A stretch of 64,000 bases of DNA from Escherichia coli. Lineage in GTDB: Bacteria; Pseudomonadota; Gammaproteobacteria; Enterobacterales; Enterobacteriaceae. Positions within the stretch are counted from its first letter, which is position 1. Every line of letters begins with the position of its first letter. A program made the position numbers and the translations under genes. This document shows, one piece after another, positions 1-64,000 of the stretch. Where the stretch lies: assembly GCF_003334815.1 (NCBI RefSeq), contig NZ_QOWO01000017.1; one strand, written 5' to 3'. The notes beneath the pieces were generated by a model. That model had not been told where the DNA came from, did no database searches, and worked only from the letters and a program-made list of their open reading frames with translations.

Positions 1-11148: not shown

Positions 11149-12597
11149 ATGAAACTTAACGACAGTAACTTATTCCGCCAGCAGGCGTTGATTAACGGGG
11201 AATGGCTGGACGCCAACAATGGTGAAGCCATCGACGTCACCAATCCGGCGAACGGCGACAAGCTGGGTAGCGTGCCGAAAATGGGCGCGGATGAAACCCG
11301 CGCCGCTATCGACGCCGCCAACCGCGCCCTGCCCGCCTGGCGCGCGCTCACCGCCAAAGAACGCGCCACCATTCTGCGCAACTGGTTCAATTTGATGATG
11401 GAGCATCAGGACGATTTAGCGCGCCTGATGACCCTCGAACAGGGTAAACCACTGGCCGAAGCGAAAGGCGAAATCAGCTACGCCGCCTCCTTTATTGAGT
11501 GGTTTGCCGAAGAAGGCAAACGCATTTATGGCGACACCATTCCTGGTCATCAGGCCGATAAACGCCTGATTGTTATCAAGCAGCCGATTGGCGTCACCGC
11601 GGCTATCACGCCGTGGAACTTCCCGGCGGCGATGATTACCCGCAAAGCCGGTCCGGCGCTGGCAGCAGGCTGCACCATGGTGCTGAAGCCCGCCAGTCAG
11701 ACGCCGTTCTCTGCGCTGGCGCTGGCGGAGCTGGCGATCCGCGCGGGCGTTCCGGCTGGGGTATTTAACGTGGTCACCGGTTCGGCGGGCGCGGTCGGTA
11801 ACGAACTGACCAGTAACCCGCTGGTGCGCAAACTGTCGTTTACCGGTTCGACCGAAATTGGCCGCCAGTTAATGGAACAGTGCGCGAAAGACATCAAGAA
11901 AGTGTCGCTGGAGCTGGGCGGTAACGCGCCGTTTATCGTCTTTGACGATGCCGACCTCGACAAAGCCGTGGAAGGCGCGCTGGCCTCGAAATTCCGCAAC
12001 GCCGGGCAAACCTGCGTCTGCGCCAACCGCCTGTATGTGCAGGACGGCGTGTATGACCGTTTTGCCGAAAAATTGCAGCAGGCAGTGAGCAAACTGCACA
12101 TCGGCGACGGGCTGGATAACGGCGTCACCATCGGGCCGCTGATCGATGAAAAAGCGGTAGCAAAAGTGGAAGAGCATATTGCCGATGCGCTGGAGAAAGG
12201 CGCGCGCGTGGTTTGCGGCGGTAAAGCGCACGAACGCGGCGGCAACTTCTTCCAGCCGACCATTCTGGTGGACGTTCCGGCCAACGCCAAAGTGTCGAAA
12301 GAAGAGACGTTCGGCCCCCTCGCCCCGCTGTTCCGCTTTAAAGATGAAGCTGATGTGATTGCGCAAGCCAATGACACCGAGTTTGGCCTTGCCGCCTATT
12401 TCTACGCCCGTGATTTAAGCCGCGTCTTCCGCGTGGGCGAAGCGCTGGAGTACGGCATCGTCGGCATCAATACCGGCATTATTTCCAATGAAGTGGCCCC
12501 GTTCGGCGGCATCAAAGCCTCGGGTCTGGGTCGTGAAGGTTCGAAGTATGGCATCGAAGATTACTTAGAAATCAAATATATGTGCATCGGTCTTTAA
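11149..12597 (+). CDS. gabD: Succinate-semialdehyde dehydrogenase (NADP+)
   Basis: 482 aa aldehyde dehydrogenase; synteny. Confidence 0.95.
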   Translation: MKLNDSNLFRQQALINGEWLDANNGEAIDVTNPANGDKLGSVPKMGADETRAAIDAANRALPAWRALTAKERATILRNWFNLMMEHQDDLARLMTLEQGKPLAEAKGEISYAASFIEWFAEEGKRIYGDTIPGHQADKRLIVIKQPIGVTAAITPWNFPAAMITRKAGPALAAGCTMVLKPASQTPFSALALAELAIRAGVPAGVFNVVTGSAGAVGNELTSNPLVRKLSFTGSTEIGRQLMEQCAKDIKKVSLELGGNAPFIVFDDADLDKAVEGALASKFRNAGQTCVCANRLYVQDGVYDRFAEKLQQAVSKLHIGDGLDNGVTIGPLIDEKAVAKVEEHIADALEKGARVVCGGKAHERGGNFFQPTILVDVPANAKVSKEETFGPLAPLFRFKDEADVIAQANDTEFGLAAYFYARDLSRVFRVGEALEYGIVGINTGIISNEVAPFGGIKASGLGREGSKYGIEDYLEIKYMCIGL

Positions 12598-12610
12598 CTG
12601 GAGAATGCGA

Positions 12611-13891
12611 ATGAACAGCAATAAAGAGTTAATGCAGCGCCGCAGTCAGGCGATTCCCCGTGGCGTTGGGCAAATTCACCCGATTTTCGCTGACCGCGCG
12701 GAAAACTGCCGGGTGTGGGACGTTGAAGGCCGTGAGTATCTTGATTTCGCGGGCGGGATTGCGGTGCTCAATACCGGGCACCTGCATCCGAAGGTGGTGG
12801 CCGCGGTGGAAGCGCAGTTGAAAAAACTGTCGCACACCTGCTTCCAGGTGCTGGCTTACGAGCCGTATCTGGAGCTGTGCGAGATTATGAATCAGAAGGT
12901 GCCGGGCGATTTCGCCAAGAAAACGCTGCTGGTTACGACCGGTTCCGAAGCGGTGGAAAACGCGGTAAAAATCGCCCGCGCCGCCACCAAACGTAGCGGC
13001 ACCATCGCTTTTAGCGGCGCGTATCACGGGCGCACGCATTACACGCTGGCGCTGACCGGCAAGGTGAATCCGTACTCTGCGGGCATGGGGCTGATGCCGG
13101 GTCATGTTTATCGCGCGCTTTATCCTTGCCCGCTGCACGGCATAAGCGAGGATGACGCTATCGCCAGCATCCACCGGATCTTCAAAAATGATGCCGCGCC
13201 GGAAGATATCGCCGCCATCGTGATTGAGCCGGTTCAGGGCGAAGGCGGTTTCTACGCCTCGTCGCCAGCCTTTATGCAGCGTTTACGCGCTCTGTGTGAC
13301 GAGCACGGGATCATGCTGATTGCCGATGAAGTGCAGAGCGGCGCGGGGCGTACCGGCACGCTGTTTGCGATGGAGCAGATGGGCGTTGCGCCGGATCTTA
13401 CCACCTTTGCGAAATCGATCGCGGGCGGCTTCCCGCTGGCGGGCGTCACCGGGCGCGCGGAAGTAATGGATGCCGTCGCTCCAGGCGGTCTGGGCGGCAC
13501 CTATGCGGGTAACCCGATTGCCTGCGTGGCTGCGCTGGAAGTGTTGAAGGTGTTTGAGCAGGAAAATCTGCTGCAAAAAGCCAACGATCTGGGGCAGAAG
13601 TTGAAAGACGGATTGCTGGCGATAGCCGAAAAACACCCGGAGATCGGCGACGTACGCGGGCTGGGGGCGATGATCGCCATTGAGCTGTTTGAAGACGGCG
13701 ATCACAACAAGCCGGACGCCAAACTCACCGCCGAGATCGTGGCTCGCGCCCGCGATAAAGGCCTGATTCTTCTCTCCTGCGGCCCGTATTACAACGTGCT
13801 GCGCATCCTTGTACCGCTCACCATTGAAGACGCTCAGATCCGTCAGGGTCTGGAGATCATCAGCCAGTGTTTTGATGAGGCGAAGCAGTAG
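12611..13891 (+). CDS. gabT: 4-aminobutyrate aminotransferase (PLP-dependent)
   Basis: N-terminus MNSNKELMQRRSQAIPRGVG, 426 aa. Confidence 0.95.
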   Translation: MNSNKELMQRRSQAIPRGVGQIHPIFADRAENCRVWDVEGREYLDFAGGIAVLNTGHLHPKVVAAVEAQLKKLSHTCFQVLAYEPYLELCEIMNQKVPGDFAKKTLLVTTGSEAVENAVKIARAATKRSGTIAFSGAYHGRTHYTLALTGKVNPYSAGMGLMPGHVYRALYPCPLHGISEDDAIASIHRIFKNDAAPEDIAAIVIEPVQGEGGFYASSPAFMQRLRALCDEHGIMLIADEVQSGAGRTGTLFAMEQMGVAPDLTTFAKSIAGGFPLAGVTGRAEVMDAVAPGGLGGTYAGNPIACVAALEVLKVFEQENLLQKANDLGQKLKDGLLAIAEKHPEIGDVRGLGAMIAIELFEDGDHNKPDAKLTAEIVARARDKGLILLSCGPYYNVLRILVPLTIEDAQIRQGLEIISQCFDEAKQ

Positions 13892-13892
13892 C

Positions 13893-14045
13893 GCCGCTCC
13901 TATGCCGGAGGCGACGCTGCGCGTCTTGTCCGGCCTACGGGGATCCAGGTCGGATAAGGCGTTTACGCCGCATCCGACAATCTGTACGTGAACAGGAAGA
14001 AATCTATGTTGGCCGGGTAAGGCGGAGCCGCTCTCCGGCAAAAAG
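13893..14045. repeat. REP/BIME palindromic elements between gabT and gabP
   Basis: GCCGGATGCGGCGTAAACGCCTTATCCG-type units in inverted orientation. Confidence 0.6.
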
Positions 14046-14128
14046 AATCAATAACAATTATACGCGTGACCCGGCGCGGGAAATGTCGGGGCGCTCTCCC
14101 AAGTGACACACTTTCGAGAGGATTCAGG

Positions 14129-15529
14129 ATGGGGCAATCATCGCAACCACATGAGTTAGGCGGCGGGCTGAAGTCACGCCACGTCACCATGTTGTCTATT
14201 GCCGGTGTTATCGGCGCAAGTCTGTTTGTCGGTTCCAGCGTCGCCATCGCCGAAGCGGGCCCGGCGGTATTACTGGCCTATCTGTTCGCCGGGCTACTGG
14301 TGGTTATGATTATGCGGATGTTGGCGGAAATGGCGGTTGCCACGCCCGATACCGGTTCGTTTTCCACCTATGCCGATAAAGCCATTGGTCGCTGGGCGGG
14401 CTATACCATCGGCTGGTTGTACTGGTGGTTTTGGGTACTGGTTATCCCGCTGGAAGCCAACATCGCCGCCATGATCCTGCACTCATGGGTTCCAGGCATT
14501 CCCATCTGGTTATTTTCCCTCGTCATTACCCTCGCCTTAACTGGCAGTAACTTATTAAGCGTTAAAAACTACGGCGAATTTGAGTTCTGGCTGGCGCTGT
14601 GCAAAGTCATCGCTATCCTGGCCTTTATTTTCCTTGGTGCAGTCGCAATTAGCGGTTTTTACCCGTATGCCGAAGTGAGCGGGATCTCAAGATTGTGGGA
14701 TAGCGGCGGCTTTATGCCCAACGGTTTCGGTGCGGTATTAAGCGCGATGTTGATCACCATGTTCTCGTTTATGGGCGCAGAAATTGTCACCATTGCCGCC
14801 GCGGAATCCGACACGCCGGAAAAACATATTGTCCGCGCCACCAACTCGGTTATCTGGCGTATTTCTATCTTCTATTTATGTTCTATTTTTGTCGTCGTGG
14901 CATTAATTCCGTGGAATATGCCCGGACTAAAAGCCGTCGGTTCTTATCGCTCGGTACTGGAATTGCTCAATATTCCCCATGCGAAATTAATCATGGACTG
15001 CGTGATATTACTTTCCGTAACCAGTTGCCTGAACTCGGCGCTGTATACCGCGTCAAGGATGCTCTACTCCTTAAGTCGTCGCGGTGATGCTCCCGCGGTA
15101 ATGGGTAAAATCAACCGCAGTAAAACCCCGTACGTGGCGGTGTTACTCTCCACCGGCGCGGCATTCTTAACGGTGGTGGTGAACTATTACGCGCCTGCGA
15201 AGGTATTTAAATTTCTGATCGACAGCTCCGGCGCTATCGCCCTGCTGGTTTATTTAGTCATCGCCGTTTCACAGTTGCGGATGCGCAAAATTCTGCGAGC
15301 AGAAGGAAGCGAAATTCGCTTGCGAATGTGGCTTTATCCGTGGCTCACCTGGCTAGTCATCGGCTTTATTACCTTTGTGTTGGTAGTGATGCTATTCCGT
15401 CCGGCGCAACAGTTAGAAGTGATCTCCACCGGCTTATTAGCGATAGGGATTATCTGTACCGTGCCAATTATGGCTCGCTGGAAAAAGCTGGTATTGTGGC
15501 AAAAAACACCCGTTCATAATACGCGCTGA
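14129..15529 (+). CDS. gabP: GABA permease (APC family)
   Basis: N-terminus MGQSSQPHELGGGLKSRHVTML, 466 aa, multi-TM. Confidence 0.9.
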   Translation: MGQSSQPHELGGGLKSRHVTMLSIAGVIGASLFVGSSVAIAEAGPAVLLAYLFAGLLVVMIMRMLAEMAVATPDTGSFSTYADKAIGRWAGYTIGWLYWWFWVLVIPLEANIAAMILHSWVPGIPIWLFSLVITLALTGSNLLSVKNYGEFEFWLALCKVIAILAFIFLGAVAISGFYPYAEVSGISRLWDSGGFMPNGFGAVLSAMLITMFSFMGAEIVTIAAAESDTPEKHIVRATNSVIWRISIFYLCSIFVVVALIPWNMPGLKAVGSYRSVLELLNIPHAKLIMDCVILLSVTSCLNSALYTASRMLYSLSRRGDAPAVMGKINRSKTPYVAVLLSTGAAFLTVVVNYYAPAKVFKFLIDSSGAIALLVYLVIAVSQLRMRKILRAEGSEIRLRMWLYPWLTWLVIGFITFVLVVMLFRPAQQLEVISTGLLAIGIICTVPIMARWKKLVLWQKTPVHNTR

Positions 15530-15549
15530 TCATGATCAGGAGTCACACC

Positions 15550-16212
15550 ATGACCATTACGTCTCTGGATGGCTATCGCTGGCTGAAGAACGATATTATT
15601 CGCGGTAATTTTCAACCGGATGAAAAATTACGAATGAGTTTGCTGACATCGCGTTATGCACTTGGCGTTGGGCCGTTACGGGAAGCTCTTTCGCAACTGG
15701 TGGCGGAACGGCTGGTCACGGTGGTGAATCAAAAAGGGTATCGGGTGGCGTCTATGTCAGAGCAGGAGCTGCTCGATATTTTCGACGCCCGCGCCAATAT
15801 GGAAGCGATGTTAGTGAGTCTGGCGATTGCCCGCGGTGGCGATGAGTGGGAGGCAGACGTTCTCGCAAAAGCGCATCTGCTGAGTAAGCTTGAGGCCTGT
15901 GACGCCAGCGAGAAAATGCTTGATGAGTGGGATCTGCGTCATCAGGCGTTTCATACGGCAATTGTGGCGGGCTGTGGTTCTCACTATTTGCTGCAAATGC
16001 GTGAACGGTTGTTTGATCTGGCGGCGCGTTATCGATTTATCTGGCTGCGGCGAACGGTGCTTTCGGTGGAAATGCTGGAGGATAAACACGATCAGCACCA
16101 GACCCTGACTGCGGCGGTACTGGCGCGAGATACCGCGCGCGCCAGTGAGTTAATGCGCCAGCATTTACTGACGCCAATTCCCATTATCCAGCAGGCGATG
16201 GCTGGCAATTAA
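15550..16212 (+). CDS. csiR: GntR-family transcriptional repressor CsiR
   Basis: N-terminus MTITSLDGYRWLKNDIIRGNF, 220 aa. Confidence 0.85.
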   Translation: MTITSLDGYRWLKNDIIRGNFQPDEKLRMSLLTSRYALGVGPLREALSQLVAERLVTVVNQKGYRVASMSEQELLDIFDARANMEAMLVSLAIARGGDEWEADVLAKAHLLSKLEACDASEKMLDEWDLRHQAFHTAIVAGCGSHYLLQMRERLFDLAARYRFIWLRRTVLSVEMLEDKHDQHQTLTAAVLARDTARASELMRQHLLTPIPIIQQAMAGN

Positions 16213-16662
16213 CTACTCTTCCGGAATACGCAACACTTGCCCCGGATAAATTTTATCCGGGCTTTTTAGCATCGGTTTATTCGCTTCGAAGATTTTATTG
16301 TACAGATTAGCGTTACCGTAGACCTGTTTGGAAATGGCACTCAGAGTGTCGCCAGACTTAACGGTATAAAACTGGCTGGCAGTGGCTGGTGTCGCCGTTT
16401 TCACCTGATCATCGACACTGGCAATACCGGAAATATTCCCCACCGCAACAAGGATTTTCTCCTTCGCCTCCTGACTCAGGCCGTCACCAGTGACCGTCGC
16501 TTTGCCGTCGGCAATTTGAATATTCACTTTATCGGCATCCGGTATACCGGTTTTGTTCAGATGCTCCTGCACCTTCTTCGCCTGATCGTCTTTATCGTGC
16601 TGACCTGTAACCGCGTCCCAGAGTTTTTCTCCGGCATCTTTCACAAAATTGAACAGACCCAT
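16213..16662 (-). CDS. kbp: Potassium-binding protein Kbp (BON + LysM domains)
   Basis: [15 protein letters not shown]..., 149 aa; C-terminal LysM-like [30 protein letters not shown]. Confidence 0.85.
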
Positions 16663-16745
16663 AGCTACCTCATTCGTTAACGGAAACACTCAGAAAGTGT
16701 AGCAGAGGAACGCGGCGCGTTAACGCCGCGGGGATGAGCACAGGT

Positions 16746-16904
16746 TTAATCGCGGGTTTGCACCCAGAACGCGTGAATCAAACCGGGGATATACCCAAGC
16801 AGTGTCAACAGAATATTAATAATGAACGCCCAACCGAACCCTTTACCGAGCAGCACGCCGAGCGGCGGCAGAATGATGGTGATGACGATTCTCCAGAAAC
16901 CCAT
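16746..16904 (-). CDS. yqaE: Small membrane protein, Pmp3/UPF0057 family (52 aa)
   Basis: Hand translation MGFWRIVITIILPPLGVLLGKGFGWAFIINILLTLLGYIPGLIHAFWVQTRD; GGGAG RBS 5 nt upstream; absent from ORF track. Confidence 0.8.
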   Translation of the reverse strand: MGFWRIVITIILPPLGVLLGKGFGWAFIINILLTLLGYIPGLIHAFWVQTRD

Positions 16905-17086
16905 ATGTACTCCCTATAAGAAAATTACTCATTGTTTAAAAAGAGATTTTATCTCTTAAGCGTAGTAATTTTAGCGGAGCCTGCCAGTTTCAGCTTACGC
17001 TTTTACTCTCATTTACGCTGCTGAGGCTGGTATATGTTGCATTTTTAGTTTAGAGTTTACTTAATTTAGAAAATACTTAAATAAAT

Positions 17087-17386
17087 ATGACTGAACTCGC
17101 GCAATTACAGGCCAGTGCCGAACAGGCAGCGGCCTTATTGAAAGCAATGAGCCACCCTAAACGATTGCTGATTCTGTGCATGCTTAGCGGTTCCCCCGGC
17201 ACCAGCGCGGGAGAGCTGACGCGCATTACCGGACTGAGTGCCTCTGCGACATCACAGCATCTCGCTCGTATGCGGGACGAAGGGCTTATCGACAGCCAAC
17301 GGGATGCCCAACGCATTCTATATTCCATTAAAAATGAGGCGGTAAATGCCATTATCGCCACCCTGAAAAATGTCTATTGTCCGTAA
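17087..17386 (+). CDS. ygaV: ArsR-family transcriptional regulator
   Basis: 99 aa, HTH ArsR-like; synteny with ygaP. Confidence 0.85.
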   Translation: MTELAQLQASAEQAAALLKAMSHPKRLLILCMLSGSPGTSAGELTRITGLSASATSQHLARMRDEGLIDSQRDAQRILYSIKNEAVNAIIATLKNVYCP

Positions 17387-17395
17387 GGAGTCACT

Positions 17396-17920
17396 ATGGC
17401 TTTGACAACCATTTCGCCGCATGATGCACAAGAATTAATCGCACGCGGCGCAAAGTTAATCGATATTCGTGATGCTGATGAATATCTTCGTGAACATATT
17501 CCTGAAGCAGATCTGGCTCCATTATCCGTGCTGGAACAGTCAGGTCTTCCGGCTAAATTACGTCACGAGCAAATTATATTCCACTGCCAGGCAGGTAAAC
17601 GCACCAGTAATAATGCCGATAAATTAGCAGCGATTGCCGCCCCCGCAGAAATCTTTTTACTCGAAGATGGGATTGATGGCTGGAAAAAAGCAGGATTGCC
17701 AGTAGCGGTAAATAAATCTCAACCCTTGCCGTTAATGCGCCAGGTGCAGATCGCTGCGGGTGGTTTAATATTAATCGGCGTTGTACTGGGTTATACCGTA
17801 AATAGCGGTTTCTTCTTATTAAGTGGCTTTGTTGGTGCCGGGTTACTGTTTGCAGGAATCAGCGGTTTTTGTGGAATGGCAAGGTTGTTAGATAAGATGC
17901 CGTGGAACCAACGAGCTTGA
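17396..17920 (+). CDS. ygaP: Rhodanese-domain inner-membrane sulfurtransferase
   Basis: 174 aa; rhodanese active-site Cys in FHCQAGKR; C-terminal TM segments. Confidence 0.85.
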
Positions 17921-17966
17921 GAAGCGACGCCGGACGCGCCCTAGCAGCGACATCCGGCCTCAGTAA

Positions 17967-18371
17967 TTAGATCAGGAAATCGTCGAGAGATTTACCTTCT
18001 GCCAGCGCCTGAGCAATTGGCTTCGGTGTACGGCCCTGACCGGTCCAGGTTTTAGTTTCACCGTTAACATCGGTGAATTTATATTTCGCCGGACGCGGCT
18101 GGCGTTTTTTACCAGCGCGTGGTGCAGCAGCAGAGCTATTACCCAATAACTCTTCCGGGTTAATTCCGTCAGCTTTCATCAGCTCCAGCCAGGTGCTAAT
18201 TTTTTCCTGGCGCTCTGCCAGTTCACGCTGCTGCTGTTCTTCTTCTTCACGTCTTTCTTTAGTGACAACCCTGAATTTTTCGAGCATTTCTTCAAGAACG
18301 TCAATGGAGAATTCGCGAGCCATCGCACGGAGGGTGCGAATGTTATTTAAACTTTGTAACATTACGGACAT
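17967..18371 (-). CDS. stpA: H-NS paralog, DNA-binding protein StpA
   Basis: 134 aa, [33 protein letters not shown]. Confidence 0.95.
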
Positions 18372-19039
18372 AATAAAGAAAACCTTTTAACGCCAAAACA
18401 AAAAAAGTATTTCGTCGCGTAGTGTAAGCGATCACTTATTATATTTCCACAAAATTTAATCTATTTACAGTCCTGCGCGAGATTATTTCAGCTGTTATTT
18501 TCTGAAACTCTCAGAATAATTTCAAGATTATATATTAGCCATTTTGATGAGTAATTTAGATTATTGGTGAACAGAGCGGCGCTCTCTGCTCGCTAATTCC
18601 GCAAGCCTGACAAAATCAAAGTGAATAAAAATGCAATATAACAGAATAAAAGAAAACATCCATCACTGGTGCTTTCTGCTGTTAATGTACATTGTCTGGC
18701 ATAAAAAATGCTGAAAATGACCCAGCTACTACATACACCGAATTCTCTACGCTTATAGCGTTACCTCACCCCCAAACTTTCATTAGTGATATTAAAGGTA
18801 AGGCCATATCTAATTGATTTAATTAAAAATAAATCATATCGGCATGTAAAAATCCACAATGTACAAAAAACGAGCCGTTACGGAATATTTTATCTACAAA
18901 AACTGACTAAATAAAAATTTTTCACTAATTGATTAGTCATAGCCAGCGATATACGCTATGCGAAAATGCAGATGGCAATGAGATCCACTGCTTTCATCTC
19001 CATTAACATCCCATTACGCTTTTATTAAGGAGCATTAGC

Positions 19040-19489
19040 ATGTTCTCACCGCAGTCACGCTTGCGTCATGCAGTTGCAGATACGTTCGCGATGGTTGTTT
19101 ACTGTTCTGTCGTGAACATGTGTATTGAAGTTTTCCTCTCCGGAATGAGCTTCGAACAGTCTTTTTATTCCAGATTGGTAGCGATTCCGGTGAACATCTT
19201 AATTGCATGGCCATACGGTATGTACCGTGATCTGTTTATGCGCGCGGCACGCAAAGTTAGCCCGTCGGGCTGGATAAAAAATCTGGCGGATATCCTGGCT
19301 TATGTGACGTTCCAGTCACCGGTGTATGTGGCGATCTTGTTAGTGGTGGGCGCAGACTGGCATCAGATTATGGCGGCGGTCAGTTCAAACATCGTTGTTT
19401 CGATGTTGATGGGGGCGGTTTATGGCTACTTCCTCGATTATTGCCGCCGACTGTTTAAAGTCAGCCGTTACCAGCAGGTAAAAGCCTGA
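19040..19489 (+). CDS. alaE: L-alanine exporter
   Basis: 149 aa membrane protein; synteny. Confidence 0.85.
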
Positions 19490-19525
19490 CTCTTCTTTTC
19501 GCGACTGGCATCGCCAGTCGCGTCT

Positions 19526-19870
19526 TTAACTGGCTTCGCCAAATAAACCATTCAAATAACGTTCAAGCGCAACACGCGAACTAAAGCCATGCGGGATACC
19601 GTAATGCTCGTGTCGCTCGCCTGCTAAATAGAGCGGAAATTGCTGGTAATGATCGCAAGTTTTAATATCGGAAGCGGGTTCAGCCAGTGTCGAACTGCGT
19701 TCTTTTAATGTTGGATGAATTACCAGAGCGGTACGTCCCATTCGCGCTTCGCGATTAACATAGACATAATTTTCCCCACGGCGGTAACCATACGCTTTCT
19801 GGGTTACCACATCGACAGTAAAACCGACTTTTTCAAGTACGCGCGCCACCTCGTCTGGTCGTAAATACAT
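19526..19870 (-). CDS. ygaC: Uncharacterised protein YgaC
   Basis: 114 aa; synteny. Confidence 0.75.
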
Positions 19871-20021
19871 ATTTGATCCTCGTTATTATCAACCGCGGGC
19901 CTACCTTACCTGATTGCGCATTCACAACGCTTTCAGAAAAGTCCATAAAGCCGCGATGAACCTCAGTTAAGAAAATTATGGTCTACACTGAAAATTACAT
20001 CGAATTCTAATGGGGGATCAT

Positions 20022-20351
20022 ATGTTTAACCGACCGAACCGCAACGACGTTGATGATGGCGTGCAGGATATCCAGAATGATGTCAATCAATTAGCTGACA
20101 GCCTCGAATCTGTATTGAAGTCCTGGGGCAGCGACGCCAAAGGGGAAGCTGAAGCCGCACGCAGTAAAGCTCAGGCATTGCTGAAAGAAACCAGGGCGCG
20201 AATGCATGGTCGTACTCGCGTCCAGCAAGCCGCGCGCGATGCCGTTGGCTGCGCGGATTCTTTTGTTCGTGAAAGACCCTGGTGTAGCGTGGGTACAGCA
20301 GCTGCGGTAGGTATTTTTATCGGCGCACTGTTAAGCATGCGCAAATCGTAG
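20022..20351 (+). CDS. ygaM: ElaB/YqjD-family membrane-anchored protein
   Basis: MFNRPNRNDVDDGVQDIQNDV..., C-terminal TM anchor; the ORF track starts 4 codons earlier at 20010. Confidence 0.8.
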   Translation: MFNRPNRNDVDDGVQDIQNDVNQLADSLESVLKSWGSDAKGEAEAARSKAQALLKETRARMHGRTRVQQAARDAVGCADSFVRERPWCSVGTAAAVGIFIGALLSMRKS

Positions 20352-20382
20352 TGCAAAAATGATAATAAATACGCGTCTTTGA

Positions 20383-20412
20383 CCCCGAAGCCTGTCTTCG
20401 GGGTTTCTTTTT
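20383..20412 (+). terminator. Rho-independent terminator after ygaM
   Basis: Stem CCCCGAAG/CTTCGGGG followed by TTTCTTTTT. Confidence 0.65.
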
Positions 20413-20598
20413 GCCTGGTGAATCACAAAAATCCCCCTACCCCGTCACGCTCATATCCAGGGTAATTTCGACCACTATTTGCTATATATTGTGTGGTTGA
20501 ATCTTTTTTCAACTACATCTAGTATCTCTGTATCAACAGAGAGACAACCCGACGCGTATCATCGCGCCGTATCTTCATTTTAAACGGAAATACGAATC

Positions 20599-20844
20599 AT
20601 GCGCATTACTATTTACACTCGTAACGATTGCGTTCAGTGCCACGCCACCAAACGGGCGATGGAAAACCGGGGCTTTGATTTTGAAATGATTAATGTCGAT
20701 CGCGTTCCTGAAGCGGCAGAAGCGTTGCGTGCTCAGGGCTTTCGTCAGTTGCCGGTAGTGATTGCTGGCGATCTTAGCTGGTCTGGTTTCCGTCCGGACA
20801 TGATTAACCGTCTGCATCCAGCGCCACACGCGGCCAGTGCATGA
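20599..20844 (+). CDS. nrdH: Glutaredoxin-like protein NrdH
   Basis: 81 aa, CVQC redox motif. Confidence 0.95.
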
Positions 20845-21251
20845 GCCAGCTCGTCTACTTCTCCAGCAGCTCCGAAAACACGCAGCGTTTTATCGAACGT
20901 TTAGGTCTGCCCGCGGTGCGCATCCCGCTCAATGAGCGGGAACGGATTCAGGTAGACGAGCCTTACATCCTGATCGTGCCCTCTTACGGCGGCGGCGGTA
21001 CGGCTGGCGCGGTGCCACGACAGGTAATTCGCTTTTTAAACGACGAGCACAACCGGGCGTTGCTTCGCGGCGTTATTGCTTCTGGTAATCGCAACTTTGG
21101 TGAGGCGTATGGCCGCGCCGGAGATGTGATTGCCCGGAAATGCGGCGTGCCGTGGCTGTACCGTTTTGAACTCATGGGTACGCAAAGCGATATCGAAAAC
21201 GTTCGTAAAGGAGTAACCGAATTTTGGCAACGACAACCGCAGAATGCCTGA
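20841..21251 (+). CDS. nrdI: Flavodoxin-like NrdI
   Basis: 136 aa; overlaps nrdH stop. Confidence 0.95.
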
Positions 21252-23368
21252 CGCAGGAAACGATGGATTACCACGCGCTGAATGCGATGCTTAACCTCTA
21301 CGATAGCGCAGGTCGCATTCAGTTCGATAAAGACCGCCAGGCCGTTGACGCCTTTATTGCGACGCATGTGCGTCCGAACAGTGTGACCTTCAGTAGCCAG
21401 CAGCAGCGCCTGAACTGGCTGGTCAACGAAGGTTACTATGATGAAAGCGTTCTTAATCGCTACTCTCGCGACTTTGTCATTACGCTGTTTGCCCACGCAC
21501 ACACCAGCGGTTTTCGTTTCCAGACATTCCTCGGGGCATGGAAGTTTTACACCAGCTATACGTTGAAGACATTCGACGGTAAACGTTATCTGGAAGATTT
21601 TGCCGATCGAGTAACGATGGTGGCGCTGACGCTGGCACAAGGCGATGAGACGCTGGCGTTGCAACTGACCGATGAAATGCTGTCAGGACGCTTTCAGCCA
21701 GCCACGCCAACATTCCTCAACTGCGGTAAGCAGCAGCGCGGCGAACTGGTTTCCTGTTTTTTGCTGCGTATTGAAGACAATATGGAGTCGATTGGTCGGG
21801 CGGTAAATTCCGCACTGCAGCTGTCGAAACGCGGCGGCGGCGTAGCATTTTTGCTGTCGAATCTGCGAGAAGCGGGCGCGCCAATTAAACGTATTGAAAA
21901 TCAATCTTCTGGCGTAATTCCGGTGATGAAAATGCTGGAAGACGCATTTTCCTATGCCAACCAACTCGGCGCTCGTCAGGGGGCTGGTGCAGTCTATTTA
22001 CATGCTCATCATCCCGATATTCTGCGTTTTCTCGACACGAAACGGGAAAATGCCGACGAAAAAATCCGCATTAAAACACTGTCGCTTGGCGTGGTGATCC
22101 CGGATATCACTTTCCATCTGGCAAAAGAGAATGCGCAGATGGCGCTGTTTTCGCCTTATGACGTAGAGCGAGTTTATGGCAAGCCGTTTGCCGATGTGGC
22201 CATCAGCCAACACTATGACGAACTGGTTGCCGATGAACGCATTCGCAAAAAATACCTCAACGCCCGTGATTTCTTCCAGCGACTGGCAGAAATCCAGTTT
22301 GAGTCCGGCTATCCCTACATCATGTATGAAGACACGGTAAACCGTGCTAACCCTATCGCCGGGCGCATAAATATGAGTAATCTCTGCTCAGAAATTTTGC
22401 AGGTTAACAGCGCCTCAGAGTATGACGAGAATCTCGACTATACCCGCACAGGCCATGATATTTCCTGCAATTTAGGTTCGTTGAATATTGCGCACACCAT
22501 GGATTCCCCCGATTTTGCCCGCACGGTAGAGACTGCCGTGCGCGGTTTAACGGCAGTATCAGATATGAGTCATATCCGCAGCGTGCCGTCCATCGAAGCC
22601 GGAAATGCCGCCTCGCACGCCATCGGACTGGGGCAGATGAATTTACACGGCTATCTGGCGCGAGAAGGCATCGCTTATGGTTCGCCGGAAGCACTGGATT
22701 TCACCAATCTCTATTTCTATGCCATCACCTGGCATGCACTGCGTACCTCGATGTTGCTGGCACGCGAACGCGGTGAAACCTTCGCCGGGTTCAAACAGTC
22801 ACGCTATGCCAGTGGTGAATATTTTAGCCAATATCTGCAAGGGAACTGGCAGCCGAAAACGGCGAAAGTTGGCGAACTGTTTACCCGTAGCGGTATTACG
22901 TTACCTACCCGTGAGATGTGGGCGCAGCTGCGCGACGACGTGATGCGCTACGGCATATACAACCAGAATCTTCAGGCGGTGCCGCCAACCGGTTCTATCT
23001 CTTATATCAACCATGCTACGTCGAGTATTCATCCGATTGTGGCGAAAGTAGAGATACGCAAAGAGGGCAAAACAGGACGCGTTTACTACCCTGCCCCGTT
23101 TATGACTAACGAGAATCTGGCGCTGTATCAGGACGCTTACGAAATTGGCGCAGAAAAGATCATCGACACCTACGCGGAAGCGACTCGCCATGTCGATCAG
23201 GGGCTGTCGCTGACGCTTTTTTTCCCCGATACCGCCACCACTCGCGATATCAACAAAGCGCAGATTTACGCCTGGCGCAAGGGTATCAAAACGCTCTATT
23301 ACATCCGCCTGCGTCAGATGGCGCTGGAAGGCACTGAAATTGAAGGCTGCGTCTCCTGTGCACTTTAA
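21224..23368 (+). CDS. nrdE: Class Ib ribonucleotide reductase alpha subunit
   Basis: 714 aa; start overlaps nrdI 3' end. Confidence 0.95.
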
Positions 23369-24337
<969 letters not shown>

Positions 24338-24690
24338 GGGTGTTATTTTCAAAAATATCACTACCCGCAGCAGGGAAATAATTCCCGCCAAATAGCTTTT
24401 TATCACGCAAATAATTTGTGGTGATCTACACTGATACTCTGTTGCATTATTCGCCTGAAACCACAATATTCAGGCGTTTTTTCGCTATCTTTGACAAAAA
24501 ATATCAACTTTCTCGATTTGCTCTCAGCCCTTATATCACGGGAAATTCCGGCGATTTGCTCGCATCAATATTCATGCCACATTTGCCATCAGGGGTTGCC
24601 TCAGATTCTCAGTATGTTAGGGTAGAAAAAAGTGACTATTTCCATTGGGTAATATATCGACATAGACAAATAAAGGAATCTTTCTATTGC
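24338..24690 (+). promoter_or_regulatory. proU (proVWX) upstream regulatory region, osmoregulated; individual promoter elements not mapped
   Basis: AT-rich non-coding stretch upstream of proV ATG 24691; position only. Confidence 0.4.
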
Positions 24691-25893
24691 ATGGCAATTA
24701 AATTAGAAATTAAAAATCTTTATAAAATATTTGGCGAGCATCCACAGCGAGCGTTCAAATATATCGAACAAGGACTTTCAAAAGAACAAATTCTGGAAAA
24801 AACTGGGCTATCGCTTGGCGTAAAAGACGCCAGTCTGGCCATTGAAGAAGGCGAGATATTTGTCATCATGGGATTATCCGGCTCGGGTAAATCCACAATG
24901 GTACGCCTTCTCAATCGCCTGATTGAACCCACCCGCGGGCAAGTGCTGATTGATGGTGTGGATATTGCCAAAATATCCGACGCCGAACTCCGTGAGGTGC
25001 GCAGAAAAAAGATTGCGATGGTCTTCCAGTCCTTTGCCTTAATGCCGCATATGACCGTGCTGGACAATACTGCGTTCGGTATGGAATTGGCCGGAATTAA
25101 TGCCGAAGAACGCCGGGAAAAAGCCCTTGATGCACTGCGTCAGGTCGGGCTGGAAAATTATGCCCACAGCTACCCGGATGAACTCTCTGGCGGGATGCGT
25201 CAACGTGTGGGATTAGCCCGCGCGTTAGCGATTAATCCGGATATATTATTAATGGACGAAGCCTTCTCGGCGCTCGATCCATTAATTCGCACCGAGATGC
25301 AGGATGAGCTGGTAAAATTACAGGCGAAACATCAGCGCACCATTGTCTTTATTTCCCACGATCTTGATGAAGCCATGCGTATTGGCGACCGAATTGCCAT
25401 TATGCAAAATGGTGAAGTGGTACAGGTCGGCACACCGGATGAAATTCTCAATAATCCGGCGAATGATTATGTCCGTACCTTCTTCCGTGGCGTTGATATT
25501 AGTCAGGTATTCAGTGCGAAAGATATTGCCCGCCGGACACCGAATGGCTTAATTCGTAAAACCCCTGGCTTCGGCCCACGTTCGGCACTGAAATTATTGC
25601 AGGATGAAGATCGCGAATATGGCTACGTTATCGAACGCGGTAATAAGTTTGTCGGCGCAGTCTCCATCGATTCGCTTAAAACCGCGTTAACGCAGCAGCA
25701 AGGTCTTGATGCGGCGCTGATTGATGCGCCGTTAGCAGTCGATGCACAAACGCCTCTTAGCGAGTTGCTCTCTCATGTCGGACAGGCACCCTGTGCGGTG
25801 CCCGTGGTCGACGAGGACCAACAGTATGTCGGCATCATTTCGAAAGGAATGCTGCTGCGCGCTTTAGATCGTGAGGGGGTAAATAATGGCTGA
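24691..25893 (+). CDS. proV: Glycine betaine/proline ABC transporter ATP-binding protein (tandem CBS domains)
   Basis: N-terminus [19 protein letters not shown], 400 aa; Walker [10 protein letters not shown]. Confidence 0.95.
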
Positions 25894-26950
25894 TCAAAAT
25901 AATCCGTGGGATACCACGCCAGCGGCGGACAGTGCCGCGCAATCCGCAGACGCCTGGGGTACACCGACGACTGCACCGACTGACGGCGGTGGTGCTGACT
26001 GGCTGACCAGTACGCCTGCGCCAAACGTCGAGCATTTTAATATTCTCGATCCGTTCCATAAAACGCTGATCCCGCTCGACAGTTGGGTCACTGAAGGGAT
26101 CGACTGGGTCGTTACCCATTTCCGTCCCGTCTTCCAGGGCGTGCGCGTTCCGGTTGATTATATCCTCAACGGTTTCCAGCAATTGCTGCTGGGTATGCCC
26201 GCACCGGTGGCGATTATCGTTTTCGCTCTCATCGCCTGGCAGATTTCCGGGGTCGGAATGGGTGTGGCGACGCTGGTTTCGCTGATTGCCATCGGCGCAA
26301 TCGGTGCCTGGTCGCAGGCAATGGTGACTCTGGCGCTGGTGTTAACCGCCCTGCTGTTCTGTATCGTCATCGGTTTGCCGTTGGGGATATGGCTGGCGAG
26401 AAGTCCGCGAGCGGCGAAAATTATTCGTCCACTGCTTGATGCCATGCAGACCACGCCAGCGTTTGTTTATCTGGTGCCAATCGTCATGCTATTTGGTATC
26501 GGTAACGTGCCGGGCGTGGTGGTGACGATCATCTTTGCTCTGCCGCCGATTATCCGTCTGACCATTCTGGGGATTAACCAGGTTCCGGCGGATCTGATTG
26601 AAGCCTCGCGCTCATTCGGTGCCAGCCCGCGCCAGATGCTGTTCAAAGTTCAGTTACCGCTGGCGATGCCGACCATTATGGCGGGCGTTAACCAGACGCT
26701 GATGCTGGCCCTTTCTATGGTGGTCATCGCCTCGATGATTGCCGTCGGCGGGTTGGGTCAGATGGTACTTCGCGGTATCGGTCGTCTGGATATGGGGCTT
26801 GCCACCGTTGGCGGCGTCGGGATTGTGATCCTCGCCATTATCCTCGATCGTCTGACGCAGGCCGTTGGGCGCGACTCACGCAGTCGCGGCAACCGTCGCT
26901 GGTACACCACTGGCCCTGTTGGTCTGCTGACCCGCCCATTCATTAAGTAG
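25886..26950 (+). CDS. proW: Glycine betaine/proline ABC transporter permease
   Basis: 354 aa; overlaps proV stop. Confidence 0.95.
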
Positions 26951-27007
26951 CTCTGCACTTGCCCGGTGACGCCGGGCATTATCACCCTGCCAAAAAAAGG
27001 AATAACA

Positions 27008-28000
27008 ATGCGACATAGCGTACTTTTTGCGACAGCGTTTGCCACGCTTATCTCTACACAAACTTTTGCTGCCGATCTGCCGGGCAAAGGCATTACTGTT
27101 AATCCAGTTCAGAGCACCATCACTGAAGAAACCTTCCAGACGCTGCTGGTCAGTCGTGCGCTGGAGAAATTAGGTTATACCGTCAACAAACCCAGCGAAG
27201 TAGATTACAACGTTGGCTACACCTCGCTTGCTTCCGGCGATGCAACCTTCACCGCCGTGAACTGGACGCCACTGCATGACAACATGTACGAAGCTGCCGG
27301 TGGCGATAAGAAATTTTATCGTGAAGGGGTATTTGTTAACGGCGCGGCACAGGGTTACCTGATCGATAAGAAAACCGCCGACCAGTACAAAATCACCAAC
27401 ATCGCACAACTGAAAGATCCGAAGATCGCCAAACTGTTCGATACCAACGGCGACGGAAAAGCGGATTTAACCGGTTGTAACCCTGGCTGGGGCTGCGAAG
27501 GTGCGATCAACCACCAGCTTGCCGCGTATGAACTGACCAACACCGTGACGCATAATCAGGGGAACTACGCAGCGATGATGGCCGACACCATCAGTCGCTA
27601 CAAAGAGGGCAAACCGGTGTTTTATTACACCTGGACGCCGTACTGGGTGAGTAACGAACTGAAGCCGGGCAAAGATGTCGTCTGGTTGCAGGTGCCGTTC
27701 TCCGCACTGCCGGGCGATAAAAACGCCGATACCAAACTGCCGAATGGTGCGAATTATGGCTTCCCGGTCAGCACCATGCATATCGTTGCCAACAAAGCCT
27801 GGGCCGAGAAAAACCCGGCAGCAGCGAAACTGTTTGCCATTATGCAGTTGCCAGTGGCAGATATTAACGCCCAGAACGCCATTATGCATGACGGCAAAGC
27901 CTCAGAAGGCGATATTCAGGGACACGTTGATGGTTGGATCAAAGCCCACCAGCAGCAGTTCGATGGCTGGGTGAATGAGGCGCTGGCAGCGCAGAAGTAA
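27008..28000 (+). CDS. proX: Glycine betaine-binding periplasmic protein
   Basis: N-terminus [21 protein letters not shown] (signal peptide), 330 aa. Confidence 0.95.
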
Positions 28001-28008
28001 TTTTTATT

Positions 28009-28090
28009 CGGGCGGATAAGGCGTTTTTGCCGCATCCGCCGTTCTGTGCACAATGCCTGATGCGACGCTGGCGCGTCTTATCATGCCTAT
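28009..28090. repeat. REP palindromic element(s) after proX
   Basis: GGCGGATAAGGCGTTTTTGCCGCATCCGCC and CCTGATGCGACGCTGGCGCGTCTTATCATGCCTA. Confidence 0.55.
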
Positions 28091-28191
28091 AAACCACATC
28101 GCACATTTCAACAATCTATCTTTCATCCCATATTCATCAACATCCGCTATTATTGATTTCCAGCTTAATCATCACCTGATGAACAAAAATA

Positions 28192-29376
28192 ATGACTAAA
28201 CCTAATCATGAGCTTAGCCCGGCGCTGATCGTGCTGATGTCTATCGCCACCGGTCTGGCGGTAGCCAGTAACTATTACGCCCAGCCATTGCTCGACACCA
28301 TCGCGCGTAACTTTTCCCTTTCCGCCAGTTCGGCAGGCTTTATTGTTACCGCCGCGCAGTTGGGCTATGCCGCAGGTCTACTGTTTCTTGTTCCCCTCGG
28401 TGATATGTTTGAACGCCGCCGCCTGATTGTCTCGATGACCTTACTGGCGGCATGCGGCATGTTGATTACCGCCAGCAGTCAGTCGCTGGCGATGATGATC
28501 CTCGGTACGGCATTAACCGGTTTATTCTCAGTCGTGGCACAAATTCTGGTTCCGCTGGCAGCGACGCTGGCTTCACCGGATAAACGCGGCAAAGTGGTTG
28601 GCACTATTATGAGCGGTCTGCTGTTGGGGATCTTGCTGGCACGGACAGTTGCCGGATTGCTGGCGAATCTCGGCGGCTGGCGCACCGTCTTTTGGGTTGC
28701 TTCGGTGTTAATGGCACTGATGGCGCTGGCATTATGGCGTGGTCTGCCACAAATGAAATCAGAAACCCACCTCAACTACCCACAGTTGTTGGGTTCCGTT
28801 TTCAGTATGTTTATCAGCGATAAAATTCTGCGTACCCGCGCGTTGCTGGGCTGCCTGACCTTTGCCAATTTCAGCATTCTCTGGACCTCAATGGCCTTTT
28901 TGCTTGCCGCTCCACCTTTTAACTACAGCGATGGTGTCATTGGTCTGTTTGGACTTGCGGGAGCTGCCGGAGCGTTGGGCGCTCGTCCGGCGGGCGGTTT
29001 TGCCGATAAGGGCAAATCGCACCACACCACAACTTTCGGTCTGCTGCTGCTATTACTTTCATGGCTGGCGATCTGGTTTGGTCACACTTCCGTACTGGCG
29101 TTGATTATCGGAATCCTGGTGCTGGATCTCACCGTGCAGGGCGTGCATATCACTAACCAGACGGTAATTTATCGGATACATCCTGATGCGCGCAATCGCC
29201 TGACCGCAGGTTACATGACTAGCTACTTTATTGGCGGTGCCGCCGGTTCGCTAATTTCAGCCTCAGCCTGGCAACATGGCGGTTGGGCTGGCGTTTGTCT
29301 GGCTGGCGCGACGATTGCCCTGGTTAACTTACTGGTCTGGTGGCGAGGTTTTCATCGTCAGGAAGCCGCAAATTAA
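28192..29376 (+). CDS. ygaY: MFS-family transporter, uninterrupted 394-aa ORF
   Basis: Multi-TM hydrophobic profile; synteny between proX and ygaZ. Confidence 0.75.
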   Translation: MTKPNHELSPALIVLMSIATGLAVASNYYAQPLLDTIARNFSLSASSAGFIVTAAQLGYAAGLLFLVPLGDMFERRRLIVSMTLLAACGMLITASSQSLAMMILGTALTGLFSVVAQILVPLAATLASPDKRGKVVGTIMSGLLLGILLARTVAGLLANLGGWRTVFWVASVLMALMALALWRGLPQMKSETHLNYPQLLGSVFSMFISDKILRTRALLGCLTFANFSILWTSMAFLLAAPPFNYSDGVIGLFGLAGAAGALGARPAGGFADKGKSHHTTTFGLLLLLLSWLAIWFGHTSVLALIIGILVLDLTVQGVHITNQTVIYRIHPDARNRLTAGYMTSYFIGGAAGSLISASAWQHGGWAGVCLAGATIALVNLLVWWRGFHRQEAAN

Positions 29377-29499
29377 GCAATCAGCAACCGTTTTCGTGGC
29401 TTTACACTTATAAGGGTGTTAAGAAGCCCATCAGTCTGATAAGGTTAAGATATTCATTCAGTCTATTTATAATATTAACAATCGTTAAGCGTACACTCT

Positions 29500-30237
29500 A
29501 TGGAAAGCCCTACTCCACAGCCTGCTCCTGGTTCGGCGACCTTCATGGAAGGATGCAAAGACAGTTTACCGATTGTTATTAGTTATATTCCGGTGGCCTT
29601 TGCGTTCGGTCTGAATGCGACCCGTCTGGGATTCTCTCCTCTCGAAAGCGTTTTTTTCTCCTGCATCATTTATGCAGGCGCGAGCCAGTTCGTCATTACC
29701 GCGATGCTGGCAGCCGGGAGTAGTTTGTGGATTGCTGCACTGACCGTCATGGCAATGGATGTTCGCCATGTGTTGTATGGCCCGTCACTGCGTAGCCGTA
29801 TTATTCAGCGTCTGCAAAAATCGAAAACCGCCCTGTGGGCGTTTGGCCTGACGGATGAGGTTTTTGCCGCCGCAACCGCAAAACTGGTACGCAATAATCG
29901 CCGCTGGAGCGAGAACTGGATGATCGGCATTGCCTTCAGTTCATGGTCATCGTGGGTATTTGGTACGGTAATAGGGGCATTCTCCGGCAGCGGCTTGCTG
30001 CAAGGTTATCCCGCCGTTGAAGCTGCATTAGGTTTTATGCTTCCGGCACTCTTTATGAGTTTCCTGCTCGCCTCTTTCCAGCGCAAACAATCTCTTTGCG
30101 TTACCGCAGCGTTAGTTGGTGCCCTTGCAGGCGTAACGCTATTTTCTATTCCCGTCGCCATTCTGGCAGGCATTGTCTGTGGCTGCCTCACTGCGTTAAT
30201 CCAGGCATTCTGGCAAGGAGCGCCCGATGAGCTATGA
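29500..30237 (+). CDS. ygaZ: AzlC-family branched-chain amino acid (L-valine) exporter subunit
   Basis: 245 aa membrane protein. Confidence 0.85.
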
Positions 30238-30562
30238 GGTTCTGCTGCTTGGGTTACTAGTTGGCGTGGCGAATTATTGCTTCCGCTATTTGCCGCTGCG
30301 CCTGCGTGTGGGTAATGCCCGCCCAACCAAACGTGGCGCGGTAGGTATTTTGCTCGACACCATTGGCATCGCCTCGATATGCGCTCTGCTGGTTGTCTCT
30401 ACCGCACCAGAAGTGATGCACGATACACGCCGTTTCGTGCCCACGCTGGTCGGCTTCGCGGTACTGGGTGCCAGTTTCTATAAAACACGCAGCATTATCA
30501 TCCCAACACTGCTTAGTGCGCTGGCCTATGGGCTCGCCTGGAAAGTGATGGCGATTATATAA
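30227..30562 (+). CDS. ygaH: AzlD-family L-valine exporter subunit
   Basis: 111 aa; overlaps ygaZ 3' end. Confidence 0.85.
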
Positions 30563-30652
30563 CCCACAAGAATCATTTTTCTAAAACAATACATTTACTT
30601 TATTTGTCACTGTCGTTACTATATCGGCTGAAATTAATGAGGTCATACCCAA

Positions 30653-31183
30653 ATGGATAGTTCGTTTACGCCCATTGAACAAATGCTAAAATTTCGCGCC
30701 AGCCGCCACGAAGATTTTCCTTATCAGGAGATCCTTCTGACTCGTCTTTGCATGCACATGCAAAGCAAGCTGCTGGAGAACCGCAATAAAATGCTGAAGG
30801 CTCAGGGGATTAACGAGACGTTGTTTATGGCGTTGATTACGCTGGAGTCTCAGGAAAACCACAGTATTCAGCCTTCTGAATTAAGTTGTGCTCTTGGATC
30901 ATCCCGTACCAACGCGACGCGTATTGCCGATGAACTGGAAAAACGCGGTTGGATCGAACGTCGTGAAAGCGATAACGATCGCCGCTGCCTGCATCTGCAA
31001 TTAACGGAAAAAGGTCACGAGTTTTTGCGCGAGGTTTTACCACCGCAGCATAACTGCCTGCATCAACTCTGGTCCGCGCTCAGCACAACAGAAAAAGATC
31101 AGCTCGAGCAAATCACCCGCAAATTGCTCTCCCGTCTCGATCAGATGGAACAAGACGGTGTGGTTCTCGAAGCGATGAGCTAA
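30653..31183 (+). CDS. mprA: MarR-family repressor MprA/EmrR
   Basis: 176 aa; first gene of mprA-emrAB operon. Confidence 0.9.
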
Positions 31184-31230
31184 CGCGTCATCTCGCTCAA
31201 AAATCCAGATTTATAAAAGAAAAAATGACT

Positions 31231-31259
31231 GGCCAGCATCGCAACATGCTGGCCTTTTT
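31231..31259 (+). terminator. Hairpin plus T-run between mprA and emrA (possible intra-operon attenuator)
   Basis: GGCCAGCATCGCAACATGCTGGCC followed by TTTTT. Confidence 0.5.
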
Positions 31260-31309
31260 GGCAAGCAGGTCGGCTCAGCCGATGAGTTAAGAAGATCGTG
31301 GAGAACAAT

Positions 31310-32482
31310 ATGAGCGCAAATGCGGAGACTCAAACCCCGCAGCAACCGGTAAAGAAGAGCGGCAAACGTAAGCGTCTGCTCCTCCTTCTCACCTTGCTCT
31401 TTATAATTATTGCCGTAGCGATAGGGATTTATTGGTTTTTGGTACTGCGTCACTTCGAAGAAACCGATGACGCATACGTGGCAGGGAATCAAATTCAAAT
31501 TATGTCTCAGGTGTCTGGCAGCGTGACGAAAGTCTGGGCCGATAACACCGATTTTGTAAAAGAAGGCGACGTGCTGGTCACTCTCGACCCGACAGATGCT
31601 CGCCAGGCGTTTGAAAAAGCCAAAACTGCACTGGCTTCCAGCGTTCGCCAAACCCACCAGCTGATGATTAACAGCAAGCAGTTGCAGGCGAATATTGAGG
31701 TGCAGAAAATCGCCCTCGCGAAAGCACAAAGCGACTACAACCGCCGTGTGCCGCTGGGCAATGCCAACCTGATTGGTCGCGAAGAGCTGCAACACGCCCG
31801 CGACGCCGTCACCAGTGCCCAGGCGCAACTGGACGTCGCGATTCAACAATACAATGCCAATCAGGCGATGATTCTGGGGACTAAACTGGAAGATCAGCCA
31901 GCCGTGCAACAGGCTGCCACCGAAGTACGTAACGCCTGGCTGGCGCTGGAGCGTACTCGTATTATCAGTCCGATGACCGGTTATGTCTCCCGCCGCGCGG
32001 TACAGCCTGGGGCGCAAATTAGCCCAACGACGCCGCTGATGGCGGTCGTTCCAGCCACCAATATGTGGGTGGATGCCAACTTTAAAGAGACGCAGATTGC
32101 CAATATGCGTATCGGTCAGCCGGTCACTATCACCACGGATATTTACGGCGATGATGTGAAATACACCGGTAAAGTGGTTGGTCTGGATATGGGCACAGGT
32201 AGCGCGTTCTCACTGCTTCCAGCGCAAAATGCGACCGGTAACTGGATCAAAGTCGTTCAGCGTCTGCCTGTGCGTATCGAACTGGACCAGAAACAGCTGG
32301 AGCAATATCCGCTGCGTATCGGTTTGTCCACGCTGGTGAGCGTCAATACCACTAACCGTGACGGTCAGGTACTGGCAAATAAAGTACGTTCCACTCCGGT
32401 AGCGGTAAGCACCGCGCGTGAAATCAGCCTGGCACCTGTCAATAAACTGATCGACGATATCGTAAAAGCTAACGCTGGCTAA
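31310..32482 (+). CDS. emrA: Multidrug efflux membrane fusion protein EmrA
   Basis: N-terminus MSANAETQTPQQPVKKSGKRKR, 390 aa. Confidence 0.9.
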   Translation: MSANAETQTPQQPVKKSGKRKRLLLLLTLLFIIIAVAIGIYWFLVLRHFEETDDAYVAGNQIQIMSQVSGSVTKVWADNTDFVKEGDVLVTLDPTDARQAFEKAKTALASSVRQTHQLMINSKQLQANIEVQKIALAKAQSDYNRRVPLGNANLIGREELQHARDAVTSAQAQLDVAIQQYNANQAMILGTKLEDQPAVQQAATEVRNAWLALERTRIISPMTGYVSRRAVQPGAQISPTTPLMAVVPATNMWVDANFKETQIANMRIGQPVTITTDIYGDDVKYTGKVVGLDMGTGSAFSLLPAQNATGNWIKVVQRLPVRIELDQKQLEQYPLRIGLSTLVSVNTTNRDGQVLANKVRSTPVAVSTAREISLAPVNKLIDDIVKANAG

Positions 32483-32498
32483 TCCAGAGGTGCGTGTG

Positions 32499-34037
32499 AT
32501 GCAACAGCAAAAACCGCTGGAAGGCGCGCAACTGGTCATTATGACGATTGCGCTGTCACTGGCGACATTCATGCAGGTGCTGGACTCCACCATTGCTAAC
32601 GTGGCGATCCCCACTATCGCCGGGAATCTGGGCTCATCGCTCAGCCAGGGAACGTGGGTAATCACTTCTTTCGGGGTGGCGAATGCCATCTCGATCCCGC
32701 TTACCGGCTGGCTGGCAAAGCGCGTCGGGGAAGTGAAACTGTTCCTTTGGTCCACCATCGCCTTTGCTATTGCGTCGTGGGCGTGTGGTGTCTCCAGCAG
32801 CCTGAATATGCTGATCTTCTTCCGCGTGATTCAGGGGATTGTCGCCGGGCCGTTGATCCCGCTTTCGCAAAGTCTATTGCTGAATAACTACCCGCCAGCC
32901 AAACGCTCGATCGCGCTGGCGTTGTGGTCGATGACGGTGATTGTCGCGCCAATTTGCGGCCCGATCCTCGGCGGTTATATCAGCGATAATTACCACTGGG
33001 GCTGGATATTCTTCATCAACGTGCCGATTGGCGTGGCGGTGGTGTTGATGACACTGCAAACTCTGCGCGGACGTGAAACCCGCACCGAACGGCGGCGGAT
33101 TGATGCCGTGGGGCTGGCACTGCTGGTTATTGGTATCGGCAGCCTGCAGATTATGCTCGACCGCGGTAAAGAGCTGGACTGGTTTTCATCACAGGAAATT
33201 ATCATCCTTACCGTGGTGGCGGTGGTGGCTATCTGCTTCCTGATTGTCTGGGAGCTGACCGACGATAACCCGATAGTCGATCTGTCGTTGTTTAAGTCGC
33301 GCAACTTCACCATCGGCTGCTTGTGTATCAGCCTCGCGTATATGCTCTACTTCGGCGCTATTGTTCTGCTGCCGCAGTTGTTGCAGGAGGTCTACGGTTA
33401 CACGGCGACCTGGGCAGGTTTGGCCTCTGCGCCGGTAGGGATTATTCCGGTGATCCTGTCGCCGATTATCGGCCGCTTCGCGCATAAACTGGATATGCGG
33501 CGGCTGGTAACCTTCAGCTTTATTATGTATGCCGTCTGCTTCTACTGGCGTGCCTATACCTTTGAACCAGGTATGGATTTTGGCGCGTCGGCCTGGCCGC
33601 AGTTTATCCAGGGGTTTGCGGTGGCCTGCTTCTTTATGCCGCTGACCACCATTACGCTGTCTGGTTTGCCACCGGAACGACTGGCGGCGGCATCGAGCCT
33701 CTCTAACTTTACGCGAACGCTGGCGGGGTCTATCGGCACGTCGATAACCACGACCATGTGGACCAACCGCGAGTCGATGCACCATGCGCAGTTGACTGAG
33801 TCGGTAAACCCGTTCAACCCGAATGCCCAGGCGATGTACAGTCAACTGGAAGGGCTTGGGATGACGCAACAGCAGGCATCAGGCTGGATTGCCCAGCAGA
33901 TCACCAATCAGGGGCTGATTATTTCCGCCAATGAGATCTTCTGGATGTCAGCCGGGATATTCCTCGTCCTGCTGGGGCTGGTGTGGTTTGCTAAACCGCC
34001 ATTTGGCGCAGGTGGCGGCGGAGGCGGTGCGCACTAA
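32499..34037 (+). CDS. emrB: Multidrug efflux MFS transporter EmrB
   Basis: N-terminus MQQQKPLEGAQLVIMTIALSLATF, 512 aa. Confidence 0.9.
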   Translation: MQQQKPLEGAQLVIMTIALSLATFMQVLDSTIANVAIPTIAGNLGSSLSQGTWVITSFGVANAISIPLTGWLAKRVGEVKLFLWSTIAFAIASWACGVSSSLNMLIFFRVIQGIVAGPLIPLSQSLLLNNYPPAKRSIALALWSMTVIVAPICGPILGGYISDNYHWGWIFFINVPIGVAVVLMTLQTLRGRETRTERRRIDAVGLALLVIGIGSLQIMLDRGKELDWFSSQEIIILTVVAVVAICFLIVWELTDDNPIVDLSLFKSRNFTIGCLCISLAYMLYFGAIVLLPQLLQEVYGYTATWAGLASAPVGIIPVILSPIIGRFAHKLDMRRLVTFSFIMYAVCFYWRAYTFEPGMDFGASAWPQFIQGFAVACFFMPLTTITLSGLPPERLAAASSLSNFTRTLAGSIGTSITTTMWTNRESMHHAQLTESVNPFNPNAQAMYSQLEGLGMTQQQASGWIAQQITNQGLIISANEIFWMSAGIFLVLLGLVWFAKPPFGAGGGGGGAH

Positions 34038-34045
34038 GTACAACT

Positions 34046-34075
34046 AAGCCAGTTCATTTGAACTGGCTTTTTTCA
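34046..34075. terminator. Bidirectional hairpin terminator between convergent emrB and luxS
   Basis: AAGCCAGTTCA-TTT-GAACTGGCTT followed by TTTTTT. Confidence 0.6.
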
Positions 34076-34100
34076 ATTAATTGTGAAGATAGTTTACTGA

Positions 34101-34616
34101 CTAGATGTGCAGTTCCTGCAACTTCTCTTTCGGCAGTGCCAGTTCTTCGTTGCTGTTGATGCGTACGTCACGTTCCAGAATGCTACGCGCAATATCCTGC
34201 GCTTCCTGCAACGAGTGCATCTGGTAAGTGCCACACTGGTAGACGTTCAGTTCCGGGATCTGATTCTGATCCTGCACTTTCAGCACGTCTTCCATTGCCG
34301 CTTTCCAGGCATCAGCAACACGCTGCTCATCTGGCGTACCAATCAGACTCATATAAAAACCGGTGCGGCAGCCCATTGGCGAGATATCGATAATCTCTAC
34401 ACCATTACCGTTAAGATGGTTACGCATAAAACCAGCAAACAGGTGCTCCAGGGTATGGATCCCTCTTTCTGGCATCACTTCTTTGTTCGGCACGCAGAAG
34501 CGCAGATCGAACACGGTGATTGCGTCGCCATGCGGGGTGTTCATTGTTTTCGCCACCCGAACTGCAGGCGCTTCCATCCGGGTATGATCGACTGTGAAGC
34601 TATCTAACAACGGCAT
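34101..34616 (-). CDS. luxS: S-ribosylhomocysteine lyase (AI-2 synthase)
   Basis: 171 aa; HTLEH metal-binding motif. Confidence 0.95.
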
Positions 34617-34651
34617 TTAGCCACCTCCGGTAATTTTTTTAAAAATTTTCT

Positions 34652-34678
34652 GAACTCTTTCTTCCCAGGCGAGTCTGA
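34652..34678 (+). promoter_or_regulatory. Sigma-E-type promoter of micA
   Basis: -35 GAACTC (34652-34657), 16-nt spacer, -10 TCTGA (34674-34678), start at about 34685. Confidence 0.7.
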
Positions 34679-34684
34679 GTATAT

Positions 34685-34757
34685 GAAAGACGCGCATTTG
34701 TTATCATCATCCCTGAATTCAGAGATGAAATTTTGGCCACTCACGAGTGGCCTTTTT
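34685..34757 (+). ncRNA. micA: Hfq-dependent sRNA MicA (SraD) with intrinsic terminator
   Basis: GAAAGACGCGCATTTGTTATCATCATCCCTGAATTCAGAGATGAAATTTTGGCCACTCACGAGTGGCCTTTTT matches remembered MicA; located between luxS and gshA on the opposite strand. Confidence 0.85.
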
Positions 34758-34765
34758 CTTTTCTG

Positions 34766-36349
<1,584 letters not shown>

Positions 36350-36394
36350 TTAATTAGCATAACTGTAATGGTGACCATATGTGCAGGCCTACAA

Positions 36395-36823
36395 TTAGTG
36401 CCACCACATCATGCCCTGAACGGTCGCTGCTGCAACTGCAACATAGCGTAACGCTTTACCAAGGCACAAAAAAAAGATTACCGGTCCCCACGAGATGCGC
36501 ATCCATCCCGCTAACAGACACAGTAAATCGCCAACCACGGGCATCCAGCTTAATAATAGCGTGACTGCACCATAGCGTTTCAGCCAGCCGGTAGCTTTCT
36601 CTTGCCAGCGCGATGTTTTACGCAATGGAAAGAAACGCCCAAGGATAACGTTAGTTAACCCTCCAAGGCTATTACCCATTGTTGCTGTTAAAACTAAAAC
36701 CCAGGGATGACTGATCCCGGAAAGCAACATTGCCACCAGCACGACTTCGGAGTTGCCGGGTAATAGTGTAGCGCTGAGAAAACTACTGGCAAACAACGAG
36801 AAAAGCGATAACGCTTCACTCAC
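36395..36823 (-). CDS. yqaA: DedA/SNARE-associated family inner membrane protein
   Basis: 142 aa. Confidence 0.85.
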   Translation of the reverse strand: MSEALSLFSLFASSFLSATLLPGNSEVVLVAMLLSGISHPWVLVLTATMGNSLGGLTNVILGRFFPLRKTSRWQEKATGWLKRYGAVTLLLSWMPVVGDLLCLLAGWMRISWGPVIFFLCLGKALRYVAVAAATVQGMMWWH

Positions 36824-37386
36824 AGCAAGCGAACATCCACGGCGTCCATGCCTGCTGCACGGGCCGCCTGAATACCGAAATCGGCATCTTCAAAGACCAC
36901 ACACTGCGTCGGTTGCACGCCCATACGCTGCGCGCACAACAAAAATGTGTCTGGCGCGGGTTTATGGTGTTTGACGTGATCGGCAGCGACGACGGCGTCA
37001 AAATAATGGCGTAATCCCAGGTGCGCCAGCAATGCCTCAGCGATGGCGCTTTCACTCCCCGTTCCTACAGCCATTGGGCGACGACCATGCCAACTTTTCA
37101 CCACATCAACAAGAGGAAGCGGTTCGACGCTATCCAGCAGCATACTTCTTACTGCTTCTGTTTTTTCACGCGCTAACGCATGCGGGTCGAGATCGGCCTG
37201 ATTCAGCTCAATAATTGCCTGAGCAATACGCCAGGTGGGCGATCCATTAAGCGCAATCATCGCCTGAATATCGTACTGAAGACCGTAGTGCCCTAATACT
37301 TCGCGCCACGCTTTACGGTGCGTAGGCTCCGTATCCAGGATTGTGCCATCCATATCAAAAATTAAACCTGCATAACGCTCGTACAT
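36820..37386 (-). CDS. yqaB: HAD-family sugar phosphatase
   Basis: 188 aa; DMDGT HAD motif I; overlaps yqaA start by 4 nt. Confidence 0.85.
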   Translation of the reverse strand: MYERYAGLIFDMDGTILDTEPTHRKAWREVLGHYGLQYDIQAMIALNGSPTWRIAQAIIELNQADLDPHALAREKTEAVRSMLLDSVEPLPLVDVVKSWHGRRPMAVGTGSESAIAEALLAHLGLRHYFDAVVAADHVKHHKPAPDTFLLCAQRMGVQPTQCVVFEDADFGIQAARAAGMDAVDVRLL

Positions 37387-37666
37387 GGTCTTCTCGCAAG
37401 TCGAAAAATATGACGCTACTTTAGCGTAATTGCTTGATTTTGTCGCTGATGGCGAAGGAGAAGAAAATTCAGGAAATGGATAAAGGAGTTATTTAGAAAT
37501 GAGATATTTTTGAAGGAAATTTTTTGGAGAAGATGGTGCATCCGGGAGGATGACTCACTGACGTTCGCCCTTCGGGCCGTTGCTGGCGCAACGTTATCCT
37601 TCCTGGTGCCTGCGGTTAATACCGCTATCTCTTCGATACCTTCATTGCTGAAGGTTACGGAGAATA

Positions 37667-37743
37667 TGGTGCATCCGGGAGGATTCGAACCTCCGACCGC
37701 TCGGTTCGTAGCCGAGTACTCTATCCAGCTGAGCTACGGATGC
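37667..37743 (-). tRNA. tRNA-Arg (anticodon ACG)
   Basis: Reverse complement GCATCCGTAGCTCAGCTGGATAGAGTACTCGGCTACGAACCGAGCGGTCGGAGGTTCGAATCCTCCCGGATGCACCA. Confidence 0.9.
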
Positions 37744-37941
37744 ATCGGGAAAACTTATTCTACTGCTGATATTGATACCGCTACTAAAGCCATATCAATT
37801 AAGAGATGGTGCATCCGGGAGGATTACTCGCCTTGCGGCTCGCCCTTCGGGCCGTTGCTAAAGCAACGTTATCATCCCTAGTGCCTGCGGTTAATACCGC
37901 TATCTCTTCGATACCTTCATTGCTGAAGGTTACGGAGAATA

Positions 37942-38018
37942 TGGTGCATCCGGGAGGATTCGAACCTCCGACCGCTCGGTTCGTAGCCGAGTACTCTATC
38001 CAGCTGAGCTACGGATGC
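37942..38018 (-). tRNA. tRNA-Arg (anticodon ACG), second identical copy
   Basis: Identical 77-nt sequence 275 bp downstream of the first copy. Confidence 0.9.
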
Positions 38019-38021
38019 AAA

Positions 38022-38114
38022 TGGCGGTGAGGCGGGGATTCGAACCCCGGATGCAGCTTTTGACCGCATACTCCCTTAGCAGGGGAGCGCCTTCAGCCTC
38101 TCGGCCACCTCACC
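38022..38114 (-). tRNA. serV: tRNA-Ser (anticodon GCU)
   Basis: Reverse complement GGTGAGGTGGCCGAGAGGCTGAAGGCGCTCCCCTGCTAAGGGAGTATGCGGTCAAAAGCTGCATCCGGGGTTCGAATCCCCGCCTCACCGCCA, long variable arm. Confidence 0.9.
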
Positions 38115-38429
38115 ACACGCCTCTTACGAGTGCTTCGAAGAACTTGTTTATCGCTCATCGTCGCTGCGTGGCGCACATATTACTTTCTGAGACTTATAAG
38201 TCAAACAATTTTTCCTACACTTTTATCGTTTGCACACTTCACGTTCAATTAGTCTGTAAAAACGTCAAAAAGAGTGTTTTATCAACAGAAGAATGGAGGT
38301 CTGACAGATAGTAGTAATGCAAAAAAATGGAGACTTAAGTTGAATGAACGGGAGTAAAGCGAAAAGACTATAGAGTGAAGGAGAAATTTTGAGGGTGCGT
38401 CTCACCGATAAAGATGAGACGCGGAAAGA

Positions 38430-38615
38430 TTAGTAACTGGACTGCTGGGATTTTTCAGCCTGGATACGCTGGTAGATCTCTTCACGGTGAACAGAAACTT
38501 CCTTCGGGGCATTTACGCCAATACGTACCTGGTTGCCCTTTACCCCTAAAACTGTCACGGTGACCTCATCCCCAATCATGAGGGTCTCACCAACTCGACG
38601 AGTCAGAATCAGCAT
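38430..38615 (-). CDS. csrA: Carbon storage regulator CsrA (RNA-binding)
   Basis: 61 aa [61 protein letters not shown]. Confidence 0.95.
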
Positions 38616-38849
38616 TCTTTGCTCCTTGAAAGATTAAAAGAGTCGGGTCTCTCTGTATCCCGGCATTATCCATCATATAACGCCAAAAAGTAAGCAATGA
38701 CAAACACATTACATCTAAGCAGTCATGGCATTACATTCTGTTAAACCTAAGTTTAGCCGATATACACAACTTCAACCTGACTTTATCGTTGTCGATAGCG
38801 TTAATGCGAATGCCGTGAAGCGAGTCCACGGCATTGCCTGACGCTTATA

Positions 38850-41480
38850 TTATTGCAATTTCGCGCTGACCCAGCCTTTCACACTGGCTAACGCTGCAGG
38901 TAAGGCCGCAGCATCCGTACCACCGGCTTGCGCCATGTCAGGACGTCCACCACCCTTGCCGCCCACCTGCTGAGCGACCATACCAATCAGTTCCCCTGCT
39001 TTCACACGATCTGTGACGTCCTTAGATACGCCTGCAATCAGAGAAACCTTACCTTCGACTACCGTTGCCAGCACGATAATTGTCGACCCCAGCTGATTTT
39101 TTAAATCGTCAACCATGGTACGCAACATTTTCGGCTCAACACCGCTAAGCTCGCTAACCAACAGCTTAACACCATTAACATCAATTGCCTTACTGGAAAG
39201 ATTTGCGCTCTCCTGTGCGGCAGCTTGTTCTTTAAGCTGTTGTAACTCTTTTTCCAGCTGACGCGTACGTTCCAGTACTGAGCGCACTTTATCAGCCAGA
39301 TTATTGCTATCGCCTTTCAGCAGATGCGCGACTTCGCTTAAGCGATCGCTGTCTGCATGAACGGTGGCGATAGCACCTTCTCCGGTTACCGCTTCGATAC
39401 GACGAACGCCTGCAGCAGTACCCGATTCAGAGATGATGCGGAACAGACCAATATCACCAGTGCGGCTGGCGTGAGTACCGCCACACAACTCGGTAGAGAA
39501 ATCGCCCATGCTCAGCACGCGTACGCGCTCATCATACTTCTCGCCGAACAGCGCCATCGCACCTTTCGCTTTCGCCGCTTCGAGATCCATGATGTTGGTT
39601 TCGATCGGCAAATTGCGACGAATCTGTGTGTTCACCAGGTCTTCGACCGCACGAATCTCTTCTGGTTTCATCGCTTCGTTGTGTGAGAAGTCGAAGCGCA
39701 GCACCTTGTCGTTAACCAGTGAACCTTTCTGCGATACATGAGTACCCAGAACCTGGCGCAGCGCAGCGTGCATCAGGTGCGTTGCGGAGTGATTCAGACG
39801 AATACGGGCGCGACGAGCCTCATCAACATCAGCCTGCACCGCGTCGCCCACTTTCAGAGAACCCGCAGCAAGTTTACCGATGTGACCAATCGCCTGGCCG
39901 TATTTCTGCGTATCTTCCACCGCAAAGGAGAAGTTAGCGCCTTTCAGTTCGCCTTTATCGCCAACCTGACCGCCGGATTCCGCATAGAATGGCGTTTGAT
40001 CCAGCACGACCACAGCTTCCTGGCCTGCATTGATGGCATCAACCGCTTTACCATCAACAAACAGCGCAGTCACTTTGCCGTTCAGTTCCAGATGGTCATA
40101 GCCTTTAAATTCAGATGCACTGTCAACACGGATCATTGCGTTGTAATCGGCACCAAAGCCGCTGGCTTCGCGCGCGCGACGACGCTGCTCTTCCATTGCA
40201 GCTTCAAAACCAGCTTCGTCAACTTTGATGTTGCGCTCACGACAAACATCAGCCGTCAGGTCAACCGGGAAGCCATAGGTGTCGTACAGACGGAAAGCAG
40301 TTTCACCATCCAGCGTATCACCAGAAAGTTTTGCCAGCTCTTCATCCAGCAACGCCAGACCGCGCTCCAGAGTACGAGCAAACTGCTCTTCTTCAGTCTT
40401 CAGCACCTGCTCAACCTGCGCCTGCTGGCGTTTCAGGTCTTCACCCGCAGAGCCCATAACGTCGATCAGCGGACCAACCAGTTTGTAGAAGAAGGTTTCT
40501 TTCGCGCCGAGCATATTACCGTGACGCACTGCGCGACGAATGATACGACGCAGTACATAACCACGGTTTTCATTGGACGGCATTACGCCATCCGCGATCA
40601 GGAACGCACAAGAACGAATGTGGTCAGCGATTACGCGCAGCGATTTATTGCTCAGATCGGTTGCGCCAGTGACTTTCGCTACCGCCTGGATCAGCGTGCG
40701 GAACAGGTCGATGTCATAGTTAGAGTTAACGTGTTGCAGCACCGCAGCAATACGCTCCAGACCCATACCGGTATCTACAGACGGCTTCGGCAGCGGTTCC
40801 ATCGTGCCATCGGCCTGGCGGTTGAACTGCATGAAGACGATGTTCCAGATCTCAATGTAGCGGTCGCCGTCTTCTTCCGGGCTTCCCGGAGGGCCCCCCC
40901 AAATGTGGTCGCCGTGATCGTAGAAGATTTCGGTGCACGGGCCGCACGGACCAGTGTCACCCATCTGCCAGAAGTTGTCAGATGCGTATGGCGCACCTTT
41001 GTTATCGCCGATGCGAATAATACGTTCGCGCGGGATCCCTACTTCTTTTTCCCAGATTTCGTAGGCTTCGTCGTCGCTTTCATAGACGGTAACCCACAGA
41101 CGCTCTTTCGGCAGGGCAAACCATTTTTCGCTGGTCAGCAGTTCCCATGCAAACTGAATGGCATCGTGTTTGAAATAGTCGCCGAAGCTGAAGTTGCCCA
41201 GCATTTCGAAGAAGGTATGGTGACGCGCGGTGTAACCGACGTTTTCCAGGTCGTTGTGTTTACCACCCGCACGCACGCAGCGTTGGGAAGTGGTAGCGCG
41301 GGAATAATTACGCTTGTCGAGCCCAAGGAACACATCCTTGAACTGGTTCATCCCGGCGTTGGTAAACAACAAAGTTGGGTCGTTATGGGGTACCAGGGAG
41401 CTGCTGGCAACTACCTGATGTCCCTTACTATGGAAAAAGTCGAGAAACGCCTGACGGATCTCAGCGGTGCTCTTGCTCAT
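38850..41480 (-). CDS. alaS: Alanine--tRNA ligase
   Basis: 876 aa. Confidence 0.95.
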
Positions 41481-41607
41481 AATTATCCTGAAATCAAGCT
41501 AACGAAATATCGCCACCAGCTCCAGCGTGTCTTAACCGCCGGGCTGGTAACTGAAAAGTGGGAATAAGATAAGTTTTCTTGACTGGGAAGTAAAATACCG
41601 TATGCGT

Positions 41608-42108
41608 TCAGTCGGCAAAATTTCGCCAAATCTCCTGGATATCTTCCATCAGATAGCCACGATAGAGCAGAAAACGCTGGATCTTAACTTTTTCTGAAAA
41701 GACAGTTGGCAAAGGTTCGCCATATTTTCGCGTCGCCTGATCGCGCGCCAGTGCGCACCAGTCGATGTCACATTCACGCATCGCTTTTTCTGTCGCTTCG
41801 CGGGAAATACCTTTCTGATTCAGTTCCTGGCGAATACGCGCAGGTCCATAACCTTTGCGGCTACGGCTGGCGATAAAGCGCGCAACAAATCGGCTGTCAT
41901 CGAGATAGCCATGTTCATGGCACCAGGCAATAACGCGCTCGTAATCTTCTGCCGTAGCATCAATCTCTTCTGGGCCATTTTTGCCCATAATCGGTGCCGC
42001 GAGTTTACGTCGCAGTTCTTGCTCACTGTGATCGCGCACCGCCAGAATGCGTACCGCACGATCCAACAGGCGAGCATATGCCGGGCGACGGGATGTTGAT
42101 TCTGTCAT
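41608..42108 (-). CDS. recX: RecA regulator RecX
   Basis: 166 aa; immediately downstream of recA. Confidence 0.9.
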
Positions 42109-42124
42109 GGCATATCCTTACAAC

Positions 42125-42160
42125 TTAAAAAAGCAAAAGGGCCGCAGATGCGACCCTTGT
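42125..42160 (-). terminator. Hairpin plus T-run between recA and recX (partial terminator)
   Basis: Minus strand GGGTCGCATCTGCGGCCC followed by TTTTGCTTTTTT. Confidence 0.5.
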
Positions 42161-42176
42161 GTATCAAACAAGACGA

Positions 42177-43317
<1,141 letters not shown>

Positions 43318-43815
43318 TCAAGTGTTTTGTAGAAATTGTTGCCACAAGGTCTGCAATGCATACGCAGTAGCCTGACGACGCACCGCATCACGGTCGCCGC
43401 TGAAGCATTCCCGCCGGGTAATGCCTTCACCGCGGGCAGTGGCAAAAGCAAACCAGACGGTGCCGACAGGCTTCTCTTCACTGCCGCCATCCGGCCCGGC
43501 GATACCACTAATAGACACGGCATAATCAGCACGAGCCGCTTTCAGTGCGCCTATCGCCATTTCCACCACGACGGGTTCACTCACCGCGCCATGCTGCGCC
43601 AGCGTCTCTTCGCGTACGCCGATCATCTGCGCTTTGGCTTCGTTACTGTAGGTGACAAATCCGCGTTCAAACCAGGCGGAGCTACCGGCAATATCGGTAA
43701 TCACTTTCGCTACCCAACCACCGGTACAAGACTCGGCAGTTGTTACGGTTGCGCCACGGGCTTTCAGCGCCTGCCCAACCTGTTCACTTAACTGCATCAG
43801 TTCACTGTCAGTCAT
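43318..43815 (-). CDS. pncC: NMN amidohydrolase PncC (CinA-like)
   Basis: N-terminus MTDSELMQLSEQVGQALKARGATV, 165 aa. Confidence 0.85.
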   Translation of the reverse strand: MTDSELMQLSEQVGQALKARGATVTTAESCTGGWVAKVITDIAGSSAWFERGFVTYSNEAKAQMIGVREETLAQHGAVSEPVVVEMAIGALKAARADYAVSISGIAGPDGGSEEKPVGTVWFAFATARGEGITRRECFSGDRDAVRRQATAYALQTLWQQFLQNT

Positions 43816-43959
43816 CACAACCTCTGTCAGTCAAAAATTTATGCCGGACAAGATAGCACTTTCGTCAGGAAGATGGTGTTGGCGTTGCAATTTTACGAGG
43901 AGGATTCAGAAAAAAGCTGATTAGCCAGAGGGAAGCTCACGCCCCCCTCTTGTAAATAG

Positions 43960-45045
43960 CTACTGTACTCGCGCCAGCGCCACGGCTTGTCCTAACTGCC
44001 AGACCGCCATTGCGTAATGGGTGCTGTGGTTGTAACGGGTGATGGTGTAGAAGTTCGGCAGACCGTACCAGTACTGGTAGCCGGTGCCAACATCCAGACG
44101 CAGCAGGCTGGCTTGTTGATGGTTGCCCAGCGGCTGCTGTGGCGTTAAACCTGCGGCGGCAAGCTGCGAAATGCTGTACTTAGTTTTGAAGCCATTTGGC
44201 AAGCCTGGAGCCTGACCGTTTGCCATTACCGCGACCTGATCGCCTTTCACCCAGCCGTGCGCTTTGAAATAGTTCGCCACGCTACCGATCGCATCAACCG
44301 GATCCCACAGGTTGATATGCCCGTCGCCGCTGAAATCTACCGCATATTGTTTGTAAGACGACGGCATAAACTGTCCGTAGCCCATCGCCCCGGCAAAGGA
44401 ACCTTTCAGATTGAGCGGATCGTCCTGCTCGTCGCGCGCCATCAACAGGAAGGTTTCCAGCTCGCCAGAGAAATACTCCGCGCGGCGTGGGTAGTTAAAT
44501 GACAGCGTTGCCAGCGCATCGAGGATGCGAGTTTTCCCCATCACGCGCCCCCAGCGGGTTTCAACGCCGATAATCCCGACGATAATTTCCGGCGGTACTC
44601 CATACACCTGCCACGCGCGATTCAACGCATCTTCATACTGATTCCAGAAAACCACACCGTTCTGCACGTTGTCCGGCGTAATAAATTTTTTGCGATAACG
44701 GAGCCATGCGCCGTTCGGACCTGATGGCGGTTTCACCGATGTGGTTGGTGCCTGGTTATCCATCAGCCGCAGTACCGAATCCAGACGCTTCGCCTGGGAG
44801 AGAATTTCCTGCAACTGCTGACGATCGAAACCGTGTTTGTTCACCATTTTGTCGATGAACTGCTGGGCATTCGGGTTATTAGCGAAATCGCCGCCCATCT
44901 GCATCACATTGTGCTGCGGCTCAAGCAGGAAGCCGCCAGACGGCGTTCCGGTGGTCGTATCAGTCTCAGTAGGTTTTGGCTTGCTGCTACAGGCGGCAAG
45001 CAACACAAAAAGGGGAAGCAATGTTACATAACGACGCTTGAACAT
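43960..45045 (-). CDS. mltB: Membrane-bound lytic murein transglycosylase B
   Basis: N-terminus MFKRRYVTLLPLFVLLAACSS (lipoprotein signal, LAAC lipobox), 361 aa. Confidence 0.85.
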   Translation of the reverse strand: MFKRRYVTLLPLFVLLAACSSKPKPTETDTTTGTPSGGFLLEPQHNVMQMGGDFANNPNAQQFIDKMVNKHGFDRQQLQEILSQAKRLDSVLRLMDNQAPTTSVKPPSGPNGAWLRYRKKFITPDNVQNGVVFWNQYEDALNRAWQVYGVPPEIIVGIIGVETRWGRVMGKTRILDALATLSFNYPRRAEYFSGELETFLLMARDEQDDPLNLKGSFAGAMGYGQFMPSSYKQYAVDFSGDGHINLWDPVDAIGSVANYFKAHGWVKGDQVAVMANGQAPGLPNGFKTKYSISQLAAAGLTPQQPLGNHQQASLLRLDVGTGYQYWYGLPNFYTITRYNHSTHYAMAVWQLGQAVALARVQ

Positions 45046-45282
45046 GAGGGGTCCATTTAACAGATTCAACCAGGGGCAAGTATGGTAAAGCATCACGCCC
45101 CGCACAAGGAAGCGGTAGTCACTGCCCGATACGGACTTTACATAACTCAACTCATTCCCCTCGCTATCCTTTTATTCAAACTTTCAAATTAAAATATTTA
45201 TCTTTCATTTTGCGATCAAAATAACACTTTTAAATCTTTCAATCTGATTAGATTAGGTTGCCGTTTGGTAATAAAACAATAA

Positions 45283-46820
<1,538 letters not shown>

Positions 46821-46830
46821 AGGCTGAAAC

Positions 46831-47985
<1,155 letters not shown>

Positions 47986-48029
47986 TCAACAGCGGAGATC
48001 CATTAAGGATCTCCGTGAGACTATAGAAT

Positions 48030-48058
48030 GCCTGATGCGCTACGCTCATCAGGCATAC
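48030..48058. repeat. REP-like palindrome after srlD
   Basis: GCCTGATGCGCTACGCTCATCAGGCAT. Confidence 0.45.
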
Positions 48059-48089
48059 AGGACTTCCGCCACTACATTAAGGAAAAGTT

Positions 48090-48449
48090 ATGGTATCCGC
48101 ACTCATCACCGTCGCCGTTATCGCCTGGTGTGCGCAACTGGCCTTAGGCGGCTGGCAAATTTCTCGTTTTAACCGTGCCTTCGACACACTATGCCAGCAA
48201 GGGCGGGTTGGCGTGGGCCGTTCCAGCGGGCGCTTTAAACCGCGGGTCGTGGTCGCCATCGCGCTGGACGATCAGCAGCGCATCGTCGACACCTTGTTTA
48301 TGAAAGGACTGACCGTCTTCGCCCGACCGCAAAAAATTCCCGCAATTACCGGTATGCATGCGGGTGATTTACAGCCCGATGTGATCTTTCCCCATGATCC
48401 ACTATCACAGAATGCTCTATCATTGGCGCTTAAACTGAAACGTGGATAA
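48090..48449 (+). CDS. gutM: Glucitol operon activator GutM
   Basis: 119 aa. Confidence 0.85.
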   Translation: MVSALITVAVIAWCAQLALGGWQISRFNRAFDTLCQQGRVGVGRSSGRFKPRVVVAIALDDQQRIVDTLFMKGLTVFARPQKIPAITGMHAGDLQPDVIFPHDPLSQNALSLALKLKRG

Positions 48450-48515
48450 TTTCGTTGTGAATGTTACTTGCTTGCGAAGTTATCATTTTGAAACCTAAAT
48501 CAGGTAATCACGCCC

Positions 48516-49289
48516 ATGAAACCTCGTCAGCGTCAGGCCGCCATTCTGGAGTATCTGCAAAAGCAGGGTAAATGCTCGGTTGAAGAATTGGCGCAATACT
48601 TTGACACCACAGGCACAACCATTCGCAAAGATCTGGTCATTCTGGAACATGCCGGAACCGTCATTCGTACTTATGGCGGAGTGGTGTTGAATAAAGAGGA
48701 ATCCGATCCGCCTATCGATCATAAAACACTCATCAACACCCACAAGAAAGAGCTGATTGCAGAAGCTGCCGTTAGTTTTATCCATGATGGCGATTCGATC
48801 ATTCTTGATGCTGGCAGTACCGTTTTGCAGATGGTTCCCCTGCTCTCGCGCTTTAATAACATCACGGTGATGACCAACAGCCTGCATATCGTCAATGCGC
48901 TATCCGAACTGGATAACGAACAAACTATCCTGATGCCAGGCGGAACGTTTCGCAAAAAATCGGCCTCATTTCACGGGCAACTGGCAGAGAATGCCTTCGA
49001 GCATTTCACCTTCGATAAATTGTTTATGGGCACCGACGGCATCGATCTCAATGCGGGCGTAACCACCTTTAACGAGGTTTATACCGTCAGTAAGGCAATG
49101 TGCAATGCCGCGCGCGAAGTGATTTTGATGGCGGACTCATCAAAGTTTGGCCGTAAAAGCCCCAACGTAGTTTGCAGTCTTGAAAGCGTCGATAAGCTGA
49201 TTACCGACGCAGGTATCGATCCGGCGTTTCGTCAGGCGCTGGAAGAGAAAGGGATCGATGTGATCATAACCGGAGAGAGCAATGAGTGA
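48516..49289 (+). CDS. srlR: DeoR-family glucitol operon repressor
   Basis: 257 aa. Confidence 0.85.
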
Positions 49290-50247
49290 AGCACTACTGA
49301 ACGCGGGACGTCAGACGTTAATGCTGGAGTTGCAGGAAGCAAGCCGTTTACCGGAACGTCTGGGCGATGATTTTGTTCGCGCCGCCAATATCATCCTGCA
49401 CTGTGAAGGCAAAGTGGTGGTTTCGGGAATTGGCAAATCGGGCCACATTGGTAAGAAAATCGCCGCAACGCTTGCCAGTACCGGCACTCCGGCTTTTTTT
49501 GTCCATCCGGCAGAAGCGCTGCACGGCGATCTGGGGATGATCGAAAGCCGCGATGTGATGCTGTTTATCTCTTACTCCGGTGGCGCGAAGGAACTGGATC
49601 TGATTATTCCGCGTCTGGAAGATAAATCTATCGCGCTGCTGGCGATGACCGGCAAACCGACGTCACCGCTGGGCCTGGCGGCAAAAGCGGTGCTGGATAT
49701 CTCCGTAGAACGCGAAGCCTGCCCGATGCACCTTGCGCCGACCTCCAGCACCGTCAATACCCTGATGATGGGTGACGCGCTGGCGATGGCGGTCATGCAG
49801 GCGCGCGGATTTAATGAAGAAGATTTTGCCCGCTCCCACCCAGCCGGGGCACTGGGCGCTCGCTTGCTGAATAAAGTGCATCATCTGATGCGCCGTGACG
49901 ATGCCATCCCACAGGTGGCGTTAACCGCCAGCGTGATGGATGCGATGCTGGAACTCAGCCGCACCGGTCTGGGGCTGGTGGCGGTATGTGACGCTCAACA
50001 ACAGGTACAAGGCGTCTTTACCGACGGCGATTTACGTCGCTGGCTGGTTGGCGGCGGCGCACTCACCACGCCAGTCAATGAAGCGATGACGGTCGGCGGC
50101 ACCACGTTGCAATCGCAAAGTCGCGCCATCGACGCCAAAGAGATCCTGATGAAGCGCAAAATCACTGCCGCACCGGTGGTGGATGAAAACGGCAAACTCA
50201 CCGGCGCAATAAACCTGCAGGATTTCTATCAGGCCGGGATTATTTAA
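49282..50247 (+). CDS. gutQ: D-arabinose 5-phosphate isomerase (SIS + CBS domains)
   Basis: 321 aa. Confidence 0.9.

Positions 50248-64000: not shown

Follow-up and report, generated by a model that had tools for sequence, protein, structure and literature searches.

Mapped and probable transcript ends inside the partner gene at two convergent junctions of Escherichia coli, csiR/kbp and gutQ/norR

How do two transcripts that run toward each other come to an end when no spacer separates their genes? This question arises twice in the 64,000-nt stretch of Escherichia coli DNA analyzed here (the window; strain 504239, assembly GCF_003334815.1, contig NZ_QOWO01000017.1), at csiR/kbp and at gutQ/norR. 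A previous sequence-only reading had claimed that the csiR stop directly adjoins the kbp stop, that the gutQ and norR stops overlap, and that there is no room for terminators at either junction, implying read-through or termination inside the neighboring gene. The sequence, the ORF list and the annotation confirm the geometry of both pairs (Table 1). Read directly, csiR ends in GCT GGC AAT followed by TAA and kbp, on the opposite strand, in R I P E E followed by TAG, the two stops forming the hexamer TAACTA with a gap of 0 bp and no base in common. The gutQ gene ends in ATT ATT TAA (stop at 50245-50247, + strand) and norR in L G L K D, its stop being the reverse complement of TTA at 50244-50246 (- strand), which gives an overlap of 4 nt with 2 nt common to both stop codons. 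RefSeq places the gene ends at the same positions in strain 504239 and in MG1655, and the ORF lists agree. Over csiR-kbp and 50150-50800, moreover, no base of the window differs from E. coli K-12 MG1655. The DNA at the two junctions is core E. coli, being present in 5417 and 5426 of 5426 complete genomes.

Table 1. Features at the two convergent junctions (window coordinates)
Feature	Coordinates	Strand	Basis
csiR (glaR) stop, TAA	16210..16212	+	sequence, ORF list, RefSeq annotation
kbp (ygaU) stop, TAG (CTA on the + strand), adjoining the csiR stop	16213..16215	-	sequence, ORF list, RefSeq annotation
Intrinsic terminator of csiR, within the kbp CDS	16241..16267	+	terminator scan, fold, Term-seq, TRS
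csiR 3′ UTR (55 nt), complementary to the final 18 codons of kbp	16213..16267	+	stop position and mapped 3′ end
3′-end hairpin of the kbp mRNA, within the csiR CDS	16116..16145	-	fold, Term-seq, TRS
kbp 3′ UTR (97 nt), complementary to the final 32 codons of csiR	16116..16212	-	stop position and mapped ends
Region of Rho-dependent termination of read-through in the kbp direction, antisense to csiR	15650..15720, approximate centre ~15687 (MG1655 2,795,811)	-	Adams et al. Supplementary file 2
TTAA tetramer with the gutQ and norR stops	50244..50247	both	sequence, ORF list, annotation
Conserved gutQ-sense hairpin within norR codons	50261..50294	+	folds, synonymous diversity
Rho-dependent termination region in the gutQ direction, antisense to norR	50720..50800, approximate centre ~50757 (MG1655 2,831,288)	+	Adams et al. 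Supplementary file 2

The zero or negative gap at both pairs is statistically unremarkable. Of the eight convergent pairs annotated in the region, these two have no spacer and the others are separated by 36-158 bp. [quoted passage not shown] The gutQ/norR pair belongs to this four-tetramer class, and csiR/kbp lies outside it. In close relatives, the csiR-kbp spacing is 0, 3, 6 or 12 nt, so that the two genes remain tightly adjacent (0-12 nt) across Escherichia, Salmonella and Citrobacter. The gutQ-norR adjacency is kept in at least 10 genera. Of 12 other enterobacterial loci, 10 retain the 4-nt overlap, written TTAA, CTAA or CTAG; the Klebsiella overlap is 38 nt, reached by the “stop-codon mutation” route. 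Promoter-like sites occur near both junctions at or below the frequency expected by chance.

To locate the ends of the csiR and kbp transcripts, we compared the sequence with published RNA-end data. The stretch downstream of csiR contains a stem-loop, CCCGGAUAA-AUU-UUAUCCGGG at 16241-16261, followed by a C and then by UUUUU (16263-16267). The stem is a perfect 9-bp helix with five G-C pairs closed by a 3-nt loop (-12.1 kcal/mol for the 21-nt stem-loop fold), and the element spans nucleotides 29-55 beyond the csiR stop. From the sequence alone, the 3′ end was predicted at 16264-16268. Term-seq of MG1655 (Adams et al. 2021) places it at 2,796,391 (+), that is window position 16267, the last U of the tract, and the independent TRS re-analysis places it at 2,796,387-396 (+). 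The element thus combines a stem-loop, an adjoining U-tract and a published in vivo 3′ end within that tract, as an intrinsic terminator does. The csiR 3′-end signal is seen in stationary-phase LB, which fits a starvation-induced operon. The csiR gene, which closes the glaH-lhgO-gabDTP-csiR cluster, thus has its mapped 3′ end at a classical terminator that most probably acts independently of Rho. Its stem is supplied by the self-complementary codons of the conserved LysM peptide P-D-K-I-Y-P-G of kbp, and its U-run by the Leu-Lys-Ser codons of the same gene.

On the kbp strand, the terminator region encodes 10 residues. Among 14 taxa in which csiR abuts kbp, the K-S-P-D-K codons display zero synonymous diversity and form the only such window among 126 five-codon windows, a constraint that suggests selection on post hoc evidence; only the 3′ arm and the U-run show clade-specific synonymous constraint. 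We also considered that the stem might be specific to the csiR neighborhood, and rejected this idea, given that the same stem is found in Serratia, Tatumella and other genera without a convergent csiR; the Serratia and Tatumella stems are equally stable (up to -12.1 kcal/mol). The tract counts four or five U in relatives, and the U-run is also present in “LKSP” lineages, in which the convergent neighbor lies 38-400 nt away. The presence of stem and U-run in lineages without an abutting csiR argues that the csiR element was exapted rather than purpose-built, its stem being for the most part a by-product of the PDKIYPG codons.

In the opposite direction, the kbp transcript ends at 2,796,240 (-), corresponding to window position 16116, in the same Term-seq study, with 23,751 reads in LB at OD 0.4 and 614,566 at OD 2.0. 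This end is present in three Term-seq conditions as well as in TRS, where the terminus at 2,796,236-244 (-) is classed as “Primary kbp.” It lies 4 nt beyond a hairpin whose stem, CUGGCGCG/CGCGCCAG (16138-16145 and 16120-16127; -16.7 kcal/mol), is not followed by a U-tract. The csiR and kbp mRNAs therefore overlap by 152 nt, positions 16116-16267 being transcribed on both strands. The kbp stem is kept in Escherichia, Salmonella and Citrobacter. Its covariation is no better than that of shuffled sequences (0.073 vs 0.074), the csiR codons beneath it show no synonymous constraint (p = 0.22), and the hairpin may be a chance GC-rich coding stretch that halts exonucleases. Rho scores were taken from Supplementary file 2 of Adams et al., which compares DirectRNA-seq with and without bicyclomycin in exponential LB, a condition in which the csiR operon is barely expressed. 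They reveal that kbp-direction read-through increases when Rho is inhibited, with a score of 6.6 (p = 1.3e-18) in the region antisense to csiR, and the kbp-sense RNA in this region is C-rich and G-poor (C/G 1.4-1.9 there and 1.3-1.9 downstream of kbp), a base composition compatible with rut-like RNA. The mapped end gives kbp a tail of 97 nt beyond its stop codon, and the hairpin just before this end is GC-rich and built from csiR Ala and Arg codons. We propose that RNA polymerase is most likely released further downstream by Rho, exonucleases then trimming the RNA back to the hairpin. In a search of Rfam 15 over 15850-16600, the sole match, with a mammalian lncRNA model, was a chance one below threshold (9.9 bits vs a gathering score of 55).

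Both mapped ends of this pair thus lie past the stop of their own gene and within the CDS of the partner, as had been anticipated, and the published Term-seq data already provide the 3′-end mapping suggested as a check: no end is mapped upstream of the stops, where it would contradict the claim. The statement that there is no room for terminators holds for the intergenic space, which is nil, but not for the terminators themselves, as csiR has an intrinsic one written in kbp codons.

At gutQ/norR, a strong hairpin, GACG-UU-UCGCCAGCC-GAUGCA-GGUUGGCGA-CGUC, begins 14 nt beyond the gutQ stop and overlies 11 norR residues (-20.6 kcal/mol for the 34 nt alone, -22.3 with flanking bases); folded in the norR sense, it is less stable by about 5 kcal/mol. 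Its tail reads GGUUUCC in E. coli, while other genera have CAUCUCC, CAGUUCC or CAGCGAC at this place, so that, devoid of a U-tract, the hairpin is not a canonical intrinsic terminator. It is kept in 13 enterobacterial taxa, across which the rare Arg codon CGG is invariant. In the norR stem codons, synonymous diversity (pi_syn) drops to 0.038 from a background value of 0.44 (permutation p <= 1e-5), whereas all 53 contiguous control windows have values of 0.20 or more. One compensatory change, C-G to U-A (in L091, where Val GTC to GTT pairs with Ala GCG to GCA), and one structure-preserving change, G.U to A-U (in E. coli RMDEC465), were found, the covariation signal being a weak one that consists of a single event and is equaled by 43 of 500 shuffles. 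With conservation beyond coding need and structure-preserving substitutions, the element has the features of a conserved structured RNA. We give even odds to the view that it is a selected dual-use element, encoding part of the DNA-binding helix-turn-helix of NorR and acting as a stem-loop that forms or stabilizes the 3′ end of the srl-gutQ mRNA; RNA-structure selection would then have frozen norR synonymous sites across the Enterobacteriaceae. The constraint could also reflect another overlapping signal.

Transcription in the gutQ direction is bicyclomycin-sensitive further downstream, with a Rho score of 5.3 (p = 2e-12) at the center of the region antisense to norR, and C/G rises to 1.8-2.2 at 50745-50945 (1.5-2.2 around this stretch), again a base composition compatible with rut-like RNA. 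No sharp 3′ end was seen for gutQ/norR in the LB or glucose datasets of the Term-seq of Adams et al. and TRS; TRS has no terminus at 2,830,800-859. The TERMITe supplements gave no matches, and Rfam 15 gave no match with E <= 1 over 49900-50700. Transcripts in the gutQ direction run into the constrained hairpin, whose most likely role is to fix or shield the 3′ end of the srl-gutQ mRNA, and Rho halts what transcription is left about 500 nt beyond. As for norR, its transcripts probably end by Rho or diffusely inside gutQ: the last 100 gutQ codons hold no low-diversity window that might end them, and the terminator-like matches at 50218-50190 (-) are weak and at chance frequency (4 found vs 3.4 expected). 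At this junction, the idea of read-through or termination inside the neighbor is supported by the Rho region antisense to norR and by catalogued overlapping transcription.

Taken together, these results indicate that both pairs are ordinary compact convergent junctions, with end signals inside the partner CDS and mRNAs that overlap tail to tail, a reading to which we give a probability of about 85%. As there is no spacer between the genes, each transcript-end signal has to lie within the partner CDS.

An overlap of this kind might nonetheless be regulatory, with polymerase collision or RNase III cleavage of the duplex giving reciprocal expression, as in a functional excludon. Both glaR-kbp and gutQ-norR are among the 165 convergent excludons of MG1655 listed by ExcludonFinder (NAR 2025), a pair being listed when its transcription overlaps in 50% or more of 58 transcriptomes, and for csiR/kbp the mapped ends prove the 152-nt complementary region. 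In stationary phase, the kbp signal exceeds that of csiR about 360-fold (614,566 vs 1,697 reads), a ratio at which stoichiometry would allow an antisense effect on csiR. Adjacency is also kept, in three genera for csiR-kbp and in at least 10 for gutQ-norR, but simple synteny predicts this as well, and the overlap needs no selected function because it is unavoidable with a zero spacer. In addition, csiR and kbp are both induced in stationary phase according to Term-seq, that is, co-expressed rather than mutually exclusive; we found no report of reciprocal expression, RNase III products or interference for either pair, and our literature search found no paper discussing either pair individually. 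We thus consider a functional excludon unlikely. Speculatively, the highly abundant kbp 3′ UTR, complementary to the final 97 nt of csiR, might dampen the CsiR/GlaR repressor when cells are in stationary phase or under osmotic stress, which, if true, would link K+/osmotic signaling to glutarate and GABA catabolism. That a selected structure has a measurable regulatory consequence at one or the other junction seems to us quite improbable.

Another mechanism, the Ju/Wang/Liu model of collision-driven bidirectional termination, would have converging polymerases pause at a hairpin and dislodge each other, with no need for Rho or a U-tract. It was put forward for hundreds of convergent pairs in E. 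coli whose terminators look unlike intrinsic ones, and would suit the kbp and gutQ hairpins, which are without U-tracts, the latter being located essentially at the gene boundary. However, the csiR and kbp ends use two hairpins about 120 nt apart, one of them a canonical intrinsic terminator, and the bicyclomycin-sensitive read-through in the kbp and gutQ directions implicates Rho. Moreover, norR polymerases reach the gutQ hairpin before the norR stop, such that halting them there would truncate the norR mRNA. Expression of norR and of the srl operon is also low under most conditions, and strongly expressed pairs are those that the model suits best. Collision is thus a very unlikely explanation. 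Finally, a mis-called stop or frame, with genes that do not touch, is refuted by sequence and conservation and has a negligible probability: long convergent overlaps in databases are often mis-annotations arising from 3′ extensions, but here the overlap is merely 0-4 nt, stop positions are independent of start-codon choice, both ORFs end where annotated, and the C-terminal peptides are kept in orthologues (RIPEE/RIPE in Kbp, QAGII/QAGIL in GutQ, RLGLK-x in NorR).

The reading of both pairs as compact junctions with end signals inside the partner leaves current understanding unchanged: embedded terminators, 4-nt overlaps and excludons are documented genome-wide, 4-nt overlaps and embedded terminators having been described in 2007, and both pairs are catalogued excludons. 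The arrangement is already known, and only its fine anatomy is new. That csiR, kbp and, most likely, gutQ transcripts end in their neighbors matters for genome annotation and engineering. Since these 3′ ends lie in neighboring genes, deleting, recoding or codon-optimizing the last 18 codons of kbp, the last 32 of csiR or the last 17 of norR would remove the terminator or 3′ stabilizer of the partner, and “clean” single-gene knockouts may alter partner expression. The csiR/kbp junction illustrates how a terminator may be assembled from codons that pre-existed for protein reasons, and the gutQ hairpin how RNA structure can freeze synonymous sites of an unrelated gene on the opposite strand.

Compared with the short convergent stop overlaps described by Lillo & Krakauer (2007), Rogozin (2002), Fukuda (2003) and Johnson & Chisholm (2004), gutQ/norR is alike in its TTAA, and its orthologues switch between TTAA, CTAA and CTAG while retaining the overlap, whereas csiR/kbp differs in its exact abutment and labile spacing. 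Rho-independent terminators embedded in a neighbor were reported for 23 genes (~20%) in the convergent overlaps of E. coli (Lillo & Krakauer 2007). The csiR element resembles them, with its stem and CUUUUU wholly within kbp, but differs in that the stem can be traced to a LysM motif whose codons are inherently palindromic. With respect to convergent excludons (the concept of Sesto et al. 2013; ExcludonFinder), 146 of whose 165 members have overlapping predicted terminators, both pairs are listed and the 3′ UTR overlap of glaR-kbp is demonstrated, but the defining outcome is mutually exclusive expression or RNase III processing, and csiR and kbp appear co-induced instead. The layout of kbp, with a Rho region about 430 nt downstream, is like that of Rho-dependent ends trimmed back to a stem-loop (Dar & Sorek 2018 and Wang et al. 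2019, as presented in Adams et al.), and the gutQ hairpin, with its Rho region about 460 nt downstream, has the same layout, trimming being putative in both. Lastly, overlapping bidirectional terminators (Ju et al. 2019; Wang et al. 2022) share with our junctions their overlapping ends and non-intrinsic hairpins, but they consist of one shared, intergenic, Rho-independent hairpin, whereas the csiR/kbp signals are intragenic, separate and accompanied by Rho-sensitive read-through, which places csiR/kbp outside this class.

At two convergent junctions of the window, the sequence-only reading had noted stop codons that abut or overlap, and from this had argued for transcriptional read-through or for termination inside the neighboring gene. 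The geometry is as described: csiR (glaR in current MG1655 nomenclature) and kbp (ygaU) face each other with a gap of 0 bp, as read from the sequence, and the stop codons of gutQ and norR overlap in a common TTAA (50244-50247). The same gene ends are annotated by RefSeq in two genomes. Across both junctions the window is E. coli chromosome without any difference from MG1655 (K-12), and given that the junction DNA is present in 5417 (csiR/kbp) and 5426 (gutQ/norR) of 5426 complete E. coli genomes, both belong to core E. coli DNA.

Coordinates of stop codons and RNA hairpins at the two junctions (window positions)
Feature	Position	Strand	Basis or remark
csiR stop TAA	16210-16212	+	sequence, ORF list
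kbp stop TAG, reads CTA on + strand	three bases right after csiR TAA	-	sequence, ORF list
kbp 3′-end hairpin CUGGCGCG...CGCGCCAG	16120-16145	-	fold -16.7 kcal/mol, no U-tract
csiR terminator stem-loop, perfect 9-bp stem, 3-nt loop	16241-16261	+	simple scan
gutQ stop TAA	50245-50247	+	sequence, ORF list
norR stop, complement of TTA	50244-50246	-	sequence, ORF list
gutQ-sense hairpin	50261-50294	+	folding; 14 nt beyond gutQ stop

Window positions convert to NC_000913.3 by adding 2,780,124 at csiR/kbp and 2,780,531 at gutQ/norR; the two offsets differ because the window carries two fewer tRNA-Arg copies between the junctions. Its segment 37667-38114 holds only two tandem tRNA-Arg(ACG) genes and a tRNA-Ser(GCU), where MG1655 and strain 504239, the best-matching public genome, have four tRNA-Arg copies (argQ, argZ, argY and argV) and serV, a contraction of the array by ~410 nt. 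In strain 504239, the annotation lists srlE, hycG and an alpha-amylase-like gene as pseudogenes with frameshifts (46275-47233 and 6201-8452 of its locus L001, 13325-14000 of L002). The alignment with MG1655 begins only at 7876. By collinearity with L001, positions 1-5641 are an apparent horizontally acquired island adjoining a tRNA-Ile gene, with the end of an Ag43/Cah autotransporter, DUF905, DUF932, an antirestriction protein, a JAB/RadC-like protein, a YeeU-CbtA toxin-antitoxin pair, DUF5983 and DUF4942.

Such zero-gap or overlapping stops are not unusual. The gap is ≤0 in two of the eight convergent pairs annotated in this region (36-158 bp in the others), and 58 convergent overlaps were counted in E. 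coli, with a modal overlap of 4 nt, two opposed stops fitting only in CTAA, TTAA, CTAG or TTAG (Lillo & Krakauer 2007). That study already asked where the terminators of such genes lie; for 23 genes (~20%), it located rho-independent ones within the coding sequence of the partner. In this region, the pairs ygaP/stpA (~17920-17967) and alaE/ygaC (~19489-19526) have spacers of 36-46 bp, yet their mapped 3′ ends extend to the partner's stop: the stpA end lies at 2,798,048 (-), classed as “primary stpA, antisense ygaP,” and the alaE TRS terminus at 2,799,650 (+) is the first base of the ygaC stop. Tail-to-tail transcript overlap is therefore a regional rule rather than a peculiarity of zero-gap pairs.

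At csiR/kbp, each gene ends inside the other. The csiR terminator begins 29 nt beyond the csiR stop, lies entirely within kbp, folds at -12.1 kcal/mol and is directly followed by C and UUUUU; from this sequence, ahead of the published data, the csiR 3′ end was predicted at 16264-16268. A plus-strand Term-seq end labeled “antisense ygaU,” at 2,796,391 and detected in stationary-phase LB (Adams et al. 2021), as expected of a starvation-induced operon, falls at 16267, the final U of the run, when placed by its printed flanking sequence (the convention, 3′ end at position 51, was verified on the sgrS row). By an independent method, a TRS terminus maps to 2,796,387-396 (+). The element thus has the sequence and the 3′ end of an intrinsic terminator, its Rho independence being predicted. 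In the segment 16263-16268, the fifth U of the run requires the kbp Leu codon CTA, the rarest Leu codon of E. coli; since close relatives (L004, L005, Salmonella and most Citrobacter) have CTG and four U only, csiR termination may be slightly better in K-12-type strains.

In the opposite direction, a very strong minus-strand Term-seq end labeled “antisense csiR” lies at 2,796,240 (23,751 reads at OD 0.4, 614,566 at OD 2.0, also positive in minimal medium; Adams et al. 2021), with a TRS terminus classed “Primary kbp” at 2,796,236-244 (-). This end, at 16116, is 97 nt beyond the kbp stop and 4 nt beyond a GC-rich hairpin, so that the csiR and kbp mRNAs overlap by 152 nt (16116-16267). A Rho termination region from the bicyclomycin experiment (2,795,811 (-), Rho score 6.6; Adams et al. 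2021) lies ~430 nt further into antisense csiR, where the RNA is C-rich and G-poor. In the simplest reading, the csiR transcript would end at its predicted intrinsic terminator, and kbp transcription would be released by Rho downstream, after which its RNA would be trimmed as far as the hairpin; Adams et al. (2021) describe this pattern as general. The 3′-end mapping that the sequence-only reading had asked for is thus already in print for this junction (Adams et al. 2021; TRS); its ends fit what had been expected, and termination within the neighbor is supported. The kbp hairpin is conserved (93% of cells paired), with no covariation above shuffles and a synonymous diversity of 0.33 vs. 0.40 (p = 0.22). 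The kbp 3′ UTR holds a second conserved hairpin, GCGUCAG-UAAAU-GCUGGCGC (~16153-16174, minus-strand RNA), within csiR codons R-Q-H-L-L-T-P, where codons CTG-ACG (residues 207-208) show zero synonymous diversity in 14 taxa.

Among 80 Kbp loci gathered from reference genomes, a csiR gene convergent to kbp is confined to Escherichia, Salmonella and Citrobacter, where the gap is never more than tiny (0, 3, 6 or 12 nt); abutment without any gap is thus a detail of E. coli, and the absence of a spacer is old. The terminator stem is a side effect of the conserved LysM peptide P-D-K-I-Y-P-G, whose codons include the self-complementary CCG-GAT...AT-CCG-G. Stems of equal stability occur in Serratia and Tatumella, which lack a csiR neighbor, and the U-run derives from the kbp Leu-Lys-Ser codons CTN-AAA-AGC, so the terminator is an exapted element. 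In the 14 taxa where csiR adjoins kbp, no synonymous diversity occurs in the K-S-P-D-K codons, which encode the 3′ arm and U-run; among 126 five-codon kbp windows this is the sole such window, and the codons vary normally (0.28-0.65) in the 66 other taxa. This post hoc comparison is suggestive of selection now maintaining the terminator.

At gutQ/norR, the published 3′-end datasets examined (LB/glucose) contain no mapped end within several hundred nucleotides, a likely reason being the very low expression of the srl operon and norR in these media. A Rho termination region (2,831,288 (+), score 5.3; Adams et al. 2021) falls at 50757, antisense to norR, and coincides with C-rich, G-poor RNA. The gutQ-sense hairpin has a folding energy of -20.6 kcal/mol by itself and -22.3 when flanking bases are included, and is followed only by GGUUUCC; its norR-sense counterpart is less stable by ~5 kcal/mol. 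It was found at all 12 junctions taken from other Enterobacteriaceae, 10 of which retain the 4-nt overlap (TTAA, CTAA or CTAG). The remaining two are natural examples of overlap growth via stop-codon loss or indel: in Klebsiella pneumoniae (L089, 3492-3529) norR lost its stop and extends 13 codons (…LGLKGSPPGRSSAG, then stop), giving 38 nt, and locus L091 overlaps by 8 nt (3459-3466). In both, the spacer from gutQ stop to hairpin is 7 nt shorter. In Yokenella regensburgei (L090, 1245-4977), no srl operon precedes gutQ, which follows an mltB-like gene on its own, and the 4-nt norR overlap and the hairpin are both kept; the junction is thus evolutionarily more stable than the gutQ-srl link.

The norR codons of the stem (D-V-A-N-L, R-L-A) have a synonymous diversity of 0.038 vs. 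0.44 over 97 background columns (permutation p ≤ 1e-5; lowest of 53 contiguous control windows, 0.20), and a rare Arg codon, CGG, is invariant. The sole stem changes seen keep pairing: in L091 a C-G pair has become U-A through compensatory changes at two synonymous third positions, and a divergent E. coli strain has A-U in place of G.U. Formal support from covariation is slight (one event, equaled by 43 of 500 shuffles), so that synonymous conservation carries most of the case for this hairpin. It matched no Rfam family, and no comparable norR element was found in the last 100 gutQ codons. We infer a stem-loop that would form or stabilize the 3′ end of the srl-gutQ mRNA, within norR helix-turn-helix codons.

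The phenomenon and both gene pairs are already in the literature: glaR-kbp and gutQ-norR are named among 165 MG1655 convergent excludons, 146 of which have overlapping predicted terminators (ExcludonFinder, NAR 2025), csiR and kbp looking co-induced rather than mutually exclusive. What this analysis adds is anatomy at the nucleotide level, the derivation of the csiR terminator from LysM codons, and evidence for constraint on norR synonymous sites by a gutQ-side hairpin across genera; these details are interesting, yet no new kind of system. The geometry is that of short convergent overlaps, a class described long ago (Lillo & Krakauer 2007). The kbp and gutQ arrangements resemble stem-loop-protected Rho-dependent ends and do not fit the “bidirectional terminators” of Ju, Wang and colleagues, which are intergenic, Rho-independent and shared.

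Follow-up and report, generated by a model that had tools for sequence, protein, structure and literature searches.

The genes stpA and alaE of Escherichia coli are transcribed divergently from either side of a long, AT-rich stretch of DNA, and the question is whether this stretch serves the control of the two genes, conceals a gene of its own, or is a remnant of acquired DNA. A sequence-only reading of the locus had favored a regulatory region bound by nucleoid proteins, and had allowed for an unannotated small RNA or small open reading frame (ORF). We determined that the stpA-alaE gap is a regulatory region that has already been recognized and studied; the regulatory reading is supported, whereas the hidden-gene idea is not. 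With a probability of roughly 85%, we consider it to be a composite divergent control region, consisting of two promoter-proximal conserved blocks and an AT-rich unconstrained spacer.

In the literature, the locus already serves as a model for double Lrp peaks, DNA bridging, and cross-regulation between H-NS and StpA. To this we add a base-level map of conservation of the gap across the Enterobacteriaceae, plausible core promoter positions for both stpA and alaE, and evidence against a missed gene in the remaining half of the gap, which behaves as a near-neutral spacer. The conservation map could guide the design of promoter deletions and reporter fusions at stpA-alaE.

Composition and setting of the intergenic region

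All positions refer to the window, meaning the whole stretch of 64,000 nucleotides that was analyzed. It is 100% identical to E. coli K-12 MG1655, and a window position is converted to NC_000913.3 by adding 2,780,124. The sequence-only reading had described about 670 bp of AT-rich DNA between the divergent genes, and this was borne out by the measured spacing of 668 bp (Table 1). The GC content of 33.8% compares with a window mean of 50.8% and lies within the lowest 2% of 668-bp segments across the 64 kb scanned, the only stretch of lower GC being the horizontally acquired ypjB-ygaQ region at 3.2-8.2 kb. Among the six annotated divergent gaps in the first 49 kb, that between stpA and alaE is the longest, the others measuring 68, 151, 182, 255, and 559 bp. 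It was noted that the MG1655 RefSeq record annotates zero features within the gap. Of 5426 complete E. coli genomes, 5420 carry the gap, each in one copy.

Several further observations concern this setting. The lowest-GC stretch, at window positions 3200-8200 (29-37% GC), contains ypjB, ypjC, the tRNA gene ileY, and the ygaQ pseudogene, and the 559-bp divergent gap found there is likewise marked for H-NS in the SELEX table (PMC3946193). In one of the 5420 genomes, E. coli 2017-02-1CC (L002 2089-2786), an IS1B lies inside the stpA-alaE gap and lengthens it to 1444 bp. In the E. coli genome H30, the match covers just the first 342 bp of the gap.

Table 1. Features of the stpA-alaE region in window coordinates. 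Hexamers are putative positions.
Feature	Position	Strand	Remarks
stpA coding sequence, left flank	17967-18371	-	
stpA-alaE intergenic region, whole	18372-19039	none	668 bp, 33.8% GC
Conserved stpA-proximal block	18372-18470	-	leader of ~43 nt and core promoter
Putative stpA -10 hexamer TACACT	18421-18426	-	from conservation
Putative stpA -35 hexamer TGGAAA	18444-18449	-	plus-strand TTTCCA conserved; 17-bp spacer to the -10
Variable AT-rich spacer	18471-18800	none	gap-rich cross-genus alignment
GC-rich palindrome AGAGCGGCGCTCT	18573-18585		within GC-rich islet ~18572-18612
16-codon mechanical ORF MLKMTQLLHTPNSLRL	18709-18759	+	judged a non-gene
Conserved alaE upstream regulatory block	18801-18928	+	from conservation
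alaE upstream box ATTGATTTA	18812-18820		
alaE upstream box GGAATATTTTATCTACAAAAAC	18882-18903		other genera have ATTTTATCGAC
alaE upstream box AAATAAAAATTTTTCACTAA	18910-18929		
Putative alaE -35 hexamer TTGATT	18929-18934	+	TTG invariant
Putative alaE -10 hexamer TACGCT	18952-18957	+	T1, A2, and T6 invariant; 17-bp spacer
20-codon mechanical ORF in the alaE leader	18966-19028	+	judged a non-gene
alaE Shine-Dalgarno AGGAG	19028-19032	+	invariant in 23/23 representative species aligned
alaE coding sequence, right flank	19040-19489	+	

Conserved blocks at both ends and a near-neutral spacer between them

A scan for AlaE with one genome per species yielded 80 loci, and stpA was found divergently upstream of alaE in 57 of them, all within the Enterobacteriaceae. 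Across these 57 loci, the gap ranges from 475 to 789 bp (median 557) and from 31 to 43% GC. Because it is long and AT-rich in every one of them, the long AT-rich gap is a conserved property of the locus. The sequence itself is conserved in a bipartite manner, with approximately 100 bp next to stpA (18372-18470) and approximately 240 bp next to alaE (~18800-19039) retained across the 57 loci, and a central portion of about 330 bp that is rich in indels and poorly conserved between genera. The alaE-proximal block was also kept where stpA does not adjoin alaE, namely in 22 loci (from Kosakonia, Silvania, Superficieibacter, and others), which indicates that this block belongs to alaE. It was noted that the 778-bp gap of Citrobacter amalonaticus (L011) is lengthened by a GC-rich insert of about 130 bp (…GGCCCCTGAGGGGCGAAGCCCAGGGATGGAGCGGG…) in the alaE leader, downstream of the promoter and ahead of the ribosome-binding site; the insert has the look of a small repetitive or mobile element.

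The stpA-proximal block differs from E. coli by only 3-8% within Escherichia. It contains a candidate -10 hexamer in which the T, the A, and the final T are kept across genera, and from the position of this hexamer transcription of stpA is predicted to start near 18413-18415 on the minus strand. As a separate observation on stpA transcripts, an abundant Term-seq 3' end lies inside the stpA coding sequence at window position 18119 (MG1655 2,798,243, minus strand), where it is classed as internal; the primary stpA terminator in the same list is at 2,798,048.

The alaE-proximal block combines an upstream portion containing three conserved boxes with a candidate core promoter and a leader. Two sets of direct repeats were found in it, namely CTAATTGATT in two copies 115 bp apart and AT(G/C)TACAAAAA in two copies 33 bp apart. 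In genera other than that of E. coli, the reverse complement of ATTTTATCGAC fits the H-NS motif TCGATAAATT at 9 of 10 positions. The assignment of individual boxes to Lrp or to H-NS is putative. Ihara reportedly found in 2017 that induction of alaE needs no more than 240 nt of upstream DNA, and the Lrp footprints in that work are said to run from -161 to -83 upstream of alaE, which would match the conserved block. The predicted alaE start, derived from the candidate -10, falls near 18963-18965 on the plus strand and would give a leader of about 75 nt. An alternative pair of promoters, at 18850-18822 (minus strand) and 18786-18814 (plus strand), was proposed from the consensus alone by the authors of the SELEX study (PMC3946193).

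We also considered the alaE leader as a riboswitch or other structured cis-regulatory element, and this candidate was rejected. A conserved structure with covariation was sought in the leader by RNAalifold across 19 species and was not found; the prediction comprised just a 5-pair helix joining the ribosome-binding site and the start codon (-2.85 kcal/mol, zero compensatory changes), and the single-sequence fold z-score of the leader was -0.8. Within the alaE coding sequence, AGTCACGCTTGCGTCATG at 19053-19070 (codons 5-11) coincides with a PhoB ChIP-seq site centered on MG1655 2,799,166 (PMC10294691), in a study whose subject is transcriptionally inert intragenic PhoB sites.

The rate at which the central spacer changes was examined within Escherichia by comparing E. 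coli with E. albertii, E. whittamii, and two further lineages. The spacer diverges from E. coli at 43-47% of aligned sites, and the fourfold degenerate sites of six flanking genes diverge by 27-34% in the same comparison. In the closest relative (L004), the corresponding values were 12% for the spacer and 14.5% for fourfold degenerate sites. The neighboring divergent gaps yqaE-ygaV and ygaC-ygaM diverge by 5-12%. The spacer therefore evolves at approximately the neutral rate or somewhat faster, a rate incompatible with a conserved gene for either an RNA or a protein. Its alignment within Escherichia contains only 3-5 gap columns, and the whole gap stays at 661-669 bp despite about 45% substitution. 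Such a near-constant length would fit selection, not on sequence, but on distance or looping geometry between an Lrp/H-NS complex at the alaE-proximal block and the stpA promoter, which may be at work here. As a description of the central 330 bp, a spacer constrained in its length and free in its sequence is nonetheless an unlikely reading.

Local features of the spacer were few. Some short islands are conserved only within Escherichia, including CATAAAAAATGCTGAA (18700-18715) and ATTCTCTAC (18742-18750). The GC-rich palindrome (Table 1), which overlaps a weak, below-threshold Rfam match, was seen only in E. coli and L004. AA/TT periodicity at 10-11 bp in the gap did not rise above that of shuffled sequences, so that intrinsic curvature is not established for this DNA; of the 13 periods examined, 8.0 bp showed a lone peak, which was disregarded.

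Occupancy by Lrp and H-NS and a proposed scheme of control

Published data place both Lrp and H-NS on this DNA. The stpA-alaE spacer is marked "HNS" in the SELEX-chip table of Shimada et al. 2014 (PMC3946193), and stpA-alaE serves as an example locus for Lrp in Ziegler et al. 2023 (PMC10127797). In the latter study, two strong Lrp ChIP-seq peaks occur at the alaE promoter in minimal medium, and one of them persists in leucine medium, where it accompanies strong activation of alaE. Deletion of a distal Lrp peak inside ygaP lowered the activation of stpA by Lrp more than 5-fold, and atomic force microscopy (AFM) showed that Lrp bridges the stpA-alaE fragment and that leucine abolishes this bridging (PMC10127797). 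According to a summary in PMC4668568, stpA depends on Lrp in minimal medium and is silenced by H-NS, and a passage of PMC6801825 that cites Ihara 2017 describes alaE as activated via Lrp by L-alanine and L-leucine. The H-NS SELEX site (PMC3946193) together with the Lrp peaks and bridging (PMC10127797) upholds the earlier description of the gap as a regulatory region bound by nucleoid proteins. The Lrp peak that is kept in leucine medium (PMC10127797) probably lies on the conserved block upstream of alaE.

At 33.8% GC, with orthologous gaps at 31-43%, the region has the AT-richness of DNA bound by H-NS and StpA. Scans for individual binding motifs remained at about the level of chance and did not locate binding sites. 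The Lrp consensus YAGHAWATTWTDCTR gave zero matches in the gap at up to 2 mismatches; at 3 mismatches it gave three, compared with about one expected from the window-wide density, which is approximately chance level, and its window-wide count barely exceeded that of shuffled sequences. The H-NS motif TCGATAAATT had a single match with 2 mismatches in the E. coli gap, at 18887-18896, which is likewise at chance level.

We propose the following scheme for how the region would operate. The 80-100 bp next to stpA would carry its core promoter together with a ~43-nt leader. The roughly 240 bp next to alaE would hold a weak, activator-dependent core promoter, an unstructured leader of 75 nt, and about 130 bp of conserved boxes on which Lrp would assemble. 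The remaining 330 bp or so may act as a landing platform for filaments of H-NS and StpA and as flexible DNA between the promoters, or as a loop. H-NS, and StpA itself, would coat the AT-rich DNA and thereby silence stpA. Lrp bound in the gap would activate alaE when leucine or alanine is present, and in minimal medium a higher-order Lrp complex would bridge a distance of more than 1 kb to the second Lrp site within ygaP. This bridging would be required for full activation of stpA.

The region was compared with known systems. Like it, the ycgB-dadAX gap lies between divergent promoters and contains a strong Lrp peak, with another at least 1 kb away, and both loci show leucine-sensitive bridging that affects expression (PMC10127797). 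The stpA-alaE gap is not separate from the system described there, since the window holds that paper's very locus. With AT-rich promoters silenced by H-NS and StpA, such as proU/proV in the same window and bgl, the region, at 34% GC, shares its AT-richness; an H-NS SELEX site is reported for it (PMC3946193), and stpA is likewise reported as silenced by H-NS (PMC4668568). It differs from these promoters in being a core-genome locus that was not horizontally acquired and in that phased A-tract curvature was not detected in the gap. A further difference is that the silenced gene stpA is itself an H-NS paralogue, which creates a cross-regulatory and autoregulatory loop. The small RNA gene micA, in the luxS/gshA gap of the same window (34678-34750), likewise lies between protein-coding genes. 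However, micA is annotated, whereas the stpA-alaE gap has no Rfam match, conserved terminator, Term-seq 3' end, or central conservation.

Alternative readings of the spacer and signals in neighboring genes

Being AT-rich and variable between lineages, the spacer could be taken for decayed horizontally acquired DNA, such as a dead gene or mobile element that persists by chance and has no regulatory role. Its near-neutral evolution agrees with this, as does the tolerance of the gap for inserts, with IS1 in one E. coli strain and about 130 bp in C. amalonaticus. However, the gap is at least 475 bp in 57 of 57 loci and holds its length within Escherichia despite heavy substitution, the spacer is single-copy in E. 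coli, and its occupancy by H-NS and Lrp is documented (PMC3946193, PMC10127797). Similarity of the spacer to plasmids or phages was not found beyond mislabelled chromosomal records: the plasmid matches are chromosomes of 4.8-4.9 Mb, and the sole phage match is an unannotated fragment of 1.7 kb. The genera also share no common long ORF. The one that recurs, a minus-strand frame (…DYISALK.ATSYKFLF…) in Klebsiella, Enterobacter, and Leclercia, was rejected as the reverse frame of conserved alaE promoter DNA and is closed by a stop in E. coli. We consider an origin as decayed DNA very improbable.

An unannotated small RNA is also very unlikely. One candidate would be a minus-strand transcript of about 110 nt running from the promoter predicted by the SELEX authors at 18850-18822 (PMC3946193) to a hairpin followed by a T-run at 18726-18710, possibly silenced by H-NS under laboratory conditions, which could mask its expression. 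Conservation of CATAAAAAATGCTGAA within Escherichia would suit such a transcript. This hairpin is the sole terminator-like structure in the gap and a weak one; its left arm is not conserved even in E. albertii, and the surrounding DNA evolves at or above the synonymous rate. The spacer folds no more stably than shuffled sequences on either strand (z-scores of -0.4 and -0.7). The sequence-only reading had recognized no RNA gene, and we agree: Rfam searches of the gap at a permissive E-value gave sub-threshold noise only, the best matches scoring 16-18 bits against gathering scores of 53-100. In the curated Term-seq data of Adams et al. 2021, covering wild type under three laboratory conditions, no 3' ends fall in the gap, and the list jumps from 2,798,243 inside stpA to 2,800,533. 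A search of full-text literature turned up no small RNA at this locus; the Lrp-dependent small RNA NsrP was considered and discarded, as it maps to a pathogen-specific island elsewhere. The suggestion of a hidden small RNA thus finds no backing in Rfam matches, folding, 3' ends, or conservation of the spacer center. Judged by the refuting condition set in the sequence-only reading, the hidden-gene idea fails within the reach of these data, with conserved blocks present at the promoter-proximal ends only and Term-seq 3' ends absent from the gap.

The earlier statement that the gap contains no ORF holds above 42 codons and fails below, as the gap contains, in whole or in part, nine mechanical ORFs of 20-42 codons. 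A small protein or leader peptide could be encoded at 18709-18759, in a hydrophobic 27-codon frame at 18631-18714, or at 18966-19028, and we judge this very improbable. The 16-codon ORF at 18709 has an ATG and an open frame of 16-29 codons in 6 of 6 Escherichia sequences, which also retain ML(K/N) and P(N/D/Y)SL(R/H)(L/F). However, its interior peptide is unconserved, a Shine-Dalgarno sequence is missing, and Salmonella has TTG or CTG in place of the ATG; at a stop frequency of about 0.07 per codon, we estimate that, among the conserved ATGs, a 16-codon frame left open in three independent lineages would be expected by chance. The 20-codon ORF in the alaE leader would start 2-3 nt from the predicted alaE start site, its stop adjoins AGGAG in a geometry compatible with translational coupling, and it is conserved in E. 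albertii. Yet in E. whittamii and E1V33 a stop leaves just 5 codons of it, and the ATG is missing from the other genera. The 27-codon ORF was rejected by comparative evidence. In the small-ORF supplement of the ribosome-profiling study by Stringer et al. 2021, no entry was found under stpA, under alaE, or at coordinates 27980-27995, and the MG1655 RefSeq record has no gene here. The possible small ORF of the sequence-only reading is accordingly not supported, with no conserved peptide and no place in that supplement. Weaker still than the reading of a length-constrained spacer is the possibility that an Escherichia-specific transcript or micro-ORF around 18700-18760, silenced by H-NS, may be expressed only under special conditions.

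Beyond the composite control region, a few signals were noted in the adjoining genes. The multi-species alignment has a gap of 112-148 columns in the ygaM-nrdH intergenic region (20352-20598), and in other Escherichia species its register is lost beyond this point through nrdHIE, which points to an insertion, deletion, or rearrangement ahead of nrdH, or else to a fault of the alignment. Orphan Term-seq 3' ends occur near ygaM-nrdH on both strands, at 2,800,533 and 2,800,553. Downstream of alaE and antisense to ygaC, a region of Rho-dependent termination is listed at window position ~19581 (MG1655 2,799,705, plus strand), which suggests termination of alaE transcripts by Rho within ygaC, the convergent gene.

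Follow-up and report, generated by a model that had tools for sequence, protein, structure and literature searches.

The manganese ribonucleotide reductase operon nrdHIEF is a textbook case of control by both NrdR and Fur. Fur regulation of the Escherichia coli operon was reportedly described by Vassinova and Kozyrev in 2000, McHugh in 2003, and Martin and Imlay in 2011. The NrdR operator of the same operon is said to have been predicted by Rodionov and Gelfand in 2005 and worked on by Torrents and colleagues in 2007. Binding of E. coli NrdR to the nrdHIEF promoter has been followed by MST on a 57-bp probe that comprises two 16-bp boxes, a 15-bp spacer between them and 5 bp of flank at either end, and a cryo-EM NrdR-DNA complex was obtained on the same sequence. 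With ATP and dATP, NrdR binds nrdHIEF DNA with a KD of 138 nM. The KD, 130 nM for the intact operator, becomes 69,000 nM or more when either box is mutated, and in vivo the wild-type 15-bp spacer (the natural helical phasing) is required for repression.

Fur has been mapped in E. coli by ChIP-exo (Seo, 2014; Gao, 2023) and by ChIP-seq (Banerjee, 2020). nrdH is a member of the core Fur regulon, and deletion of fur gives it a log2 fold change of 3.1-7.9 in nine of nine E. coli strains; in CFT073, the deletion de-represses nrdH 68-147-fold. The best Fur site of nrdHIEF was credited with only 10.1 bits, its position not being given (Chen et al., 2007). The nrdHIEF operon of Salmonella Typhimurium is reported to have a distal Fur box, 309 bp 5′ of its start site, that is functional by mutagenesis and gel shift (Panosa et al., 2010).

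Here we consider the DNA upstream of nrdH in a 64,000-nucleotide stretch of an E. coli genome (the window). The region is already known and little in it is new. The best explanation as a whole, to which we give a probability of roughly 0.8, is that it is the known K-12 nrdHIEF promoter with two NrdR boxes and with Fur acting close to the promoter, the Fur-like string AATGATAATAAAT further upstream being a chance match or at most an accessory site. That string had been singled out in the original prediction as a candidate Fur box.

The ygaM-nrdH interval and its NrdR operator

Around 20352-20598 the sequence is 100% identical to that of E. coli K-12 MG1655, the genes being annotated as ygaM, nrdH, nrdI and nrdE; a window position is the NC_000913.3 position minus 2,780,124. 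The interval itself is the entire 247-bp intergenic region from ygaM to nrdH, that is, the 3′ end of ygaM joined to the known K-12 nrdHIEF promoter (Table 1).

Table 1. Features of the ygaM-nrdH region, in window coordinates
Feature	Position	Strand	Remarks
ygaM	20010-20351 (ORF)	+	NC_000913.3 2800146-2800475
ygaM stop codon TAG	20349-20351	+	ends the ygaM ORF
Fur-box-like 19-mer AAAAATGATAATAAATACG	20355-20373		ygaM 3′ flank; contains AATGATAATAAAT (20358-20370)
ygaM intrinsic terminator	20381-20412	+	10-bp stem and 5-nt loop (hairpin 20381-20405), then T-run; from a terminator scan
C-rich element AAATCCCCCTACCCCGT...CTCAT	20429-20458		5′ of the promoter and NrdR box 1; conserved columns in the 81-sequence alignment
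Upstream Fur ChIP-exo footprint, MG1655	20447-20481		peak P87, NC_000913.2 2798593-2798627
NrdR box 1 TTGCTATATATTGTGT	20479-20494		published probe layout, exact match in the window; matrix rank 1
Putative -35 hexamer TTGAAT	20497-20502	+	between the two NrdR boxes; 17-bp spacing to TAGTAT; 86% mean conservation
NrdR box 2 CAACTACATCTAGTAT	20510-20525		published probe layout; matrix rank 3
Putative -10 hexamer TAGTAT	20520-20525	+	final six bases of NrdR box 2; 74-79 bp 5′ of the nrdH ATG
Putative nrdHIEF 5′ untranslated region	20532-20598	+	start near A20532, deduced from the -10 position
Fur-occupied region GGAAATACGAATCATGCGCATTAC...	20586-20626		overlaps the nrdH ribosome-binding site and start codon
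nrdH coding sequence	20599-20844	+	first gene of nrdHIEF; ATG at 20599

The published 57-bp NrdR probe aligns with zero mismatches to window positions 20474-20530. A matrix trained on the four nrdAB and nrdDG boxes only, with those of nrdHIEF left out, scores box 1 at 12.4 bits and box 2 at 11.5 bits, the first and third highest values among the approximately 64,000 window positions. As a pair at an offset of 31 bp they reach 23.9, the top of the window, against 15.5 for the next pair and a maximum of 21.6 in 100 simulated windows. Both 16-bp boxes fit the gammaproteobacterial consensus acaCwAtATaTwGtgt. Their centres are 31 bp apart and the spacer is 15 bp, within the 31-32 bp and 15-16 bp, respectively, that are expected of boxes separated by whole helical turns. 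An offset of 31 bp is likewise that of the best pair in all 79 Enterobacteriaceae species compared, at -118 to -122 from the ATG, and box 2, including TAGTAT, is 96-100% conserved in 81 sequences. With the putative TTGAAT in the spacer and the putative TAGTAT inside box 2, the pair would overlap the core promoter, an arrangement that the literature describes for NrdR box pairs.

The nrdHIEF NrdR operator in this DNA is confirmed, and it is already published. The original prediction had caught one half of it. The AT-rich string CTATATATTGTGTGG, proposed as a possible NrdR box, is present at 20482-20496, one base away from where it had been placed, and overlaps the established box 1; it is shifted by three bases relative to the published box and extends into the conserved GG before the -35 hexamer. 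The obligatory box 2 had been missed. Scanning with an NrdR matrix, which had been suggested as a check, bore out the choice of region, as the ranks given above attest.

A tetramer of NrdR carrying ATP and dATP binds the two 16-bp boxes, whose centres are three helical turns apart, as the literature shows for this exact sequence. With the putative -35 hexamer between the boxes and the putative -10 within box 2, NrdR bound there would be expected to block transcription when dATP is plentiful.

A few other elements of the interval deserve mention. A generic scan for sigma-70-like promoters returned a sole match, TCAACA-18-TATCAT (20533-20562), whose poor conservation led us to reject it as the main promoter. 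Equally poorly conserved is a perfect inverted repeat, CTCTGT-ATCA-ACAGAG (20526-20541), across the presumed transcription start. In the nrdH leader, a GC-rich hairpin, GACGCG-TATCAT-CGCGCC (20550-20569), has conserved stems and a variable loop in the 81 sequences; as an RNA structure it was set aside, the fold of the leader giving z = 0.29 against shuffled controls. The C-rich element (20429-20458) is kept in both gene arrangements found in E. coli (see below) and in other genera. IscR is reported in the literature to regulate nrdHIEF, and inspection by eye of 20429-20470 for an IscR type-2 site (AxxxCCxxAxxxxxxxTAxGGxxxT) found no acceptable match. Finally, a reading of the ygaM 3′ flank as a small RNA was discarded, the Rfam matches being below threshold (anti-hemB at 20.7 bits with a gathering score of 49.5, and MicA at 23.2 with a gathering score of 41).

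Position of Fur at nrdHIEF

The published peak tables, which we used in place of raw reads and which for MG1655 are in NC_000913.2 coordinates, locate Fur close to the promoter. In MG1655 the ChIP-exo peaks map to 20447-20481, 20597-20626 and 20607-20615. W3110, W, BL21, Crooks and 042 have one ChIP-exo peak each, between -3 and +20 from the ATG. The CFT073 peak, from an independent ChIP-seq study, is centred at ATG+19 and, with a height of 849, is among the strongest of that study. Taken together, eight mapped ChIP datasets from seven strains have Fur summits at -3 to +28 of the ATG. These occupancy data, the expression changes upon fur deletion and the NrdR binding data in the literature uphold the statement, made in the original prediction, that the class Ib RNR operon is regulated by iron and by NrdR.

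For scoring Fur sites we used a symmetric 19-bp matrix, started from the consensus and refined iteratively, that comprises 18 sites from 17 Fur-regulated intergenic regions of MG1655. The matrix recovered the classical boxes of fhuA, tonB, sodA, fepB and others, and its training sites score 11-22 bits. The start-codon region (20586-20626) holds in K-12 two matches, of 7.3 and 4.3 bits, whose starts are 6 bp apart and whose scores are below the training range. Across species, the best Fur match within -400 to +45 is at -13 to -1 in 69 of 79, and it amounts to 10-13.7 bits in 20 of the 79. In 81 distinct sequences, conservation is about 98% over the 16 nt before the nrdH ATG and the first codons (AACGGAAATACGAATCATGCGCATTAC), as compared with 64% for the rest of the leader and 90% for the nrdH codons; ACGAATCATGCGC is part of this invariant stretch.

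The upstream footprint (20447-20481) scores 2.9 bits in K-12 and 5.9-10.7 bits at the homologous position (-136/-138) in some other strains and species. Cendra et al. (2012) cite the 8-mer CGTAATCA as the Fur box of Vassinova and Kozyrev. In strains such as 042 and Sakai, this 8-mer occurs at about -135, which is also the position of the footprint.

The conservation around the ATG could have a different origin. Start regions are often conserved for translation, and control at the level of translation or RNA (through the ribosome-binding site or pairing with an sRNA) might account for it, leaving Fur only at the upstream footprint by NrdR box 1. This reading would accommodate the modest K-12 score at the ATG and the location of the historical 8-mer at about -135 rather than at the ATG. 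It conflicts, however, with the summits of all eight ChIP datasets and with the scores of at least 10 bits at the ATG position in 20 species, and the upstream position on which it would depend is poorly conserved (0.44 mean identity). We consider it improbable. From the ChIP positions, the conservation and the weak 6-bp-phased motif, we infer instead that Fur acts at promoter-proximal DNA, mainly at 20586-20626, and in addition at 20447-20481.

According to the literature (ChIP and expression in fur deletions), it is iron-loaded Fur that represses nrdHIEF. The main site would cover the nrdH ribosome-binding site and start codon, and the second would be just 5′ of NrdR box 1. Repression would then proceed through two sites flanking the core promoter, for which occlusion, a roadblock or looping are all conceivable. 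AATGATAATAAAT would probably be dispensable for Fur control of nrdHIEF.

The Fur-like 19-mer beside ygaM

AATGATAATAAAT is present in the window, one base from where the original prediction had put it. With the last base of the ygaM stop codon at 20351 and the hairpin at 20381-20405, the string is between the stop codon and the terminator; it had been described as following the terminator, which it in fact precedes. The 19-mer that contains it (20355-20373) is real as a motif match. It scores 13.1 bits and ranks fifth among 63,982 window positions, above the threshold in the matrix scan that had been suggested as a check, and first-order Markov simulations of the window lead one to expect 1.1 ± 0.95 matches of at least this strength per 64 kb. 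The 19-mer has 13 of 19 matches to the Fur consensus GATAATGATAATCATTATC, and its 9-bp AATGATAAT core is perfect. Plain counting of consensus matches was uninformative, as sequences with at least 13 of 19 matches to GATAATGATAATCATTATC are found 28 times in the window, and the matrix was used instead. By sequence alone, the 19-mer is the top Fur candidate of the intergenic region, at 13.1 bits vs. 7.3 and 4.3 at the ATG and 2.9 at the upstream footprint.

How much such a score says about occupancy can be gauged from the rest of the window. The strongest single match (19.2 bits) is at 7901-7919, inside ygaQ, and the next strongest form a 6-bp-phased pair of 17.2 and 17.15 bits at 5878-5902, between ileY and the ygaQ pseudogene. 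There is no MG1655 Fur ChIP-exo peak on either, the closest reported peak being at 6611-6624. Motif strength is therefore no predictor of occupancy here. The divergent ygaC-ygaM region (19871-20009) is absent from the 30 best Fur-matrix matches in the window, the lowest of which has 8.7 bits.

The 19-mer is 124 bp 5′ of the putative -35 hexamer, at about -177 to -159 from the presumed start, and the ygaM terminator intervenes. The published ChIP-exo tables for MG1655, W3110, W, BL21 and Crooks have no Fur peak over it; in MG1655 the closest peak is 74 bp away. The accuracy of these tables can be judged from the training set, in which 12 of 18 Fur boxes are at most 10 bp from a peak. For ryhB and mntH, by contrast, the distance from the canonical or best Fur box to the peak is 105 bp and 74 bp, respectively, so that the tables are not base-accurate. 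Because ChIP-exo peaks are occasionally displaced by about 100 bp, a gap of 74 bp does not strictly exclude Fur at 20355-20373.

The 19-mer also differs from the start-codon site in its distribution. None of 79 species has a counterpart, taken as a match that scores 10 bits or more and is over 150 bp upstream. The nearest cryptic-clade Escherichia has 3 changes in these 19 positions vs. about five in the remaining 150 or so aligned bases. A functional nrdHIEF reporter that is said to include both the NrdR and the Fur sites begins at -143 from the ATG; AATGATAATAAAT, at -241 from the nrdH ATG, is outside this 143-bp fragment.

An insertion/deletion polymorphism between ygaM and nrdH amounts to a natural experiment on the question. 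Of 5426 complete E. coli genomes, 1389 (26%), including 042, O157:H7 Sakai and CFT073, have two genes that separate the nrdH promoter from the ygaM terminator. The two genes form a divergent pair that encodes a MocR/PdxR-like regulator of the PLP-aminotransferase family and a carboxymuconolactone-decarboxylase (AhpD-like) protein. In these genomes the terminator remains with ygaM, and so does an identical 19-mer, about 2.1 kb from nrdH. Overall, the 19-mer is linked to ygaM in 5038 of the 5426 genomes, irrespective of the downstream genes. In 042, Sakai and CFT073, in which the box is about 2 kb away, Fur binding and regulation at nrdH are retained, as judged from comparative evidence. In the window the junction is at 20412-20476. 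Homology to K-12 also ends immediately 5′ of NrdR box 1 in E. albertii, Citrobacter and S. enterica subsp. diarizonae.

Very probably, then, 20355-20373 is not the Fur operator of nrdHIEF and belongs to the 3′ flank of ygaM, because it is distal and before the terminator, linked to ygaM, unconserved, free of a ChIP peak, outside the reporter and dispensable in 042, Sakai and CFT073. As a functional nrdHIEF Fur box, the string of the original prediction is unsupported.

A more favorable view of AATGATAATAAAT is that in K-12-type strains it serves as a genuine auxiliary Fur operator, oligomerization or looping over about 90-240 bp to the proximal sites deepening repression. Its score is within the bona fide range, and the possible displacement of ChIP-exo coordinates leaves some room for Fur there. 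There is also precedent in Salmonella, for which a distal functional Fur box of nrdHIEF is reported and a second shifted band in gel shifts suggests more than one site. Nevertheless, MG1655, W3110, W, BL21 and Crooks have no peak on the site, a terminator separates it from the promoter, it is unconserved beyond E. coli and diverges more than its flanks in the closest relative, and strains in which it is 2 kb off are still strongly repressed by Fur. The fold change in 042 would even be the largest of the nine strains, provided that the columns are ordered as in the locus-tag table. We regard an auxiliary operator as unlikely. A more specific version is that the arrangement of K-12-type strains (about 74% of E. 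coli) put a 13-bit Fur box about 125 bp 5′ of the nrdHIEF -35, where the distal site cooperates with the weak proximal ones. Iron control of the Mn-dependent reductase would then be tighter at the K-12-type junction than in the other arrangement. This version we hold to be very unlikely.

The linkage to ygaM, whatever is downstream, raises another prospect, namely that 20355-20373 binds Fur for the sake of ygaM or of local chromatin, either as a roadblock where ygaM ends or as one of many non-regulatory Fur sites in A+T rich DNA. Hundreds of Fur-like clusters, many of them intragenic, were described genome-wide (Chen et al., 2007), and the neighboring ygaC was picked up and proposed as Fur-regulated by Vassinova and Kozyrev. 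On the other hand, the ygaC site has only 1.4 bits and its binding of Fur is extremely weak (Chen et al., 2007), and the 19-mer is without a ChIP peak, as are, in the MG1655 ChIP-exo data, the stronger matches at 7901 and 5878. Such a role seems very unlikely. The promoter-proximal placement of Fur remains the reading that we prefer.

Comparison with known systems

The canonical Fur boxes, such as those of fhuA, fepA-fes, cirA, sodA and ryhB, have scores comparable to the 13.1 bits of the 19-mer. They overlap the -35/-10 of their own gene and coincide with ChIP-exo footprints, 12 of 18 to within 10 bp, whereas the 19-mer is in a 3′ flank, before a terminator and without a footprint. A caution follows from the present locus, where the best-scoring Fur motif of the intergenic region is not the place of the Fur signal in vivo. 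What comparative genomics and published ChIP favor is a site at the start codon that matches weakly but is invariant.

The -309 box of Salmonella Typhimurium is the closest parallel to the 19-mer, being likewise a Fur-like 19-mer far 5′ of a class Ib RNR promoter. The Salmonella box is supported by experiment, whereas 20355-20373 is known here as a sequence match. A search for a homologous site, or one at a comparable distance, with 5.5 bits or more gave none in S. enterica subsp. diarizonae and only one of 8.4 bits, at -186, in subsp. arizonae.

With respect to NrdR, the DNA is the same as that of the published E. coli nrdHIEF operator, from which it shows no difference (Rozman Grinberg et al., FEBS J 2025; Shahid et al., Mol Microbiol 2025). 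With respect to Fur, the operon and the regulator are again those already described, and the published occupancy is not at 20355-20373 but at the start codon and by NrdR box 1.

Follow-up and report, generated by a model that had tools for sequence, protein, structure and literature searches.

We analysed a 64,000-nucleotide stretch of Escherichia coli DNA, referred to here as the window, around the gene ygaY. The gene lies between proX, which ends at 28000, and ygaZ, which starts at 29500; these flanks are annotated identically in strain 720632 and in MG1655. The ORF listing gave a single uninterrupted frame of 394 aa at 28192..29376 (+), with an ATG start and 0 internal stops, confirming the original prediction of an uninterrupted MFS-like ORF between proX and ygaZ. 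The features to which we refer are the following:

28001..28191, + strand: proX-ygaY spacer with a REP-type dispersed repeat at ~28010-28100 (genome search, promoter scan, sequence)
28192..29376, + strand: intact ygaY, putative MFS transporter (ORF listing, Pfam MFS_1, YnfM homology, hydropathy, TCDB assignment)
28447..28461, + strand: perfect tandem repeat of GCGGCAT, 2.1 copies (Tandem Repeats Finder, alignments)
28453, + strand: T of codon 88 (TGC, Cys) (DNA and protein alignments)

PGAP sets the identical start and stop of ygaY in other strains, including 720632 (99.9% identical here), and thousands of 394-aa YgaY homologs exist. Together with dN/dS values of 0.01-0.05, this shows that ygaY is a real gene and no chance ORF. 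The dN/dS values were obtained by the Nei-Gojobori method for pairs drawn from five E. coli alleles and three outgroups, and they ranged from 0.008 to 0.054 in 28 of 28 pairs, with dS up to ~1.2. WP_000165680.1 of strain 720632 and the other 394-aa orthologs are equal in length to the window protein, 93-100% identical to it and set in the same neighbourhood. Homologs of 394 aa with 93-99% identity were found in Shigella, E. fergusonii, E. marmotae, E. albertii, Citrobacter, and Salmonella. The window protein showed no substantial difference from these orthologs; at position 88, the window and the K-12 haplotype have Cys, and most others have Gly. The gene order is also conserved: the window locus reads proVWX-ygaY-ygaZH-emrR-emrAB, and the block proVWX-ygaY-ygaZH-emrR-emrA is present in E. 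fergusonii and Citrobacter. A Salmonella-type contig (SRR30627628_29, 3001-5212) shows another arrangement, in which ygaY is directly followed by emrR and the ygaZH pair is absent.

The Pfam profile MFS_1 (PF07690) matched both six-helix halves of YgaY, at 8.5e-32 for residues 17-273 and at 3.2e-11 for residues 218-385. A Kyte-Doolittle scan with a 19-residue window detected ~9 separate hydrophobic segments (11 peaks listed, some overlapping) and did not resolve all of the weaker C-terminal helices; 12 TM helices are the expectation for the family. BLASTP against MG1655 YnfM (b1596) produced an end-to-end alignment with 26% identity over ~390 residues (E=6e-21). This fits distant membership of the YnfM ('acriflavin-sensitivity') family, to which YgaY (P76628) has been assigned as TC 2.A.1.36.3 with function unknown (Hassan et al. 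2017, PMC5417439). These comparisons place YgaY among the inner-membrane MFS transporters of TCDB 2.A.1.36, the YnfM family. By analogy, it is most likely a proton-coupled secondary transporter and probably works as an exporter, as do the characterised transporters nearest to it. YnfM itself is a distant paralogue, the function of which is not transferable to YgaY.

A closer assignment was not obtained from the profiles. NCBIfam gave generic MFS matches only, all far under their curated cut-offs, with best full-length scores of 64 bits (cut-off 401) and 53.9 (cut-off 400); the sugar-efflux, Cmx/CmrA, and Bcr/CflA models aligned along the whole protein. A named MFS equivalog (SotB-type sugar efflux, Cmx/CmrA, Bcr/CflA, or EmrD) was thus ruled out. 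The PDB sequence search returned weak MFS matches only, the nearest being GlcP, EmrD, and SotB. Full-length similarity to EmrD (2gfp) and SotB (6kki) was weak (E=5e-5 and 4.5e-4, respectively), and the resemblance to DHA1 exporters of this type is one of fold and class only.

The original prediction took ygaY to be annotated as a pseudogene in the K-12 reference, and this proved correct. In the MG1655 RefSeq record, ygaY (b2681) is an annotated pseudogene of 1,178 nt at 2808316-2809493, and PGAP flags the gene as 'frameshifted' in the K-12 derivatives NEB 5-alpha and MC1061. When we searched the literature for what intact YgaY does, the papers found dealt only with K-12 ygaY, which they used as a pseudogene, as a site for integration, or as a landmark in chromatin. 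The Keio ygaY deletion has served as a pseudogene control (Price et al., 10.1101/072470), and other papers use the K-12 locus as a neutral integration site. ygaY transcripts have been detected in K-12, where the gene was called cryptic and an H-NS bridge was described that is anchored at ygaY on one side and reaches the proU downstream regulatory element (Rashid et al. 2023, PMC10656529). In the same study transcript levels were low, responded to StpA, and fell along ygaY.

We found neither a consensus sigma-70 promoter nor a strong Shine-Dalgarno sequence upstream of ygaY, and a promoter and terminator scan of 27900-29600 did not rise above chance and gave no convincing signal ahead of the gene. 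A 1,501-nt query that included the spacer repeat had 53,552 matches in 5,426 genomes, with a median of 8 in each, a count explained by the REP-type repeat upstream of ygaY. The proX-ygaY spacer itself varies: some strains are without the first ~100 bases of the match, and H9Ecoli has ~100 extra.

The purifying selection on ygaY suggests that the window allele is functional, and we infer that it would be expressed and active. The frame could nevertheless be intact in the window and the gene silent or dispensable, for example through H-NS/StpA silencing beside proU, in which case 'functional' would overstate the finding. Such a state would agree with the upstream region just described, with the H-NS-bound and bridged chromatin and the low, StpA-responsive transcripts of K-12 (PMC10656529), with the good growth of K-12 without ygaY and the use of the deletion as a neutral control (10.1101/072470), and with an independent loss of the gene in the clinical isolate S115 (see below). 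We nevertheless consider it unlikely. dN/dS stays at 0.01-0.05 from E. coli to Salmonella and Citrobacter, the length and synteny of the gene are conserved, and its transcripts are detectable even in K-12 (PMC10656529). The strong purifying selection and the conserved length and synteny argue that YgaY is used under some natural conditions. Very tentatively, YgaY could be a conserved and selected transporter that has gone unstudied because K-12 lacks it, with a possible role in osmotic stress or metabolite efflux. This suggestion comes from the fixed place of the gene between the proVWX importer and the exporters ygaZH and emrAB, in the H-NS/StpA-structured proU domain.

The difference between the two alleles is confined to a single site. 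In the pairwise alignment, rechecked against MG1655, the sole difference in the ORF was a stretch of 7 bp at 28447-28453 that is missing in K-12. All 1,178 bases that the window ORF has in common with K-12 MG1655 ygaY (b2681; P76628) are identical, and the flanking genes are the same, proX upstream and ygaZ downstream. K-12 is therefore not identical across the ORF; identity would have refuted the original prediction. At this site the window carries a perfect tandem GCGGCAT-GCGGCAT (28447-28460, codons 86-90). Tandem Repeats Finder scored it with period 7, 2.1 copies, and 100% matches and reported no other tandem repeat in the ygaY ORF. The window reads CTG GCG GCA TGC GGC ATG TTG, and the repeat codes for Ala86-Ala87-Cys88-Gly89-Met90 in predicted TM3. 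With its single GCGGCAT unit, K-12 reads GCG GCA TGT TGA and thus has a TGA stop after residue 88; the translated product ends in ...MTLLAAC. By hydropathy the stop falls in the third hydrophobic segment of YgaY (residues 78-96), so the product corresponds to two and a half helices of the MFS fold. The one-copy lesion of the K-12 pseudogene is absent from the window. With two copies of the unit, the window has the intact allele, as opposed to the pseudogene allele of K-12.

Could K-12 still make a partly functional product by re-initiation at Met90? The K-12 sequence GGC ATG TTG A places an ATG 1 nt ahead of the premature TGA (ATGTTGA, window 28458-28464), and this ATG opens a 305-codon frame identical to the remaining C-terminal part of YgaY. 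Overlapping stop and start codons of this kind can support termination-reinitiation. The product, however, would be without TM1, TM2, and half of TM3 and so would be unlikely to fold or transport, and transcript levels drop along K-12 ygaY (Rashid et al., PMC10656529). We regard a re-initiated, partly functional YgaY in K-12 as very improbable.

We scored the state at the 7-bp site with an 80-nt query across the K-12 junction, which matched 5,405 complete E. coli genomes. Identity to this K-12-allele query was ≥99% in 354 genomes, 95-99% in 0, and ≤92% in 5,051. All 55 of 55 full-length matches sampled from the ≤92% group spanned 87 bases, which is the two-copy length. The two-copy, intact-length state thus amounts to ~5,051 of 5,405 complete genomes (~93%). 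A reciprocal 87-nt window query agreed with the split given by the 80-nt query and returned 682 exact 87-mers. The one-copy carriers that were listed, 60 of the 354, are all K-12 lab strains or resemble K-12 in genome size and coordinates; they include MG1655 sublines, C600, J53, DH5alpha, DH1, RR1, NCM3722, HMS174, and AG100. HB101, BW25113, EC600, NEB Turbo, and ER2796 are further one-copy carriers, likewise of K-12 type. Among the strains sampled, the one-copy state was restricted to K-12 strains. The original prediction had placed the window in a lineage retaining a functional allele. The allele is indeed intact, and selection suggests that it functions, but there is nothing special about the lineage: the window has the ancestral form that is the norm in ~93% of genomes, and K-12 is the exception.

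The outgroup orthologs align without a gap at the 7-bp site, both as protein and as DNA. Taken together, the allele counts, the outgroup orthologs, the synteny, and the dN/dS values point to intact ygaY as ancestral, near-universal, and under strong purifying selection and to the K-12 state as a derived loss. It is thus very probable that the window carries the wild-type ancestral ygaY and that the K-12 copy was lost by a 7-bp deletion of one unit, with slippage as the most likely cause. Under the reverse polarity, K-12 would have kept an ancestral single copy, and a 7-bp duplication in the window lineage would by chance have opened the long ORF; this reading has in its favour that tandem duplication of 7 bp is a common mutation type and that the alleles differ by that unit only. 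The outgroup alignments ruled it out: E. fergusonii, E. marmotae, E. albertii, Citrobacter, and Salmonella all have 394 aa and no gap at the site, and most of them do not have the repeat in their DNA and so could not stem from a duplication. With 93% of E. coli genomes carrying the long form and a dN/dS of 0.01-0.05 indicating a long-standing coding frame, the likelihood left to this reading is negligible. Early K-12 annotations contained frameshift errors, but it is hardly credible that K-12 ygaY is really intact and that the pseudogene reflects an error of sequencing or annotation in the reference. The identical one-copy 80-mer is present at 100% in 354 complete genomes of K-12 derivatives that were assembled independently, including MG1655 resequencings, C600, DH5alpha, DH1, J53, HB101, and MC1061, and this ruled out a reference sequencing error.

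To return to the derived loss in K-12, the perfect repeat at the lesion site is itself not universal. In the DNA alignment the perfect GCGGCAT-GCGGCAT was found in the window, 720632, and ABW_A19 only. BL21 reads GCGGCAG-GCGGCAT, and ST131, strain 10671, and E. fergusonii read GCAGCGGGCGGTATG, with no repeat. At 28453 the window has T where BL21 has G, which turns Gly88 (GGC) into Cys88 (TGC); this is the sole non-synonymous difference between the window and BL21 ygaY. Gly88 (GGC) is found in BL21, in the sampled B2 and O157-type strains, in other Escherichia species including E. fergusonii, and in Citrobacter. One Salmonella ortholog naturally has Cys88 in the protein alignment, which argues that Cys88 is tolerated. 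A 40-nt probe detected the K-12-like haplotype, the only one with a perfect repeat, in 1,041 genomes, made up of the 354 one-copy genomes and ~687 genomes with two units.

We propose that ygaY became a pseudogene in two steps. A tolerated G-to-T substitution (Gly88Cys) would have created the perfect 7-bp repeat and with it a slippage-prone site. Replication slippage in the strain ancestral to the K-12 stocks would then have removed one GCGGCAT unit and shifted the frame, so that translation ends after residue 88, inside TM3. Gly88Cys, by making the repeat perfect, probably set up the slippage deletion. Slippage is the most likely mechanism of the K-12 loss, judged from one event, and parsimony suggests that G88C came first and the deletion second. 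The perfect-repeat site does not seem strongly unstable, as there was one loss event and ~687 natural genomes keep both units. C600, W1485-derived MG1655, the HB101 hybrid, and MC1061 are early-diverging lines of the K-12 pedigree, and all of them have the 7-bp deletion; the deletion would thus predate the split of the K-12 lines. An explicit description of this two-step route may be absent from the literature.

A second lesion was found at the same place. In the urine isolate S115 (NZ_CP158441), ygaY is annotated as 'frameshifted' with a length of 1,166 nt (2782-3947 of the S115 locus). The gene has a 19-bp deletion of ORF columns 252-270, equivalent to window 28443-28461, which lies between two TTA triplets in a BL21-like haplotype and removes the segment of the K-12 lesion site. 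This is a second, independent loss at the spot of the K-12 lesion, and it could have arisen by chance or from a local deletion-prone context.

The contrast between an intact ygaY and the K-12 pseudogene is already known from the reference annotation and the literature, and our result changes nothing in current understanding. What it adds is the exact lesion (one 7-bp unit lost at codons 86-88), the restriction of the lesion to K-12 among 5,405 genomes, as sampled, the Gly88Cys change behind the perfect repeat, and the strong purifying selection on the intact gene. Strong selection maintains this transporter gene in nearly all other E. coli, and K-12 is without it. For work in K-12, ygaY is a common choice of 'neutral' integration site or pseudogene control, and this practice is not transferable to other strains. 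The 7-bp site is also a clean marker for telling K-12 lab strains apart from the natural strains nearest to them, even though the rest of the region is ~99.95% identical.

The window is one such relative. Whole-window BLAST against MG1655 2779000-2848000 gave two colinear blocks. Window 72-38019 differed from MG1655 by 13 mismatches, four of them in tRNA-Arg spacers, and by the 7-bp indel; window 37666-64000 differed only in the tRNA-Arg spacers, where the alignment is paralogous, and in a patch at norV/norW. The ygaY position is colinear with MG1655 and the sequence near-identical, which identifies the window gene as the orthologue of ygaY (b2681). These comparisons indicate that the source of the window is a natural strain very closely related to K-12. 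With the indel among about a dozen differences in 38 kb, the ygaY lesion is probably recent. The best natural match over 24 kb of the window was strain G1/2, and the K-12 derivative MC1061 was colinear with the window save for the 7 ygaY bases. The window also appears to share the K-12 pseudogene structures pinH and ygaQ (4000-9700, based on MG1655), so that in this stretch ygaY alone differs. Between 78 and 28446, window and MG1655 are colinear and no indel separates them. The norV/norW patch (52253-54055) has 36 SNPs against MG1655 in 1.8 kb, versus ~10 SNPs in the other ~60 kb, and looks like a short imported recombination tract.

The original prediction also took a difference in tRNA-Arg copy number as fitting the intact ygaY, and this part did not hold. 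At 37667-38114 (-) the window has two tRNA-Arg(ACG) genes and tRNA-Ser(GCU), and MG1655 has four tRNA-Arg genes (argQ, argZ, argY, argV) and serV. However, MC1061, a K-12 derivative with a frameshifted ygaY, also has two, which ruled out the copy number as an independent lineage marker. Only 61 of 5,426 genomes were colinear over window 20000-44000. This count and the two copies of MC1061 suggest that the two-copy tRNA-Arg array is uncommon and arises repeatedly. Because the array contracts by recombination within lineages, the tRNA-Arg count does not corroborate the ygaY state.

Two minor features lie near the window start. At 5638-5713 (-), ARAGORN reports a tRNA-Met (CAT) where MG1655 annotates ileY, a tRNA-Ile(CAU); the label is a tool artefact, as the ileY anticodon is read as Ile after modification. 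No alignment to MG1655 was obtained for the first ~71 bases of the window (within 1-77); the corresponding point of MG1655 is inside ypjA (~2780194). No genome in the collection was colinear across this IS/ypjA junction. The only full-length match to window 1-77 was in NCTC10444, in two pieces and under the annotation 'IS5-like element ISKpn26 family transposase'. The window thus seems to start within the terminal part of an IS5-family element that has inserted into ypjA.

Follow-up and report, generated by a model that had tools for sequence, protein, structure and literature searches.

The DNA analyzed here is a 64-kb stretch of Escherichia coli sequence (the window), in which the 171-aa LuxS open reading frame (luxS, 34101-34616, minus strand) and the 518-aa GshA open reading frame (gshA, 34766-36322, minus strand) are separated by 149 nt. 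Given these coordinates, the gene for the small RNA MicA (SraD) lies within the gap on the strand opposite to both neighbors; it is transcribed away from luxS and toward gshA. The 73-nt RNA is encoded by positions 34685-34757 of the plus strand, from its +1 G to the end of its U tail. Its sequence has the form GAAAGACGCG...GGCCACTCACGAGTGGCC-TTTTT and, read from the +1 G to 34757, is GAAAGACGCGCATTTGTTATCATCATCCCTGAATTCAGAGATGAAATTTTGGCCACTCACGAGTGGCCTTTTT.

The whole window was scanned with Rfam 15 at the gathering thresholds. The MicA family (RF00078) matched at 34685-34756 (+) with 83.9 bits (gathering score 41, E value 1.4e-11), and the alignment covers model positions 1-75 of 75, so it is not truncated; it ends one U short of 34757. 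Window positions 33683-36683 are 100% identical to 2813800-2816800 of E. coli MG1655 (NC_000913.3; 0 mismatches in 3001 bp), and the curated MG1655 ncRNA gene micA (b4442, 2814802-2814874) falls on 34685-34757, 73 nt long, with both ends in agreement. A sequence-only reading had placed a 73-nt MicA plus its terminator between luxS and gshA and had named a covariance-model scan beforehand as its refutation test. The coordinates hold, the scan returned the full model, and the 5' and 3' ends are those of the curated gene. The same reading described the element as a known envelope-stress regulator rather than a novelty, and we agree, as MicA is in Rfam, in the MG1655 annotation and in the literature. 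The element is the known MicA RNA with its known sigma-E promoter and is not novel. We therefore assign window positions 34634-34757 (+) to the E. coli micA gene, acting by the mechanism proposed below, with a probability of about 0.98.

The gene is nearly universal in the species. A 301-nt query around micA was present in 5424 of 5426 complete E. coli genomes, with a median of one copy per genome, and 4687 of the complete genomes matched it with at least 99% identity. The sequence-only reading also held that protein-based annotation would miss the element, and 12 RefSeq records among the matches listed indeed show only gshA and luxS. One RefSeq record examined, having PGAP-style locus tags, contains no feature between the two genes, and among the records compared micA is annotated only in the curated MG1655 record. 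A regulatory RNA, an alternative-sigma promoter and a terminator are thus recognizable from raw sequence, although routine annotation skips the gene.

Homologous loci were collected by an exact-pattern scan in which 22 bases of the MicA seed were specified, using one genome per species. This gave at least 120 enterobacterial micA loci that include Escherichia, Citrobacter, Enterobacter, Klebsiella, Yersinia, Serratia, Pantoea, Erwinia, Dickeya, Pectobacterium, Edwardsiella and Hafnia. The sample is confined to loci that match the seed, and distant MicA homologues fall outside it. Among the matches listed, luxS lies 5' of micA on the opposite strand at all 117 loci with room for it on the contig side concerned, and gshA lies 3' of micA on the opposite strand at all 114 such loci. 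Where there is room on both sides (111 loci), both neighbors are always present, and nine loci with room on one side only agree. The distance from the luxS ATG to the MicA +1 has a median of 72 nt among these loci and is 69 nt in the window.

Note that two kinds of evidence are used below. The family match, the identity with the curated gene, the promoter geometry and conservation, the terminator, the synteny and the complementarity of the seed to ompA were computed in this work, whereas the literature on the identical E. coli sequence supplies the dependence on sigma-E and on Hfq, the repression of targets and the effect on luxS. The window gene has the same sequence, length, ends, two stem-loops and terminator as MicA of K-12 (SraD, psrA10; RF00078; b4442) and likewise shares its sigma-E promoter, luxS/gshA context and ompA-complementary seed; the gene itself shows no difference. 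MicA has a textbook place in the sigma-E response to envelope stress, and the present data leave that picture unaltered.

The micA promoter

The -35 element GAACTC occupies 34652-34657 (+; -33 to -28) and is followed by a 16-nt spacer (34658-34673) and TCTGA (34674-34678), which with the preceding G forms the -10 element GTCTGA (34673-34678, -12 to -7). Six nucleotides, GTATAT, then separate TCTGA from the +1 G at 34685. The GAACTC-N16-TCTGA arrangement noticed in the sequence-only reading was therefore recovered at 34652-34678, 6 nt before the +1 G, and the full layout, GAACTC-N16-TCTGA-N6-G, has the spacing of about 16 nt, the distance of about 6 nt to the start site and the -10 C of sigma-E promoters. 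At rpoH P3 and degP the promoter reads GAACTT-N16-TCTGA. Calling the promoter near-consensus, as that reading did, is apt in so far as the E. coli micA promoter has been rated an excellent sigma-E match (PMC1851643), but overstated when positions are counted against the consensus GGAACTTTT / GTCAAA (PMC1804206), to which TGAACTCTT of the window agrees at 7/9 positions and GTCTGA at 4/6. For Salmonella micA the authors themselves counted one mismatch in the -35 and two in the -10 element (Papenfort et al., PMC1804206). Upstream of the -35 element is a block of A/T tracts at 34634-34649 (+), composed of T7 (-51 to -45), A5 (-44 to -40) and T4 (-39 to -36), which is likely an UP element contacted by the alpha C-terminal domains of RNA polymerase.

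The pattern GAACTY-N15-17-TCTGA has a single match on both strands of the 64 kb. With 0.14 matches expected, and with one or more matches in 13 of 100 shuffled windows, the motif by itself is only weakly significant. What makes the promoter convincing is its 6-nt distance to an independently defined RNA 5' end together with its conservation across species. Among the matches listed there are 109 distinct upstream sequences, which were aligned on the +1 without gaps. The -35 core (A-32, A-31 and C-30) is conserved in 108-109 of the 109 promoters, T-29 in 89, and T-27 and T-26 in 108 each. Within the -10 element G-12 is found in 104 of these 109 listed promoters, T-11 and C-10 in 108 each, T-9 in 106 and A-7 in all, and the +1 start site is nearly invariant. 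The upstream tract (-50 to -45) is T in 88-108 of the 109, whereas spacer positions -24 to -17 are essentially random (0.1-0.4 bits of information). Apart from shared ancestry, this conservation is free of bias from the seed pattern used in the search. By comparison of these sequences, conserved boxes flanking a drifting spacer are the footprint of a -35/-10 promoter having a putative UP element.

The competing explanation is that the GAACTC/TCTGA pair is a chance match, as the shuffles allow, and that sigma-70 or sigma-S polymerase transcribes micA. We consider this very improbable. The boxes are kept while the spacer drifts in the 109 listed promoters, and a sigma-70 promoter scan found nothing on the plus strand upstream of 34685. 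Moreover, transcription of micA by the sigma-70 holoenzyme in vitro was unsuccessful, MicA was only about 40% lower in an rpoS mutant lacking sigma-S, and it was virtually absent in a delta-rpoE E. coli strain, whereas rpoE overexpression led to a rapid rise (Udekwu and Wagner, PMC1851643). The same study reported induction of E. coli MicA by ethanol, hyperosmolarity and heat shock and pointed to the invariable C of the -10 box and an AT-rich element 5' of the -35 box. Sigma-E dependence has also been published for Salmonella micA (PMC1804206). In the study of Rhodius et al. (PMC3326320), the micA promoter was one of those already active when sigma-E is at its basal level, and it competed strongly for polymerase in vitro; the UP effect at sigma-E promoters was set there by the A/T tracts of the proximal and the distal subsite. 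For an E. coli promoter of identical sequence, strictly sigma-E-dependent transcription is therefore on record (PMC1851643; see also PMC3326320).

One of the 5426 complete E. coli genomes has lost this arrangement. In strain p10B, a Houston blood isolate (NZ_CP103758.1; record positions 1190-1240 and 2990-3020), the sigma-E -10 box of micA, the counterpart of window positions 34674-34678, is the exact insertion point of an ISEcp1 unit. The unit carries the transposase and, of an open reading frame that reads MVKKSLRQFTLMATATVTLLL, no more than the first ~63 nt; this reading resembles a CTX-M signal peptide. TCTGA is present on both sides of the insertion, like a 5-bp target duplication. The p10B micA gene keeps its -10 element and +1 and is severed from the -35 element and the A/T tracts, and therefore it has probably been uncoupled from sigma-E.

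RNA structure and the 5' seed

The 73-nt MicA sequence folds with a predicted energy of -20.5 kcal/mol (z = -2.98), and none of 200 shuffled sequences folded as well. The predicted structure, in which a weak hairpin at the 5' end precedes stem-loop 1 (nt 23-44) and stem-loop 2 (nt 51-68), agrees with the Rfam consensus structure. Stem-loop 1 (34707-34728, +) is given by the minimum-energy fold, the Rfam consensus and alifold, and its pairs are kept in 77-81 of the 81 distinct homologues among the matches listed, with one exchange of G-C for A-U. An A/U-rich linker, AAUUUU (34729-34734), lies between the stem-loops and is a candidate internal Hfq site; it has been assigned as such (PMC4618604, Rasmussen 2005). 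The Rho-independent terminator (34735-34757, +) consists of the hairpin GGCCACU-CACG-AGUGGCC (34735-34752) and U5 (34753-34757). The terminator scan called GGCCACTCACGAGTGGCC at 34735-34752, with seven pairs (five of them G-C) and a 4-nt loop, followed by TTTTTCTTTT. Six pairs of the terminator stem are invariant among the 81 listed homologues and the seventh is compensatory, being A-U in 68 and U-A in 5, in addition to C-G and G-C forms. As the stems are almost invariant and compensatory exchanges occur in only two pairs among these homologues, covariation strengthens the family assignment only slightly over the Rfam score. The stability of MicA has been ascribed to stem-loop 2 together with the poly(U) tail, and the U tail is the proposed high-affinity Hfq site (PMC4618604). 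The fold, the terminator scan and the conserved pairs together give two stem-loops, an A/U linker and a terminator with a U tail, the arrangement of a putative Hfq-binding module.

Two small open reading frames overlapping the RNA, a 48-aa frame at 34683-34829 (+) and a 46-aa frame at 34604-34744 (-), appear in the mechanical list of open reading frames and raise the question of whether a small protein is encoded here and the similarity to an RNA is incidental. The likelihood of this is negligible. The plus-strand frame has its ATG 2 nt before the transcription start and passes straight through the terminator. The homologues listed differ by indels of 1, 2, 5 and 8 nt in loops and linker, which rules out a conserved reading frame, and conservation peaks in the promoter boxes and the seed without codon-like periodicity. 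Finally, the full-length covariance-model match accounts for the sequence. Both frames were therefore rejected as coding.

The single-stranded 5' region of MicA (about nt 7-24; 34691-34708, +) is the seed that pairs with target mRNAs, for example with the translation initiation region of ompA. When nt 1-30 were hybridized in silico to the ompA leader, taken from MG1655 rather than from the window strain, the duplex had an energy of -23.2 kcal/mol as compared with -16.9 +/- 2.7 for shuffled seeds, of which 9 of 500 did as well. The continuous block pairs nt 7-24 with ompA GAUGAUAACGAGGCGCA and ends at -5; as it stops 5 nt before the AUG, the pairing covers the ompA Shine-Dalgarno sequence. (A calculation with full-length MicA returned a 65-nt 'duplex' that unfolds both RNAs and is meaningless; the seed segment was used in its place.) The 5' 27 nt of MicA are invariant in the 81 distinct homologues among the matches listed, a conservation that is partly circular because the search pattern demanded an exact match to 22 positions of the 23-nt seed. 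Hfq-dependent pairing of the MicA 5' single-stranded region is known to block ompA translation and promote decay of the mRNA, and phoPQ and several omp mRNAs are further targets (PMC4618604).

The action we propose for the window gene is as follows. Upon envelope stress or entry into stationary phase, sigma-E (RpoE) polymerase would recognize GAACTC-N16-TCTGA, aided by the A/T tracts, start at G 34685 and stop at the GGCCACU/AGUGGCC hairpin and U5 to give a 72-73-nt RNA expected to bind Hfq. The unstructured 5' end (about nt 7-24) would pair over the ribosome-binding regions of ompA and of further envelope-related mRNAs, among them phoPQ, lamB, ompX and tsx. The resulting block of translation and faster mRNA decay would lower the load of outer-membrane proteins and thereby close the sigma-E feedback loop. 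RybB, the other classical sigma-E-dependent Hfq-binding small RNA of enterobacteria, belongs to the same promoter class (PMC1804206, PMC3326320) and like MicA is a sigma-E-induced RNA that represses omp mRNAs through a 5' seed combined with a terminator/Hfq module. It differs from MicA in sequence, locus (ybjK-ybjL) and target set, and the Rfam scan reported no RybB match in the window.

The opposite strand and luxS

MicA is also an antisense RNA. The luxS P1 promoter is of the sigma-S type and its transcripts start at a G 332 nt 5' of the luxS ATG (Udekwu, PMC2956633). Mapped onto the window, this start is position 34948 (-), inside the 3' end of gshA; the plus strand has C there, so the minus strand has the G reported. 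The K22 primer of the same study maps to 34769-34794. Transcripts from P1, as mapped from PMC2956633, run antisense across all of micA. MicA overexpression and RNase III alter the forms of the luxS transcript, an RNase III-dependent luxS species requires MicA, and transcripts read through to luxS (all PMC2956633). Through its full complementarity to the long luxS leaders begun inside gshA, MicA would affect their RNase III-dependent processing. MicA thereby resembles CopA/CopT of plasmid R1, a cis-antisense pair processed by RNase III, in being perfectly complementary to the P1/P2 leaders of luxS. Unlike CopA/CopT, its main documented action is in trans by short, imperfect, Hfq-aided pairing (PMC4618604).

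The hairpin that ends MicA folds on the minus strand as well, within 34725-34775, with an energy of -12.8 kcal/mol (z = -2.63); it lies 14 nt past the gshA stop codon. The terminator scan called no terminator on that strand at the micA hairpin, where AAAAUUUCAU follows rather than a U run. On the minus strand the hairpin may serve as a leaky terminator of gshA or as a site of RNA processing, either of which would fit the published read-through to luxS.

These observations allow the view that micA acts mainly in cis, as an antisense to the luxS leader and/or as a bidirectional terminator for gshA, with regulation of omp mRNAs in trans being secondary. The P1 transcripts that cross the whole gene, the changes in luxS forms brought about by MicA and RNase III and the hairpin shortly beyond gshA are all in its favor, but we consider it unlikely. 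The minus-strand hairpin is not followed by a U run and went uncalled by the terminator scan, transcripts demonstrably reach luxS (PMC2956633), and conservation within the RNA is highest at the 5' seed, the segment complementary to ompA, one of the well-documented trans targets (PMC4618604). Action in cis is an additional role of MicA beside its action in trans and not a replacement for it. We also entertain, as a long shot, a leaky attenuator between gshA and luxS, in which sigma-E-driven transcription of micA, or pairing by MicA, would tune how much gshA- or P1-derived transcript passes the hairpin and reaches luxS. If true, such an attenuator would tie the metabolism of glutathione and AI-2 to envelope stress, a step further than the account of Udekwu (2010).

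A sigma-70-like site, ATGATA-18-TATACT (9/12 matches), was seen at 34678-34707 (-), antisense to the micA 5' end and directed toward luxS. Sites of this quality occur at chance frequency (1 found versus 0.8 expected), and its position has no obvious coincidence with the luxS 5' ends of PMC2956633.

Other features of the window

A match to naRNA4 / CssrE (RF02564) was found at 28010-28087 (+), scoring 72.2 bits (gathering score 59.5). As the sequence looks like paired REP-type palindromes, this is probably no dedicated gene but an ordinary REP/BIME element.

Outside micA the window strain is K-12-like yet not exactly MG1655, as seen from two tRNA loci. The tRNA at 5638-5713 (-) has the anticodon CAT and was labeled 'Met' by ARAGORN; its near-counterpart in MG1655 is ileY, a tRNA-Ile(CAU) gene. 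The position of ileY is offset by 7 nt from the register set by micA, so at least one small indel relative to MG1655 must lie at about 5.7-33.7 kb. The second locus is the tRNA cluster at 37667-38114 (-), downstream of yqaB, which contains two tRNA-Arg(ACG) genes and one tRNA-Ser(GCU) gene. The MG1655 counterpart has four Arg genes (argQ, argZ, argY and argV) plus serV. The window follows MG1655 up to 37895 and from 37936 onward matches it with a shift of 414 nt, and the best match among complete genomes is only 99.4% (MC1061). Comparison of the two sequences suggests that two repeat units were lost by recombination or that the assembly collapsed them.

Follow-up and report, generated by a model that had tools for sequence, protein, structure and literature searches.

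The window, a stretch of 64,000 nucleotides of Escherichia coli DNA, contains a copy-number allele of the E. coli serV-argVYZQ operon that has two tRNA-Arg(ACG) genes, where K-12 has four. The most likely history is contraction from a four-copy array of the type carried by strain 52F4, with the extra tRNA 3' ends in the array being the ends of RtT-like elements and not gene remnants. The array is one more allele of a locus that holds one to nine copies in E. coli, and both the locus and the process are of kinds already known.

Architecture of the array

ARAGORN and Rfam agree on three tRNA genes, all on the minus strand, at the locus of the E. coli serV-arg tRNA operon, which is transcribed from the minus strand and flanked by csrA (38430-38615, minus strand) and yqaB (start codon at 37386, minus strand), with gshA and yqaA on one side and alaS on the other. 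In the order of transcription, the operon comprises serV, the trinucleotide TTT, tRNA-Arg, a 198-nt spacer, tRNA-Arg and a 280-nt trailer that reaches the yqaB start. The first gene, serV, encodes tRNA-Ser(GCU) (38022..38114, minus strand); it was detected by ARAGORN and by Rfam (tRNA, 56.8 bits) and has the sequence of K-12 serV. The tRNA-Arg(ACG) genes that follow, copy 1 (37942..38018, minus strand) and copy 2 (37667..37743, minus strand), were assigned using ARAGORN, Rfam and comparison with K-12; copy 2 is the last gene of the array and the equivalent of argQ. The two have one and the same sequence, which is also that of the four K-12 genes (argV, argY, argZ and argQ), and their starts are 275 bp apart. 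The original prediction of two identical genes at this distance is thus confirmed by ARAGORN, Rfam and the repeat finder. A consensus scan provided a putative sigma-70-like promoter match upstream of serV (38177..38204, minus strand, 9/12 positions) and, in the interval that separates the array from yqaB, a putative terminator-like hairpin with a T-run (37404..37427, minus strand).

The 198-nt spacers of this operon consist of a block of about 135 nt, which runs from the CCA of the tRNA to a copy of the tRNA 3' end, and a plain leader of 62 or 63 nt, and the trailer opens with a block of the same kind. In the window, block 1 (37807..37941, minus strand, 135 nt) adjoins the CCA of copy 1 at its 5' side, and its last 19 nt (37807-37825, minus strand) copy the tRNA 3' end. 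It is followed by a 63-nt plain leader before copy 2 (37744..37806, minus strand), which is the counterpart of the 62-nt argY-argZ spacer of K-12. Block 2 (37534..37666, minus strand, 133 nt) opens the operon trailer and has the tRNA 3' end copied in its last 18 nt (37534-37551, minus-strand sequence ATCCTCCCGGATGCACCA). The repeat finder returned four copies of the tRNA 3' end, two within the genes and two extra, and the 18 and 19 nt measured for the extra copies agree with the 17-19 nt claimed earlier at 37534 and 37807. It also returned a 180-nt direct repeat of 97% identity (37565-37744 versus 37840-38019), made up of the tRNA and 103 nt of spacer, which corresponds to the near-identical block of about 100 nt that had been noticed in the spacers. 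One point of the earlier description needs to be reversed: the spacers were said to precede the tRNA genes and to begin with the 3'-end copy, but with the genes on the minus strand, each tRNA comes first and the repeated block after it, with the 3'-end copy as the last part of the block.

Copy number in complete genomes

The position between csrA and yqaB, the strand, serV as the first gene and tRNA-Arg and tRNA-Ser sequences identical to those of K-12 all place the array in the serV-argVYZQ operon. In MG1655 (b2691-b2695), this operon reads serV-argV-198-argY-62-argZ-198-argQ-280-yqaB (spacers in nt); the four tandem K-12 copies that the original prediction gave, and set before serV, are therefore present as argV, argY, argZ and argQ after serV. 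Besides the neighbors and the tRNA sequences, the window shares with K-12 an identical 280-nt trailer and the spacer design of a 135-nt block and a 62/63-nt leader.

With the 77-nt tRNA as query, 21,504 copies were identified in 5,426 complete E. coli genomes, which have between 1 and 9 copies each with a median of 4; when 60 genomes were sampled at even intervals, nearly all had four copies and one had two. Only 63 of the 5,426 genomes have a single place that covers at least 80% of the whole two-copy locus (1,301 nt). Among the best 60 of these 63 matches, 14 have a serV-Arg-~198-Arg-trailer layout like that of the window, 29 have two copies with a plain spacer of about 63 nt, 12 have three copies and five have one. 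Taken from these best 60 matches and from the single genome in the sample of 60, the frequency of two-copy arrays is a lower bound and an estimate: at least 43 of 5,426 genomes. The two-copy state is rare, at roughly 1% of complete E. coli genomes. None of the 5,426 genomes has a two-copy allele identical to that of the window; the closest sequence is that of MC1061 (99.6%). Set against the four copies of K-12 and the median of four, the array is indeed a short one, as had been suspected. The arrays of Enterobacter cloacae and Hafnia have four copies as well, which suggests that four is not only the usual but also the older state.

Origin of the two-copy allele

The 90-nt start of the chimeric spacer in the window has an exact match in only one of the 5,426 genomes, that of strain 52F4, which carries the four-copy array serV-Arg-s7-Arg-s8-Arg-s2-Arg-s3. 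Spacers 1 and 2 of this array are K-12-like, and spacer 3 (s2) and the trailer (s3) are identical to the spacer and trailer of the window. The first and third tRNA copies of 52F4, which lie 414 bp apart, are identical over 84 nt (T, tRNA and TATTCT). A simulated deletion of 414 bp between these two tRNA-Arg genes produces the window sequence with one mismatch in 2,676 nt, and this sole mismatch, at 38421, falls outside the array. Such a fit is what unequal recombination or slippage between repeats predicts. A longer parent allele that differs by whole repeat units is thus available in 52F4, and the junction lies inside a stretch that is identical in both recombining repeats, which corresponds to 37936..38019 (minus strand; T, the 77-nt tRNA and TATTCT) in the window. 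The proposal that the array had contracted by unequal recombination is supported by this comparison.

A two-step history is proposed where a short gene conversion would first have carried trailer-block sequence into the Z-Q spacer (first 61 nt), as in 52F4. One 414-bp two-gene unit, comprising a tRNA, a 198-nt spacer, a tRNA and a 62-nt spacer, would then have been lost when the first and third tRNA-Arg genes of an array of the 52F4 type underwent homologous recombination, or through replication slippage between them, giving serV-Arg-198 nt-Arg-trailer. Judged from the sequences compared here, conversion followed by a 414-bp deletion would be the simplest history. A single deletion from the K-12 array was rejected: the 198-nt spacer of the window is a Z-Q spacer with a 5' part (first 61 nt) of the trailer type, and has four differences from the Z-Q spacer of K-12. 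A five-copy intermediate, formed by unequal crossover between the trailer and the Z-Q spacer and followed by deletion, is unnecessary given the existence of 52F4.

The same sequence could be obtained if four copies were really present and one 414-bp unit had gone missing when the assembler merged the tandem repeats. Because the window follows an exact sub-path through a genuine 52F4-type array with four copies, collapse and deletion look alike, and the two copies in the assembly of MC1061, as opposed to four in its descendants DH10B and NEB10-beta, indicate that at least one such difference exists at the level of a single assembly or laboratory stock. However, finished genomes hold two-copy arrays with several different junctions, and the O104:H4 outbreak clone has a two-copy array in two separate assemblies. 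The collapse would have to occur across an identity of only 84 nt, and the k-mers and reads that current assemblers use are probably longer than that. As we read the spacer sequences, no identical stretch in an array of the 52F4 type exceeds about 147 nt (the tRNA and the converted 61 nt), and collapsing this one would take out 275 bp, so that three copies and not two would be left. We consider an assembly artefact unlikely and favor a real contraction of a 52F4-type array.

RtT-like elements in the spacers

The blocks that carry the extra tRNA 3' ends were compared with RtT, the repeat of the tyrT operon, which is represented in Rfam by the model RF00391 (gathering threshold 45 bits). The window blocks match this model below the threshold, either over the whole model or over its 3' half, with 27.1 and 32.3 bits for block 1 and 22.8 bits for block 2; the Arg blocks of K-12 score 22.8-31 bits. 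By comparison, 133-137 bits are reached by the four RtT units at the tyrT locus of K-12. No RF00391 match at threshold was found at the Arg loci of Enterobacter cloacae and Hafnia. More generally, elements hosted by tRNA-Tyr, tRNA-Lys and tRNA-Pro genes pass the threshold (51-137 bits), whereas those hosted by tRNA-Arg and 5S rRNA genes fail.

Alignment revealed a core, AACGTTGC-loop-GCAACGGCCCGAAGGGCGA...GAGTnAT, that is common to the Arg blocks and the RtT elements hosted by tRNA-Tyr, tRNA-Lys and tRNA-Pro genes. The alignment to the model is convincing in the 3' half, where AACGUUGC-loop-GCAACGGCCCGAAGGGCGA...GAGUAAUCC is followed by the 3' end of the host, and a residue-level alignment places the conserved 3' core hairpins of RtT in the window blocks. 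The 5' half of RtT, with its GAACCU...AGGUUCGA and UCGAGCG...CGAGA hairpins, is not found; CCUUCAGCAAUGAAGG and GCGGUAUUAACCGC hairpins occur instead, and the cmscan alignment marks non-pairs in the RtT 5' half for the Arg blocks. The RtT literature that we found is limited to annotation-level mentions, with nothing on the Arg operon. The RtT-like identity of the fragments together with the ~100-nt block was missed in the first reading of this sequence.

The Arg blocks resemble the RtT of tyrT-tyrV (rttR) in that they lie directly 3' of a tRNA gene on the same strand and end with a copy of the 3' end of that tRNA (19 nt, including CCA). They further share a homologous 3' core (AACGUUGC hairpin, GCCCGAAGGGC hairpin and GAGUAAUCC), a closing helix, predicted in all Arg blocks, in which an upstream strand pairs with the copied 3' end, and an arrangement in tandem repeats. 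They differ from it in their host, which is tRNA-Arg, in their scores (23-32 bits versus 133-137 bits for the tyrT units) and in an unrelated 5' half, where two other hairpins replace the GAACCU/AGGUUCGA hairpin. The strand that forms the closing helix is also placed differently, 13 nt upstream of the core in the Arg blocks and about 55 nt upstream in tyrT. The extra tRNA 3' ends would therefore be the 3' ends of divergent RtT-like elements and not remnants of lost or decayed genes.

Single-sequence folding gave -51.7 kcal/mol and a z-score of -4.4 for block 1 and a z-score of -4.8 for block 2, and all Arg blocks fold below shuffled controls (z -3.9 to -6.6). The predicted fold features two 5' hairpins and a domain closed by pairing of GCACYAGGRAKGAU (37871-37884 in block 1 and 37596-37609 in block 2, both minus strand) with the copied T-stem/acceptor strand, AUCCUCCCGGAUGC. 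In the minimum-free-energy folds, this domain contains two or three small hairpins and leaves a free 3' ACCA tail. The closing helix has at most 13 pairs in the best-paired copy, the V-Y block of K-12, and fewer in both window blocks. When six Arg-type sequences, drawn from three genera, were folded to a consensus, this structure was retained, with 43 pairs, 10 of which have changes on both sides; pair 68/123 of the closing helix reads G-C for E. coli and A-U for Hafnia, tracking the Hafnia tRNA. The constraint on this helix is not strict, since two of the three E. coli block variants carry one mismatch (GGGAUGAU or GGAAGGAU against AUCCUCCC).

As modelled, the closing helix resembles the acceptor/T-arm minihelix of a tRNA with an NCCA end. 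Through this tRNA mimicry, the Arg spacer may be excised by tRNA-maturation nucleases and released as a separate by-product RNA, which has been reported to happen with RtT. In the K-12 record, rttR is annotated as a small RNA, and the rtT RNA has been described as involved in processing of the tyrT transcript (10.1101/2024.07.17.603846).

Related elements at other stable-RNA genes

One genome per species was scanned with a 17-nt core pattern. The core is found in many Enterobacterales directly after tRNA-Tyr, tRNA-Lys(UUU) and tRNA-Pro (CGG and UGG) genes, and also directly after tRNA-Arg(ACG) genes (Enterobacter cloacae, Hafnia) and 5S rRNA genes. Matches to the pattern in high-GC genomes (Streptomyces and others) are without tRNA context and were taken as chance. 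The aligned Enterobacterales elements end with the 3' end of their own host, which is exact in most; mismatches to the host end (at least one) occur in Zophobihabitans, Tatumella and one Acerihabitans copy. In Hafnia, both the tRNA-Arg and the tRNA-Lys elements follow host-specific substitutions. These host-end repeats are 14-59 nt long and often include some of the trailer. Most elements feature a host-specific upstream strand that is complementary to the copied end. Its spacing to the core is constant: 13 nt for elements of the Arg type, and about 50-55 nt for the majority of those of the Tyr, Lys, Pro and 5S types. The best-scoring duplex is off that position in several Lys elements (Klebsiella, Pluralibacter, Pseudescherichia) and in one Pro element.

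We tentatively raise the possibility, which we hold to be doubtful, that the Arg- and 5S-hosted blocks are unrecognised branches of the RtT family beneath the Rfam threshold, with their ends produced by retargeting through copying or by selection for a 3'-end mimic. If so, an active copying mechanism would re-target the element to the 3' ends of stable-RNA genes; alternatively, strong selection would maintain a mimic of the 3' end, serving as a handle or decoy for tRNA and 5S maturation enzymes. The host-matched RtT-type ends after at least five kinds of stable-RNA gene are the only part of these observations that is of wider interest.

Many tRNA-targeting integrases duplicate a segment that extends from the T-loop to the CCA, and the tRNA 3' fragments could be att-site scars (attL/attR) of mobile elements that were once integrated into tRNA-Arg genes. 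The fragment repeat does span the T-loop to the CCA end, and in other hosts it runs past the CCA into the trailer, to 22-59 nt in all. However, only about 115 nt of structured non-coding sequence separates the gene from the fragment, with integrase and cargo absent, and a single core follows tRNA-Tyr, tRNA-Lys, tRNA-Pro, tRNA-Arg and 5S rRNA genes, with the host's own end and a complementary 5' strand. This host-matched pattern suits a structured RNA element better than random scars, and in the tyrT operon an element of the same design is a processed RNA, as reflected in the rttR annotation of K-12. An origin as att scars is thus quite improbable, and we retain the assignment as RtT-like elements. 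For annotation, this means that the extra tRNA 3' ends should not be labelled as pseudogenes or att sites.

Recurrent loss at the locus

The 20 kb beside the array (38200-58200) is 100% identical in many genomes. Among strains with such identical flanks, G6/7, LAU-OXA and NCTC9041 have a K-12-type four-copy array, BR1220 has three copies and G1/2 has two; the G1/2 spacer is a V-Y/Z-Q chimera with a junction that differs from that of the window, and probably reflects a crossover inside the blocks. Copy number thus changes on short time scales, between near-identical strains. The two-copy array of MC1061 keeps the Z-Q spacer of K-12, those of S17-1, TUM9812 and ETEC1749 combine the V-Y block with a Z-Q-like leader, and those of O104:H4 and M8 combine the V-Y block with a Y-Z-like leader. 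Strain 2824 keeps the whole V-Y spacer, and GF43 has only the plain 63-nt spacer. A single copy is left in APEC E123. Since these other two-copy genomes keep different spacers, the losses appear to be independent and recurrent, at a recombination-prone locus whose variation is ordinary polymorphism.

The long near-identical blocks would enlarge the homology that drives copy-number change, by extending the repeat unit from the 77 nt of the tRNA to 275 nt of near-identity, which helps to explain the crossovers inside the blocks of G1/2 and S17-1. Both the tyrT RtT and the Arg blocks would promote unequal recombination in this way, because the element is repeated in tandem.

It is very improbable that the two-copy state is ancestral and that four-copy arrays arose by duplication of a two-gene unit. 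The K-12 array does resemble a duplicated pair (198-62-198), and some earlier duplication must have happened, but the median of four in E. coli and the four copies in Enterobacter cloacae and Hafnia argue against two-copy ancestry, as do the K-12-type four-copy arrays of strains with window-identical flanks and the rarity of two-copy arrays (at least 43 of 5,426 genomes), which have many different junctions. Contraction of a four-copy array remains the preferred reading.

Antisense reading frames

Two mechanical open reading frames, 37510-37881 (123 aa) and 37806-38030 (74 aa), cover 37510..38030 on the plus strand. These are artefacts, as the original prediction had stated, and should not be called genes; in each of the 17 genomes examined, the RefSeq annotation leaves the interval from yqaB to csrA without a CDS. 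Although they are open frames with start codons, the chance that they are genuine small genes is negligible, as both run antisense to the two tRNA genes and the spacers, the peptide common to both is the antisense translation of the tRNA, and RefSeq annotations of the locus call no CDS at either. Plus-strand matches to the Rfam families 'Plastid-ycf2' and 'Plastid-psbl-rps4' are tRNA antisense below threshold and were discarded.

Comparison with known systems

The halved gene dosage presumably lowers the supply of tRNA-Arg2. In K-12, all ACG genes are in the essential argQZYV-serV unit, whose deletion needs complementation (PMC11480407); when argYZQ is deleted and argV alone is left, tRNA-Arg2 falls 16-fold and growth in LB is impaired, as in a tadA mutant (PMC13170351). 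These engineered deletions are comparable to the window in that the dosage of tRNA-Arg(ACG) is lowered, but they keep one copy or none, whereas the window keeps two. By analogy, the effect of the two-copy state on tRNA-Arg2 should fall between that of the argV-only strain and the wild type. The gene dosage of the tRNA that reads the commonest arginine codons (CGU, CGC and CGA, after A34-to-I editing by TadA) can be halved in natural isolates and laboratory strains.

A further known system is the tyrT (su3) doublet, from which a gene is reportedly lost by unequal recombination (attributed to Russell et al., 1970, and to Egan and Landy, 1978, who are said to describe a 178-bp repeat). The two systems are alike in having tandem identical tRNA genes with repeated spacers, and in both recombination changes the copy number. 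They are unlike in that the window concerns another tRNA at another locus, and in that its event is inferred by genome comparison.

Comparison of the human faecal isolates G1/2 (L003) and G6/7 (L004), both obtained in a single study, revealed that tRNA-Arg copy number differs between closely matched loci: G1/2 carries two copies and G6/7 four, despite a 20-kb flank that is identical between both and to the window. The G1/2 junction falls inside the RtT-like blocks, the structured elements that follow each tRNA-Arg gene; its 5′ part is of the type found in the K-12 argV-argY (V-Y) spacer and its 3′ part of the argZ-argQ (Z-Q) type, with a mosaic TAGGGAGG patch.

The laboratory strain MC1061 carries a C11 to T variant (GTAGTTCAGC) in its second tRNA-Arg gene (L002, NZ_CP195014.1, 1968–2044). 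This same variant gene occurs in 32 genomes. All 15 of those listed carry four tRNA-Arg copies and are K-12-type laboratory strains, which we take to be of the MC1061/DH10B lineage; they include DH10B, NEB10-beta, DHB4, ER1709, C3026, MT102 and GB2005. The MC1061 assembly therefore owes its two copies either to a recent loss in a laboratory stock or to collapse of the array during assembly.

Over its first 61 nt (37881–37941), the window spacer exactly matches the beginning of the trailer that leads to yqaB (37606–37666); the corresponding stretch in the compared locus L008 is 1501–1561. The K-12 Z-Q spacer differs from this tract at 4 positions, and among the 5,426 complete E. coli genomes only the four-copy strain 52F4 has the tract in common with the window. 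The tract looks like the product of a short gene conversion between the two RtT-like blocks. Over the 2,676 nt compared, the window departs from the product of the simulated 52F4 deletion only at 38421, a short way downstream of the csrA stop codon, where the minus strand of the window reads C and that of 52F4 reads T.

The only other tRNA gene in the window is tRNA-Met(CAT) (5638–5713, minus strand). XL10-Gold (H101, NZ_CP081008.1) has six tRNA-Arg(ACG) matches, one of them (4656236–4656535) away from the csrA locus and adjoining two "hypothetical protein" calls; this copy may lie on an F′ or engineered segment. The tRNA-Arg(tcg) called by ARAGORN in Enterobacter cloacae (L027, 3210–3282, minus strand) is antisense to a real tRNA-Arg(ACG) and is very likely spurious.

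The RtT core was also observed directly after 5S rRNA genes, in Superficieibacter electus (L025, 1–231) and in loci L117, L128 and L130. These 5S-associated copies score below the Rfam RtT threshold, and they terminate by repeating the 3′ end of the 5S gene (AACTGCCAGGCAT) together with trailer sequence, 22 nt altogether in L025. In several hosts, the direct repeat around the RtT core extends well beyond CCA into the trailer or terminator, to 38–59 nt in total, as in Pseudescherichia vulneris (L054, 929–1220), Acerihabitans (L031) and Enterobacter sp. Ag1 (L042). This long-repeat structure is about 1.3–1.4 tandem copies of a unit of ~130–170 nt that starts in the tRNA T-loop.
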